DNA of 56,609 bases from positions 1-56,609 of the forward strand of contig JABMOI010000015.1 of assembly GCA_013204185.1 (NCBI GenBank), in the 5' to 3' direction. The notes under the pieces are model-generated. The model was not told the origin of the DNA, made no database searches, and was given only the letters and a program-made list of their open reading frames with translations. Source of the stretch: a bacterium. GTDB taxonomy: Bacteria > Bacteroidota > Rhodothermia > Rhodothermales > UBA10348. Positions 1-56,609 of the stretch are shown here, in pieces. A program made the translations under genes and the position numbers. Each line of letters opens with the position of its first letter. Within the stretch, counting starts at the first letter, position 1.

Positions 1-601
<601 letters not shown>

Positions 602-731
602 TTATTTCCGGAATTCCGTTAGCAAAATCACCTGCGTGATTTCTTAACAAAACGACCTGGAAAGACTATTTAAACGAAATACCGCCGTAGAACTTTCCAC
701 GACCGGTTTACCGCTATCAATAAGGGAGCCT

Positions 732-739
732 CAAAAATA
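732..739 (-). promoter_or_regulatory. Candidate Bacteroidota-type -7 promoter element for atpD
   Basis: Minus strand reads TATTTTTG, matching the TAnnTTTG consensus, about 160 bp upstream of the atpD start. Confidence 0.4.
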
Positions 740-879
740 CGATGATCCATATCGAATCGCTTCGTTTAGCGCTGGGTATATCGCAAAGAAACGGGGAATT
801 TCCACCTTCTCAATATGTTCACTTTTGCCTGTTTTTTGATCGATTGAGCCTATATTGATCCATCGACATATTCTTCCTG

Positions 880-3444
880 ATGAATCGGGTTTCCGTTATG
901 CTCCGCCGTATCTCCTTTCTGCTCGCACTGGTATTATTAACTTCGTTTTCGGCTCTTGCCCAAGATTTACCCAGTATTGAGGCCAAAACAAAAGGTCTCG
1001 AAAAAATGGAGGGGTTCTATACCATTTATTGGGACGAGGCTGCAGGTAAGGTGTGGTTGGAAATAGACCGTTTTAATGAGGATTTCCTGTACCAAGTATC
1101 CCTCGCGGCCGGTCTTGGATCCAACGATATTGGCTTGGACCGCAATCAGTTAGGGGGAACGTACATCGTTCGTTTTGAGCGCCGAGGGCCCAAGGTCTTT
1201 ATGGTAGTTCCGAACTTGGATTACGTCGCCGTTTCAAAAAATGTAGCGGAACAACAATCTGTGCGCGATGCGTTCGCATCTGGTGTTATGCACGGCTTTA
1301 CCGTGGCTGCCCAGACAGATTCCAATGTGCTTGTCGATGCCACATCGTTCATTGTACGGGATGCACACGGAGCAGCAAACACGCTTAAGAGGTCGAATCA
1401 AGGAGCGTATCGGGTGGACGATTCTCGCTCCGCTCCCTACAAAGAGCGGACAAAAGCTTTTCCAAGAAATACCGAAATGGAGGCCATGCTCACGTTCACG
1501 TCTGACTCCCCCGGAGGTATTGTACGGAGCGTCGCGTCGCTTGCCGAATCGTTCACACTCAGAGAGCGCCATTCATTTATTGCGCTGCCTGAGCCGGGTT
1601 TTGAACCTCGAAAGAACGACCCCCGATCTGGCTATTTCGGACCTAGTTTTGTCGATTACTCCTCTCCGATCGGCTCAGATATGACGGTGCGCTACATTTC
1701 AAGACATCGGTTAGAAAAAATGGACCCTACGGCTGCCGTCTCAGATCCGGTTAAGCCCATTATTTACTACCTCGACAACGGAACGCCAGAACCAGTTCGT
1801 TCAGCTCTGTTGGAAGGCGCTCGCTGGTGGAACGGGGCGTTTGAGGCCGCCGGATACAGAAATGCATTTCAAGTTGAAGTTCTGCCGGACGGCGCCGACC
1901 CGCTCGACGTTCGCTACAACATTATAAACTGGGTCCATCGCTCCACACGAGGCTGGAGTTACGGTTCTTCCATTACAGATCCACGAACCGGTGAAATTCT
2001 CAAAGGACATGTGCTTTTAGGGTCCCTTCGAGTGAGACAAGATTATTTAATTGCTCAAGGACTGCTCAATATGTTTGACCCCTCGTTCACTGGAGGCGAT
2101 GAAAACGACCCGATGCTCAACATGGCCCTTGCTCGAATCCGCCAGCTCTCGGCACACGAGGTAGGCCATACGCTGGGACTTCAGCACAATTTTGCTGCAT
2201 CTGTAAACGACCGTGCTTCGGTTATGGATTACCCAGCTCCGCTAGCCAAAATGGATCCAAACAATCGGATTTTGCTTCACGACGCGTACGACACGGGCAT
2301 TGGCGAATGGGATAAAATCACCATCAAATATGGATACTCTGATTTCCCAGAAGGCACCGACGAACAGGCCGCGCTGAATACGATTGTGGACGAATACGTT
2401 GAGCAAGGATGGAAATACATTACCGATAACGACGCGCGCGACGAGGGTGGTTCTCACCCCCTTGCCCACCTTTGGGATAATGGAGCCAACGCGGTCGATG
2501 GGCTCAAGTTGGATATGGAGGTTCGCGCCGTTGCTCTGGGCCGCTTTGGCGTGAGCAATTTGCAACACGGACAGCCTATGGCCGCGTTGGAAGAAGTCCT
2601 CGTTCCGCTTTATCTGCGACATCGATATCAAGTAGAAGCGGTCTCCAAATTGATTGGTGGAGTTAACTACGCGTATAATGTTCGCGGAGACACTCAAGAA
2701 TTACCAACACCCGTATCTGCAGGCACGCAGCGCTCGGCTATAAATAGCTTGTTGTCAGTTGTTACACCTGGGGCATTAGCCCTGCCAGAGCATATTGCTA
2801 CTCAAATTCCACCTCGTCCTCCAGGGTACGGACCGCATCGCGAACTTTTCTCTGGGCACACCGGCCCGGTGTTTGACCCATATGCCCCGGCAGCGGTTGT
2901 GGCACAACAGGTGTTTGGCTTGTTGCTACATCCAGCCAGGACGGCTCGACTTACCTACCAGTCGGATTTCGATAAAGCACTGCCTGATTTTCTGAGTGTC
3001 CTAGTTATGTTTACACAACAAGTATGGCTCGCTGATATCCCCTCAGACCCCTACTTGGCCGAATTGCAACGCCTGACTCAGCAAGTTTGGGTTGATGCAC
3101 TCCTTTCAGCCGCAGCGTCTCCGGCTCAGTCCCCAGCGGCCCAATCGCGTATCCTGTTTCATTTGAGGGACCTGCACGAATGGCTCACCGAAAACGCCGA
3201 CCGTTCCGACGACGAAACCCGCGCCCACCGGTTTGCCGTTCTTGACGAAATTGATCGCTATATTTTCCGTCCGTACCAGGTCACCGAGCGCCCCGTCCCT
3301 GTAACCACGCCGCCTGGTTCTCCGATTGGCTCCATGATGGCCACAGATGCCCCCGCTTGGGCTATTCGCTCCGCAGAACGCGAGGCGTGGCTCAACGAAT
3401 GGATGGACGCAACGAACCTCTGCACATTTGAGCCTATCTTTTGA
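880..3444 (+). CDS. Secreted zinc-dependent metalloprotease (metzincin, EcxA/DUF4953-DUF5117 type)
   Basis: Signal peptide (..SALAQ), HEVGHTLGLQHNF zinc motif, SVMDY Met-turn, DPRTGEIL motif. The start may be 898. Confidence 0.9.
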   Translation: MNRVSVMLRRISFLLALVLLTSFSALAQDLPSIEAKTKGLEKMEGFYTIYWDEAAGKVWLEIDRFNEDFLYQVSLAAGLGSNDIGLDRNQLGGTYIVRFERRGPKVFMVVPNLDYVAVSKNVAEQQSVRDAFASGVMHGFTVAAQTDSNVLVDATSFIVRDAHGAANTLKRSNQGAYRVDDSRSAPYKERTKAFPRNTEMEAMLTFTSDSPGGIVRSVASLAESFTLRERHSFIALPEPGFEPRKNDPRSGYFGPSFVDYSSPIGSDMTVRYISRHRLEKMDPTAAVSDPVKPIIYYLDNGTPEPVRSALLEGARWWNGAFEAAGYRNAFQVEVLPDGADPLDVRYNIINWVHRSTRGWSYGSSITDPRTGEILKGHVLLGSLRVRQDYLIAQGLLNMFDPSFTGGDENDPMLNMALARIRQLSAHEVGHTLGLQHNFAASVNDRASVMDYPAPLAKMDPNNRILLHDAYDTGIGEWDKITIKYGYSDFPEGTDEQAALNTIVDEYVEQGWKYITDNDARDEGGSHPLAHLWDNGANAVDGLKLDMEVRAVALGRFGVSNLQHGQPMAALEEVLVPLYLRHRYQVEAVSKLIGGVNYAYNVRGDTQELPTPVSAGTQRSAINSLLSVVTPGALALPEHIATQIPPRPPGYGPHRELFSGHTGPVFDPYAPAAVVAQQVFGLLLHPARTARLTYQSDFDKALPDFLSVLVMFTQQVWLADIPSDPYLAELQRLTQQVWVDALLSAAASPAQSPAAQSRILFHLRDLHEWLTENADRSDDETRAHRFAVLDEIDRYIFRPYQVTERPVPVTTPPGSPIGSMMATDAPAWAIRSAEREAWLNEWMDATNLCTFEPIF

Positions 3445-3475
3445 TTTTATCGTTCTAATTTGGGCGTTTTGAAAT

Positions 3476-3513
3476 AAGCGGGGGGATTGAACATGCGTTC
3501 AATCCCCCCGCTT
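3476..3513. terminator. Long perfect hairpin between convergent genes (probable bidirectional terminator)
   Basis: AAGCGGGGGGATTGAAC-atgc-GTTCAATCCCCCCGCTT, a 17-bp perfect stem. Confidence 0.75.
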
Positions 3514-3557
3514 CGTTGCCAGAGCCCACCACCGCTCCAACAAAATCTAAGTCCAGC

Positions 3558-6077
3558 TTATCCGATTCCTACGTCTTCAAATCCAGATCCGCCTTCCTGG
3601 TTGGAGCGGTTTGGAGCTCTTTTTGGCGGCTTCCCAAAATTGTATTGAAACGTGAGGCTGGCGGAACGCGACTCCCACTTCCGATTTCCGAGTTGGTAGA
3701 ATGAGGCTTGATCCAATTCGAATTGGAAGCCCATTTTGTCCAACGGGTCGTTCATTCTGAGCGTGAGAGAGCCTTTTCCTTTTAGCACTTTCTGACGCAC
3801 AGAAATATTGGCAACAGAGAAGGAGGATATTTTCCCCTGTGCTACGTCAATGGGGGCGCGGTAGAAGTAAAACAACTGCACATCCGTTTTGTCAGTTACT
3901 TTCCAGGTTGCACTCGCCCGCGAGGACCAAGAAACCGCATCGTTCGCCAGGCTTGCATCTACACTTGCGCCGTCCGTAACAATACGGTAGGCATTAAAGC
4001 TGGCAAATCCACTTAGTTTTGAGCCCAACCGCATCGATCCAATCATTTCTGCTCCAAAAGATTCGCTCTTGTCAAAGTTGCGAAATGTCAAGGTTGAGAT
4101 GCCTGTTGAGCTATCCAGCGTCTTGAATCGTTCAATCTGATTCACAGTTCGGCGGTAGTAGGGCGTGACAGAAATTGAACCTTTCTGAGTAAACTGCTGA
4201 TACGCCATCTCAAAGGAGTGAACGTATTCTGGCTCAAGAAGTGGGTTACCGATCTGCAGATTCAGCGGGTCGGAGAACGTCGTAAACGGATTGAGCTGGC
4301 TGGTTCTAGGTCTACTTACCCGCTTGCTGTAGCTCAATTTCACCTGTTTGGTCTGAGCTAAATTGTAGTTCACAAAAGCACTTGGAAACAGGCTGGTATA
4401 GCTGTTGTCGAAGGACTCGCTGGTTGTTCTCAAGTCAAAGGTCGTGTTGGCTTGCTCTGCCCGAAGTCCTGCTTGTACTTCCATCTTACCGACCTTCGTG
4501 CTTACGATACCGTAGCCCGCAAATACGTTTTCTGCGTAATCAAATCGGTTGCTAAGCCCCATGTCTTCAGCAAAATTGCCAGCTGTTGCATCGAAGAAAG
4601 ACGCATCAAACCGATTGTCCATGGAGCGGAACGTTCCTTTAGCACCCGCTTCGACTTTGACTGAACCGAGCGTACGAATCCAGTCTGTTTGACCTGAAAC
4701 CTCTGTTTCACGATTGTCTAGCTCATTGATGGTCTGTTCAATTAAATCGAGAGCAGACGCTCCGTCAAGGGAAAGCAACTGCTCGGAAAGCTCATCCGTA
4801 TTCCCACCATTTGATCTATTGAACCGGATTTCGCCCGTCGTTTCGTTTTTCGATGAGTCTAGGATTCGTCTAAATGATGTGGAAAAATCCATCGAATAGC
4901 CGTCTGAAGCGACCATGCTCTGGCGAGAAGATCTACTTGTAAGGTCGCGAAGCGCGTCGAGCTGGGCATAAGCATTTGTCGACTCATTGTCTCCTTGCCT
5001 GTTGCTCACAAGAGCCGATCCAGAAAGCTCCGTTTTGTCTGAGATGCTATAGTCGGAGCTCAAACTGAACAGATGCGAAGTACCCGTGCGTAAGCCGAAG
5101 TTATCCTGCTCAATGAACGTGCGTGGGTCTAAATATCTGTTTTCCCTGAGGTTGAACCCATCGCTGTTCCGGTCGTCGCTTCTAAACCCATAGGTGCTGA
5201 AGAGCTTTAGGGCTCCTTTTTGAATGTTATAACTTCCAGATGCGTTGTAGCCGCCGTCGGAACCGCCACCTAGCGTAATTCCTCCACTCGAGCCCATTTC
5301 AGCTTCTTTCTTAAGCACGATATTAATCGCACCAGCTTGGCCATCCGGATCGTATTTCGCGGACGGGTTAGGAATCACTTCAACCCGGTCGATGGAGCTG
5401 GCTGGGAGTTGCTGCAAAAAGGAGGTTAGAAAATCGCCTTTAAGCGGCGACGGCTTTCCGTTGATTAATACAGAAATATTCTGATTGCCCCTCAGACTGA
5501 CATTCCCATCAATATCGACTTCAACCGAAGGAATATTTTGCAATACATCGGTCGCTGACCCACCAGCAGAGCTAATCTGGTTTTTGGTGTTGTACACCGT
5601 GCGATCTATTTCAAAAGCAACTTCCGCGCGTTCTGCAGTCACTTCTACTCCTTCCATTTCCGCTGAATCAAAAGCCAAAGAAACGGTCCCAAGGTCCACA
5701 ATTCTATTCGCCTCGGAGATCACAAAAACCGGGGTTTCAAACGGTTGATAACCCACAAAACTGACGACAGCGAAGTACCGCCCGATGGGCAAGCGCTCAA
5801 TTAAAAAGCGTCCGTCCGAATCACTTATGGCTCCCGTGACTAGTGTTGAATCCGAAGCTGACCTCACTCCGATGGTCGCTGAAAACAGAGCGTTTCCCGA
5901 TTCTTTCTCGAGAATCACACCGCTAATTTGTCCAATAACGGACTGCCGTGTTTCGGTAGCAGATGGACCGCTTGCCACAGTCGATTGAGCGAAAGCGGCA
6001 TTCCCCAAGAGCGTTCCCAGTACTAGGAAGGCTAAAAAGGCTGCACTTTTCTTTAGGATTGGAATAATGTTTGACAT
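3558..6077 (-). CDS. TonB-dependent receptor / outer-membrane beta-barrel family with N-terminal carboxypeptidase-regulatory-like domain
   Basis: Signal peptide from MSNIIPIL (ATG 6077; the track start at 6143 is probably too long). Plug motifs LQNIPSVEVDIDGNVSLRG and IDRVEVIPNPSAKYD; C-terminal FQYNFG. Confidence 0.92.
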   Translation of the reverse strand: MSNIIPILKKSAAFLAFLVLGTLLGNAAFAQSTVASGPSATETRQSVIGQISGVILEKESGNALFSATIGVRSASDSTLVTGAISDSDGRFLIERLPIGRYFAVVSFVGYQPFETPVFVISEANRIVDLGTVSLAFDSAEMEGVEVTAERAEVAFEIDRTVYNTKNQISSAGGSATDVLQNIPSVEVDIDGNVSLRGNQNISVLINGKPSPLKGDFLTSFLQQLPASSIDRVEVIPNPSAKYDPDGQAGAINIVLKKEAEMGSSGGITLGGGSDGGYNASGSYNIQKGALKLFSTYGFRSDDRNSDGFNLRENRYLDPRTFIEQDNFGLRTGTSHLFSLSSDYSISDKTELSGSALVSNRQGDNESTNAYAQLDALRDLTSRSSRQSMVASDGYSMDFSTSFRRILDSSKNETTGEIRFNRSNGGNTDELSEQLLSLDGASALDLIEQTINELDNRETEVSGQTDWIRTLGSVKVEAGAKGTFRSMDNRFDASFFDATAGNFAEDMGLSNRFDYAENVFAGYGIVSTKVGKMEVQAGLRAEQANTTFDLRTTSESFDNSYTSLFPSAFVNYNLAQTKQVKLSYSKRVSRPRTSQLNPFTTFSDPLNLQIGNPLLEPEYVHSFEMAYQQFTQKGSISVTPYYRRTVNQIERFKTLDSSTGISTLTFRNFDKSESFGAEMIGSMRLGSKLSGFASFNAYRIVTDGASVDASLANDAVSWSSRASATWKVTDKTDVQLFYFYRAPIDVAQGKISSFSVANISVRQKVLKGKGSLTLRMNDPLDKMGFQFELDQASFYQLGNRKWESRSASLTFQYNFGKPPKRAPNRSNQEGGSGFEDVGIG

Positions 6078-6167
6078 GTCAAGTTTTTCTGGCCGCACGA
6101 ATGCGTTGGTGGGGTGTTTACAATAAGTGTAAAAATCCACCACAGCGGAACGTCATCCGATCTCTTT

Positions 6168-6219
6168 GCGACAAGAGGCGACCACTTGCGACAAAAGGCT
6201 ATTTGTGTCGACAAACGGC
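6168..6219 (-). promoter_or_regulatory. Three direct repeats at a 20-bp period upstream of the TonB receptor (candidate LytTR-type operator)
   Basis: GCGACAAGAGGC (6168), GCGACAAAAGGC (6188), TCGACAAACGGC (6208). Confidence 0.55.
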
Positions 6220-6285
6220 TACAGAAAACAACAAGCGGCACAGCTAAGCCGGCCCCTCCGATCCACAAAAAAGACTCAACGAGAG

Positions 6286-7383
6286 CTATTTTGCTCCGTT
6301 TTTGGAAGGCGGTAGGTCGAAGTCATCGGGGTTCACTTCGTTCGGGTCAAAATGCTGATACCCTGCAGGATGCAGTGGCAACAGTCCTGTTTCCGGGCTG
6401 TAGGCTCTAACGCCCCGAGCTGCTTCTTCGATGTTTCCGATCACCGAAACGCCTTCGAGCGCGTCCACTTTTGAGACCTCAGATGGGTCTACGGTAAAGA
6501 GCAATTCGTAATCTTCGCCGCCGAACAGGGCATAGGCGTCGATATCGTCCATGAATTGATCGGCCACCAACCGGGTTTCCGGATCGAATGGCAGAGCTGG
6601 AATCCGCACGGTGGCTCCTACCCCGCTTCGAATGGCAATATGGTGGACTTCTGACGCAATACCGTCTGAGATATCGATCATCGAAGTTGGGCGGATACCT
6701 GCCTTTTTAAACGCCTCAATCATGTCGAGGCGCGCATTCGGGCGCAGTTGGCGCTGAATCACGTATTGGAGCGCTTCCAAATCAGGTTCGTAGTCTTCGC
6801 CCAAGTCTTTCAGGGCTTGACGCTGGTCTAAGAGCACTTTTAGGCCTGCATAAGCTCCACCCACATCGCCGGTAACGCAAAGAAAGTCGCCGACGTTTGC
6901 CCCTCTTCTGAACACCACATCTCGCTCTGCCACTTCCCCAACCACAGTAATCGAAATGTAGAGAGCATGAGCCGTTGTGGTATCGCCTCCTACCAATTCC
7001 ATCCCGTACTTCTTGCAGGCCATCTTTATGCCGTCGTAGAGACCGTCCAGCATTTCAACCGACATATTCCGCGGAATACCCAGCGCAATAGTGGCATAAA
7101 GCGGCTTTGCATTCATGGCCACCACGTCGCTCACATTGACCGATATGGACTTAAACCCCAGAAACGACATTGGGATAAAGGTGCGATCAAAGTGAACGCC
7201 CTCTATGAGCGCGTCGGTCGTGATCACATGCAGGGTGCCTTCGCTAACTTTGTAAACGGCCGCATCGTCTCCAATGCCCTCGATCAGGCCTGAAGACCTA
7301 GGCAAATCGACCAAACGGTCGGACATGCGCTGAATAATGCCGAACTCCCCAAGAGTTGAAACCGGTGTAAAATGCTCGCTCAT
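6286..7383 (-). CDS. thiL: Thiamine-monophosphate kinase
   Basis: LGEFGII, GIGDDAAV, TTDALIEGVHFD, NVSDVVAM, GGDT, DISDG and GGEDYELLFT motifs. Confidence 0.96.
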   Translation of the reverse strand: MSEHFTPVSTLGEFGIIQRMSDRLVDLPRSSGLIEGIGDDAAVYKVSEGTLHVITTDALIEGVHFDRTFIPMSFLGFKSISVNVSDVVAMNAKPLYATIALGIPRNMSVEMLDGLYDGIKMACKKYGMELVGGDTTTAHALYISITVVGEVAERDVVFRRGANVGDFLCVTGDVGGAYAGLKVLLDQRQALKDLGEDYEPDLEALQYVIQRQLRPNARLDMIEAFKKAGIRPTSMIDISDGIASEVHHIAIRSGVGATVRIPALPFDPETRLVADQFMDDIDAYALFGGEDYELLFTVDPSEVSKVDALEGVSVIGNIEEAARGVRAYSPETGLLPLHPAGYQHFDPNEVNPDDFDLPPSKNGAK

Positions 7384-7430
7384 AATGATTGATTCGTTTC
7401 CGTGTGTGCGAAAGCTAACGCCTTTACCTG

Positions 7431-7904
7431 CTAAATAAAGATGCCGTAGTCAAACTCCCCGTCTGTACGACGGGGATCAAAAGAGGCCTCGAAGCGACTC
7501 AATTCCAGATTTTCTGAAATCGATTCCCCTGAAGCCGGTACCCATTCATTTAAAACTTTATAGGCCGTCTGGCCCGAAGAGGCGGGAGAACCCTTGTGCC
7601 GAAAATATGCAATCTTTCGATTCGAAAAGTCCAACCGCACGAACATCTCGGGTACGCTTTCAAGTTGGTCCACTTGAATCATGGCGTAGTAAAAGGCTGT
7701 CTCTGATCTCGTAGTAAAATCCCCAGAAATGACGACGTAACGCTCGGTGCCCACGCGCCCTGGAATCTGATCCCAAACTGCCCGCAATTGCTTCCAAAGG
7801 CCCGGAATGCCAGACAAATCGTTTGGCTGTTTCGAATTATGCCTCATCTCAAGTCGAAGTCCAACTAGTTGAAACGAGTCGGGTTGAGTGATAGTGGGCG
7901 TCAT
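7431..7904 (-). CDS. GyrI-like / AraC effector-binding domain protein
   Basis: Pattern F.LVGL...IPGLW...YAMIQV...VPE.F...AYFRHKG...W.P.SG; 157 aa. Confidence 0.75.
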   Translation of the reverse strand: MTPTITQPDSFQLVGLRLEMRHNSKQPNDLSGIPGLWKQLRAVWDQIPGRVGTERYVVISGDFTTRSETAFYYAMIQVDQLESVPEMFVRLDFSNRKIAYFRHKGSPASSGQTAYKVLNEWVPASGESISENLELSRFEASFDPRRTDGEFDYGIFI

Positions 7905-7973
7905 TGTTTGCGTTGCTTGGGAGATCAGGCAGTAATCAAAATGAATGGGGGTGCTGAACGCTATGGGCCAAGC

Positions 7974-9227
7974 TTATTTCCCCGGCATGCAGATCTTTCC
8001 TGAAAATGCACAGCCACGCGCGCCCGTAACCGACGGCATTCCCGTTGCCACGCCGCCCATCGCTTCATGCGCTAAAACGGCAAAACAGAGGGCCTCTTTG
8101 GCGTCCGAATCGAATCCGTGTTGCGTGGCTGAATCGACATGGGCGTGCGGTAAGCCGAGGGCCAACCCGTTCATGAGGGTTTCGTTGTGACTTCCGCCTC
8201 CCGAAACAATCACGCGATCAACTGGGAATTCGACAAACTTGCTTAACGCGTCCAGAATTGACTGAACGGTAAAAGCGGTAGCCGTGGCCACGACGTCTTG
8301 GTCAGACAAGCCTTTTTCGCGCCCCTGAGCAACCATTTGCTGAACAAACGCAGCGTTAAAGAGCTCGCGGCCCGTCGATTTAGGAGGCGGTAATTCAAAA
8401 TAGGGATGCTGCAACCACTGCTTCAGCAGAGAGTCGTTTACAACGCCCGAGGCTGCAAAAGCCCCATTCTTATCGTACCAAGCTCCGGTAAACTGCTGCA
8501 TCAATCCATCAATCAGCATATTTGCAGGTCCGGTGTCGAATGCTACAACATCAGTACGCTTACAACCGGCTGTTAGGGCCGAGATATTGGCGATACCGCC
8601 TAAGTTCAATAACACTCGGTTTTCATCGGGGGACGAAAATACCGCCCAGTCTACGTAGGGCACCAACGGAGCGCCTTGCCCGCCGAGAGCCATATCGCCC
8701 ATTCTAAAATCGCCAACAACCGGGATGCCTATGAGATGGGCCAGTGTGGCCGGATCGCCAATCTGCAAGGTGGCTGCTGGTAGCTTCGCGGGAGAAGGAT
8801 CGTGATACATGGTTTGGCCGTGACTCCCCACTAACCCGATGTCTTCCAACGATATAGCGAAACGAGAGCACGTTTTTTTGATCGCAGCCGCATACACGTA
8901 AGCGAGCTCGACGTTGAGTTTGCAGAGTTCAGCGACCGAAGACGTCTCCGGAATCGAATTGCGAAGGATGCGTTGCTTGAGGTCTTCGTCGTAGGGCTGA
9001 GAGGCAAAAGCTCGAGTCTTTATGGACAGCCTTGTCCCACTTCCTTTGATCTCGGCAATAGCAACATCCACCCCATCTAGGCTTGTTCCGGACATTAGGC
9101 CAACGACGAACCGTTTTGAATGAGACAAGAGCTCACTACCGGCGGCGGCGCCCAGTCCGGCGCCCAGTCCGACGCCCTTTCCAGCCCCAAAAGAGCTCAT
9201 CCCTGAAGCTAGGTCAGTTCTTTGCAC
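7974..9227 (-). CDS. anmK: Anhydro-N-acetylmuramic acid kinase
   Basis: GLMSGTSLDGVD, GSHGQT, DFR..D.ALGGQGAPLVP, NLGGIANI, FDTGPAN, PPKSTGRELF and KEALCFA motifs. Exact start is uncertain. Confidence 0.96.
   Translation of the reverse strand: MQRTDLASGMSSFGAGKGVGLGAGLGAAAGSELLSHSKRFVVGLMSGTSLDGVDVAIAEIKGSGTRLSIKTRAFASQPYDEDLKQRILRNSIPETSSVAELCKLNVELAYVYAAAIKKTCSRFAISLEDIGLVGSHGQTMYHDPSPAKLPAATLQIGDPATLAHLIGIPVVGDFRMGDMALGGQGAPLVPYVDWAVFSSPDENRVLLNLGGIANISALTAGCKRTDVVAFDTGPANMLIDGLMQQFTGAWYDKNGAFAASGVVNDSLLKQWLQHPYFELPPPKSTGRELFNAAFVQQMVAQGREKGLSDQDVVATATAFTVQSILDALSKFVEFPVDRVIVSGGGSHNETLMNGLALGLPHAHVDSATQHGFDSDAKEALCFAVLAHEAMGGVATGMPSVTGARGCAFSGKICMPGK
9141..9188 (-). repeat. Degenerate 12-bp tandem repeat in the anmK 5' extension
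   Basis: GGCGCCCAGTCC x2 plus variants on the + strand, encoding GAGKGVGLGAGLGAAAG. Confidence 0.6.
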
Positions 9228-9897
9228 TGCTTTTTTTCCTCAACTCCTGCGCTTTTTGTAAAAACTCAGCGGCCTTGTCAGGGCGCTGCACAGCCAATTT
9301 GTCGTAGACAACTGCTGCTTCCTCAAAAAACTTTTGATTGGCGTAAATGCGTGCCAATGTTTCGGAAACGACATCGTCAATTTCCGTTTCCAATTCCCCT
9401 TGCGGAATCATCTCAATATTTGGATCGGGGACGATTCGGGCTGTTTCGAGCTCGCTAATTAGTTTGTCGAGATCCTGATACTCCGGCGAGGAAGGCTCGG
9501 CGTGTGCAGGTTGGTGCTGCTCGATGGGCGCAGTCTCCGGCTTGGAGGGACTCTCTGGTTCAGGTGCGGGCGCAACCGCTGCTTCCCACGACTCAGGATC
9601 TGCAAGTTCAACCGGTGCAAAGCCCGGGCTCTGCGGACTCGCGAACATTCTTCTAGTCACAGCGCGGCGCAGTCCTTTCTCAATGACAGGATTTCCAGGG
9701 CACAAAAATGCCGCCCGTTTCCAGTACTGATAGGCTAATTCTATATCGCGGTTTGCGTCGTGCAACTTGGCCAGCAACACCGTTGCACTCAAGTGATTCG
9801 GAATGACCTGCAGCAAATCACTCAGGAGAGCACGCGCCTCCTCAGAATTGTCTGCTTCAATCAACGAAGCGATTTGAGTGATATCAAGCACCGACAT
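9214..9897 (-). CDS. Tetratricopeptide-repeat-like conserved protein (partner of lptE in Bacteroidota)
   Basis: TPR-like N-terminus, Pro/Glu linker, C-terminal SETLARIYANQ...A..VY.KL...P.K motif. ATG at 9897 preferred. Confidence 0.7.
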   Translation of the reverse strand: MSVLDITQIASLIEADNSEEARALLSDLLQVIPNHLSATVLLAKLHDANRDIELAYQYWKRAAFLCPGNPVIEKGLRRAVTRRMFASPQSPGFAPVELADPESWEAAVAPAPEPESPSKPETAPIEQHQPAHAEPSSPEYQDLDKLISELETARIVPDPNIEMIPQGELETEIDDVVSETLARIYANQKFFEEAAVVYDKLAVQRPDKAAEFLQKAQELRKKSSAKN

Positions 9898-9905
9898 AGT
9901 GTGGC

Positions 9906-10409
9906 TTACCAATTAGATGTGGCCGCAGTGAACACATCATCTGCAATTTTTTCGAGTGCCGCAAGAGCGGCTGTTTCTTCCTCGCTCGGATTGAAAGGAT
10001 CGTATTCTTCAAACGCCGAAAAGGTACGGTTTAATAACTCTTTGTTTTGCACCTGATCCTGGTATTTGACCGATACGGTTATCGAAATCCTATTTCGAGT
10101 GGCCTGTTCATTGCCAGAAACAGAAGTTGGCGTGTTATCGTAGCGCGAAATCACGACAGATAACACGGCATCAGAAGCCGATTCAGTGGTTTCCAAAGAA
10201 AGGCGCGTCTGGCGAACAAATCGGTCAATGAGCAAGGTGGTCATTTGCTCATCCAGGCCCGTAACCGTTGAAATGGTGTTGTCTTCGACCAACGGAATGG
10301 CAATCGTGCCAAGATGCTCAGGAATGCTGGCTCCCGTGAAGCTGTAGTAGCCGCAACCCGAAAGCCCCAGCCAACACGCTAAGAATATGGATACGAAAAA
10401 CCGATTCAT
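9906..10409 (-). CDS. lptE: LPS assembly lipoprotein LptE-like
   Basis: Lipobox LSGC followed by YSFTGASI, R.S.TV.V.Y motif and C-terminal NW. ATG at 10409 abuts the upstream stop. Confidence 0.8.
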   Translation of the reverse strand: MNRFFVSIFLACWLGLSGCGYYSFTGASIPEHLGTIAIPLVEDNTISTVTGLDEQMTTLLIDRFVRQTRLSLETTESASDAVLSVVISRYDNTPTSVSGNEQATRNRISITVSVKYQDQVQNKELLNRTFSAFEEYDPFNPSEEETAALAALEKIADDVFTAATSNW

Positions 10410-10410
10410 G

Positions 10411-11706
10411 TTATGCCGAAGTGCTTTCTGCTGCTTCAATGTCCTTCAGCTTACGATACAGCGTTCTTTCGCTAATACCCAGTGATTCAGCAGTTTGCCG
10501 ACGATTTCCTTCAAAGCGCTCGAGAGCCGTCAAAATTAATGTCCGCTCAGCATGTTCGAGAGTTGGAAGCTCTGTTTGCCTAGGCTGGGTAGGTTGAGCG
10601 CCGTCTGGTTCTGTTTGAAACTCAGTATCCGAAGCGCCCTCGAACTCATAAGGAGCTTCTTCAATAAAGTCTGCTTGCCCAGGTCTGTCCTCGCGCATGA
10701 CCAGCAATCTGCTCGGATCGGTCACGGAAGTCGTTTCTTGGTCAGATCCAGTTCTGGATACCGCTACCAACTGCGCGATTTGCTCTTTTAGGCCTCGAAC
10801 TTCCACTCGTAATTCAACCAACGCTCGGTAGATCAACTCCCGCTCCCTAGCTCCAGCAGGCTCTTCTCCAGATTGACCGGACCCACCGGCAACCGCAATC
10901 AAGCCAACGCCAGAACCGCCATACGTGACCCCTCTCAAATAAGGACGAATGTCTTCCTCCGAAATGGCATCGCCCCTGAGCAACACAACGGTTTGCTCAG
11001 CCACATTTCGGAGCTCTCGAATATTGCCCGGCCAGCGATATCGCGTTAAGAGCTGGCGGGCGCTAATGTCCATCTTGGGCGCCGACGTGTTATACTTTTG
11101 CGAGAAACGGTGCTGGAAGTGATCAAAAATAGGAAGAATGTCTTCTTGGCGCTCCCTAAGTGGTGGAACCGTCAAGATGACGGTGCTAAGCCGGTAGTAG
11201 AGATCCTCGCGGAAACGACCTGCTTCAACTTCTTTTCCCAAATCCTTGTTGGTCGCGGCAATCACTCTAATATCAGACTTGAGCAGGATAGAAGAGCCAA
11301 CCCGGCTGAACTCGCCTGTCTCCAGAACGCGAAGCAAGCGAACCTGAGCGGTTAGAGGCATTTCGCCTATTTCATCCAGAAAGATGGTCGAGCCATCTGC
11401 TTCTTCGAAATATCCTTGCCGCTTTTCCACCGCCCCAGTGTAGGCGCCCTTCTCATTGCCAAACAATTCAGACTCGATGAGCCCTTCCGGCATCGCGCCG
11501 CAGTTCATGACAAGCATTTGCTTGTGGCGCCTGCGGCTCATGTCGTGCAAAGCGTGTGCAAAAAGCTCTTTCCCGACGCCACTCTCTCCTTGGACCAATA
11601 CCGTGATATCGGTCCCCGACACCTGCCGAACGCGATCAAGCGCCAGTCGCATTCCGGGCGACGTGCCAATGATCCCAAATCGTTCTTGCATGGATTGTCT
11701 ATCCAT
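10411..11706 (-). CDS. Sigma-54-interacting AAA+ transcriptional regulator with Fis HTH, no N-terminal sensory domain
   Basis: GESGVGKE, ESELFGNEKGAYTGA, FLDEIGEM, FREDLYYRL, WPGNIREL, C-terminal GNRRQTAESLGISERTLYRKLK. Confidence 0.93.
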   Translation of the reverse strand: MDRQSMQERFGIIGTSPGMRLALDRVRQVSGTDITVLVQGESGVGKELFAHALHDMSRRRHKQMLVMNCGAMPEGLIESELFGNEKGAYTGAVEKRQGYFEEADGSTIFLDEIGEMPLTAQVRLLRVLETGEFSRVGSSILLKSDIRVIAATNKDLGKEVEAGRFREDLYYRLSTVILTVPPLRERQEDILPIFDHFQHRFSQKYNTSAPKMDISARQLLTRYRWPGNIRELRNVAEQTVVLLRGDAISEEDIRPYLRGVTYGGSGVGLIAVAGGSGQSGEEPAGARERELIYRALVELRVEVRGLKEQIAQLVAVSRTGSDQETTSVTDPSRLLVMREDRPGQADFIEEAPYEFEGASDTEFQTEPDGAQPTQPRQTELPTLEHAERTLILTALERFEGNRRQTAESLGISERTLYRKLKDIEAAESTSA

Positions 11707-11804
11707 TCTCTTCTGCTGCGTGTGCTAAAGTTAGTAAAGTGCTAAGGTGCGTAAAGGGTGGTTTGGCGCGCGCTGCCAACGAGGAGCCCGCCCACAATTA
11801 AATG

Positions 11805-13214
11805 CTAAGCCCTTCCAAGCGGAGTTGCTAGCAAGGTGGCCGAGGTACAATCCGTAATCCGAACCCGTACGTAATCCCCTTTTTTAAAGTCTTGTCGATC
11901 GAACACCGTCATTTTATTGGTGTCGGACCGGCCTGAAAGCTGCTCATCACTTCGGCGGCTCAAGCCTTCGACCAAAATGATGTGCTCCTTGCCAATTTCA
12001 GCTTGATTGCTTTCTAGTGAGATGCCCGATTGCTGTTCAATAATCTCCTGCAATCGTTTCTTTTTAACATGTTCAGGGACGTTGTCCGTGAACTTCCGAG
12101 CGGCGTACGTATCGGGGCGTTCTGAGTACATAAACATGTACGCATGCTCATATCGAACCTGCGCCATCAAAGACAAGGTGTCTTGATGCTCGGCTTCCGT
12201 TTCATCACAAAAACCGGCAATAATATCTGTCGATAACGCAACGCCAGGCACAATTTTGCGGGCCCGTTCTACCAAATCCAAATACTGATCTCTAGTGTAG
12301 GTGCGCTTCATCCGCTGTAGCATGTCCGTATTTCCGTGCTGAACGGGCAAATGGATGTAGTTACAGACATTGGCCTGTTCGCGGTGCACGTGCAAAAGCG
12401 CGTCTGAGCAATCTTTGGGGTGGCTTGTTGAGTACCGGATGCGTAGCTCGGGCGAAATCTGGGAAATCCGATAGACCAGTTCAGCAAAGTCTACTGAGCC
12501 TCCTTGCTGTTCATCGCGGTAAGAGTTCACGTTTTGACCCAAGACCGTCACTTCCCGAAACCCGTTCTCTACCAAGGTTTTACATTCATCCAGAATGCTG
12601 GCAACGGGCCTACTGCGCTCTCTTCCGCGGGTGAAAGGGACCACACAAAACGAGCACATGTTGTCGCATCCACGCATAATGGAAACGAAGGATGAAACGC
12701 CATTCGTGGCGTAGCGAACAGGCTCAATGTCCTGGTACGTTTCCTCTTTGGACAACTGCACGTTGACCGCCGCTTGTCCGGTGTCCGTGGCCTGAGAAAG
12801 TAGGTTTGGGAGGTCGCGATAGGCATCTGGCCCAACCACGAGGTCCACCAATTTCTCCTGATCTAACAATTTTTCCCGGAGGCGCTCAGCCATGCAGCCG
12901 AGCACACCCAACTTCACGTCAGGATTCACCTTCATTTTGTGGGAGCGCAGTTCCACCAATCTGCGCCGCACTTTCTGCTCGGCGTTTTCCCGAATGGCGC
13001 ACGTATTAATGAGGATGATGTCGGCTTCTTCCACAGAATGCGTCAAGCCATATCCGTCTTTTGAAAGGACAGACGCCACAATTTCGGAGTCCGAAACGTT
13101 CATTTGGCAACCATACGTTTCCAAATAGACCATCCGCTTTCCATCTGAGGTGCCGGAAATCTGCTTGGGCGCGTCCAAGTCGTCCAAAAGGGGGATATCA
13201 AAAGTAGGTTCCAT
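11805..13214 (-). CDS. miaB: tRNA-2-methylthio-N6-isopentenyladenosine synthase
   Basis: [24 protein letters not shown], radical SAM motif [12 protein letters not shown]-like C-terminus. Confidence 0.97.
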
Positions 13215-13429
13215 CAACAGGGTCTATAAAGATGTCGGTCAGGGTAAGAAGAAGCGGATCAAAACCCGTGTACTTGGGTGAGGTTCAAAACAATATGATG
13301 AAATACACGACAAAATGTCAGGTTCCTTAAAAAGGTTCTCGACTCACGGCCGTTGTTCTATCGTAAACTGCCCTCGTTCTATCGTATATTCGTAGCTCAA
13401 CTCAATCCTTTCCTCTGGCAGATAAACCT

Positions 13430-14176
13430 ATGGCTGGCCACAATAAATGGTCTAAGATTAAGCGTCAGAAAGCGGTTACTGACGGCCGTCGCTCTAAAAG
13501 CTGGGCGAGAATCACACGCGATATCATGGTTGCGTCTCGGGAAGGCGGTGGAGACACGAGCATGAACGCTCGTTTGGCGTTGGCAGTGGATAAAGCCAAG
13601 TCCGAAAACATGCCGAAGGACAACATTGAGCGGGCCATTAAGCGCGGAACGGGCGAAATCCAGAGCGCCGACTACGTAGAAATGACCTATGAAGGGTTTG
13701 GTCCTCATGGCATTGCTGTATTTGTTGAGGCCCTCACCGATAACACCAACCGAACGGTGGCCGATGTCAGGCATCTATTTAGCAAGTTTGGAGGTAGTCT
13801 CGGCACCAACGGCTCGGTTTCGTTTCAGTTTGACCGAAAGGGCTATTTCGACATTCCCGCTGCAGGAAACGATGAAATGGCGCTTTTTGAACTGGTAGCA
13901 GATGCTGGAGCCGAGGATCTTGTTCTAGAGGAGGGTTCCTTTTCGGTAACCTGTCCGGTAGAAGCGTTCGGAAGTGTTCAGAACGCACTTGATAGCGCTG
14001 GCGTGAAGGTGGAAGAGTCCGGCTTGGAACGCATTGCGACTACCACTTCTTCTCTGGGCGGGGACGAATTAAAAGCCGTGTTGAAGCTTTTGGAACGCCT
14101 CGAAGAGCACCAAGACGTGCAGTCTGTCTATTCCACCTTGGAAATGGATGACGCTGCAATGGAAGCTATCTCTTAG
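13430..14176 (+). CDS. yebC: YebC/PmpR family protein
   Basis: MAGHNKWSKIK, NMPKDNIERAIK, YEGFGPHG and TDNTNRT motifs. Confidence 0.96.
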   Translation: MAGHNKWSKIKRQKAVTDGRRSKSWARITRDIMVASREGGGDTSMNARLALAVDKAKSENMPKDNIERAIKRGTGEIQSADYVEMTYEGFGPHGIAVFVEALTDNTNRTVADVRHLFSKFGGSLGTNGSVSFQFDRKGYFDIPAAGNDEMALFELVADAGAEDLVLEEGSFSVTCPVEAFGSVQNALDSAGVKVEESGLERIATTTSSLGGDELKAVLKLLERLEEHQDVQSVYSTLEMDDAAMEAIS

Positions 14177-14178
14177 TC

Positions 14179-14736
14179 ATGATTATTCTGGGCATTGACC
14201 CTGGATCCAACATTACGGGTTTTGGAGTCGTGCGCTCTGAAAACGGTAAAAACGAGCTCGTTGACTCAGGCGTAATTCGGGCTTCTCGTGTCGGAACGGA
14301 CCATCAGCTCCGGCTGAAACAGATCTACGAATCGATCTGTGAACTGATTGCAGAGCACCTTCCCGATTCGTGTGCGGTAGAAATGCCTATCTACGGAAAA
14401 AATCCGCAATCGATGCTAAAACTGGGCCGGGCTCAAGCAACCGCGATGCTTGCGGCGCTCAATCATCAAATCCCCGTTACGGAATACACGCCCAAGGAAG
14501 TCAAAAAAGCGGTAACGGGAAACGGAAATGCGTCGAAAGAACAAGTATGTTTCATGATCGAAACCATGCTTTCGTTGCAACCGGGTAATATGGTCACGCT
14601 CGATGCATCGGATGCACTCGCCGTAGCTTTATGCCACATTCATCGCGGAGTTGGTGGCCAAAAAGGAACGACCAAACGCGGTCCAGCAAAAAACTGGGCG
14701 GCATTTATTCGAGAAAATCCGGATAGACTGCGCTAG
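14179..14736 (+). CDS. ruvC: Holliday junction resolvase
   Basis: ILGIDPG..TGFGV, EYTPKEVKKAVTGNGNASKEQV and DASDALAVALCH motifs. Confidence 0.96.
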   Translation: MIILGIDPGSNITGFGVVRSENGKNELVDSGVIRASRVGTDHQLRLKQIYESICELIAEHLPDSCAVEMPIYGKNPQSMLKLGRAQATAMLAALNHQIPVTEYTPKEVKKAVTGNGNASKEQVCFMIETMLSLQPGNMVTLDASDALAVALCHIHRGVGGQKGTTKRGPAKNWAAFIRENPDRLR

Positions 14737-14753
14737 TGCGCATGAAACGAACC

Positions 14754-14798
14754 AGGGCGAAAGCACGCTGGGCGTAAGGGCCTAGGGCGAAAGCGGGC
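14754..14798 (+). repeat. Degenerate 15-bp tandem repeat x3 (intergenic)
   Basis: AGGGCGAAAGCACGC / TGGGCGTAAGGGCCT / AGGGCGAAAGCGGGC. Confidence 0.5.
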
Positions 14799-14815
14799 TG
14801 GCTCCAGGAACCCGA

Positions 14816-15115
14816 TTAAGCGTCTGATCTATTGTGGTGATTCGTAAAACCGCGCTCTTCGTCACGCAATCGAACGATTTCTGCAGTCTCTTCGCGATCT
14901 ACGGCGCCGTGGCTCATATGAAACACCAAATGAGCAATCTGCTCGTCTTTATTGGGCGCTTGGTTCCATTCTGGATGGGCTTGCTCAATAATCGAGATCA
15001 AAATGCGGATATAGGCATACCGTTCATCTTTCGTTGGATACCCACCGATTTTCTGGGCAAAGAGGTCTGCGTTGCGTCCGACCTGACGGTCGGTCATTTT
15101 CTGCTGGGGATTCAT
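14816..15115 (-). CDS. Short DUF4290-like protein
   Basis: GRN...ER..YI.I.I.II...HP.......D..I.HL...MS pattern resembles the N-terminal half of Bacteroidota DUF4290 (recalled, not searched). Confidence 0.55.
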   Translation of the reverse strand: MNPQQKMTDRQVGRNADLFAQKIGGYPTKDERYAYIRILISIIEQAHPEWNQAPNKDEQIAHLVFHMSHGAVDREETAEIVRLRDEERGFTNHHNRSDA

Positions 15116-15249
15116 GGCTATTTTATTCAGGGTGGGGAGCCTGTGAAACCACTAATTTATGTACTTTCGGGTCCGTAACCAAGCCTAAATCGGAATCAGT
15201 TCCTAACTTTATACCAGAGCGGCGCCGCCGAAGGCGGCTCTCTTCAATC

Positions 15250-15522
15250 ATGAAAAACGTAGATATAACATATCGTCTCGAACTGCTGCAGAAAGTACCT
15301 GCGTTTCATCGTCGCGCGCGAGAAATGAAGGAATTTGACCAGGGCGAATTGGTATATTATGGACCTCACCCTGCGTATTACGGAATAGGAGAAGTCAAAG
15401 ATATGATTGACGGGTTCGTTACAGTAGACTTCCGTGGAACGGGTGAGTTTGGCGTCCACGAAGATATGATTCGACCCGAATATTTGATCCTAATTCCCTC
15501 ATCCACCCGAAGTTTGTTGTAG
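15250..15522 (+). CDS. Hypothetical protein, possible Tudor/SH3-like beta-barrel
   Basis: ATG 15250 (MKNVDITYRL). The HPAYYGIGEV....GFVTVDF..G pattern is Tudor-like. First gene of a 4-gene run. Confidence 0.55.
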   Translation: MKNVDITYRLELLQKVPAFHRRAREMKEFDQGELVYYGPHPAYYGIGEVKDMIDGFVTVDFRGTGEFGVHEDMIRPEYLILIPSSTRSLL

Positions 15523-15532
15523 GTAATCCGCC

Positions 15533-16147
15533 ATGCGCATCTCCTTGCTGGTTCTCTTTTTGCTAGTTGGCTGCGGCCCCAGATCCTCTACAATTCCCAT
15601 GTTGGATGGCAAAGTGGACGATTTCGAAGATGGAAATCGCTACAACGAATTGGGTTACGAATGGGAATCGGTATCAGGAGGCGGCGAAACCAACGCTACC
15701 ATTTTCATTGAACCCGGCGGGCGCAAACCTTCTGTGTATCAAATGACGATAGGCGGCATGCGTCCGTTCGGATCTAGTGGCGATAAAGTATCCGGCGCTC
15801 GTGTTGCGCTTGGCAACCCTACTGGTTCAACAGACATTGTGGTCACCGATGTGACCGCCTACATAGGCCTTGAACTGTCCATGAGCGGTACACCGGGCTC
15901 CTACATTGTTCAAATTGGAACAGCTTCCGTCAAAGACTTCGATTTTTACAACTCATACGTTGAGGTGACAGAAGAATGGAACGTGTTTCGCATTCCATTT
16001 AGCCGGTTTGCCCAAGAAGGTTTCGGTAAGACAAAGTCTTGGACAGGCGAAGACGTAACTCACATTGCCATTTACTCGAATATCATTGGACCGTATCAAC
16101 TTGCAGTTGATAACGTCACGTTTTATTCCTCATCAGAGCTTCCATAA
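15533..16147 (+). CDS. Lipoprotein with CIA30/CBM11-like beta-sandwich domain
   Basis: Lipobox LVGC; VDDFEDG start; W..FRIPFSRF.Q..FG; VDNVTFY end. Confidence 0.7.
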   Translation: MRISLLVLFLLVGCGPRSSTIPMLDGKVDDFEDGNRYNELGYEWESVSGGGETNATIFIEPGGRKPSVYQMTIGGMRPFGSSGDKVSGARVALGNPTGSTDIVVTDVTAYIGLELSMSGTPGSYIVQIGTASVKDFDFYNSYVEVTEEWNVFRIPFSRFAQEGFGKTKSWTGEDVTHIAIYSNIIGPYQLAVDNVTFYSSSELP

Positions 16148-16150
16148 TCC

Positions 16151-17086
16151 ATGCCCATTCTACGCGTAGAAGGCGTTACAAAACGCTACGGCAAGTTCGT
16201 CGCCGTAAATAACGTTTCGTTCGAAGCACAACCGGGCCGCATCCTTGGCCTTCTTGGCCCTAACGGAGCCGGAAAGACTACTACCATCCGCATGGTGACC
16301 TATATCACCGTTCCGGACGAAGGACGAGTTATGTTTGGTGATTCAGAAGTAAGTCCTGTTTCTCAAGAAAACATGGGCTATTTGCCGGAAGAACGCGGGC
16401 TCTACAAAAAGATGAAGGTAGGCGAGCAGCTCATGTACTTTGCTGAGCTGAAGGGCATGAACAGAACGGAGGCTCGCGAAAAAATTAGATACTGGCTCGA
16501 CCGGTTTGGCGCGCTCGAATGGGTGAACAAGAAAACCAACGAGCTATCCAAAGGGATGCAGCAGAAAATCCAGTTTATTGCGACCATCCTGCACAACCCA
16601 AAGCTTCTCATTCTGGATGAACCCTTTGGCGGACTCGACCCGATCAACGCCGAATTACTTCAGAATGTGATCATGGAGCTCAAGGATGAAGGACGGACCA
16701 TTCTTTTTGCGTCCCATCGAATGGAGCAAGTCGAGCAGCTCTGCGACGATATCTGCCTCGTTTCCAGGGGCGAAATCGTAGTCAAAGGAGCGCTTACGGA
16801 CATCAAACGGCAGTTCGGAAAGAACACCGTGATGATGGATTTTGAAGGATCTGACGTGTTTTTGGATGAATTGGAATCCAAAGGGGCGGTCAGGTTAGGG
16901 TCTCGAAGCACCCGGCACGCCGAACTCAATCTGCTGGGGACTACCACGCCAAAGCACATTTTGGAAGTAGCATTGCCTCACGTGTCTAACATTACCCGAT
17001 TTGAACTCGTTGAACCGCCCATGCGTGAGATTTTTGTGACTGCGGTCACGAAACAGCAAGGCGAACAAGCAGCAGCAACCGTTTAA
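16151..17086 (+). CDS. ABC-2 exporter ATP-binding protein (NatA/YhaQ-like)
   Basis: GPNGAGKTT, GYLPEERGLY, LSKGMQQK, ILDEPF, SH switch, DUF4162-like tail. Confidence 0.92.
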   Translation: MPILRVEGVTKRYGKFVAVNNVSFEAQPGRILGLLGPNGAGKTTTIRMVTYITVPDEGRVMFGDSEVSPVSQENMGYLPEERGLYKKMKVGEQLMYFAELKGMNRTEAREKIRYWLDRFGALEWVNKKTNELSKGMQQKIQFIATILHNPKLLILDEPFGGLDPINAELLQNVIMELKDEGRTILFASHRMEQVEQLCDDICLVSRGEIVVKGALTDIKRQFGKNTVMMDFEGSDVFLDELESKGAVRLGSRSTRHAELNLLGTTTPKHILEVALPHVSNITRFELVEPPMREIFVTAVTKQQGEQAAATV

Positions 17087-17098
17087 GAGCGAATTATC

Positions 17099-18412
17099 AT
17101 GTCTAGAAATAAAATATTTGTTGTCGCCAAAAACGAGTTCACCAAGCGAGTAAAAACGCATTGGTTCGTTATCACAACGCTGTTGGGGCCCATCGTGTTA
17201 GTGACCTTTTTCACTGTGGTTGGCTTCATAACTGCCTCTTCGCTCGAAACCACAGAGAAATCCATTACGGTTCGCGATGAAACCGGCCGCTTAGCGACGG
17301 AACTGGTCGATACCTCGGGCAAAATCACGTTTGAAACCACTCAGGCAAGCGACGACGACCTCAAAACATCTGTGCTCAACAAAGAAGTCTCAGGGTATCT
17401 TGTACTTCCCGAAGGGCTTATTGAAGGCACCGCGTCCGCAAGTTATTATTCAACAGAAGGCGGCGGAATCAGCAATTTCTCGGGAGAACTTCGCTCCATT
17501 GTACGCGATGCTGTGCGTTTAACGCGCCTCGAAGATCAAGATGTGTCCAGGGACGTGTTCGACGCGATTACGGCCAACGTCTCCCTCGATTCCATCCAGC
17601 TTTCGGATGAAGGCGAGGAGCAAGGTAGCACGGCGGCTTACGCCATTGTGGGCGGTATCATGGGCTTTTTGATTTACATCACCATGCTCATTTACGGCTC
17701 CGTCGTGATGCAGGGTGTGATTGAAGAAAAAGTGAGCCGCGTTGTGGAAGTGATAGTGTCTTCCGTCAAGCCATTTCAACTACTGATGGGCAAAGTCCTC
17801 GGTATTGGCGCCATGGGACTTGTACAAATGTCATTTTGGGCCATTTTGATTGCCGCTGGCACCACGTTTTCAGGCGCCATTATCGCTATGATTGCGCCCG
17901 CAGATGCTGTTACCGCCATCGATGGTGCCATAGCTGGGGCTCCCTCACAAGCAGAAATCTTGGAATCTATTGGATTCACCGTTCCCGACCTCGGACCTGA
18001 AGTCTTTATCTTTTTTGTGCTCTACTTCCTTTTGGGCTATCTACTTTATGCCACGCTTTTCGCTGGTATTGGCTCGTCTGTGGAGCAACAACAAGATGCT
18101 CAGAGCCTGATGATACCTGTGATGATGCCCATCATTGTGTCCATCATCTTTCTCCAGGCAGTGATCGAAGCGCCCAACTCCACCCTCTCGGTGGTTCTTT
18201 CGATCTTTCCCTTCACGGCGCCCATCCCCATGGTGGTGCGAATCGCTATGATTGACGTCCCCTGGTGGCAAGTGGGACTCTCCGTGTCGCTGCTCTTCGG
18301 CACGTTCCTCGGCGCCGTCTGGGTTAGCTCCCGGATCTACCGCATCGGCATTCTTTCCTACGGCAAAAAGCCATCCTTGAAAGAGCTTATTCGCTGGATG
18401 CGGTACGCATAG
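17099..18412 (+). CDS. ABC-2 exporter permease (NatB/YhaP-like)
   Basis: N-terminal TM, large external loop, V.EEK.SRVVEVIVSSVKPFQLLMGKVLG, multiple C-terminal TMs, IYRIGIL.YGKKPS. Confidence 0.92.
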   Translation: MSRNKIFVVAKNEFTKRVKTHWFVITTLLGPIVLVTFFTVVGFITASSLETTEKSITVRDETGRLATELVDTSGKITFETTQASDDDLKTSVLNKEVSGYLVLPEGLIEGTASASYYSTEGGGISNFSGELRSIVRDAVRLTRLEDQDVSRDVFDAITANVSLDSIQLSDEGEEQGSTAAYAIVGGIMGFLIYITMLIYGSVVMQGVIEEKVSRVVEVIVSSVKPFQLLMGKVLGIGAMGLVQMSFWAILIAAGTTFSGAIIAMIAPADAVTAIDGAIAGAPSQAEILESIGFTVPDLGPEVFIFFVLYFLLGYLLYATLFAGIGSSVEQQQDAQSLMIPVMMPIIVSIIFLQAVIEAPNSTLSVVLSIFPFTAPIPMVVRIAMIDVPWWQVGLSVSLLFGTFLGAVWVSSRIYRIGILSYGKKPSLKELIRWMRYA

Positions 18413-18620
18413 AGCGTCTTCTTGCATTTCGAATGAGAGCTTGTGGCTCTTCAGCCATTAGCTCAATCAGTGACATTTTAGATGACGCCTTCACGCCTTG
18501 GGAATCGTCAATTTCCCAACGTTCATACGTTCGTTTTGGCACTCCAAATATGAATGCCATTCCAGCTTGGCTTTGGCCAAGCACCTCTCGTATGACTCGA
18601 AGCTTTTTCGCCGGTTGATC
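18387..18620 (-). pseudogene. Probable truncated XRE-family HTH (HigA/MqsA-like antitoxin) remnant
   Basis: Frame reads KKLRVIREVLGQSQAGMAFIFGVPKRTYERWE...LIELMAEEPQAL. There is no ATG/GTG/TTG start between the upstream in-frame TAG and the first HTH helix. Confidence 0.5.
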
Positions 18621-18754
18621 GCCCTTTCCATTCGAAACAACAAGGTACGTGATAGCGGCGGCTTTGAGGAAGGATGGTATTACGAGGGTGAGAGCTAGGA
18701 CAGGCTAGAACTCAAAGTTAAAGAGCTCCTAGGTTACTGATTCCTGTGAGATTT

Positions 18755-19741
18755 TTAGTCGCCAGAGATAACCCACCTTTCGAAGTTCTCAACCACCTTA
18801 CCGAATGCCTTCTGGTATTCAAGTCCAGGATAGTCGCGGCCGTCAGGGACGAAAACATCATGAAACTCAAATGCGTTTCGGTGCGACTCGACCAAATCCC
18901 GAGCACGAGAGGCAGATACGTAACTATTTTGATCGCTTTTGGCAGCGGTCAAACAGATTTGTTTGGCGGAAATCAGGAAGTCAAACAGGGCACTCCACAT
19001 AACCCATTTCGGATGATGGCGATGTCCCTCTTCTCCTGGTTGAAAAAGCTCCAGCCAAGGCTTTCTGCTGGTTGAGTAGGTGGCTGGTCGAGAAATGGAT
19101 TCTCTCACAAGTCCTGCCATTGCCATTTCTTTGAGCGCGTCACGAACTGCTGTTTGTGTAAAGCTGAGATGAGTACTGATCGTAGAAACCGTGACCTCCC
19201 TTCCAGACGTTCCTACGAGAAGAGCGATAATGTCTGCCTTAGCGCCCACTCCAAACGCTGCGCGAAGTCGAAGGAGCAATGTGGGACATCCCCTCAGGGT
19301 CAATTCTGATCTCTGAAAACCATCCGGAAGTCTTGTTACTTTCTCGGCATATTTGGCCCAACTCCTGTAACCATAACGGGAGGCCAACTCGGCAAAATGA
19401 ACAAATAAGTCCTTTCTAGAACTGTTTGTATTCGTCGCTAACACTTTCATTCTCTGTACGCTTAAGAGCGGAGTCCCGGCTCCTGCCCACCAATCTAGAA
19501 CTTCGTTAATGCGCTTTTCAGCGGATTGGAAGACGAGTGAAGCAAGAATGAGCGCTTCAGGATCTATAATCCGAAGCGCTTCGTGACCAGAAGTGGGGTT
19601 TGCCATCGAACCCAGGTTGGCCCATTGGTTCCAAATTATGTCTAAGGCCAACCGATCGATTCTATGACCGATGCCTTCCCAGTTGGATTCTGAGTTTGTC
19701 ACTTGCTTGTTCAACAAATTGTTTGAAATACTCACTTTCAT
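18755..19741 (-). CDS. Uncharacterised protein with central winged-HTH; partner of the DUF6036-like nucleotidyltransferase
   Basis: 328-aa ORF; N-terminal LDIIWNQWANLG...IDPEALIL; wHTH-like VTVSTISTHLSFTQTAVRDALKEMAMAGLV; overlaps the upstream gene by 80 nt. Confidence 0.7.
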   Translation of the reverse strand: MKVSISNNLLNKQVTNSESNWEGIGHRIDRLALDIIWNQWANLGSMANPTSGHEALRIIDPEALILASLVFQSAEKRINEVLDWWAGAGTPLLSVQRMKVLATNTNSSRKDLFVHFAELASRYGYRSWAKYAEKVTRLPDGFQRSELTLRGCPTLLLRLRAAFGVGAKADIIALLVGTSGREVTVSTISTHLSFTQTAVRDALKEMAMAGLVRESISRPATYSTSRKPWLELFQPGEEGHRHHPKWVMWSALFDFLISAKQICLTAAKSDQNSYVSASRARDLVESHRNAFEFHDVFVPDGRDYPGLEYQKAFGKVVENFERWVISGD

Positions 19742-20258
19742 CCTGGGTTTTTACCCAGTCAATAGCTCGAGTTAGTTCTTTTTCACTAGGGCGGAGCGCG
19801 ATCAAATCTTGCCAATGTTTTGATTCAGGGCCTTGATCAATCGATGCAAATAATTTCAACGGGATTAAGCCTTTCCTTCCCACCATCCCAACTTCTAACG
19901 GGCCAAAGTCGAGCCAGGAGATATCTTCGTACAGTGAATCGGGTAGTCCAAATGTCCATTGGTTATCAATCACAGTGTTCAGCCAATTTTTTGGCAAATT
20001 GAAATCGCGCGCTACCCGTTCGATTACCAAACGAATTTCTTCTTGGAACGGGGAAGCTTTTGAAAAAATCAGTTTTCCATCATGCGTTTCAGCTTTTGCA
20101 ATTACATCCACGTCTTTTGTTGTTCTCCCAACAAGATTCGAAGCTGCAAGACTTGCTCCACCAACAACAACAATTTTAATTGATAGTCCGCCTTCTTCCA
20201 TATAGGCTCCAAGAGCGGAAAAAAGCTGAAAAAGTATCCTTCCGTCGAAATCAGTCAT
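19662..20258 (-). CDS. DUF6036-like nucleotidyltransferase (Pol-beta superfamily, AbiEii/MenT-like)
   Basis: IVVVGGASL...RTTKDVDVI catalytic-type motif, LPKNWLN, LKLFA and KHWQDL C-terminal motif. Confidence 0.8.
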   Translation of the reverse strand: MTDFDGRILFQLFSALGAYMEEGGLSIKIVVVGGASLAASNLVGRTTKDVDVIAKAETHDGKLIFSKASPFQEEIRLVIERVARDFNLPKNWLNTVIDNQWTFGLPDSLYEDISWLDFGPLEVGMVGRKGLIPLKLFASIDQGPESKHWQDLIALRPSEKELTRAIDWVKTQDESEYFKQFVEQASDKLRIQLGRHRS

Positions 20259-20267
20259 CTTAAAGTA

Positions 20268-20320
20268 AGTTCAACTTTTGTTATTAACAAGTTCAACTAT
20301 CTTTTATGGAAAGTTGAACC
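20268..20320. promoter_or_regulatory. Array of three 9-bp palindromes at a 22-bp period immediately upstream of the nucleotidyltransferase
   Basis: AGTTCAACT (20268), AGTTCAACT (20290), AGTTGAACC (20312); each is preceded by A. Confidence 0.65.
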
Positions 20321-20409
20321 TCTTTTTCTTGTATTTCAAAAGGACACGGTCGGAGTGTATTCATACCTCTATTGGGATCTATTCCACGCCACAATCGGTT
20401 TGGCTCAAG

Positions 20410-23400
20410 ATGAAAAGGCGGCTTTCCTTCATACTAATAGGAGTCTTTCTTGGCCTGGTGGGGGCTGGGACGGCGCACGCCCAGTACTTCCGGTATGGGA
20501 AGAACAAGGTTCATTACGCGGAGCAGGAGTGGTTTTACATTCAGAGCCAACACTTTAACGTCTTTTATTATGGGGACGGGGAGTATTTGGCGGACTTTGC
20601 GACACGGGCGGCTGAGGAGGCGATGTCTTCGCTGGAGGAGTTGTTTGATTTTAGGCCGGATGAGCGTATTCCCATTATCGTTTACCCCAATCACGGGGAG
20701 TTTTCGGTAACCAATGCGGTAGACCTTCCCACGTACACGGATGGGATTGGGGGCGTCACGGAGATGTTCAAGAACCGCATTGCCATCCCATTTAGCGGGG
20801 ACTATTCGGATTTTAGGCGGGTGGTCCATCACGAATTGGTGCACGCCGTTATTAATGCCGTGTATTACGGCGGATCTATTCAGTCCTTGATTCAAACGGG
20901 TACCAAGATGCGGATTCCGCTGTGGTTCAACGAGGGGCTGGCCGAGTATCAGGCGTTGGGCTGGGATACGAATTCAGATATGTATGTCCGGGAAGCCATC
21001 CTTGAGGATGAGCTCGCGCCCATCGACGAACTTTACGGGTACTACGCGTACCGGGGCGGGCAGAGCGTTTGGGACTACATCGCTGAGCAATATGGGGATC
21101 AGAAGGTTGCTGAAATCCTGAAGCGGCTTCGGTCGGCTAGGTCGGTGGAGCAAGCCATTTTAAAGTCCATTGGGCTGAATTTGGATGAACTGAACGACCG
21201 CTGGCAACGCGCCCTCAGAGAGGTCTACTTCCCGGAAGTGACTGCGCGCGAATCCCTTGAGGAGATTGCCGAGCCCATCATCACAAGAAAACATGGGTTC
21301 TATAACACGAGCCCGGCGCTGTCTCCGCTTGGAGACCGGATTGCATTTGTGACCACGACAAGCGGATTGTTCGACATCTACATTGCTCGCACGGACGATG
21401 GGACCATAGAAAAGCGGTTGGTGCAAGGCCAGCTTTCGCAGGACTTTGAGGCGCTTCCTATCCTTACACCGGGCATCGCTTGGAGTCCTGACGGCAGGCA
21501 GATTGCGGTGGCCGTTCGAAGCGGAAGTACGGAGGCCATTGTGCTTATTGATGTGCTTACTGGGGTGGAACGCCGCATTGAAACGCCCCAATTTGCTCAG
21601 ATTTTGTCCATTTCTTGGAATCCAGATGGGATGAGGATGGCCGTGAGCGCCAGCAATGGGGTTCAAAGTGACATTTACAGTCTGAACCTAACGGACGGCG
21701 CAACGACGAACTTGACGGACGATGTGTACAGCGACCTCGAGCCCGCGTGGAGCCCAGACGGAGAAACCATCGTGTTCCATTCGGACCGCGGGGCAGACAC
21801 GGAGATGAGGAGTTTTACGCGTGAAACAACGCGCATTTTCGATAAACAGATTGAGCAGACGGACCTCTACATGCTCACCGAAACATCCCGATTTGCAAGG
21901 CGCCTGACAGTGGACGAAACCTGGAACGAGCGCAGCGCCAGGTTTGGGCGAGATCCAGACCGGATAGTGTTTGTGAGCGACAAGAACGGCATTCCCAATC
22001 TCTACGAAAAACATTTGATCAGCGGCCAAATCAGGGCGCTAACAGACCTAGATGTGGGCATTATTCAAGTCACGATGGCCTCCAAAAATGATGTGGCGGC
22101 CGTGGTTTCGCTCAAGAACGGGACGCCCACGATCTACGCCATTCGAAAGCCGTTTGAACGCTCTCAGCCCCGTGACCCACTCATGCCCAATGTGTGGGCG
22201 CAACGCGTCGATCAAACCGACTTTAGGGTGGCGCCCGCTCTCGCGGTGGCTGGCCGCGCCCGGTTGGAGGGCAACCCCTTCCTTCGCGACGCAAACGACG
22301 GTATTCCGTACTCGCGCGGGCGCCAAAGACTGCTCCCCGATCAACCCGTTCATGTGGCGCTCAAGGACCTAATCAAATCCACTTCTCAAGCAGATTCCAT
22401 CTCCAAATCTCTTTGGCAGAACCGAAAACAGATCGAACTGCCCGTGGACTCGTTCGCGCGCGGCGTGCAGGTTGACTTCGAGTCGCTTACGCGTCGGCCA
22501 GAGCCCGCGAATATCGAGGAGTTGATGCCCGCTTCGGCACTGCAGCTGAAACCAATTGTGGACGAAGAAGGCAACTACATTCCTCAGCGATACAAACTTC
22601 GGTTTTCGCCGGACATCGTGTATGGGGCAGCGGGATACGATGCCTTGTATGGCGTGCAGGGAATAACCCAGATGGAGTTTAGCGACATGCTGGGGGATCA
22701 CAAGATTATTGTGTCCTCCAACCTGCTGCTCGATCTGCGGAATTCGGATTATATGCTCGCCTACCACTACCTCCCTCGGCGGATAGACTGGTCGCTTTCG
22801 ACTTTCCATATCTCAAGGCTGCTGGCTGATTTTACGCTCGTGGACCCGACCTACTATCGGTACCGTCAGTATGGGGCGCACATTGAAGCGAGTATTCCCC
22901 TCGACAAATTCCACCGATTGGACGCCAGAATTGGCATTGTGGGGGTTAATCAGGCGGACGTAACGGACGTGACACGGCCTTCGAGCTCAAGAACCTTACT
23001 CGTGCCCTCCATCACCTATACCAAAGACACCACGACGCCCGGTTACACGTATCCCATTTCAGGATCCCGCCTGGCGGTTTCATTCTCGGGCGCTCCTACC
23101 AGTTTTGGTGACTCGTCTATTCGATTTGGAACCGTCTTGTTTGATGGCCGCTTGTATCGATCCTTCGGAAATGCCCGCTACACATGGGCCATGCGACTTT
23201 CGGCTGGGAGCTCCTTTGGGCCGTATCAACAAGTCTTCTATACCTCGGGCGTACAAAACTGGTTGAATCGCAATTTTGATGACGTAAACGGTTTTCCGCT
23301 GGACGATGTGGCCGATTTCGTGTTTGCAACGCCCATTATGCCGCTTCGAGGCTTCGATATTAACGCAGCCAACGGGAGCCACTTTTCAGTGATAAACGCC

Positions 23401-23718
23401 GAGTTCCGATTCCCACTGGTGGCGGCCTTGCTCCCTGGCCCCATTCCTGTTATCCCTTTGTATAACATTCAGGGGCAGGTATTCGCCGATGTTGGCAACG
23501 TTTGGGGAGGCCGTTCGTCCGTTGGCCAGTTTGGATCGAATGCAAATGGGAGCGCCGAGCGGCGTCCCCGACGATATGATGACCTGCTCATTGGTACAGG
23601 CTTTGGTATTCGAACGCTGTTTCTCGGATATCCGGTTCGACTCGATTTTGCATGGCCTTTCGACGGGAAAGAGTTCGGAGATCGACAGACGTACATCAGT
23701 GTTGGACTGGATTTTTAA
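20410..23718 (+). CDS. Omp85/BamA-family protein fused to an N-terminal zinc-peptidase-like domain and PD40/TolB propeller repeats
   Basis: Signal peptide from MKRRLSF (ATG 20410). HHELVH...WFNEGLAEY; repeats PALSPLG, AWSPDG, SWNPDG, PAWSPDG; barrel motifs PLRGF, NAEFRFP, FADVGNVW, GFGIR; terminal GLDF. Confidence 0.85.
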   Translation: MKRRLSFILIGVFLGLVGAGTAHAQYFRYGKNKVHYAEQEWFYIQSQHFNVFYYGDGEYLADFATRAAEEAMSSLEELFDFRPDERIPIIVYPNHGEFSVTNAVDLPTYTDGIGGVTEMFKNRIAIPFSGDYSDFRRVVHHELVHAVINAVYYGGSIQSLIQTGTKMRIPLWFNEGLAEYQALGWDTNSDMYVREAILEDELAPIDELYGYYAYRGGQSVWDYIAEQYGDQKVAEILKRLRSARSVEQAILKSIGLNLDELNDRWQRALREVYFPEVTARESLEEIAEPIITRKHGFYNTSPALSPLGDRIAFVTTTSGLFDIYIARTDDGTIEKRLVQGQLSQDFEALPILTPGIAWSPDGRQIAVAVRSGSTEAIVLIDVLTGVERRIETPQFAQILSISWNPDGMRMAVSASNGVQSDIYSLNLTDGATTNLTDDVYSDLEPAWSPDGETIVFHSDRGADTEMRSFTRETTRIFDKQIEQTDLYMLTETSRFARRLTVDETWNERSARFGRDPDRIVFVSDKNGIPNLYEKHLISGQIRALTDLDVGIIQVTMASKNDVAAVVSLKNGTPTIYAIRKPFERSQPRDPLMPNVWAQRVDQTDFRVAPALAVAGRARLEGNPFLRDANDGIPYSRGRQRLLPDQPVHVALKDLIKSTSQADSISKSLWQNRKQIELPVDSFARGVQVDFESLTRRPEPANIEELMPASALQLKPIVDEEGNYIPQRYKLRFSPDIVYGAAGYDALYGVQGITQMEFSDMLGDHKIIVSSNLLLDLRNSDYMLAYHYLPRRIDWSLSTFHISRLLADFTLVDPTYYRYRQYGAHIEASIPLDKFHRLDARIGIVGVNQADVTDVTRPSSSRTLLVPSITYTKDTTTPGYTYPISGSRLAVSFSGAPTSFGDSSIRFGTVLFDGRLYRSFGNARYTWAMRLSAGSSFGPYQQVFYTSGVQNWLNRNFDDVNGFPLDDVADFVFATPIMPLRGFDINAANGSHFSVINAEFRFPLVAALLPGPIPVIPLYNIQGQVFADVGNVWGGRSSVGQFGSNANGSAERRPRRYDDLLIGTGFGIRTLFLGYPVRLDFAWPFDGKEFGDRQTYISVGLDF

Positions 23719-23910
23719 CCAGCAAAGAACAGAGTTTCTGTGAAAACCATTGGCAGAAGGCTCGAATTGACCTCTTATTCCGAACCAAAATCTCCGTATT
23801 CGGTTTGTGGTCTGCTATTGCAAATTTTGGCCTCGACTTTTACTCCTGACTAATGGCGTCCAAGCACATGCTCGGCCCTCGATAAAGTCACCCACCCGGT
23901 TTTACTGACT

Positions 23911-25233
23911 ATGCAGACGGAAATCAAAAAAATTAACGATGTCGAGTTCGATCTCGAAATCACTGCCGCCGCCGCGGATCTAGCCGAACAGATCGATCAG
24001 GCTATTCGGACTCAACGCGCTCGCACATCCATGAAAGGATTTCGCGCAGGCAAAGTCCCGACCGCTCTTGTGCGCAAAATGTATGGCAAATCCCTCGCCT
24101 ACGGCATTGCAGAAGAAACCGTTCAGAACACGTTTCAGGAAGAAGTCCTTAAAAACAAAGAGTATGATGTACTAGGCCAGCCGGTCATCACCGACATAGA
24201 GTACGAATTTGAGGGTGACCTGAAAGCAGTCGTCCGGTTTGGCGTTCGCCCAACCTTCAAGCTGGAAGACCTTTCAAAAACGAAAGTGTCCCGTCTGGTT
24301 CATGAAACGAGTGACGAAGACGTTCAGAAAGAAATTGACGCGCTCCTCGGGCAGCATGCCGAACTAACACCTGTAGACGGCCCAGCGAAAGCTGATTCGT
24401 ATGTCACTGTGGACATGCAGCGCCTCGACGAAAAGGGTAAAACCCCAGAAGGCGATGTACAGAAAGATGTACCGTTCCTGCTTTCTGACGAAAATCTCAT
24501 CCCGGAATTGAGAAAAGCGCTGACTGGCCTGAAAGTGGGCAAGTCGAAGAAGGTGACTTTCCCAAGCCCTGATGGTGAATCCGATAGGCACTATGAAGTG
24601 ACACTAAACGACGTCAAACGTCGTGACCTACCGGAATTGGACGACGAAATGGTCAAGAAAGTGACCAACGACCAAGTTGAGGACGTAGCAACGCTACTCG
24701 GCCAGGTCAAAGATCAGTTGGTTTCGGGTTGGGACCAGCGTTCGAACGAGCTATTCCAGGCCGATGTCATCGAACGGCTGATTGATCTGCACGAATTTGA
24801 AGTGCCATCATCCGTCATCGAAATGTACTTGGACGCCTACCTCAAAGACGTCGCAGACAAGAACAAAGACAAAAAGCTGAAAGCTGGCTTCGATGTGGAA
24901 GGCTTCAAAGAAAGCCGCCGCGAACAAGCTGAGAATCAAGCTCGCTGGATGTTTATCCGGGACGCCGTCATTGCCGAGCATTCGTTCGACGTTACAGACG
25001 ACGATCGCGAGGCACATTTTGCGAAAATGGCAGCCCAAGGCGGATTCGGCGCGGACATGATGAAGTCATTTTATACCGCTCAGCCACAGCTCATGGACCA
25101 GATGGATCAAGGCATCCTGTCTGACAAAGTATTCGCTTTCCTAAGCGGATCCATGAAAGTGACTGAAATGGATAAAGACGCGTACGAAGCAGACGCCAAA
25201 AAAACGGCCGAAAAGAACGCTAAAAAGGGCTAG
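23911..25233 (+). CDS. tig: Trigger factor
   Basis: GFRAGKVP ribosome-binding signature; 440 aa; upstream of clpP. Confidence 0.95.
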   Translation: MQTEIKKINDVEFDLEITAAAADLAEQIDQAIRTQRARTSMKGFRAGKVPTALVRKMYGKSLAYGIAEETVQNTFQEEVLKNKEYDVLGQPVITDIEYEFEGDLKAVVRFGVRPTFKLEDLSKTKVSRLVHETSDEDVQKEIDALLGQHAELTPVDGPAKADSYVTVDMQRLDEKGKTPEGDVQKDVPFLLSDENLIPELRKALTGLKVGKSKKVTFPSPDGESDRHYEVTLNDVKRRDLPELDDEMVKKVTNDQVEDVATLLGQVKDQLVSGWDQRSNELFQADVIERLIDLHEFEVPSSVIEMYLDAYLKDVADKNKDKKLKAGFDVEGFKESRREQAENQARWMFIRDAVIAEHSFDVTDDDREAHFAKMAAQGGFGADMMKSFYTAQPQLMDQMDQGILSDKVFAFLSGSMKVTEMDKDAYEADAKKTAEKNAKKG

Positions 25234-25389
25234 AAGGGCGGTTTCGTTCGTTTGAGCGGCTAGTTGCGTTGACTTCATTGCGAATCGCGGACCTTTCCTT
25301 AGGCAATAGAGGAACCAGCCGATAACAGGATAGGTTCGACACCACACGTGTGCCGAGCGGTAATTCTGAACTAACAACAATTCGTTCCG

Positions 25390-26091
25390 ATGGTTGAAGA
25401 TTTTCTCAAGTTCTCCAAAAGTCTAAATAGCTACTCGATGCCGAGCAGCATTTACAGTGGAGGACTCTCGAGTGCTCCTATTTCCCAACTCGTTCCTATG
25501 GTTGTCGAGCAGTCGAGCCGTGGCGAACGTGCATATGACATTTTCAGCCGCTTGCTGAAAGAACGCATTATCATGTTGGGAACGCCTATCAACGATTCCG
25601 TAGCCACGCTGATGGTTGCGCAGTTATTGTACCTAACGAGCGAAGACCCAGCCCGCGATATTAACATTTACGTGAACTCACCGGGTGGTTCTGTAGATAG
25701 CGGACTCGCCATCTACGACACCATGCAGTTCGTCTCGTGCGATGTTTCGACCATCTGCGTCGGTCTTGCAGCATCCATGGGCGCTGTGTTATTAGCTGCA
25801 GGTTCGAACGGGAAGCGCGCTTCCCTACCTAACAGCCGCATCATGGTTCACCAGCCATTAGGTGGCGCTCAGGGCCAGGCATCGGATATCGAAATCCAGG
25901 CTCGCGAAATCATGAAAATGAAACAGGGCTTGTACGGAATCCTTGCGCATCACACAGGCCAGCCAGCCGATAAAATTGCGTCGGACGGAGACCGTGACTA
26001 CTGGATGAGCGCAGCCGAAGCCAAAGACTATGGTTTGATTGATAACGTGCTGATTCCCGGCCCGAAAAAATCGACCGAAAAGAAAGACTAA
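25390..26091 (+). CDS. clpP: ATP-dependent Clp protease proteolytic subunit
   Basis: [38 protein letters not shown] and RDYWMSA.EA motifs. Confidence 0.97.
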
Positions 26092-26109
26092 CCGGCTTTT
26101 CTGATATGT

Positions 26110-26152
26110 ATAGAGCGGGGCGCATTTACTTTGTAAATGCGCCCCGCTCTAT
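26110..26152. terminator. Bidirectional terminator hairpin after clpP
   Basis: ATAGAGCGGGGCGCATTTAC-ttt-GTAAATGCGCCCCGCTCTAT followed by TTT; lies between convergent genes. Confidence 0.8.
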
Positions 26153-26166
26153 TTTATACCTTCGTT

Positions 26167-26532
26167 TTAAAACCGGATAGCTGGTAAGTTCGCACGCTTA
26201 ATGACGCGGTAAACACTGTTTACGTACGCATCATTCATACAAATAGCGTCCTTAGATCCCGTCATGGCTGAAATATTTCCGCCTTGCTCAACCGCCATGC
26301 AGACGCCACCTTCCGAGCACCTAGCTGGCACGTCAGGGTGCATATTTTCGCAGTGTAGAGTTGACGAGGCTTCGTAATACACAGGGTCAATTCCCTTTAT
26401 CTCGTATCGGGTTTCTGAACTCCCAATTACGATGGTATCGCCCAATTCAATAGGCTCATTGGATCGAAGATCTTTAGGGGCAAAACTGGCGCACCCCGCA
26501 ATCAGCATGATTAGAAGGCTTACTTTTTTCAT
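26167..26532 (-). CDS. Small Cys-containing hypothetical lipoprotein
   Basis: ATG 26532 gives MKKVSLLIMLIAGC (lipobox) with an AGAGGA RBS-like sequence upstream, plus four more Cys. The track's longer start overlaps the next gene. Confidence 0.6.
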   Translation of the reverse strand: MKKVSLLIMLIAGCASFAPKDLRSNEPIELGDTIVIGSSETRYEIKGIDPVYYEASSTLHCENMHPDVPARCSEGGVCMAVEQGGNISAMTGSKDAICMNDAYVNSVYRVIKRANLPAIRF

Positions 26533-26676
26533 TTGATCCTCTGCCTCGTTGTTTAGAGAATATGACAAACTGAATCGAATCCTGCAAATAGCGGCTATTT
26601 TACGATATTTTTGCTCTTCGCATTGCCCAAAGCGTATCTGTTTGTGTAGTTTCGACGGATAAATATCATCAAGCCC

Positions 26677-27264
26677 ATGAAGTCCGTATCCCCCGTTGTT
26701 TTGAGTGGTACCCACGTTCGGCTGGAGCCGCTTTCGCTCGAACATATTGACGCGCTGTGCGAGGTAGGATTAGATCCATCCCTTTGGACCTGGAATCCAT
26801 CGCCGGTTCGCGACAAGTCAGACATGCAGGCCTACGTTGAGTCCGCGCTGCAAGCACGGGATCACGGGAGCATGTTTCCCTTTGCCACCATTGAGCTGCA
26901 GAGTGGAAAGGTCATTGGAAGCACTCGGTATGGCAATATCGCGTTGGAGCACAGGAGGTTAGAGATTGGCTGGACCTGGATTGCTCCGCAATGGCAGCGA
27001 ACTGCCATAAACACCGAAGCGAAGCTCCTCATGCTTCGGCACGCATTCGGCCCGTTGGAGTGCAACCGCGTGGAGTGGAAAACAGATTCCCTTAATGAGC
27101 AATCTCGCAACGCCATTCTTCGTTTGGGCGCCCAGTTTGAAGGGACTCACCGGAGTCACATGCTCGTGGCCGATGGTCGCATTCGGGACACCGTGTATTT
27201 TAGCGTGATCAAATCCGAATGGCCCTCTATTGAAGCCGGATTGGTTCAAAAGCTAAACCGCTAA
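26677..27264 (+). CDS. GNAT N-acetyltransferase (RimJ/RimL-like)
   Basis: L.G.HVRLEPL, GSTRY, EIGWTW, NTEAKLLML.HAF and N..SR.AI.RLGA.FEG motifs. Confidence 0.92.
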   Translation: MKSVSPVVLSGTHVRLEPLSLEHIDALCEVGLDPSLWTWNPSPVRDKSDMQAYVESALQARDHGSMFPFATIELQSGKVIGSTRYGNIALEHRRLEIGWTWIAPQWQRTAINTEAKLLMLRHAFGPLECNRVEWKTDSLNEQSRNAILRLGAQFEGTHRSHMLVADGRIRDTVYFSVIKSEWPSIEAGLVQKLNR

Positions 27265-27469
27265 AACGGATGTCCACCCCATTCTGACATGGACTCTTTC
27301 GGGCGTTTCCGGGTACGATTTGGACGATTTTCAAATTGAGCCAGCGTCCTTGCGTTGCACGTGCGTTTTGCGCCCAGAGCGAATGAATATTGAGTAAGAA
27401 TCCGGCATTTAGTTGCCCCGTTGGCGTTCTATGTCGATCATAGTAGCAATATGTTTTTTATGCTTCTAA

Positions 27470-29680
<2,211 letters not shown>

Positions 29681-29714
29681 TCGAAACCCTAGTTCAAAGC
29701 CTATCTTGATTTCG

Positions 29715-29761
29715 GAGAGTGGTTGGCGCGCCTAAAAGGCGCGCCAACCACTCTCTTTTTA
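29715..29761 (+). terminator. Intrinsic terminator after katG
   Basis: GAGAGTGGTTGGCGCGCCT-aaa-AGGCGCGCCAACCACTCTC followed by a T run. Confidence 0.85.
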
Positions 29762-29933
29762 TTCGACTCGTAAGGTATCCACGGGCTTACCGGTGTGGAA
29801 GTAGAAGGTCAACGGTGAGCAAGGTCAAAAACGATTGCCCGGGAAACTTGCTCCTTGCGGTGAGCTACAACGAATACGAAAAGCTGCGCCGCGATTGCTG
29901 CACTACGAAAGTACCCTGAAAGCACCTACTACC

Positions 29934-30383
29934 ATGCCTACCTCTATCTTGACTCGTCTTTTTTGCGCCTTTCTCCTCTCTGCAACTCTCTTGGGTTGCG
30001 GTAGTGATTCAATGGTGGACTCCTCCTCAAATACGGAGGAAAAAGAGGTTGTAAACACTTCGACGCTCAGAATGGGTCCGTTTTTGCCCGCGGCGGCTGG
30101 GAAAGAAGCGGCAGGATCTGCCACGCTACGAACTCTAGAAAACGGTTCTCTCCGCCTCGACTTCAGTACCAACTTCAGCCTCACAAATGGCCCAGGCCTC
30201 TTCGTTTTCCTGTCCAATTCGGAGTTCCTTTCCGACGACGCCGTAAACCTGGGTTCATTTATTAGCCCATCAGGGGAGCAAATGTATACAATCCCAGAAG
30301 GCGTTTCGCTGGAATCCTTCACCCACGTGACGGTGCATTGCGTCCCGTACAATGTGACCTTCGCCTACGCAGAGTTGAAGTAA
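29934..30383 (+). CDS. DM13 domain lipoprotein
   Basis: ATG 29934; lipobox LLGC; NF...NGPGL.VFLS, LG......G.Q.Y.IP, V.VHC..Y.V.FA.A.L. Confidence 0.8.
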   Translation: MPTSILTRLFCAFLLSATLLGCGSDSMVDSSSNTEEKEVVNTSTLRMGPFLPAAAGKEAAGSATLRTLENGSLRLDFSTNFSLTNGPGLFVFLSNSEFLSDDAVNLGSFISPSGEQMYTIPEGVSLESFTHVTVHCVPYNVTFAYAELK

Positions 30384-30432
30384 CACATCTTTGAGCCGTC
30401 TTCTTAGGAAGCCGCCCAATGCGGTTTTCTGC

Positions 30433-30879
30433 TCATCTAGGGGTCACTCCTTTTTTCAGAATCAGATTTCCATATTTGCGTAGTTCACCCGTCACAACAA
30501 CTACATACGCTTCCCCTGCGCGTTCATAAAACGCATGGCGCTCTAGTCGAATGGGCGAAGAAGACATGGGCTCGTGCTTGCGAATGGCTTCCATGTAATC
30601 GCGTTCAACCGCCGGATCGAACTCGTCCCCCGGGACGGTTTGCATCATGATCAAGGGGTCCTCGTACGTATCGAGCGCAAACAACGGAAGGATTGCGCCA
30701 AGCAACTGAGCAACTGTAACTCCATCTGCCCGAAGGACATAGGGGCGCCCTTGCCCCCCAGACGCAATCGAGTGCCCAGGAAAATGCGCATCGGCCAGTA
30801 CGAATTCATCCCCATGTCCCATTTCGGCGAGTGCCTTCAACAGGTCTGGGCTAATGAGCGGAGAGATTCCTTTTAGCAT
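30433..30879 (-). CDS. fucU: L-fucose mutarotase (RbsD/FucU family)
   Basis: [40 protein letters not shown] and TGE.RKYGN.ILKKGV motifs. Confidence 0.92.
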
Positions 30880-30891
30880 GTCTAACCAGAT

Positions 30892-33273
30892 TTACAAGTC
30901 AACTTCCCTTTTGCGAACCAAGAAAATGCCCTCGCCCTGGCTGCTCACGGCAATAATTCCGCTTTTGAAGTAGGGATAGTTACTCCACGAGCCTGCAAAA
31001 CCGTTCACGTTGTCGGCGTAAGGAGCGGTGTCAAAGTGACCTGCTTCAACTGGGTTTTCGGGATCGGTAATATCCAAAATGCGCAATCCTGATTGATAGT
31101 TGGATTGATAGATGAAGTTGCCTTTGACATACAAGTTGTGGTCGCTGGCGCCGTTGCTATGGTAAAACTCGTTGATCAGCACCGGATCGTCCAGATCGCG
31201 AACATCCCATACGAGCGTCCGGGTGCGATCTACAATCTTGTTCATCTCGTCCAATTCGTCGTTCATGTAGAAGTAGTTATGATCCTCAGACAACCAACCC
31301 TGGTGGGTATACGCCGTGTTAGGATACTTGGCCACTGCAATGGTCGCGGGATTCGCTTTGTCGCTCACATCGGCAATCACAAAGGCGCTTCCGTTAGACA
31401 TCAAGCAGACTTCTTGGCCGCTATGGTCGGAGTCGCCGCCGTGGTAGGTCACACATTGCGCGTCGTGCGTGCCACCGGTATCAGGATTTGAATAACAGCC
31501 AACAAATTCTGGATTGAGTGGGTCTTTCAAACTCATCATATGGAGCTGACCTCCGCACGACTCACCGCCCGCGCGAACTCCTACCGCATAGATATAACCC
31601 GAGTCCTCGTTTATGATGATGTTATGTGCGCTGGCCAAGCCCCGGTAAACGGCGTCTGGCTCAAAGTTGATGGGCATCTTTGTTGGATCGGCAAAGCGTA
31701 AGTGAGTCAAGTCAAAGATCTGCATTCCGTGCTCTTGGGCTGCATCGGCTACGATGTACGCGTGGTTGCGATACACCTTTACGTCGCGCCACCACGAACC
31801 CGGGCTGCCCTCCGTTCGCATAATTTGACCCACAACCAATGGGTGATTCGGCGCGCTAATGTCGATAAAAGATAATCCGTCGGTTCTACCTGCAAGGATA
31901 TACTCCTTACCGGTTTCTGGGTCTTCCCATCCCCAAATGTCGTTGAGCGTGGCTCCGCGGTCGTTAACCAATGCTCCGGTCGAAACAAAGGAGATCAAGT
32001 CAACATTGTCGCAAGGAAAAAGGGCTGCCTCGCCATCTTCGCACTTGATTGGTTCTTCTGATGCAATGGGTTCGAAGTAAGAAACATCGCCCATCAAACT
32101 ACCGGTAGCGTCCCAAAAACCATCCTCAGAACGAACGTAGGCCGTTGCCATTCCCGATTCGTAATAGGCATTTGGCGAACCAATGGCCAAGACGTCGCCT
32201 TCAATGGCCAACCCAACACCGAATCCACGCCGAGCTTCCACGTCTTCGGTTTCAATTGCTTTGTAGCCGGCTGCGAGGTCGTTCGTATTGAAGACAAATG
32301 CCTTGCTAGACGCTCCAACAAGCAAGTCTGAACCCGACAGCGCCAAGCCTTGTCCAAAACTAGCAGATCTACGTTCGCCTTCAGCAGGCTCAGCTTGCTG
32401 AAGTGTAGCCTTAAAGCCCCACTGGCCGTTTGCGTCGCGCTCAAATACGACAACGGCGCCGCTTTGCTCGTAACCTGTCGCCCCAACAAAAACCTGACTT
32501 TCGTTGGCAGCTACGGAGCGACCCAGCGCTGCTTTTGCGCCCAACTGATCCCCACTAAATTCAGCCACACTCGTCCAGTCTCTGCCTGCGATCAACTCAT
32601 AAATCATGACGCCGCCCATTCCTTCGTTCGCATCAGGGCTACCCAAGAAGAGAAAATTACCGGCTGAGGCCATCGACCAAATGGGCACGTCAACAAGCGT
32701 ACCCATGGAGTGCCACGCCGTACCCATGTGGTGAATACGATGAACGGCTCCTTCTTTGGTGTCCGTGTTGTAGGACGAAACCAGTACGTGGTCTCCAACT
32801 TTGGCCATATTCTGCGACCTGAAACCGCCCCGGGCATCGGCGCCGGCAAACTCAAAGCCCTTCGCTAGCTCTTCCGCTGGCCCAAACATACCTGCATCGG
32901 CCCATTCACCGTTTTTCCATTCGAAAGCATACACGGCGTTTTCACCGGGCGCACCAACCAGCATCATCCCGTCTTGGATGAGGATAGATCTGCCAAAATT
33001 ATCTCCCCGCTCGCCATCCGCAGCGCGAATCCGACCCACTTCTACCCAATCGCCATTTTCATTGCGGGCAAAGCGGTACACCTCGCCTGCTGGGTCCGCT
33101 CCTCCTGGCCATGAAATGGGAGCCGATCCAACGTAGATTTCGCCGTTGGCCATGGCAATAGCGCCACCGAACCCTTTAAATGTACCCCCATCGGCGCGGT
33201 AAAAAGTCTGTGCTTGGACCATAATAGATCCAAAAACGATCAGGGTAACTATTGAAAATGCGCGTCTAAACAT
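30892..33273 (-). CDS. Choice-of-anchor B family protein with N-terminal FG-GAP-like repeats
   Basis: Signal peptide; FG..[IV]...VGAP repeats; FPC.NVDL, NDIWGW.DPETGKEY, WRDVKVY, YTHQGWL, DELDE, DHNLY and GSWSNYPYF.SG motifs. Confidence 0.88.
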   Translation of the reverse strand: MFRRAFSIVTLIVFGSIMVQAQTFYRADGGTFKGFGGAIAMANGEIYVGSAPISWPGGADPAGEVYRFARNENGDWVEVGRIRAADGERGDNFGRSILIQDGMMLVGAPGENAVYAFEWKNGEWADAGMFGPAEELAKGFEFAGADARGGFRSQNMAKVGDHVLVSSYNTDTKEGAVHRIHHMGTAWHSMGTLVDVPIWSMASAGNFLFLGSPDANEGMGGVMIYELIAGRDWTSVAEFSGDQLGAKAALGRSVAANESQVFVGATGYEQSGAVVVFERDANGQWGFKATLQQAEPAEGERRSASFGQGLALSGSDLLVGASSKAFVFNTNDLAAGYKAIETEDVEARRGFGVGLAIEGDVLAIGSPNAYYESGMATAYVRSEDGFWDATGSLMGDVSYFEPIASEEPIKCEDGEAALFPCDNVDLISFVSTGALVNDRGATLNDIWGWEDPETGKEYILAGRTDGLSFIDISAPNHPLVVGQIMRTEGSPGSWWRDVKVYRNHAYIVADAAQEHGMQIFDLTHLRFADPTKMPINFEPDAVYRGLASAHNIIINEDSGYIYAVGVRAGGESCGGQLHMMSLKDPLNPEFVGCYSNPDTGGTHDAQCVTYHGGDSDHSGQEVCLMSNGSAFVIADVSDKANPATIAVAKYPNTAYTHQGWLSEDHNYFYMNDELDEMNKIVDRTRTLVWDVRDLDDPVLINEFYHSNGASDHNLYVKGNFIYQSNYQSGLRILDITDPENPVEAGHFDTAPYADNVNGFAGSWSNYPYFKSGIIAVSSQGEGIFLVRKREVDL

Positions 33274-33571
33274 GATGATTCTGTTTGGGTCAACGATGAA
33301 CAGGCCGGGGAAGCCGGCGGGAAGCGCAAATAGTAGCGAACGGTAGGCTTGAAGACAACCTTACCGTCAATTTACTTCTCATTTACGTTTTAACGTGCCC
33401 GAGAGTGTGCCGGCCTGTAGAACGCCTGTCATTTGAACGCGTGTTCATTCAAAGCTCCCTTATTTCCACTGAACACCACTTATACACGGTGCAGGGATTT
33501 CCGGACATGTTGTTGATTTGCTCTGAGCTACTTTGATGACGCATTTGGGCAATTCCGAATCGGAAGTCATC

Positions 33572-35242
33572 ATGCGCACTGCTACCCTTTTCTTATTAAC
33601 GGCTTTTCTGGCTTGGCCCGCCCTCGCCCAGACAGACCCTTCTTTGGTCGGGAATTGTGCTCCGAGAACCGCCGTTGCGTATCTCGACGTAAATAACGTT
33701 CGAGCTCGCATTTTTAATGGATCGGAGTTGTTTTACGGCCCCCCAGATGGGTACAGCGGTGGTGGACTAGAGATACCGATTGGTTCGGGACACATTGCAC
33801 ATTATGCCGACAATATGTGGCTTGGTGGATTGGTGAATGATGAAATCCGAACCTCAGGTTCCACTTACGGACCCTATGAAATGTGGCCCGGACCCATCCC
33901 TTCTGATGGCACGCCACCTAAAGATTGCTCTGCTTCCGATCGTTTCTGGTCGTTAAACAGAGAAGCCGACCTCAGTGATGCTAAACCCGGAATACGGCCA
34001 ACATCGGCCGAATTGAATTGGCCAGCCGCACTAGGAGCACCGTATCACGAAGTGGATGGAGTCGAAGGATACTCTCCAGAGTTCGGAGACAGACCGATGA
34101 TTCTCGGTGATCAGATGCATTGGTGGGTCATGAATGACATCGGAAATGAACATGCGTACTCTATGTCCGATCCCCTTGGAGTGGAAGTCACGTCTGCGGC
34201 GTTTGCATTTAAGGAGCCTCGCGTGCTTCAGGAGACCATCTTCATTCGCCACACAATCACCAATAAAAGCACCCATCCCATACGTGAAATGTATATCGGT
34301 CGTTTTTTGGACGTAGATCTTGGCGCAGCATTTGATGATTTTGTGGGTACAGATTCAACCCTGAGCCTGTTTTACTTCTATAATAGCGACAATGACGACG
34401 ATGGTAACTATGGCGAGGCCCCTCCCGCTCTTGGGTTGATGATTCTGGAAGCCTCCCACTCAGGCGGTGGGTTGCCCACAGATATAAGCTCGCCCAAAAG
34501 TAAATTCATGACCAACTCGGTTCACATCTATAAAGGTTCGAACCGCAACGTTCCGAATCCACGTGATAAATTTGCCATATATAACTATCTAAGAAGTTTG
34601 CAAGTTGGCGGAGGCCCTATTGTAGAGGGAGGAACGGGGGGCAATGATGATGGAATCCCCACTAAGTTCGCTTATCCCGGAGACCCTGTTACGGGTACTT
34701 ATTGGTCGGATATAAATTCGGATGGTGATGGCACCCAATCTTCACCTTGGGACCGAAGAGGCTCCGCTTCCTTTGGCCCGTTTGACCTCGAGCCGGGAGA
34801 ATCAGCCTCTTTTACATTTGCATATCTTTGGGCACGAGGCGTTTCGAATCTGGACTCCATCACTAGGCTTAGGTTTGTAGCTGAGAATATTCACTCGGCT
34901 TCTGAGGCCATTCTGAGCGGGGCAAGTTTTACTAATCGTCCAAAGTTTGTCGACAACACCCCTCCCGAGCGCCCACAGCAGTCATTCTGGATGGATGCGC
35001 CCTATCCCAACCCTTCGACTGGCCGCGCCACCATTAAATACAGCCTATCCATGGACGGCGATGCAGATATAGCCGTGTACGATGTGCTTTCCCGCAAAGT
35101 CGCTTCTATTCACAACGGAAATCAAACTGCGGGGCGCCATGAGGCCTCAATAGACACATCAAACCTCAAACCGGGTGTGTATTCAATCCGCCTAAATTCA
35201 AACCGAAGATCTTCCTCACGCCTGCTCACTGTCGTGCGATAA
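33572..35242 (+). CDS. T9SS C-terminal-sorting-domain protein, paralog 1
   Basis: Signal peptide from MRTATLF (ATG 33572); LDVNNVRAR, GDQMHWWVMND, GDP...W, DRR; CTD PYPNP...VYDVL.R...G.H...GVY.IRL...LTVVR. Confidence 0.85.
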   Translation: MRTATLFLLTAFLAWPALAQTDPSLVGNCAPRTAVAYLDVNNVRARIFNGSELFYGPPDGYSGGGLEIPIGSGHIAHYADNMWLGGLVNDEIRTSGSTYGPYEMWPGPIPSDGTPPKDCSASDRFWSLNREADLSDAKPGIRPTSAELNWPAALGAPYHEVDGVEGYSPEFGDRPMILGDQMHWWVMNDIGNEHAYSMSDPLGVEVTSAAFAFKEPRVLQETIFIRHTITNKSTHPIREMYIGRFLDVDLGAAFDDFVGTDSTLSLFYFYNSDNDDDGNYGEAPPALGLMILEASHSGGGLPTDISSPKSKFMTNSVHIYKGSNRNVPNPRDKFAIYNYLRSLQVGGGPIVEGGTGGNDDGIPTKFAYPGDPVTGTYWSDINSDGDGTQSSPWDRRGSASFGPFDLEPGESASFTFAYLWARGVSNLDSITRLRFVAENIHSASEAILSGASFTNRPKFVDNTPPERPQQSFWMDAPYPNPSTGRATIKYSLSMDGDADIAVYDVLSRKVASIHNGNQTAGRHEASIDTSNLKPGVYSIRLNSNRRSSSRLLTVVR

Positions 35243-35246
35243 CTCA

Positions 35247-36899
35247 ATGCAGCGCATTGCCTTCATATTGTTCGCCTTTGTTTTCTGCGCCCAAATCGCA
35301 ACGGCTCAAATCGACTCGCTGATGGTTGGAAACTGCGAAACCGGCCGGGCAGAAGCATATTTAGACGTTGGCAATGTGCGTGCGAGGCTTCTGAACACTG
35401 GTGGTCTCTTTTATCGAGGAAGTCCGGACGTGTATGAAGTACCCAAGGGTTCAGGTCTAAAGTCAATATTTGCTGCTAATTTACTTATTGGAGGTATGGT
35501 GGATGGTCAATTAAGAACGGCTGGGGCTGCTTACGGCCCCTACGAATTTTGGCCGGGTCCCATTTCCGCTCCGGGCTTACCTCCACCAAGCTGCGCGGAG
35601 TTCGACGCCATTTACTCGATAGACCGCGCCCAAGATCTGGATCCGTTCAAAGACGGAGTGATTACAAAACGCGTTCGAGAATGGCCCGCTGAATTAGGCG
35701 CACCATATGTAGATGTCAACGGAGTCTCAGGATATCAATTTGACGATGGCGACTATCCTGAGATCTTAGGCGATCAGATGCATTGGTGGGTGATGAACGA
35801 CGCTGGAAATCTGCATATCCGCACGCAGTCAAATCCACTTGGGGTAGAAGCCCGTGTTTCAGCTTTTGCCTTTGGCTCCCAGAGCAATTTGAAAAACGTG
35901 ACATTCTATCGGTACGAAATCAAAAACAGAGGCCTTAAGCCCATTGAGCAAGCGTATATAGGCCATCTGGTAGACGCCGATCTTGGAAATTTTCTCGACG
36001 ACAGGTTTGGATCTGACGCTCGGCATAGCATGATTTACTTTTACAATGCGGACAATGACGACGAAAGGAATTACGGCGAAAACCCTCCAGCACAGGGCAT
36101 CGCCATTATCGAAGCATCTAGCAGCCAAGGAGACCTGCCTTCAGATATCTCACCGGGCCGAATTGAAGGATTGATGACGAACGCCATGATGTATTGGGGA
36201 GGGGGTGGTCCACAAGGTGATCCAGGCAATGCATCTGACACGTACAATTATTTACGAAGCCGATGGAAAGATGGGTCAGTGCTTAGAGACGACATGTTTG
36301 GCGGGATTTCGGAAGCGCCGTTCGTTCCTATGATGTTTTCGGGTGACCCGGTAACTGGTGGCTTTTGGTCAGAAGTCAATATCGATGGAAATGGGAAGGC
36401 TTTAGCACTTGGAGACAGAAGGGGAATTGGCTCGTACGGGCCGTTTGATCTCAACCCAAATGAAACGGCAACGTTTACTTTTGCTTACGTTTGGGCTCGA
36501 GGCGACAACAACTTAGATTCAATTACTGCCCTTAGGCAGTTGGTTTCTGGGGTACATTCCGCTAACTCTTCCCTTTTGCAGCCGCGTCAGGAGCCTCAAA
36601 AATTTGTCGACAACAGCCTACCCGAACGTCCCCAACAGTCCTTTTGGCTCAATGCGCCCTATCCCAACCCTTCTAACGGCTCTACTACCATCAGGTATAG
36701 CCTGACACTTGATGGCCCTACAGAAGTGGCCGTCTACGATGTCCTTTCCCGCAAAGTGACCACGCTTCACTCCGGAACACAAACCGCCGGCCCTCATGAA
36801 GTCACGTTCGATGTGTCGAGTCTTCCACCAGGCATCTACACCATTCGCCTCCAATCCAACCGAAACGATACTTCTCGGCAGCTAACGGTGGTGCGTTAA
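35247..36899 (+). CDS. T9SS C-terminal-sorting-domain protein, paralog 2
   Basis: Same architecture and motifs as paralog 1; starts 4 bp after its stop. Confidence 0.85.
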   Translation: MQRIAFILFAFVFCAQIATAQIDSLMVGNCETGRAEAYLDVGNVRARLLNTGGLFYRGSPDVYEVPKGSGLKSIFAANLLIGGMVDGQLRTAGAAYGPYEFWPGPISAPGLPPPSCAEFDAIYSIDRAQDLDPFKDGVITKRVREWPAELGAPYVDVNGVSGYQFDDGDYPEILGDQMHWWVMNDAGNLHIRTQSNPLGVEARVSAFAFGSQSNLKNVTFYRYEIKNRGLKPIEQAYIGHLVDADLGNFLDDRFGSDARHSMIYFYNADNDDERNYGENPPAQGIAIIEASSSQGDLPSDISPGRIEGLMTNAMMYWGGGGPQGDPGNASDTYNYLRSRWKDGSVLRDDMFGGISEAPFVPMMFSGDPVTGGFWSEVNIDGNGKALALGDRRGIGSYGPFDLNPNETATFTFAYVWARGDNNLDSITALRQLVSGVHSANSSLLQPRQEPQKFVDNSLPERPQQSFWLNAPYPNPSNGSTTIRYSLTLDGPTEVAVYDVLSRKVTTLHSGTQTAGPHEVTFDVSSLPPGIYTIRLQSNRNDTSRQLTVVR

Positions 36900-36903
36900 C
36901 TCC

Positions 36904-38556
36904 ATGCGCCGCTTCTTATTCATAGCAATTACCTTCCTTTTCTGCGCACAAATCGCACCTGCTCAAACCGATCCTTCATTGGTCGGGAATTGCGAACCGA
37001 GCACGGCCGAGGCCTACTTGGATGTCGGAAACGTACGCGCGAGACTTCTCAACACAGGTACCCTCTTTTACCGAGGCTCCCCATCAGTTTACGAGGTCCC
37101 AAAAGGCTCCGGTCTCCATTCCGTGTTTGGAACGTCACTTTGGATTGGCGGCTTGGTTGATGATGAAATTCGAGCAGCAGCCACGTTGTTCGGTCCGCAT
37201 GAGTTTTGGCCCGGCCCAATTGCGACTCCGGGCGTACCTCCAGAACAGTGTAAAGACTACGATTCAATCTTTACGATTGACCGAGAACAAGATCTCGACC
37301 CATTAGAGGACGGTTTCATTTCACCGCGAGTCAAGGAGTGGCCTGCTCACCTCGGCGCTCCATTCAAAGATGTAAACGGCGTCCTTGGGTATCAACCAGA
37401 AGAAGGGGACGTTCCGGTAATACTGGGCGATCAAATGCACTGGTGGGTCATGAACGATGCTGGAAACGTTCATGGTTTGTCCCGCTCGAATCCATTGGGT
37501 ATCGAAATGAGAGTTTCTGCTTTTGCCTTCAAACGCCCTCATGGCTTGGAAAACGTGACCTTTTATCGATACGAGGTTACAAATAAAAGCCTAAAAATAA
37601 TTGAGAAGGCTCACATTGGTCACTTTGTTGATGCCGATTTGGGAGCTGCATTTGATGATCGTTTTGGATCGGACTCTACACTCAGCATGATTTATTTCTA
37701 CAATGCCGATAACGACGATGACGGCCAATACGGACCTGCCCCACCAGCACTAGGAGTCGCTATAATCCAAGCCTCGCATAGCAGAGGAGGCCTGCCTTCG
37801 GATTTTTCTGGTACGCGCTCAGGGGAATTTATGACCAGTGCTAAACACGAGGCTACTGGAGGAGGCGTCACAGGCGATCCATCATCGGCTTCTGATTTCT
37901 ACTACTATCTTAGCGGCAGGTGGAAAGATGGAAAAGGTTTTACGGAAGGCGGGTATGGTAGAGGAACATCGACTAAACCAAGCCCGATGATGTGGACTGG
38001 AGATCCGGTAATCGGAGCATTTTGGTCTGAAGTCAATACCGATGGTGCAGGAGGGACAATTCCTCCCCAGGATAGACGTGGTACGGGGTCTTTTGGACCT
38101 TTCGAACTTGAGCCTGAGGACACCGCAACTTTCACGTTCGCGTATGTTTGGGCCCGAGGTGAAAACAATTTGGACTCCATCTCTAAGCTTCGACGATTAA
38201 CCCAAGCCGTACACGAGACCAGTTCGATTATTCTGCAACCTCGTCAGGAGCCCATCAAGTTTGTTGATGGCAACCTCCCGGAGCGCCCACAGCAATCTTT
38301 TTGGCTTGATCCGCCCTTCCCAAACCCCGGAAATGGCCCGATCACGATCAAATTTAGCCTCTCACTGGACGGGCCCACGGAGATTGAAGTTTATGATGTC
38401 CTTTCGCGAAAAGTCGCCTCTATTTTGGGCGGTTTTCAGCAAGCTGGTAGGCATGAAGCCTCCTTCGATACCTCCGACTTAAGGCCCGGCGTTTACACCA
38501 TTCGCCTTCAATCCAACCGAAACAGTACGTCACGGCAACTAACGGTTATTAGGTAA
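36904..38556 (+). CDS. T9SS C-terminal-sorting-domain protein, paralog 3
   Basis: Same architecture and motifs; starts 4 bp after the paralog 2 stop. Confidence 0.85.
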   Translation: MRRFLFIAITFLFCAQIAPAQTDPSLVGNCEPSTAEAYLDVGNVRARLLNTGTLFYRGSPSVYEVPKGSGLHSVFGTSLWIGGLVDDEIRAAATLFGPHEFWPGPIATPGVPPEQCKDYDSIFTIDREQDLDPLEDGFISPRVKEWPAHLGAPFKDVNGVLGYQPEEGDVPVILGDQMHWWVMNDAGNVHGLSRSNPLGIEMRVSAFAFKRPHGLENVTFYRYEVTNKSLKIIEKAHIGHFVDADLGAAFDDRFGSDSTLSMIYFYNADNDDDGQYGPAPPALGVAIIQASHSRGGLPSDFSGTRSGEFMTSAKHEATGGGVTGDPSSASDFYYYLSGRWKDGKGFTEGGYGRGTSTKPSPMMWTGDPVIGAFWSEVNTDGAGGTIPPQDRRGTGSFGPFELEPEDTATFTFAYVWARGENNLDSISKLRRLTQAVHETSSIILQPRQEPIKFVDGNLPERPQQSFWLDPPFPNPGNGPITIKFSLSLDGPTEIEVYDVLSRKVASILGGFQQAGRHEASFDTSDLRPGVYTIRLQSNRNSTSRQLTVIR

Positions 38557-38683
38557 AGGACGCGTATTTGGTGATTGAACAGGTGATGTTGGTGCCTTTT
38601 AGGTGTCAATTATTTGTGGGCACCTCTTTCTCCTCAAACAATACGCCGTTGTGGACCAAAGTGGAACCATCAATTCACATTGT

Positions 38684-38703
38684 TGTTACCATTTCTGATA
38701 ACA
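38684..38703. promoter_or_regulatory. Inverted repeat just upstream of the putative TA pair (candidate operator)
   Basis: TGTTACCA-tttc-TGATAACA (one mismatch), ending 7 bp before the ATG. Confidence 0.5.
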
Positions 38704-38710
38704 CTTATCA

Positions 38711-38905
38711 ATGGGCAAGATACGCCGGGGAGGATATGTCTTCTTGACCTGGATAGGCGACCACAGTCCCTATCACGTACACGTGTACAAAGATGGCCAT
38801 TTCATCCTAAAATGGGACCTTGAGAATTCCCAAGCCATGAAGGGTGAGCCAAATAATCGAATCCTCAAGCTCATTCAAGAACTGAGAAATGAAGGCCTTC
38901 TATGA
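38711..38905 (+). CDS. DUF4160-like small protein (putative toxin)
   Basis: 64 aa with DH.P.HVHV motif; ATGA overlap with the next gene. Confidence 0.65.
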   Translation: MGKIRRGGYVFLTWIGDHSPYHVHVYKDGHFILKWDLENSQAMKGEPNNRILKLIQELRNEGLL

Positions 38906-39387
38906 AAATCGATTCAGTAGCATTCAACAATCACAAATCTGAGTTTGAGATTGCTTCGGCAGGGCGCCAATTAGTTTTCCCGTATGTCAGGCTGCGAGTA
39001 CGTCCGAGCGCAAGCGATTCGATCTCTGAGGTATTCGTAGACGAAGAATTAGGAAGAGAGGCATTTACATACCGACTCGAATCAGGCGCCGAGGATTCGG
39101 TTCATATGGATGCAGTTCTCGAGTTCAACATGGATCCAGACTACTTCAACGATCTGATCATGTACAAATTGACCGTAGAAGCCATGAAGGCCATACAGCA
39201 AAGCGGTTTAGGCAAACGGCAGATTGCACGGCAGATGGGAACGTCGCCCTCTCAACTTTATCGGCTCTTGGATACCACGAACCGAAATAAGTCGCTAGGT
39301 CAACTGCTCTTCCTGTTTCATCTCGCAAATAAAAACGTCGAGCTTCTGGTTTCAGACAAACGCGCTACTGATACCGAATGCTCTTGA
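38902..39387 (+). CDS. Putative antitoxin with C-terminal HTH
   Basis: C-terminal SGLGKRQIARQMGTSPSQLYRLLD HTH; translationally coupled to the upstream ORF. Confidence 0.65.
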   Translation: MKIDSVAFNNHKSEFEIASAGRQLVFPYVRLRVRPSASDSISEVFVDEELGREAFTYRLESGAEDSVHMDAVLEFNMDPDYFNDLIMYKLTVEAMKAIQQSGLGKRQIARQMGTSPSQLYRLLDTTNRNKSLGQLLFLFHLANKNVELLVSDKRATDTECS

Positions 39388-42037
39388 CCGGATCGGCCAT
39401 CGCAGCCCGAACGGACTGGAAACTTACCGTCAAGAAGGCGATGAGCATCATGATCACGCCGGCCATAACTAGGAGCTCGATGCCAATGTCTGTGCGGTAA
39501 GCAAAGCGTTCAACCCACTTGTAGGAAATGAAGTAGCCGATTGCTGAAGCAATGATAAAGGACACGAATATGGGCCGCATGGAATCCCCAGACAGCAGCA
39601 TTACCACTTGACGGGACGAGGCGCCCATCGTTTTTCGAATCCCAATCTCTTTGGTTCGCTGCGCTGTGGCAAACGCTGTTAGTCCAGATAGACCAAGGCA
39701 TGCAATCAAAATGGTGAGGATCGCGAAAATGCTAAGGACACGCGTAAGTCGTTGCTCCTCTTCATATTGCAGCGCGAAGTCATCATCCAAAAAGAACGTT
39801 TCGTAGGTAATTCCGGGGAAAAACTGATCCCAAACTCCTGCTATATGGCTCACTACTCCAGCCATTTGGGCGGACTCTACCCGAATCGCGAACAATCCGT
39901 TTGAAGGAGAAATCCCCATCATCATAGGCTCAATAGATTCTTGGAGCCCGTGGTGGTGGTAGTTTTCAAATACCCCAATGACCACACCTTCGGGCTTTCC
40001 TGAGCCAGGAGAAGTGAATCGTTTACCGATGGCTTCTTCCGAAGAGGCCCAGCCAGCTGCTTTCACCGCCTCCTCGTTAATCAAAACGGCAGTGCTTGCG
40101 TCTTGTCCTATTTGCCTGTCGAAAGCGCGGCCAGCAACCATATTGATACCCAAAGTTGGCACCACATCCCAGCCTACGGCCAGGAATTCCAGTCCATAAG
40201 ACCCATCGTTGGGATATCCTTCAGGGAATGATAGCTGCCCTCTCCATCCAGACCTGCCGGGCACGGTCCACATCGAACTCACATTTGAAACAGCTGCGTT
40301 CTCTTTGATGCTTTGCTCAAATGCTTCATATCTGGCATTCCGCTCCGCACCTGGCACTTTGCGGGCATCCACAACCACGACCTGTTCGGCGTCGAAACCA
40401 AGCGGTCTTGACTGCATGTACCGGATTTGGGTATATGCCACGAGCGTTACCACAATGAGGACACCAGACGTAGTGAATTGAAAGCCCACAAGTCCTTTGC
40501 GGAGCCAACCACCGCCGCTTTTAGTGGTCGAAGGACCCTTCATGGCCTCAACCGGATGATATCCGCTCAAGAGCAATGCTGGATAAGCGCCAGATACCAG
40601 CGTGACGCAGGCAAAGATGGCCATTAGCATCCCGAACATTTCCAACGACCAGAGATCTTGGGTGGTGTAAGAACGCTGAACGAGTGAATTGAACAAGGGT
40701 AGAGCTAATCGCGCAATTCCCATTGAGAGAACGGTTGCGCCGAAAGCTGCCAATGCAGAATCAAACAAAAACTGTACAGCAAGAGTTTTCCTGTCTGCCC
40801 CAATCGCTTTTCTGAGCCCGATTTCGCGGGCTCTGGTTGATGCCCGAGCCGTTGTTAAGTTGATAAAGTTGACGCACGCAATAAGGAGCAGAAAGAGACC
40901 AACTGCGCCCAATAAATAGACGTTTCCGAGGCTGCCACTGGGGCCAAGGAGGTTTCCTTGGTCGGATTTAAGGTAGATGTCTCCATATTTTTCTAAACCC
41001 AACTCGTACTCAATACCGTATTGCTTCATGAGCTCTCCTACCTGCTCCATAGGAAGCGTACGGACCTTTTCTTTGAAGGCTGCTACGTCGACCCCTTCAT
41101 TCAAAACGAGGTAGTTAATCATATTCACGTCGAGCCAACCCTGTGACGTCATTCCAGCGTCAAACCGTTCGGAATCAAATGCTCTAAAGGTCTCAAGGGA
41201 CATGAGTCCGCCAAACTGGATATGAGAGTTCCTTGGCACATTGACTACACCCGTGACTGAAAACTGCAACGAGTCCCTAAGTACGATCTGCCGCCCAGCC
41301 GCGTCTTGCGTTCCAAACAACCGCTCCGACAATTCTGAACTCAATACAATGGAGTAGGCCGTTTCAAGGGCGCTTTGAGGGCTCCCCGACACAAAATCGT
41401 AATCGAACACATCAAAAAAGGCATTATCCGCGTAAAAAAGTGTTTCGTAGAGCGTTTGGTCCTGGTGCTTGATCGGAAACGTGGGGTATGACCGCATGTA
41501 GGTTACCCGTTCAACTTCTGGGTACTCTGCCTCCAAGATCTTCCCGTATGGCCAGCCTACCGTAGACGAACCTAAACGGTAAATGCGGTCCTCTTTTTCG
41601 TGGAGTCCCTTGTCGAAGCTCAGCTCTTGGCGAACAAAGAGAACCATCAACAGGCAGCCGGCTAAGCCAACAGCCAATCCACCTATGTTGATAGAGGAAA
41701 AAACAGGATGCTTGCGCATGTACCGAAACGAAGTGAGAGAATAGTTCTTGGCCATGGCCCAAAACCATCTCCAATCTGTTTTCACTGATGTCTTGATACG
41801 TCCCATTCCAAATCTCACTTTCTTGTATTCAGGTTCTAATTCTGTAAAGTCTCCAAGACGCGACTGCGCTTTACGGTAGGCTTCTTCTTCGCCCAATCCT
41901 TCTTCAATTCCGGTCTCTACCGCGTCCCGGAGGTGGTTTTCGAGCTCGTCCAAATCGTCATCAGAAAAGGAGCGGTTTAGCTTTAAGCTTTGGCGCCAGG
42001 ATGCGATAGCAACGTCTAATTTGAATGTGTATGACAT
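39365..42037 (-). CDS. Duplicated MacB/FtsX-type ABC permease with N-terminal permease prefix domain (ADOP-like)
   Basis: Prefix W...L......D.DELENHL.D...G...EEA...A..RLG; two FtsX units (IACVNFINL..AR...R.REIG.RK..GA and RTKEIGIRK.MGA); ends DPVKSIRY. Confidence 0.9.
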   Translation of the reverse strand: MSYTFKLDVAIASWRQSLKLNRSFSDDDLDELENHLRDAVETGIEEGLGEEEAYRKAQSRLGDFTELEPEYKKVRFGMGRIKTSVKTDWRWFWAMAKNYSLTSFRYMRKHPVFSSINIGGLAVGLAGCLLMVLFVRQELSFDKGLHEKEDRIYRLGSSTVGWPYGKILEAEYPEVERVTYMRSYPTFPIKHQDQTLYETLFYADNAFFDVFDYDFVSGSPQSALETAYSIVLSSELSERLFGTQDAAGRQIVLRDSLQFSVTGVVNVPRNSHIQFGGLMSLETFRAFDSERFDAGMTSQGWLDVNMINYLVLNEGVDVAAFKEKVRTLPMEQVGELMKQYGIEYELGLEKYGDIYLKSDQGNLLGPSGSLGNVYLLGAVGLFLLLIACVNFINLTTARASTRAREIGLRKAIGADRKTLAVQFLFDSALAAFGATVLSMGIARLALPLFNSLVQRSYTTQDLWSLEMFGMLMAIFACVTLVSGAYPALLLSGYHPVEAMKGPSTTKSGGGWLRKGLVGFQFTTSGVLIVVTLVAYTQIRYMQSRPLGFDAEQVVVVDARKVPGAERNARYEAFEQSIKENAAVSNVSSMWTVPGRSGWRGQLSFPEGYPNDGSYGLEFLAVGWDVVPTLGINMVAGRAFDRQIGQDASTAVLINEEAVKAAGWASSEEAIGKRFTSPGSGKPEGVVIGVFENYHHHGLQESIEPMMMGISPSNGLFAIRVESAQMAGVVSHIAGVWDQFFPGITYETFFLDDDFALQYEEEQRLTRVLSIFAILTILIACLGLSGLTAFATAQRTKEIGIRKTMGASSRQVVMLLSGDSMRPIFVSFIIASAIGYFISYKWVERFAYRTDIGIELLVMAGVIMMLIAFLTVSFQSVRAAMADPVKSIRYQ

Positions 42038-42044
42038 GACGACC

Positions 42045-42401
42045 TCAAACGGAAAGAGTTAGTTGAGCTTCAGGACCCCAAAGACGGATGAACATGGCGT
42101 TCACGCTGAACCAGCTTTGTTTTTCGGCTTCAAGAGCCTGCAAACCGGCGGGTAAAATGCGGTAATACTTGCGTTTTCGACCTGATTCTGGCGTTTTCCA
42201 GAACGACTCGATCAGCTTTTCATCCTCTAACCGGTGCAAGACCGGATAAAGCATGCCTTCTTTCCAGTCCATCACTCCATCGGAAAGTTCGGCCACATTT
42301 TGGATGATGGCATAACCATACGAGTCAGAACGTGCCAAAATGGAGAGCAGAATAGGCCGCGTGGAGGCGCCGGCGAGTTCTTTTGAAATGGAGTGATTCA
42401 T
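42045..42401 (-). CDS. PadR family transcriptional regulator
   Basis: SYGYAI, EGMLYPVLHRLE and RKRKYYRI motifs; 7 bp upstream of the permease. Confidence 0.93.
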   Translation of the reverse strand: MNHSISKELAGASTRPILLSILARSDSYGYAIIQNVAELSDGVMDWKEGMLYPVLHRLEDEKLIESFWKTPESGRKRKYYRILPAGLQALEAEKQSWFSVNAMFIRLWGPEAQLTLSV

Positions 42402-42450
42402 AGGACAACGAAATCAAATGTGTAAGCGCTTGTCGTGATGTTGAGCATCA

Positions 42451-42501
42451 ACCCTAAAACTTCTAGGCACTACGGAAGGGGATACATAAAAGTTATAGGT
42501 A
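42451..42501. promoter_or_regulatory. Two related palindromic boxes upstream of padR (candidate PadR operators)
   Basis: ACCCTA-aaacttc-TAGGCA (42451-42469) and TACATA-aaagtta-TAGGTA (42483-42501). Confidence 0.45.
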
Positions 42502-42590
42502 AGTAAAATATTTTAGCAAAAAGGGCAGGAATCGAATATGTTAGCAGCTTAACGTCATTGAGAACTCGGCTCCTTTAATTCCTGCCAAAT

Positions 42591-43388
42591 ATGTCATTCA
42601 AACCCTTCTTTTTTGCTTCCCTTCTCACGGCTGCTGTGCTCATTAGCGGCTGCAGCGATGCCCCTGGGGAGGCTACCAATCTCGCGGGTCAGGATACCCT
42701 GCGCATCTTGGCGTATAACATTCATCATGGCGCGGGGATGGATCTTGAGCTAGACTTAGATCGAATTGCGAAACTAATTCGGGACCTAAACCCCGATCTC
42801 GTTGCACTGCAAGAGATTGACTCCATAGTAACACGAACTGAAGGGGTAGATCAGGCTGCGGTTCTGGGGCGTTTGACTGGCATGGAATCGGTCTTTGGTG
42901 AATTCATGCCGTACCAAGGGGGCAAATACGGAATGGCTGCTATGTCCAAATGGCCCATCATCCAGAGCACCAATCACAGGTTGCCAGATGGGTCCGAGCC
43001 AAGGTCCTCCGTGGCTCTTCATGTCAAGTCTCCCAAGACGGGGCGCGAGCTTCACTTTGTGAGCATCCATTTCTACGAAACCGAATCGGAGCGATTGGCT
43101 CAGGCCCAGGCATTGGCCGGCTTTTATGAAGGGGTCGAAGAGCCCGTGATCCTGGCCGGAGACTACAACTCCGAGCCAGATTCACCCGTCATTGCGTTCC
43201 TCAAACAGCAATGGGGCTTTGTAGACAAAGGCGAAAACCACTTCACGTTCTCGTCCTTCGAGCCGGTAAAAGAAATTGACTACTTCGCGCTCCGCCCCTT
43301 CGACGCATTCACCGTAATCGATCAGTTTATTGTTGAAGAACCCGTGGCCTCGGACCATAGCCCGATATTTATAGAAGTCGTTTGGTAG
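42591..43388 (+). CDS. Endonuclease/exonuclease/phosphatase family lipoprotein
   Basis: Lipobox ISGC; YNIHHG, DLVALQEID, ILAGDYN, IDY and SDH motifs. Confidence 0.92.
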   Translation: MSFKPFFFASLLTAAVLISGCSDAPGEATNLAGQDTLRILAYNIHHGAGMDLELDLDRIAKLIRDLNPDLVALQEIDSIVTRTEGVDQAAVLGRLTGMESVFGEFMPYQGGKYGMAAMSKWPIIQSTNHRLPDGSEPRSSVALHVKSPKTGRELHFVSIHFYETESERLAQAQALAGFYEGVEEPVILAGDYNSEPDSPVIAFLKQQWGFVDKGENHFTFSSFEPVKEIDYFALRPFDAFTVIDQFIVEEPVASDHSPIFIEVVW

Positions 43389-43504
43389 GCAGCTTGGTGC
43401 CGCTGCTGTGCCGCTGTTGTGTCCCCACTCGGTTCCAAATGCAGTGCCTACAAATATTTTTTCGTCTTCAGAAACTTCTGCAAATTGCGATGTAGAATCG
43501 GAAA

Positions 43505-44014
43505 ATGACACGGCCGTCACATATCCGATTGGGTGAAGTGAGTGCGTTCAAAAGAACGTACTGCTGCATTGCATTGTTGGTTGCTTTTTTTAACGCTTCG
43601 ATTCTGGCGCCGTTCTCTTTCTCGTTGCAGCCCAAGGAGTTAGGAACTGGTTCAATCAGCCCTTCCGCTGAAATAAGTACGCAACAGACTCGTATAGATA
43701 GGCATGATCCTACTCACTTGTTTGATGCCGACGAATCAAGTGAACTTGCCAACGACTTAAACCATTCGGATAACCTTTTTCCAGAAGGCCAATTGTTGGT
43801 TGCCCAGCCAGTGTACTCCGTGCACGCGCTCCCTCAGACGTTCCAGCAAATAAGCAGCAGAACCGAGGTTCGAGCTCCTGCCTCGGAAGAAGATTCCCTT
43901 GCGCCGAAAATGAAAGGAATTCCGATTTCTCATTTTCAGAATGAAGACGCCTCTTTCTGGGCCTCTTCCGTAACACGCGTTCAGCCCAGCTCCTTGCGGG
44001 TATATCGTATCTAG
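43505..44014 (+). CDS. Hypothetical protein (signal/TM segment plus low-complexity region)
   Basis: 169-aa ORF with a hydrophobic N-terminal stretch and Ser-rich body; ends LRVYRI. Confidence 0.45.
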   Translation: MTRPSHIRLGEVSAFKRTYCCIALLVAFFNASILAPFSFSLQPKELGTGSISPSAEISTQQTRIDRHDPTHLFDADESSELANDLNHSDNLFPEGQLLVAQPVYSVHALPQTFQQISSRTEVRAPASEEDSLAPKMKGIPISHFQNEDASFWASSVTRVQPSSLRVYRI

Positions 44015-44141
44015 CCGGTACTGATGAGGGGCCTTCCTCTCGTCCATTTCTCCTGTCAATCCTCTGTTTCAGAAGTCTTTCACCTGCAGAGGTCCCACAC
44101 TACCGTGCTTCACATTTTGCGCTGCAACGCGCCATATCGCC

Positions 44142-44414
44142 ATGAGCATTTCCGAATTAAAAAAAACTAGAGTGAGTTCACCTCATCCTGTGCATTCATT
44201 TTCACCTGCTGTCTCTGCAAAATCGTCCTCTGCCAAACCAGTGGTAGCTAAGCCAGTGTTGGCTAAAACCATTGTTCCACCTGGGAAAAAGTCAACCCAG
44301 ACCACCCCCCCTGTTCAGCCGGACGACAGTCGATTGATGATTGTGCTGACCGTGATCTTGGTGGTCGCTATCGGGCTGATTGGGATTCTGTTTTCCACCA
44401 TTCTAGGCGCATAA
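44142..44414 (+). CDS. Hypothetical tail-anchored membrane protein
   Basis: Lys/Pro/Ser-rich N-terminus and one C-terminal TM helix; followed by a strong hairpin. Confidence 0.55.
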   Translation: MSISELKKTRVSSPHPVHSFSPAVSAKSSSAKPVVAKPVLAKTIVPPGKKSTQTTPPVQPDDSRLMIVLTVILVVAIGLIGILFSTILGA

Positions 44415-44423
44415 ATCCGATGG

Positions 44424-44459
44424 GTGCGCAGACCAGACCCGTGGGTCTGGTCTGCGCAC
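44424..44459 (+). terminator. Long perfect hairpin between co-directional genes
   Basis: GTGCGCAGACCAGACCC-gt-GGGTCTGGTCTGCGCAC, no U tail. Confidence 0.55.
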
Positions 44460-44490
44460 ATCCACGCTACTTAGCACGTTCAATACAACT

Positions 44491-46122
44491 ATGAATTCAT
44501 CTAACGAAGCCTGGGGCAGCCGAATTGGTCTCATTTTAGCCATGGCGGGGAATGCGGTTGGCCTCGGTAACTTCCTCCGGTTTCCTACTCAGGCAGCCAA
44601 CCACGGTGGAGGCTCCTTCATGATCACCTATTTCATCGCCCTGTTGTTACTGGGTATTCCTCTGATGTGGATTGAGTGGGGAATTGGGAGAAATGGGGGA
44701 TTGTACAGAAAAGGGCACATTCCGGGTATGTTTGCGGCCTTGTGGAAACACCCTGCAGCCAAATATCTGGGAGCCATAGGCCTTGTCATTCCTTTTATCG
44801 TCCTCACCTATTACACCTACATCGAAAGTTGGACGCTTGCATATACCTTCTTTTCCATAACAAAGGGCTATTGGGGGGTAGAATCGCAAGCCGGAATGAC
44901 AGACTTCCTTCACGCCTACCAAGGGATAGGAAGTCCGGGTATGGCCGCCCTTTGGCTCCCGTTTCTGTTTTTCTGCCTCACCCTTGTTATTAATATCTGG
45001 GTCGTCTCAAAAGGGATATCCGGAGGGATTGAGAAGCTTGCAAAAATTGGCATGCCCATTCTATTTGTGTTTGCGGCCGTTTTAGCCGTTGTGGTGTTGC
45101 TTTTACCCGCTCAACCTGAGGTGGGCACAACGGCCGCAGACGGACTCAACTTCATTTACCGACCCGATCTTTCGGGCCTCGGCGATGCGGGTGTCTGGCT
45201 TGCTTCTGCAGGACAAATCTTTTTCACGTTGTCCGTAGGTATGGGATCGTTGCAAACGTATGCGTCCTACCTCCGAAAAAAAGACGACATTCTGCTCTCC
45301 GGGATTGCAACAGCTGCAACCAACGAAACAGCGGAAGTCGTTTTAGGTGGTACAATTGCCATCCCAGCAGCTGTGATTTTTTTCGGAGTGACTGGAGTAA
45401 CCCAAATTGCTGCTTCAGGGGCATTCAACCTAGGTTTTGCTACCATGCCGCTCGTGTTTATGCAACTCCCACTGGGTCATTTATTGGGATTTATGTGGTT
45501 TGGATTGTTGTTTTTTGCAGGCATTACCTCTTCCGTAGCCATGGCGACCCCCATTATGGCTTTTTTCAGAGAAGAGTTTGGCTTCAAACGAGAGCGCGTC
45601 GCATGGACTATCGGTCTGGTTGTTCTGATTGCCGGAATGATGCACATCCGGTTTCTCGAATTTGGTTTTCTGGATGAGTGGGACTACTGGGCGGGCACCT
45701 TTGGACTCGCGCTCTTCGCCACCGTAGAGGTCATTTTGTTTATGTGGGTTTACAAACCTGAAAATGCCTGGAAGTCGATCCATCAAGGCGCAGATATCCA
45801 GCTACCTCGTGTGTTCAAGTTCATCATGACATTCGTGACCCCCGCCTACCTGATCGTGATCCTGCTTTGGTGGGGATACTCAGAGGCGCTACCGATTCTC
45901 ACGCTGGTTAAAAACCCGAATGGAGGGATGTACTCTCCAGAAGTACTTCCCTACGTGCTGCTCTCTCGAGCCATTATCGTTTTTATCCTGATCACATTCC
46001 TGATTTTGATCCGGGTAGCGTGGAAACGAAATGGGTACAACGACCGCGTTGGGTTCCGTGAGGTTCATGAAGATGCACTCGAGTCGGAATCCGCTTTTCC
46101 TTCCCATCAACCCAACAGGTGA
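44491..46122 (+). CDS. Sodium-dependent transporter (NSS/SNF, LeuT-like)
   Basis: W.SR.GLILAMAGNAVGLGNFLRFP, GQIFFTLS.G.G, NE.AEV.LGG and FFAGITSS motifs. Confidence 0.95.
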   Translation: MNSSNEAWGSRIGLILAMAGNAVGLGNFLRFPTQAANHGGGSFMITYFIALLLLGIPLMWIEWGIGRNGGLYRKGHIPGMFAALWKHPAAKYLGAIGLVIPFIVLTYYTYIESWTLAYTFFSITKGYWGVESQAGMTDFLHAYQGIGSPGMAALWLPFLFFCLTLVINIWVVSKGISGGIEKLAKIGMPILFVFAAVLAVVVLLLPAQPEVGTTAADGLNFIYRPDLSGLGDAGVWLASAGQIFFTLSVGMGSLQTYASYLRKKDDILLSGIATAATNETAEVVLGGTIAIPAAVIFFGVTGVTQIAASGAFNLGFATMPLVFMQLPLGHLLGFMWFGLLFFAGITSSVAMATPIMAFFREEFGFKRERVAWTIGLVVLIAGMMHIRFLEFGFLDEWDYWAGTFGLALFATVEVILFMWVYKPENAWKSIHQGADIQLPRVFKFIMTFVTPAYLIVILLWWGYSEALPILTLVKNPNGGMYSPEVLPYVLLSRAIIVFILITFLILIRVAWKRNGYNDRVGFREVHEDALESESAFPSHQPNR

Positions 46123-46126
46123 CCTT

Positions 46127-46228
46127 ATGACGAGCTCTTCTCTTTTGTTTATGATTGGTAGCTGGACCTGTGTTTTGGGACTTGTCTTTTGGTCTTACCG
46201 AGCGATCTTTGCCGTGAGAAAAAAGTAG
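46127..46228 (+). CDS. 33-aa single-TM peptide, probable small subunit of the NSS transporter (MetS-like)
   Basis: MTSSSLLFMIGSWTCVLGLVFWSYRAIFAVRKK; starts 4 bp after the transporter stop. Confidence 0.65.
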   Translation: MTSSSLLFMIGSWTCVLGLVFWSYRAIFAVRKK

Positions 46229-46233
46229 GTACC

Positions 46234-46275
46234 AACCGCGTCTAGTAACCGCGTCTAGTAACAGGGTCTAGTAAC
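46234..46275 (+). repeat. 13-bp tandem repeat x3
   Basis: AACCGCGTCTAGT, AACCGCGTCTAGT, AACAGGGTCTAGT, AAC. Confidence 0.8.
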
Positions 46276-46324
46276 ATTGGGCTTCGATGTGCATCCAAAC
46301 AGGCAACCTAGACCGAGATGCATT

Positions 46325-46600
46325 ATGTCGCTAGTAACTCCTACGATTAACGAAGACTACATTCCCATTAGCTGCACGTTTCACGACCGTTTGGAGGATT
46401 ACTCGATTCGGGGATCCACCATTGCAGTCCGCTATTTGGAGAATGAAGAATTCGTAGAAGCGGAAGCCCAAATTGCAGATGTTTATGCAAAAGATGGGGC
46501 TGATTTTGCCAAACTCAGACTAACGAGTGGATCCGAGGTTGTGGTGCGCTTGGACCGGTTGCTCTCCGTGAACGGTTTCGATCTGCCAACGGCTTGTTAG
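46325..46600 (+). CDS. rof: Rho-binding antiterminator (Rof/YaeO family)
   Basis: Y.PISC.FHD.LE, D.....G.DF..L and VRLDRL motifs; ATG 46325. Confidence 0.75.
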   Translation: MSLVTPTINEDYIPISCTFHDRLEDYSIRGSTIAVRYLENEEFVEAEAQIADVYAKDGADFAKLRLTSGSEVVVRLDRLLSVNGFDLPTAC

Positions 46601-46625
46601 GGCGGAGTCGATGAGCTTGCCAAAG

Positions 46626-47516
46626 TTAGAACGGCAACGGAAACGGCTTTTCCCAAACATAATGATAGAGCCCTACTCCACCCCATATGCCTAATCCGTT
46701 TTTAACGTTGGACAGAACGCCTGGCTGAGCCAAAATTTCAGGATCAAAAACACCTTGTGGCGGATCCCAATTAGCGTCTAGCACGCGAACTTGAAGCACT
46801 AACGCAAAAAATCGAGGTAGGGAATCGGCTGGAGTCAATCCTGCCATATCGCGAATTCTGGCAGCATCAAGGGCCGTGTCGATGGTAAACTTCCAGTTTC
46901 CATCTTCAGTTCGGTGGCCCGCACGTCCGTACGGCAATCGAAAATCGCTTCGCTCTAAATCATAGGTTAGGATAATATCCCACGGTGACGCGATTCCAGG
47001 CAACTCAATTTCGCTCGTCAACCCATCGTCCATGTTATACAGGAAGGGAAACGGGCGTTCGGCAGGAATCGGTTCGGGTACAGGGAAGCTAGGGATTGTG
47101 GTCTCGGCGGAAGTAATCATGCTATCCGCACGAATGACCTCCAATCTATACGTCCTACCCGGCCGAACGATAAAGTTAGCCGAGAAAATATGTCCATAGG
47201 CCCCGTCATCAAGGCGCCTAAGGGAATGGTTCCATCTGATTTTCCTCCCCGTCTCTAGGTCCGTCGAATAGACTTGGGCATCGATTTGGGCGTCATCGTC
47301 GAGGGGGGATGTGATTCGCTCAGGAAATCGAGTAACAGGAATGACGCGTACAGAATGATTTTGACTCAGCTCATCTAAGTACCCATATATGGTGAAATAC
47401 TTTTGATCGTTCTCGAACGGGTCAATCTCAGTACTGTCGCAACCTGCCATTGCCAACACAAAACCCATTAAAAGGACCACGGAGTAATTTCTAAAATGGA
47501 AATAAGTGACAGGCAC
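46626..47516 (-). CDS. DUF4249-like lipoprotein
   Basis: Lipobox MAGC; PGRTYRLEV.....TSAETTIP; C-terminal SNVKNGLGIWGG. Confidence 0.65.
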   Translation of the reverse strand: MPVTYFHFRNYSVVLLMGFVLAMAGCDSTEIDPFENDQKYFTIYGYLDELSQNHSVRVIPVTRFPERITSPLDDDAQIDAQVYSTDLETGRKIRWNHSLRRLDDGAYGHIFSANFIVRPGRTYRLEVIRADSMITSAETTIPSFPVPEPIPAERPFPFLYNMDDGLTSEIELPGIASPWDIILTYDLERSDFRLPYGRAGHRTEDGNWKFTIDTALDAARIRDMAGLTPADSLPRFFALVLQVRVLDANWDPPQGVFDPEILAQPGVLSNVKNGLGIWGGVGLYHYVWEKPFPLPF

Positions 47517-47769
47517 GAAAAACTAAATTTTGATGGAAGTGATGGGCTTCACTGAAAAGAAGCATCAACCTTTTCTAAAACAGAAGATAGAGCGGACATT
47601 TGGCGTACGAAAGGCTTTTCTCCGTTCCACAATCATTTCTGCATTTTGTGTGACTTCGTAGGCGAAGGCAGAACAAAAAGCTGATTTTAGACTACATATG
47701 GGCTTGCTGGTAGTTAAAGACTACCGGTATTTGGAATATTCTTCTGTTACTTCTCTGATTTCCGTCCCC

Positions 47770-49443
47770 ATGAGCGATCAAAAAATTATCTTTTCGATGG
47801 TCGGTGTAGGTAAAATCTACAAAACGACCAAAAAACAGGTTCTCAAAGACATTTATCTATCGTTTTTCTACGGCGCCAAGATTGGCGTCCTCGGTCTAAA
47901 CGGTTCTGGTAAAAGTACGCTCATGCGCATTATTGCCGGATTGGACAAGGACTATTTGGGAACGATTGAGAGTCAAAAAGGCATCACCTTCGGCTATTTG
48001 TCTCAGGAACCAGAAATGGATGCCAATGCCACAGTTCGTGACATTATCGAGGAAGGCGCCGGCGAAGCAGCTCGGGTGATGAAGGCCTACAACGCGGTAA
48101 ACGATAAATTTGCTGAGCCTGATGCTGACTTTGAAGTCCTCATGGCAGAGCAAGCCAAGCTCCAAGACCGGATTGAAGCGCTCGATGCGTGGGATCTTGA
48201 AAGCCGTCTGGATATGGCCATGGACGCACTTCGGTGCCCTCCTTCTGATGCCAAGATTGGCGTTCTCTCGGGTGGTGAAAAGCGCCGCGTAGCAATGGTC
48301 CGTTTGCTTCTTCAGAAACCAGACGTATTGCTACTGGATGAGCCTACCAACCATTTGGATGCCGAAAGCGTGGCATGGCTCGAGCAGCATTTGGCCCGAT
48401 ACGAAGGCACCGTCATTGCGGTAACGCATGATAGATACTTTTTGGACAACGTCGCTGGCTGGATTCTGGAATTGGACCGGGGCCAAGGCATTCCTTTTGA
48501 AGGAAATTACTCCTCATGGCTCGAGCAGAAACAGAAACGACTCGCACAGGAAGAAAAGCAGGAATCCAAGAAACAGCGAGCGTTGCAGCAAGAATTGGAA
48601 TGGGTTCGGATGTCTCCAAAAGGACGGCATGCTAAGAGCAAAGCGCGTATCTCGGCCTACGAGAAAATGGCACAGGAGCAGAGCGAAAAGCGACAGGACG
48701 ACGTTCAGATCCCTATTCAACACGGTCCTCGTCTCGGCCAGCAAGTCATTGCAGCAGAAGGCATTGCGAAGGGTTATGACGACAAACTGCTCTACGACAA
48801 CCTAACATTTAACCTCCCTCCAGGGGGTATTATCGGCATTGTTGGTCCGAACGGCGCCGGTAAAACAACGTTATTCCGGATGATAACCGGACAGGAAAAG
48901 CCAGACTCAGGTACGTTTGCCGTCGGAAACACAGTGAAACTGGGTTACATCGACCAGGACCGCCCACTGGACGCGGGCAAAACGGTATGGCAGGAAATTT
49001 CTGACGGACTCGATTTTATCACACTTGGAAATCGCGAAGTCAACTCCAGAGCCTACGTGGGTCAGTTCAACTTCTCAGGGAGTGACCAACAAAAATTGGT
49101 TACCGAGCTCTCCGGTGGTGAACGAAATAGAGTTCACCTTGCGAAAATGCTCAAGGAAGGCGCCAACGTGCTCTTGCTGGATGAGCCTACCAACGATTTG
49201 GATGTGAACACGCTTCGCGCCCTCGAAGAAGCCTTGCTCAACTTTGTAGGTTGCGCGGTGGTCATTTCGCATGATAGATGGTTCCTAGACCGAATTGCCA
49301 CACACATTCTAGCCTTTGAAGGCAACAGTGAAGTGGTTTGGTTTGATGGAAATTACAGCGACTACGAAGCGAACCGTAAAGAACGTCTCGGCATGGAAGC
49401 AGACCAACCACATCGAATCAAGTATCGCCACCTGACGCGGTAA
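47770..49443 (+). CDS. ettA: Energy-dependent translational throttle protein (ABC-F)
   Basis: LKDIYLSFFYGAKIGVLGLNGSGKST, two ABC cassettes, ELEWVR.SPKGR.AKSKAR linker, PHRIKYR tail; ATG 47770. Confidence 0.96.
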   Translation: MSDQKIIFSMVGVGKIYKTTKKQVLKDIYLSFFYGAKIGVLGLNGSGKSTLMRIIAGLDKDYLGTIESQKGITFGYLSQEPEMDANATVRDIIEEGAGEAARVMKAYNAVNDKFAEPDADFEVLMAEQAKLQDRIEALDAWDLESRLDMAMDALRCPPSDAKIGVLSGGEKRRVAMVRLLLQKPDVLLLDEPTNHLDAESVAWLEQHLARYEGTVIAVTHDRYFLDNVAGWILELDRGQGIPFEGNYSSWLEQKQKRLAQEEKQESKKQRALQQELEWVRMSPKGRHAKSKARISAYEKMAQEQSEKRQDDVQIPIQHGPRLGQQVIAAEGIAKGYDDKLLYDNLTFNLPPGGIIGIVGPNGAGKTTLFRMITGQEKPDSGTFAVGNTVKLGYIDQDRPLDAGKTVWQEISDGLDFITLGNREVNSRAYVGQFNFSGSDQQKLVTELSGGERNRVHLAKMLKEGANVLLLDEPTNDLDVNTLRALEEALLNFVGCAVVISHDRWFLDRIATHILAFEGNSEVVWFDGNYSDYEANRKERLGMEADQPHRIKYRHLTR

Positions 49444-49450
49444 TTAGGGC

Positions 49451-50527
49451 TTAGTTGGCGGTTTTTAATTCCAACAAAAACGCCTTGGCTCGGTCTATAC
49501 TGCCTTCCAAGGTGAGCGGATTGTGGTCGCCTCCTTCGTACAAGAACGACTGGAATTGCTCAGCCGTTTTGCCGGCATTTTCCATGGCTTTAATCATGGC
49601 TTCGGCCTGAGAAACGGGCACCACTTGGTCTGCCGTGCCGTGATGAATTTGCAGGCGGTCAATTCTATCGACAAACAGTACAGCTGAACGGCGAACCATT
49701 TCTAGCCGTACTTCTTCGAGGGACACTTCTCCGGCCTGATACGGCAGCAACAATTCATCCGACAAAAATTCTAGGCCCGGCAAATCACGAGGACTTCCGA
49801 GCAATATGTCGCGGGATACGTCCTGAACAAACGTCCCAAAAAAGTCAGTCGGGCCAAAAAAGTCGAGCACAGCGTCTACTTGTTCGTTGCGAACGTCCAT
49901 CAGCATACCAACACCTGCGCCACGGCTAAACCCGAGCACCCCAATGCGGTCAGGGTCTGCGCCCGGCACGAGGCTTGCCGCCACGTTTACAAGCGACAAG
50001 GCATCGTCCACATCCCGGTCCCATGGGCTCGGAGGGCCATCGGACTTCCACGTTGTATTCTGAAACGAAATGGTCTCATCCCGGAATGACGGAATTACGT
50101 AAACGAACTGATCGGCTTCGTCTGCAAAAAAGCTGAGTACGAGCTGAACTTCCTGATCCACACTGATGCCGTTATCTCCTCCGTGAGAATACACCACTAT
50201 GGGCGCCCCTCGAGGATCCAAACCGTTCGCATAGATAATGGCCCCAAAGTGCTTCACGCCACCAACAAGGTGAGACACAACTTGGATGGTGCCAGGAGTA
50301 CTTCCAAGCAGAATAGGCTGCTGCAGTGCCACCTGAACGCCTTCAACAGGATATTCTCGACTGGCCCAATCAATTTTGACCGCATTAATTTCAGATTGCG
50401 TGGGAGTTGCGAAAAGCGTTGAGAAATCCACCCCACCAATAATTTGATCTTCACCTAGATTGGACGAAAGCTCACATCCAGCGCTTAGAACGGAAACCAA
50501 CAGAACTAGCAATACAAAACGCTTCAT
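49451..50527 (-). CDS. Alpha/beta hydrolase lipoprotein (peptidase S9/esterase-like)
   Basis: Lipobox SAGC; HGG, GFSRG nucleophile elbow, HGTADQVVP, GDH; ATG 50527. Confidence 0.85.
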   Translation of the reverse strand: MKRFVLLVLLVSVLSAGCELSSNLGEDQIIGGVDFSTLFATPTQSEINAVKIDWASREYPVEGVQVALQQPILLGSTPGTIQVVSHLVGGVKHFGAIIYANGLDPRGAPIVVYSHGGDNGISVDQEVQLVLSFFADEADQFVYVIPSFRDETISFQNTTWKSDGPPSPWDRDVDDALSLVNVAASLVPGADPDRIGVLGFSRGAGVGMLMDVRNEQVDAVLDFFGPTDFFGTFVQDVSRDILLGSPRDLPGLEFLSDELLLPYQAGEVSLEEVRLEMVRRSAVLFVDRIDRLQIHHGTADQVVPVSQAEAMIKAMENAGKTAEQFQSFLYEGGDHNPLTLEGSIDRAKAFLLELKTAN

Positions 50528-50655
50528 GCCATTCCCCATGTTAAAATGAATGACTCTCAACGAGGAAATCGAACTTCGGATTCCATTGAAAGAAAACTTC
50601 CATAAAAGCAGACTTCTTAGTCTTTTAATAAACGAGCTAAGTTTGCAAACGAATG

Positions 50656-50680
50656 CTTATTTAGATTCAGTCTAAATAAG
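50656..50680. promoter_or_regulatory. Perfect palindrome upstream of the FecA-like receptor (candidate Fur/iron box)
   Basis: CTTATTTAGA-ttcag-TCTAAATAAG, 26 bp before ATG 50707. Confidence 0.7.
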
Positions 50681-50706
50681 GACATCGAATCAAATTGGCT
50701 TGTTTC

Positions 50707-53169
50707 ATGTACGCCCGATTACTTTTTGCAGCTATTTTGGCCCTGACGAGCGCTCCCGCTGTCTATTCCCAGAATACCCTAGGCACAATTAGAGGCACGA
50801 TAATAGACGCCGTGACGGGCACATTTCTTCCGGATGCTCACATTGAACTTTCGGAAGCAAATCGCTATGCCACGTCGAACAGAAATGGGGGATTTGAACT
50901 CAAAAGCGTGGCACAAGGAACGTTTAACTTGAATGTTTCCATGATGGGATATGAAAACATCCAGGTATCGGTGACCGTGCGCACAGGACAGACTGCCTTG
51001 GTGTCCGTCGAACTCATCCGTTCTATTGTTGAAATACCTGAACTGATCGTAGAGCGCGAATCTATTCTGGGCGGCGTCCGACATGCCAACTCCCTTCCGG
51101 CCTCAGCCCATCGGATTTCACATCGTCAGATTGAAAAATTTCAGCATTCGGATGTCAGCCGAGCGCTGCGCTCCGTGCCTGGTTTGAATATACAGGAAGA
51201 GGACGGGTTTGGATTGCGGCCAAACATTGGCATTCGCGGAACGGGATCAGAACGGAGTTCAAAAATATCGGTTATGGAAGACGGCATTCTCACGGCGCCA
51301 GCTCCGTATTCCGCACCTGCAGCCTACTACTTCCCGACCTTTGGACGCATGAGCGAAATTGAAATCAGAAAAGGGTCCAGCCAGATCAAATACGGCCCCT
51401 ACACCACCGGTGGCGCTATCAACTTTTTGTCTACGCCGCTCCCGGATCGGACCAAGATCAACGTGAAACTGTCTGGTGGAAGCTACCATTCCAAATTGTC
51501 CCTTCTTCAGGCAGGTCACGCGTTTGCCAACGGCGCGTTTCTGGTTGAATCGTATCGTAACCAGTCCGGGGGATTTAAGAATTTGGATCTCGGTGGCCCC
51601 ACCGGCTTCAACAAAAACGACCTGTTGGCCAAATTTAGGCTGAATACGTCGCCCGGCGCGGCCATGTACCAGGCGATTTTCGTGAAACTGCTCAAGACCA
51701 ATGAAGCGTCAGACGAAACCTATCTAGGACTCACCGGAGCTGATTTCAATAGCAATCCCTTTCGCAGATACGCCGGATCTGGCAAGGACCAAATGAAGGC
51801 CGACTTCGGTCAAGCCGTGATTCGCCATCTGATCCAGGTCACGAGCACCACGCGCATCACAACAACTGGCTATTTTTCACGTTTTTCCCGCAACTGGTAC
51901 AAGTTGGACTCTGTCCTCCCGACTGGTAGCGGCAAGGTTGGTATTGCACCTATGTTGTCCGATCCCGAATTGTACGCCCAAGCTTTGGGCCTTGTGGCTG
52001 GAACAAGTTTTGATCCCAACGATCGCCTATCAGTCAAAGCGAACAACAGAGATTACACATCTAATGGACTCCAAACGGAGGTTTCGACCTCTTTTGACGC
52101 CTTGGGTGTGTCTCACACAATAGAATCGGGGCTCCGCTTTCATCGCGATGAAATGGACCGGTTTCAATGGGTGGACCAATTTTCAATTCAGGATGGCATC
52201 ATGTCCCTTTCTGAACATGGCATTCCGGGGTCGGACAGCAACAGAATTGAGTCGGCTCGCGCTCGCGCGTTCTTTTTCCTGGACACGATCCAATTCGGTC
52301 GATTTACGGTTGAGCCAGGTATCCGCCACGAAAACATCGCCCTTTCCAGGCGGGATTATGGCAAGCAGGATCCCGCTCGCAGTGGCATTGCACTATCCGA
52401 AAGAACCAACAGGGTCGAGGTATGGATTCCAGGTATCAGCGCTGCCTTTCATTCATTCGAAAACCTGTCCTTTTTCGCCGGCTCGCACAAAGGGTTTGCC
52501 CCGCCGGGCTCCAAAGAGGGTACAAGACCGGAAAAAAGCATCAATCTGGAATCCGGCTTTAGATTTAAAAAACAGACCCTCCGAGCCGACATCGCCATAT
52601 TCTACACCAACTATCAAAATCTGCTCGGTTCTGACTTGGCATCGGCAGGTGGCACCGGATCCGGCGATCAATTTAACGGTGGCGCCGCCAGGGTGAGAGG
52701 TGTGGAAGCATTGCTTTCACACAACCTTGGAGACCTGACTGACTGGGCGTTTTCACTGCCGCTTACCTTGACTTATACGTGGACGGACGCTGTCTTCAAG
52801 TCTTCCTTTGAGAGCGAATTTGAACCGTGGGGGGCCATTCAAAACGGATTCGAACTGCCTTATGTGGCTCGGAATGTAGCCTCCCTGCAGGCTGGGATTG
52901 AGGGCAACAAATTCGACCTAGATGTCCAAGTGTCTTACTCTTCGCCCATGCGCACGGAAGCAGGAAAGGGGCCCATGCACGAATCGGAATCAACCGATGC
53001 CCACGTGGTCATGGACTTGGGGAGTTCCTATCAAGCGACCCCGCAGTTGAAGCTCTTTTTCGGTATTCAAAACGTCACTAACAGTGTGTACATAGCTGCA
53101 AGAAGGCCTGCTGGATTGCGCCCGGGGCTCCCCCGTACCATCACGGCAGGTATGACGCTGTCTCTTTGA
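50707..53169 (+). CDS. FecA-like TonB-dependent receptor (probable iron uptake)
   Basis: Signal peptide; VPG..IQEEDGFGLRPNIGIRGTGSERSSKI..MEDG...APAPYSAPAAYYFP plug; KGSSQIKYGP.T.GGAIN; RPAGLRPGLPR tail. Confidence 0.92.
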   Translation: MYARLLFAAILALTSAPAVYSQNTLGTIRGTIIDAVTGTFLPDAHIELSEANRYATSNRNGGFELKSVAQGTFNLNVSMMGYENIQVSVTVRTGQTALVSVELIRSIVEIPELIVERESILGGVRHANSLPASAHRISHRQIEKFQHSDVSRALRSVPGLNIQEEDGFGLRPNIGIRGTGSERSSKISVMEDGILTAPAPYSAPAAYYFPTFGRMSEIEIRKGSSQIKYGPYTTGGAINFLSTPLPDRTKINVKLSGGSYHSKLSLLQAGHAFANGAFLVESYRNQSGGFKNLDLGGPTGFNKNDLLAKFRLNTSPGAAMYQAIFVKLLKTNEASDETYLGLTGADFNSNPFRRYAGSGKDQMKADFGQAVIRHLIQVTSTTRITTTGYFSRFSRNWYKLDSVLPTGSGKVGIAPMLSDPELYAQALGLVAGTSFDPNDRLSVKANNRDYTSNGLQTEVSTSFDALGVSHTIESGLRFHRDEMDRFQWVDQFSIQDGIMSLSEHGIPGSDSNRIESARARAFFFLDTIQFGRFTVEPGIRHENIALSRRDYGKQDPARSGIALSERTNRVEVWIPGISAAFHSFENLSFFAGSHKGFAPPGSKEGTRPEKSINLESGFRFKKQTLRADIAIFYTNYQNLLGSDLASAGGTGSGDQFNGGAARVRGVEALLSHNLGDLTDWAFSLPLTLTYTWTDAVFKSSFESEFEPWGAIQNGFELPYVARNVASLQAGIEGNKFDLDVQVSYSSPMRTEAGKGPMHESESTDAHVVMDLGSSYQATPQLKLFFGIQNVTNSVYIAARRPAGLRPGLPRTITAGMTLSL

Positions 53170-53295
53170 GCCGCCTACCTCAGCACGTATGGTTTTCGAA
53201 AACCCTGTTTCCGCATTTCATGAACCCTTCCTGCTGCTCTTCGTTAACCGTGTTCTATGTTGCGCACCGATTCGGTCCACCATCCCACAGAGCCC

Positions 53296-54438
53296 ATGAA
53301 ACGTCCAATTTACTTTGACAACAACGCGACTACAGCGGTTGAACGGTCCGTTTTGGACAAGATGATTCCCTATTTCACGATGGAATACGGCAATCCTTCC
53401 AACACCAGCCACATGTATGGCTGGGCGGCAGATGAAGCAGTCCAAATTGCTCGCGAACAGCTGGCAAGCCTCTTAAGCGCCGATCCCACGGGTATTGTAT
53501 TCACCAGTGGCGCGACCGAGGCCATCAACCAGGTAATAAAAGGGTTGGGACACGGCAGAAAATCCGGTCACATCCTCACGGTTGCCACAGAACACAAGGC
53601 CGTCTTGAATGCGTGCGAGTGCTTGGCTGAAGATGGCATTGAAACCACCCTCCTTCCAGTCGATCAAAACGGCAGAATCACGGCCAAGCAAGTCAAAGAT
53701 GCGCTCCGCGATGACACCTTCCTTGTTGCTGTGATGTGGGCCAACAATGAAACGGGCGTCCTGCAACCCATTGATGAAATAGCAGAAATGCTCACGTCTC
53801 ATCCCGCTTTGTTTTTTACCGATGCCACGCAATCTATTGGCAAAGTCCCTGTTTCAGTTGAAGGCATTGATTTTCTAGCTCTATCGGCTCACAAGTTTTA
53901 CGGCCCCAAGGGCGTCGGAGCGTTGTATATCCGTCCTGGCCAACCCATCATTCAACTGCCCCAATTGCTGCACGGTGGAGCACAGGAAAAAGGACGTCGT
54001 GCTTCGACACTGAACGTACCCGGCATTGTAGGCTTAGGAGCCGCTGCAGAAATGTGCCACACCGGACTCGAAGCGCGTTTCGAAGAAATGAAATCCAGAC
54101 GGGATCAGTTCGAATCCAAATTATCAAGCCTATTTCCGGACCTCGCAATTCACGGCAAGGAAGTCCCGCGGCTACCTCAGACATCAAATGTCACGTTTCC
54201 AGGGATTCGAGCGGCAGAAATGATGGCCGAAATCGGACAAGTTGCCGTCTCCACGGGCAGCGCTTGTACGAGTGGGTCAGGAAAACCGAGTCACGTATTG
54301 TCTGCCATGGGACTGACTCCGGAGCAGGCGCAGGGCACCGTACGCTTTAGTATGGGAGCTCACACCACGGACGAAGAAATGAACCTAGCCGTTGAATTGT
54401 TTTCCACCTTTGCAGCACATCAAGCACAACTCGCATAA
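53296..54438 (+). CDS. iscS: Cysteine desulfurase (IscS/NifS type)
   Basis: IYFDNNATT, FTSGATE, EHKAV, NNETG, SAHKFYGPKG, STGSACTS and PSHVL motifs; ATG 53296. Confidence 0.88.
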   Translation: MKRPIYFDNNATTAVERSVLDKMIPYFTMEYGNPSNTSHMYGWAADEAVQIAREQLASLLSADPTGIVFTSGATEAINQVIKGLGHGRKSGHILTVATEHKAVLNACECLAEDGIETTLLPVDQNGRITAKQVKDALRDDTFLVAVMWANNETGVLQPIDEIAEMLTSHPALFFTDATQSIGKVPVSVEGIDFLALSAHKFYGPKGVGALYIRPGQPIIQLPQLLHGGAQEKGRRASTLNVPGIVGLGAAAEMCHTGLEARFEEMKSRRDQFESKLSSLFPDLAIHGKEVPRLPQTSNVTFPGIRAAEMMAEIGQVAVSTGSACTSGSGKPSHVLSAMGLTPEQAQGTVRFSMGAHTTDEEMNLAVELFSTFAAHQAQLA

Positions 54439-54941
54439 TGGAAGTCATCAAAAACAAAGTGGCGGATAGCGGGATTTTGGTCTTCAATTTGGACGACCTG
54501 CTCGAAACGTATGAGATCAAGGAAATTGACTTAGCGCCTTTTCTTTATCGCGGGTTTGTTTTGCGCGAAAAGGAATTCCGCCAGACGCTAAAGGACATGG
54601 ACTGGTCCACCTATCAAGGTGCGCATGTCGGTGTGTTTTGCTCCACGGATGCCATTATTCCGACCTGGGCCTATATGCTTGTAGCCGCGCAACTTGAAAA
54701 CGTGGCAGCCTCCGTTTCCTTCGCGAAAAATCCTGAAATCAAGAGCCGGGTATATCGAGAAGCATTGGGTGTATTTGATTGGTCCACGTACGCAGACAAG
54801 ATCGTTGTGATCAAAGGATGCGGAACGGGCGCCGTGCCCACGAGCGCCTATGTGGAAGCCACCACCCAATTGCAGCGAGTCGCCAAAAAGATTATGTACG
54901 GCGAGCCCTGTTCATCTGTCCCAGTTTGGCGCAAAAAGTGA
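54438..54941 (+). CDS. DUF2480 family protein
   Basis: I.NKVA.SG, LREKEFR, CSTDAIIPTWAYML, IKGC and MYGEPCSSVP motifs; TAATG coupling to iscS. Confidence 0.85.
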   Translation: MEVIKNKVADSGILVFNLDDLLETYEIKEIDLAPFLYRGFVLREKEFRQTLKDMDWSTYQGAHVGVFCSTDAIIPTWAYMLVAAQLENVAASVSFAKNPEIKSRVYREALGVFDWSTYADKIVVIKGCGTGAVPTSAYVEATTQLQRVAKKIMYGEPCSSVPVWRKK

Positions 54942-56050
54942 CCATTTCTTCTTCTGTGAAGGGATTTCTTGATGATTTGTTAGTTCGGTATCGACAGCAT
55001 GAACGGCTTGTCGGGTGGCTTTTTTTTGTTTCGGGGATTGTTTGGGACGCCCTGACCTTGCGGCGCATAGACAACGTCTTGGACAACGCCATCTTGTTGT
55101 CCTACTTGGGATTGCTTCTGTTTATCGTAGTCTCAGACATTCTGATTAAGGCCGACCGATATCACGGCGAACGGCTCGACAAGATCAAGCCTTGGCTCAC
55201 GCCCATCACCCAGTTTCTCTTGGGTGCGCTCCTTTCAGCCATCGTCATTTTTTATTCTCGAAGCATTGCGTGGGCATCCCATTTCGGGTTCTGGTTCATT
55301 CTAGTTGTGAGCATGGTTGCCAATGAGTTTTTGCATAGGAAAATCAACTCGTTAACTCCCATGCTGCTCATGTTGTGCGGCAGTTCAACCTTCATTTTGG
55401 CGTGGCTGTTTCCCGTGATGGCCGGAAGTATGTCCCCGTGGCTGTTCCGACTCGCTTGCCTTGCGGGCCTAGCGCTGAGCGGCGGAGTCTGGTATTTCGC
55501 CTTCCGAATGGGGCAGGCGCGAATTCATTGGTGGGGGTCTCTATCCATTTGGAGTTTAGTGGCCTTCGTTGTGGCGCTAAATGTGGGATATGAAAAGGAC
55601 TGGATCCCCCCTGTGCCTATGTCAGTCAAAACGGGAGGAGTCTATCAAAAGGCGGACAAACAAGGAGATTCCTACACGCTCGAGTACCTAACAGACAGCA
55701 AGTTTGTGTTCTTCCCAAGTTATGGAAAGCGGTTCTTTTACGAACCAGGGGACACGGTTTCATGCTTTACTTCCGTCTTTGCTCCCTCAGAAATGACAGA
55801 GCGAATATTCCATGTCTGGGAGCGCTATGATGCAAATACGGGTAGTTGGAAGGCCACCGATCGGAATGGATTCTCCGTCTCTGGAGGACGCGATTCTGGG
55901 TATCGAGGCCTAACCAAGAAGCGCAACGTGACGCTCGGATCTTGGCGCGTGGTGGTTGAAACGGCTCGGGGAAAGACGCTCAGCCGTATTCCATTTGAAG
56001 TCGTGGCCAAACCACAAAAAGACCTGCGCTGGATTGAGCGAATGAAATAG
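54938..56050 (+). CDS. Membrane protein with C-terminal DUF2914-like domain
   Basis: GTGA overlap with the upstream stop; F..G..WD.LTL.RID, multiple TMs, IPPVP.S, CFTSVFAP, I.H.W, GGR..GYRG..KK, G.WRV.VET..G. Confidence 0.8.
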   Translation: MTISSSVKGFLDDLLVRYRQHERLVGWLFFVSGIVWDALTLRRIDNVLDNAILLSYLGLLLFIVVSDILIKADRYHGERLDKIKPWLTPITQFLLGALLSAIVIFYSRSIAWASHFGFWFILVVSMVANEFLHRKINSLTPMLLMLCGSSTFILAWLFPVMAGSMSPWLFRLACLAGLALSGGVWYFAFRMGQARIHWWGSLSIWSLVAFVVALNVGYEKDWIPPVPMSVKTGGVYQKADKQGDSYTLEYLTDSKFVFFPSYGKRFFYEPGDTVSCFTSVFAPSEMTERIFHVWERYDANTGSWKATDRNGFSVSGGRDSGYRGLTKKRNVTLGSWRVVVETARGKTLSRIPFEVVAKPQKDLRWIERMK

Positions 56051-56079
56051 GTGCCGCGATTGATGCTGTGGAGCTCCTT

Positions 56080-56609
56080 CTAGCCTATTCTTGAAAGACG
56101 GAGACCCTGTCGTTCAAAAAACAGTTTGAAGTAGTTTCGCATTTCTGAATGCTCCGCTCTTTTCAGATCTGGATCGTCCTTCATCAGTTTAAATGCCGCC
56201 TCGCGGGCCTGATCCAATATGTGGGCGTCCGTCATGAGGTCAGCAATACGAAAGGTTGGAAGTCCACTCTGTCTCGTCCCAAAGAAGTCCCCAGCACCCC
56301 TGAGCTCCATATCGAACTCGCTGATCTTGAAGCCATCCGTGGTCGATTCCATGGCGCGCAAGCGGCGTTTCGACTCTTCAGACTGTCTGTATTCGGCCAT
56401 GAGAATGCACGTGCTGGCATGCTTGCCTCGCCCTATTCGTCCGCGCAACTGGTGCAATTGGCTCAAACCGAAGCGTTCTGCATGCTCAATGAGCATAAAC
56501 GTGGCATTGGGCACATCGACGCCCACTTCGATAACCGTTGTGGAAACTAAAATGCCCGATTCTCCCGAACCGAAACGAGCCATCACCGCTTCTTTTTCAG
56601 CTGATTTCA
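56080..56609 (-). CDS. recG: ATP-dependent DNA helicase RecG, 3' part (starts beyond the window)
   Basis: STTVIEVGVDVPNA, AERFGLSQLHQLRGRIGRG and DGF.I.E.D..LRG.GDFFGTRQSG motifs. Confidence 0.97.
   Translation of the reverse strand, partial: KSAEKEAVMARFGSGESGILVSTTVIEVGVDVPNATFMLIEHAERFGLSQLHQLRGRIGRGKHASTCILMAEYRQSEESKRRLRAMESTTDGFKISEFDMELRGAGDFFGTRQSGLPTFRIADLMTDAHILDQAREAAFKLMKDDPDLKRAEHSEMRNYFKLFFERQGLRLSRIG

Follow-up and report, generated by a model that had tools for sequence, protein, structure and literature searches.

Does a short nucleotidyltransferase (NTase) gene that overlaps the gene of a winged-helix protein encode a toxin, and is its neighbor the antitoxin? The question is raised by the window analyzed here, i.e., the whole 56,609-nucleotide stretch of contig JABMOI010000015.1 (assembly GCA_013204185.1), in which, as the initial annotation had described, two minus-strand genes (Table 1) lie amid plus-strand neighbors: genes for an ABC ATPase and an ABC-2 permease on one flank, and a gene for a Peptidase_MA/PD40/Omp85 protein on the other. 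On balance, it is modestly probable that the pair constitutes a toxin-antitoxin module similar to MenT and AbiE systems, in which the toxin gene comes first and the partner represents a new family of antitoxin and autorepressor. The NTase gene lies upstream of the partner gene on the same strand, in agreement with the earlier claim that the enzyme comes first in the operon, and the two overlap by 80 nt, or by 56 nt if the partner starts at the TTG at 19717, which yields a protein of 320 aa and corresponds to the database gene call (P0001). The GC content of the NTase gene is 0.424 (0.9th percentile of same-length windows) and that of the 151-nt divergent spacer at 20259-20409 is 0.364, as compared to 0.508 for the whole window, so that the AT-richness noticed at the outset applies to the NTase gene and its promoter region but is less clear for the partner gene (0.483, 10th percentile). 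Likewise, GC3 is 0.352 in the NTase gene and 0.477 in the partner gene vs. 0.57-0.63 in the flanking genes.

Table 1. Positions of the two genes and of the candidate regulatory region in the window
Feature	Coordinates	Strand	Description
Partner gene	18755..19741	-	328 aa from first ATG; putative antitoxin and autorepressor
NTase gene	19662..20258	-	DUF6036 Pol-beta-type nucleotidyltransferase, 198 aa; putative toxin
Candidate operator	20262..20326	.	Three AAGTTSAAC sites in the 151-nt divergent spacer

The motifs quoted in the initial annotation were found in both proteins and are conserved, for the NTase in 38 relatives and for the partner in 33. The NTase carries motif I as V32-G33-G34 and motif II as R45-T46-T47-K48-D49-V50-D51 (RxTxDxD); residues G33, G34, R45, T47, D49, H148, D151 and L152 are invariant in the 38 relatives, and D51 is nearly so. 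An hG[GS] string and a DhD string with an Arg inside motif II are given as motifs I and II of the DUF1814 family in Dy et al. (2014; PMC3985639). In DUF1814 toxins, the phosphate is accepted by a Ser or Thr located two positions ahead of the DxD (PMC11375011), and the acceptors named there and in a recent preprint are T39 of MenT1, S78 of MenT3 and T65 of AbiEii (PMC11375011; bioRxiv 10.64898/2026.01.19.700257). Residues aligned to this NTase signature are required for toxicity, nucleotide binding or phosphorylation (PMC3985639, PMC11375011). Further downstream, K135-L-F-A138 resembles motif III (KLxAaxxR), with K135 and A138 invariant in the 38 relatives and K135 aligned to K137 of MenT1, but in place of the closing Arg of this motif there is an Asp (D141) that is almost invariant. 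Motif IV is represented by K147-H148-W-Q-D151-L152, compared with +DxxD in DUF1814, and a His (H148) stands in for the first Asp of the pentad across the whole clade (38 sequences). Because of this replacement, the NTase is filed as a superfamily relative rather than as a member of DUF1814, and the variants of motifs III and IV imply that its substrate or chemistry may differ from those of AbiEii and MenT.

The window NTase passes the gathering cut-off of Pfam DUF6036 (PF19502) by 0.3 bits (23.9 vs. 23.6 bits) while covering only positions 3-76 of the 164 in the profile, and the same model matches all 38 aligned relatives (best E 7.3e-11). The AbiEii model (PF08843) does not match the window NTase at E<=1 but gives weak matches to 27 of the 38 relatives (best E 2.5e-6), and PADLOC-DB 2.0 gives the NTase no match at E<=1. 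Its best PDB profile match is MenT1 (8an4; E 0.02), with R45, T47, D49 and D51 aligned to R37, T39, D41 and D43 of the mycobacterial toxin; a Foldseek search of PDB with the NTase and partner models returned nothing at E<=0.001. Together with the common RxTxDxD, the AbiEii and MenT1 matches bear out the kinship with AbiEii and MenT that had been proposed. The deviating motifs III and IV could also be taken to indicate an inducible operon for resistance or detoxification, in which a small-molecule (e.g., antibiotic) nucleotidyltransferase would have a winged-helix repressor of its own, and MarR/ArsR-type winged helices, to which the partner has weak matches, commonly regulate such genes. Such an operon is very unlikely, given that the Pfam Aminoglyc_resit model matches just 1 of the 38 relatives (E 0.088), as opposed to 27 for AbiEii, and further evidence against it comes from the linkage of the two genes (see below).

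The partner consists of a helical N-domain (residues ~20-130), a winged helix (~148-239) whose central position agrees with the original description, and a helical C-domain (~249-326). Within the N-domain, D60, E62, L64, R77, W85 and R97 are invariant, and the strings W37xQW40 and D60-P-E62-A-L64 are invariant or nearly so in the 33 relatives; R281 is invariant in the C-domain. The family comprises 2327 representative clusters, defined at 50% identity, and is unnamed. No AbiEi model was found at E<=1 among the Pfam matches listed for 33 members (25 of the 33 matched families, the remainder being matched by one member each); the same library did recognize a true AbiEi_4 protein that adjoins another locus (L006). 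In PADLOC-DB 2.0, the partner matches only the winged-helix parts of Csa3/CARF models (best 4.9e-5), and these results sustain the earlier impression that the partner is not AbiEi-like. COG4861 proteins, the partners of COG4849 NTases, presumably correspond to Pfam DUF1612 (PF07756), and a six-frame search with this model at E<=0.001 found none in 21 genomes, including the pair-bearing G000-G003, G006, G008, G025 and G032; this search carries little weight, since it was also silent in 14 control genomes. In the ESM Atlas, 27 of 30 matches of the whole partner are unnamed clusters, and its N-domain gave no usable match among the named ones; the search of BFVD with the partner model yielded winged-helix matches only, and winged-helix matches also filled the list of a wide VIA-align search with the whole model.

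The two proteins are predicted to bind each other. The modeled complex reaches an ipSAE of 0.73 (0.71-0.73 over three runs), as opposed to 0.01 for the best control; of 157 complexes with solved structures, 116 attain this mark, as do 2 of 215 mismatched pairs. Contact agreement between runs is at least 67%, and the pLDDT of the partner is at least 81. Conserved residues of the predicted interface lie in segments 11-22 and 81-87 of the NTase (R84, D85) and in segments 272-281 (R281) and 301-309 of the partner. The NTase segments are helices located off the GG and DxD loops, which is counted against the toxin-antitoxin reading, as is the size of the partner, which is far larger than an antitoxin requires. 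Direct binding would likewise be expected if the partner were the main actor, a chromosomal transcription factor whose N-domain senses a ligand or signal, and the NTase nucleotidylated or phosphorylated the partner or its ligand in order to tune DNA binding, with no growth-arresting toxin involved. The large size of the partner family is in line with this arrangement, which is nevertheless distinctly unlikely: the predicted contacts are away from the catalytic loops, and the RxTxDxD signature of the toxins is complete in the NTase, with the phospho-acceptor Thr in place.

The C-domain of the partner also bears on a reversal of roles, in which the NTase would be an antitoxin that silences the partner by modifying it and the C-domain (R281-x5-H287) a HEPN-like RNase toxin. 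In MNT-HEPN pairs, the NTase gene comes first and overlaps that of its partner, which is the order found here; moreover, the R-x5-H spacing is present in the window partner, and R281 is both invariant and part of the predicted interface. This reversal is nonetheless extremely improbable, because about 10 of 33 relatives have Y, S, N, W, L, I or A at the position of H287, no HEPN model is among the matches listed for the 33 members at E<=1, and the 198-aa NTase is not a minimal MNT but two-lobed, with DUF1814-type C-terminal motifs. The occurrence of the two genes, described in the following, argues in the same direction.

A toxin-antitoxin module makes a specific prediction on how its genes are distributed: orphan antitoxins may be frequent, whereas orphan toxins should not be. 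In a sample of 401 genomes of the phylum, the partner gene is directly downstream at all five NTase matches with E<=1e-20; a sixth, weak match (G234, E 5.9e-6) is without a partner, and one genome (G007) has a partial partner alone. In a second sample, of 201 genomes from a Gemmatimonadota order, the partner gene is directly downstream at 14 of 15 NTase matches, the 15th being at a contig end; these counts take in the unpublished genomes G515 (one pair) and G581 (one partial partner). Pooled, the samples give a directly downstream partner at 19 of 19 assessable NTase matches with E<=1e-20, whereas the partner occurs without an NTase in 23 of the 37 partner-bearing genomes of the 201-genome sample. 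Thus, the obligate pairing for which the initial annotation had proposed a survey holds for the NTase but not for the partner, which is often solo and forms two vertically inherited solo clades. Orphan partners are frequent and an NTase alone is not seen at E<=1e-20, which fits the occurrence pattern of a toxin with its antitoxin. The tuning enzyme can accommodate the same pattern, in that an enzyme of no use apart from its substrate would never be solo either. Conversely, a useful resistance enzyme should be found without its regulator, yet none of the 19 assessable matches is, and both a stable predicted complex and an overlap of 56-80 nt are unusual for pairs of a repressor and a resistance gene.

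The state of the NTase gene is informative as well. Among 76 assessable partner loci, 53 show the adjacent, co-oriented arrangement, with the upstream NTase intact in 42 and degraded (i.e., cut off, internally deleted or frameshifted) in 11; it is absent from the other 23. The NTase is therefore degraded in 11 of 53 NTase-bearing loci, and the degraded copies are scattered on the partner tree, a quick tree on which 10 rows require 10 changes, of which supported branches force at least 8. Assembly errors could account for some of the degraded copies in metagenome bins (frameshifts in L010, L039, L056 and L075). Repeated, independent decay beside an intact partner is more in keeping with a gene that does harm than with a tuning enzyme, and it also speaks against a resistance gene. 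Moreover, the partner is intact beside a degraded or absent NTase in 34 of the 76 loci, and stands without an NTase in 23 of 37 partner-bearing genomes, which would be lethal if the partner were a toxin in need of this antitoxin. On the other hand, the partner persists alone, with its invariant residues kept, in vertically inherited clades, namely a Longimicrobium clade (7 rows) and a clade adjacent to DnaE2 (6 rows). This would be expected of a chromosomal transcription factor, and since the invariants are kept in clades devoid of the NTase, the partner therefore has a function of its own.

Within the genus, the locus is polymorphic. In one congener (G002), the pair occupies the corresponding site, a second (G003) retains an intact partner there next to an NTase reduced to its last ~36-45 aa, and a third (G001) has an empty site, its flanking genes being 117 nt apart, and harbors the pair on a different contig, in support of the earlier view that the pair is accessory and not part of a syntenic core. 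No pair was found in a fourth congener (G004), and the partner is present in 12 of 41 relatives. Inspection by eye of the empty-site spacer against the window flanks revealed neither a target-site duplication nor an alignable junction, and tblastn searches of annotated plasmid and phage collections (the partner against both, the NTase against plasmids only) returned nothing. Judging from the site polymorphism in the genus and from a GC3 below that of the flanks, the operon appears to be horizontally acquired, accessory and mobile. That insertion, deletion and relocation among congeners affect the pair as a whole, and that its composition is foreign, weighs against a chromosomal regulator with its tuning enzyme. 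As to an enrichment in defense islands, conflict genes are only modestly frequent near the loci: at 11 of 40 loci, the closest ORFs include TA, defense or mobile-element genes, a count that has no formal control; an anti-phage role of the pair is conceivable. Collectively, the one-sided linkage, the empty site and the repeated decay provide a clear prior for the NTase as the likely harmful gene of a toxin-antitoxin module.

If the partner is also an autorepressor, its binding sites should be found upstream of the NTase gene. The three AAGTTSAAC sites of the candidate operator (20267-20275, 20289-20297 and 20311-20319) are spaced by 22 bp, extend from 9 to 61 nt before the NTase start codon, and lie in a region of inverted repeats (I1 and I2). 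Throughout the window, the pattern is matched 7 times, compared to 1.01 expected, and 4 of these matches (3 sites) are at the operator. The three-site layout recurs in G002 at the same locus and in the G001 copy at a different locus. More generally, exact 8-mers repeated 18-26 nt apart were found within 80 nt upstream of the NTase start codon at 12 of 46 loci and at 0 of 40 distal controls (shuffles: mean 0.66, maximum 3). A promoter and terminator scan of 18350-20450, which covers no Bacteroidota promoters, gave nothing beyond shuffles.

The following course of events would be compatible with a toxin-first module. Similar to MenT and AbiEii, the NTase would add nucleotides to the 3' end of RNA, most likely to tRNA acceptor ends, and translation would stop as a consequence. 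Translation of the partner is probably coupled to that of the NTase through the overlap, and its C-terminal helical domain would bind the NTase and neutralize it, either by sequestration, by induced autophosphorylation of the conserved Thr47, or by both. The winged helix of the partner, in turn, would bind the three GTTSAAC sites and repress the operon. A bolder account, which is unlikely, starts from the partner, as a member of a large class of winged-helix proteins, unnamed and composed of three domains, that counts at least 2300 clusters at 50% identity and in which the invariant N-domain (W37, Q39, W40, D60, E62, R77, W85, R97) would itself be a sensor or an enzyme. The partner could then be a trigger-controlled keeper of a MenT-like NTase, released by a signal that the N-domain reads and not by antitoxin turnover, and the pair a new abortive-infection or stress-response system; in the solo clades, one of them fixed beside the gene of an error-prone DnaE2-type polymerase, this sensor and regulator would have been domesticated.

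A toxin-antitoxin module of this type would be relevant beyond the locus itself. NTases of the MenT/AbiEii type are actively studied, and the partners covered to date are of the AbiEi/COG5340 and MenA1 types. A full-text literature search for DUF6036 or PF19502 found no paper; the locus ties this previously function-less Pfam family to the MenT/AbiEii toxin class and, with the order of the genes reversed, joins its enzyme to a large antitoxin-like family that is new. The partner family is without annotation and merits a family definition. Additionally, it can be tested at this locus whether antitoxins induce autophosphorylation of the conserved Thr outside DUF1814 as well.

Several known systems invite comparison. 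In type VII HEPN-MNT systems, the NTase gene also comes first and overlaps that of a helical partner, and the C-domain of the window partner has the R-x5-H string; however, the NTase is the antitoxin there, whereas the occurrence pattern found here (partner alone common, NTase alone not seen) points to the opposite. ANT(2'')-Ia and Lnu-type enzymes differ in having no family support (1 of 38 relatives, E 0.088), and resistance enzymes come without an obligatory binding partner. MenAT3 (TglT-TakA, Rv1045-Rv1044) and MenAT4 (Rv2826c-Rv2827c) have toxins of ~290 aa and upstream antitoxins of the AbiEi type, to which no sequence relation of the partner was found.

MenAT1 of Mycobacterium tuberculosis (MenA1-MenT1, Rv0078B-Rv0078A) is closer in the enzyme: MenT1 has 196 aa and the NTase 198 aa, and R37, T39, D41, D43, K137 and D152 of MenT1 have counterparts in the NTase, although D149 corresponds to the invariant His and the similarity is marginal. 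The antitoxin of MenT1 binds the toxin directly and induces its autophosphorylation (PMC11375011). Nevertheless, MenA1 is a 7.4-kDa helical protein that lacks a winged helix and is encoded upstream, whereas the partner is a 36-kDa, three-domain, predicted DNA-binding protein encoded downstream.

AbiE (AbiEi-AbiEii; Streptococcus agalactiae, Lactococcus), composed of a DUF1814 NTase toxin and a COG5340 winged-helix antitoxin, shares with the pair the bicistronic layout, a Pol-beta NTase being combined with a winged-helix protein. R63, T65, D67 and D69 of AbiEii correspond to R45, T47, D49 and D51 of the window NTase, and the promoter repeats at this locus suggest autorepression as in AbiE; a toxin-antitoxin complex, predicted here, is reported for AbiE (bioRxiv 10.64898/2026.01.19.700257). 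The differences are, however, substantial. AbiEi is encoded upstream of its NTase and consists of an N-terminal winged helix and an alpha/beta antitoxicity C-domain, whereas here the enzyme is encoded first and helical domains flank the winged helix on both sides. The window NTase is ~100 aa shorter than the AbiEii-type enzymes in neighboring loci (306 aa, L006), lacks the Arg of motif III, has a His for the first Asp of motif IV, and, as part of the pair, is not matched by the PADLOC AbiE models. The pair is thus likely an undescribed branch of a known kind of toxin-antitoxin system.

The two minus-strand genes that the initial annotation had placed among plus-strand genes were both found as overlapping open reading frames (ORFs), flanked by an ABC transporter gene pair and the gene of an Omp85-domain protein. 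The upstream gene encodes a DUF6036 nucleotidyltransferase (NTase), a putative toxin, and the downstream gene a winged-helix protein (the partner), a putative antitoxin and autorepressor. The overlap measures 56-80 nt depending on the partner start, which the database gene call (P0001) sets at TTG 19717, giving 320 aa. The ORF of the Omp85 protein would encode 1146 aa if counted from TTG 20278; its most likely start is an ATG near 20410, where the protein has, by eye, a signal-peptide-like beginning (MKRRLSFILIGVFLGLVGAGTAHA), and this start leaves a divergent spacer of ~151 nt (GC 0.364) to the NTase gene. The AT-richness first ascribed to the whole pair holds for the NTase gene (GC 0.424, 0.9th percentile; GC3 0.352) and is milder in the partner gene (GC 0.483; GC3 0.477), as compared with a GC3 of 0.57-0.63 in the flanking genes. 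Just downstream of the partner gene, a stop-to-stop frame with an Xre-type HTH overlaps the permease gene at its 3' end and weakly resembles MqsA-family antitoxins in their C-terminal part (TIGR03830 positions 77-123 of 127, E 0.012). Since no ATG, GTG or TTG precedes the HTH, the frame seems to be the remnant of an antitoxin gene that lost its 5' end, which would suggest that this spacer has housed more than one toxin-antitoxin (TA) module.

Features of the NTase-partner locus in the window
Feature	Coordinates	Strand	Description
ABC transporter ATPase	16151-17086	+	flanking gene
ABC-2 permease	17099-18412	+	flanking gene
Xre-type HTH frame	18387-18704	-	105 aa, stop to stop
Partner ORF	18755-19741	-	328 aa counted from first ATG; downstream gene
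NTase ORF	19662-20258	-	198 aa; upstream gene of pair
Peptidase_MA, PD40 and Omp85 domain protein	20278-23718 (ORF)	+	1100 aa; flanking gene

The NTase matches Pfam DUF6036 through its N-terminal half only (23.9 bits, cut-off 23.6); all 38 relatives in its alignment (A2) match this family, and 27 of the 38 weakly match AbiEii (PF08843). Every motif quoted earlier for either protein is present and conserved among relatives, the invariant residues of A2 being G33, G34, R45, T47, D49, W92, P106, L121, R128, K135, A138, H148, D151, L152, P157 and E161. The best solved relative of the A2 profile is the toxin MenT1 (8an4, E 0.02), and their alignment sets R45/T47/K48/D49/D51 on R37/T39/R40/D41/D43 and K135 on K137. 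The DUF1814 (AbiEii/MenT) family is described by the motifs hG[GS] (I), DhD plus an extra Arg (II), KLxAaxxR (III) and +DxxD (IV), mutation of each of which abolishes AbiEii toxicity (Dy et al., 2014, PMC3985639). Antitoxin-induced autophosphorylation at the phospho-acceptors MenT1 T39, MenT3 S78 and AbiEii T65 is reported to silence these toxins (Xu et al., 2024, PMC11375011; 2026 preprint 10.64898/2026.01.19.700257). By comparison with these motifs and sites, the window NTase has complete motifs I and II, Arg and Thr included, whereas its motif III has D141 in place of the closing Arg, and the first Asp position of motif IV is occupied by an invariant His throughout its clade. The AF2 model (pLDDT 93.8) gives middling whole-chain fold matches, tied among three groups, and toxins and small-molecule NTases are not separable by fold alone. 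What favours the AbiEii/MenT side is the sequence signature; an operon built around a small-molecule NTase is a less likely reading.

The partner belongs to a large family. Its relatives, 66 by word-index search and, when 1.84 billion representatives were searched with a profile, 2327 at E<=1e-3, 1807 at E<=1e-10 and 862 at E<=1e-30, bear no family names; nearly all representatives found are 300-340 aa long and align over their full length. No NCBIfam or PADLOC family matched the partner, unnamed clusters made up 27 of 30 matches in an Atlas search, and Pfam yielded winged-helix models only, both in 33 aligned members (MarR_2 in 18) and, weakly, in the window protein (~residues 170-225). The AF2 model (pLDDT 88.7) is all-helical except for the wing, with an N-domain of five helices (20-121) and a helical C-domain (249-326). 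Invariant among the 33 relatives are D60, E62, L64, R77, W85 and R97 in the N-domain, L155, R160, G164 and A169 at the start of the winged helix, W229 and R281.

Complex modelling supported binding between the two proteins: the predicted complex scored 0.73 (runs 0.71-0.73) versus 0.01 for the best control, a score attained by 116 of 157 solved complexes and 2 of 215 mismatched pairs, with run-to-run contact agreement of at least 67% and partner pLDDT of at least 81. In the model, NTase helices 11-22 and 81-87, the latter carrying the nearly invariant R84 and D85, touch the partner at residues 272-281, which include the invariant R281, and 301-309. In the A2-MenT1 alignment the R84/D85 stretch adjoins MenT1 R84, which sits at the NTP gamma-phosphate (PMC11375011), a hint that the partner may extend to the rim of the NTase nucleotide pocket. 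Additionally, three AAGTTSAAC sites lie 22 bp apart ahead of the NTase start codon; across the window this repeat pattern has 7 matches against 1.01 expected, 4 of them ahead of the NTase. The three-site layout recurs in G002 and ahead of a relocated pair in G001, two genomes of the same genus, and at more distant loci different 8-12-mers repeat with ~22 bp spacing. In 12 of 46 proximal regions exact 8-mers recurred 18-26 nt apart, versus none of 40 distal controls (shuffled sequences: mean 0.66, maximum 3). Such repeats are what one would expect of an operon under autorepression, with operator and repressor co-evolving.

Obligate pairing stood for the NTase, never seen without a partner among assessable matches at E<=1e-20, and failed for the partner, which is often alone. 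Across 401 evenly sampled genomes of the window's phylum, five were matched by the A2 profile at this threshold, all with the partner directly downstream, and one weakly; another genome had a partial partner only. Among 201 genomes of a Gemmatimonadota order (counts including one pair in G515 and one partial partner in G581, both flagged unpublished), 15 had the NTase and 37 the partner; the partner lay directly downstream of 14 of the 15 NTases, the last match being at a contig end, and 23 genomes thus had a partner without an NTase. From the partner side, 80 loci were surveyed on one-genome-per-species contigs, of which 76 had upstream DNA: an intact NTase directly preceded the partner on the same strand in 42, a damaged one in 11 and none in 23. 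The damaged genes comprise a stump (L002), internal deletions (L008, L018), loss of the N-terminal half (L036, L038, L061, L079) and frame changes (L010, L039, L056, L075), which could be assembly artefacts where the contig is from a metagenome bin. On a quick IQ-TREE partner tree (71 rows; 10 of 80 loci excluded for matching <231 query residues or containing X), damaged-NTase rows were dispersed, 10 rows requiring 10 changes, of which at least 8 were forced. Two representative proteins (P0171, P0230; 416-438 aa), in which a complete partner is joined in frame to an N-terminal DUF6036 fragment (residues ~12-58), look like deletion products minus the catalytic core, a further form of decay. The partner is also breakable in some genomes, as its matches at G001:C4:3534-4502 and G015:C42:12544-13509 each hold one in-frame stop (TAG and TAA, respectively).

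Solo partners formed two well-supported clades plus scattered singles. The Longimicrobium clade comprises 7 rows (support 100); Longimicrobium loci L015, L017, L026, L033, L037, L040, L055 and L059 share one conserved context with the same two upstream ORFs, which suggests a vertically inherited core gene. The Gemmatimonadota clade, where the gene follows a DnaE2-like gene, comprises 6 rows (support 99). In its NTase-less loci L020, L048, L054 and L062 the partner (at ~1842, 4983, 4974 and 1624) directly follows a very long ORF, whose beginning, by eye, we take to resemble an error-prone DnaE2-type polymerase; here the partner may have been domesticated to regulate a mutagenesis cassette. Such an independent life, with the large family and conserved N-domain, keeps a regulator accompanied by its modifying enzyme as a serious rival to a TA-type reading.

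The pair is accessory and mobile rather than syntenic core everywhere, the partner occurring in 12 of 41 related genomes and in 3 of 5 other genomes of the genus. G002 carries an intact pair at the same site, and G003 an intact partner there with the NTase cut to its last 36-45 codons; in G001 the flanking genes are 117 nt apart with nothing between, its pair (48-66% identical) being on another contig, and in G004 no partner was seen and other DNA follows the permease gene. Around 40 pair-bearing loci (138 of 144 greedily chosen ORFs, the six longest excluded), the nearest ORFs were otherwise unrelated between loci. As a raw, uncontrolled tally, 11 of the 40 had TA, defence or mobile-element genes among them: AbiEi_4 with AbiEii, Fic, DUF5615, HepT, a DDE transposase, HNH_2, M78 with DUF4411 and DarT, HsdM, HsdR, TOTE-AEP with Schlafen, and an integrase. 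The Peptidase_M78, DUF4411 and DarT ADP-ribosyltransferase proteins follow the pair at L049:6279-8874; L073 has the TOTE AEP-helicase and Schlafen AlbA_2, and L050 and L070 the type I restriction subunits. At L006:1980-3523, a canonical AbiEi_4-AbiEii pair (PF13338 E 3.4e-7; PF08843 E 2.2e-45) directly follows the DUF6036 pair, so the two NTase modules are distinct and able to adjoin.

The one-sided linkage, the empty site and the repeated loss of the enzyme where the partner is retained indicate that the NTase is a dispensable, probably harmful gene and the partner its keeper. A toxin-first TA-type module fits the pair best, and a role reversal of the MNT-HEPN kind is less likely. MenT/AbiEii-type toxins add nucleotides at tRNA 3' ends (PMC11375011; 10.64898/2026.01.19.700257); by analogy, the NTase would nucleotidylate RNA 3' ends, and the partner would neutralise it through binding, possibly plus autophosphorylation of Thr47. 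Searches of open full texts for 'DUF6036' and 'PF19502' found no paper. The pairs described in the DUF1814 literature consulted are regulator-first (COG5340 with COG2253, COG4861 with COG4849, and MenA1), whereas the window pair is enzyme-first. On these two grounds, we regard the pair as a likely undescribed DUF6036 branch within the known MenT/AbiEii-like kind of NTases, together with a new antitoxin-like family.
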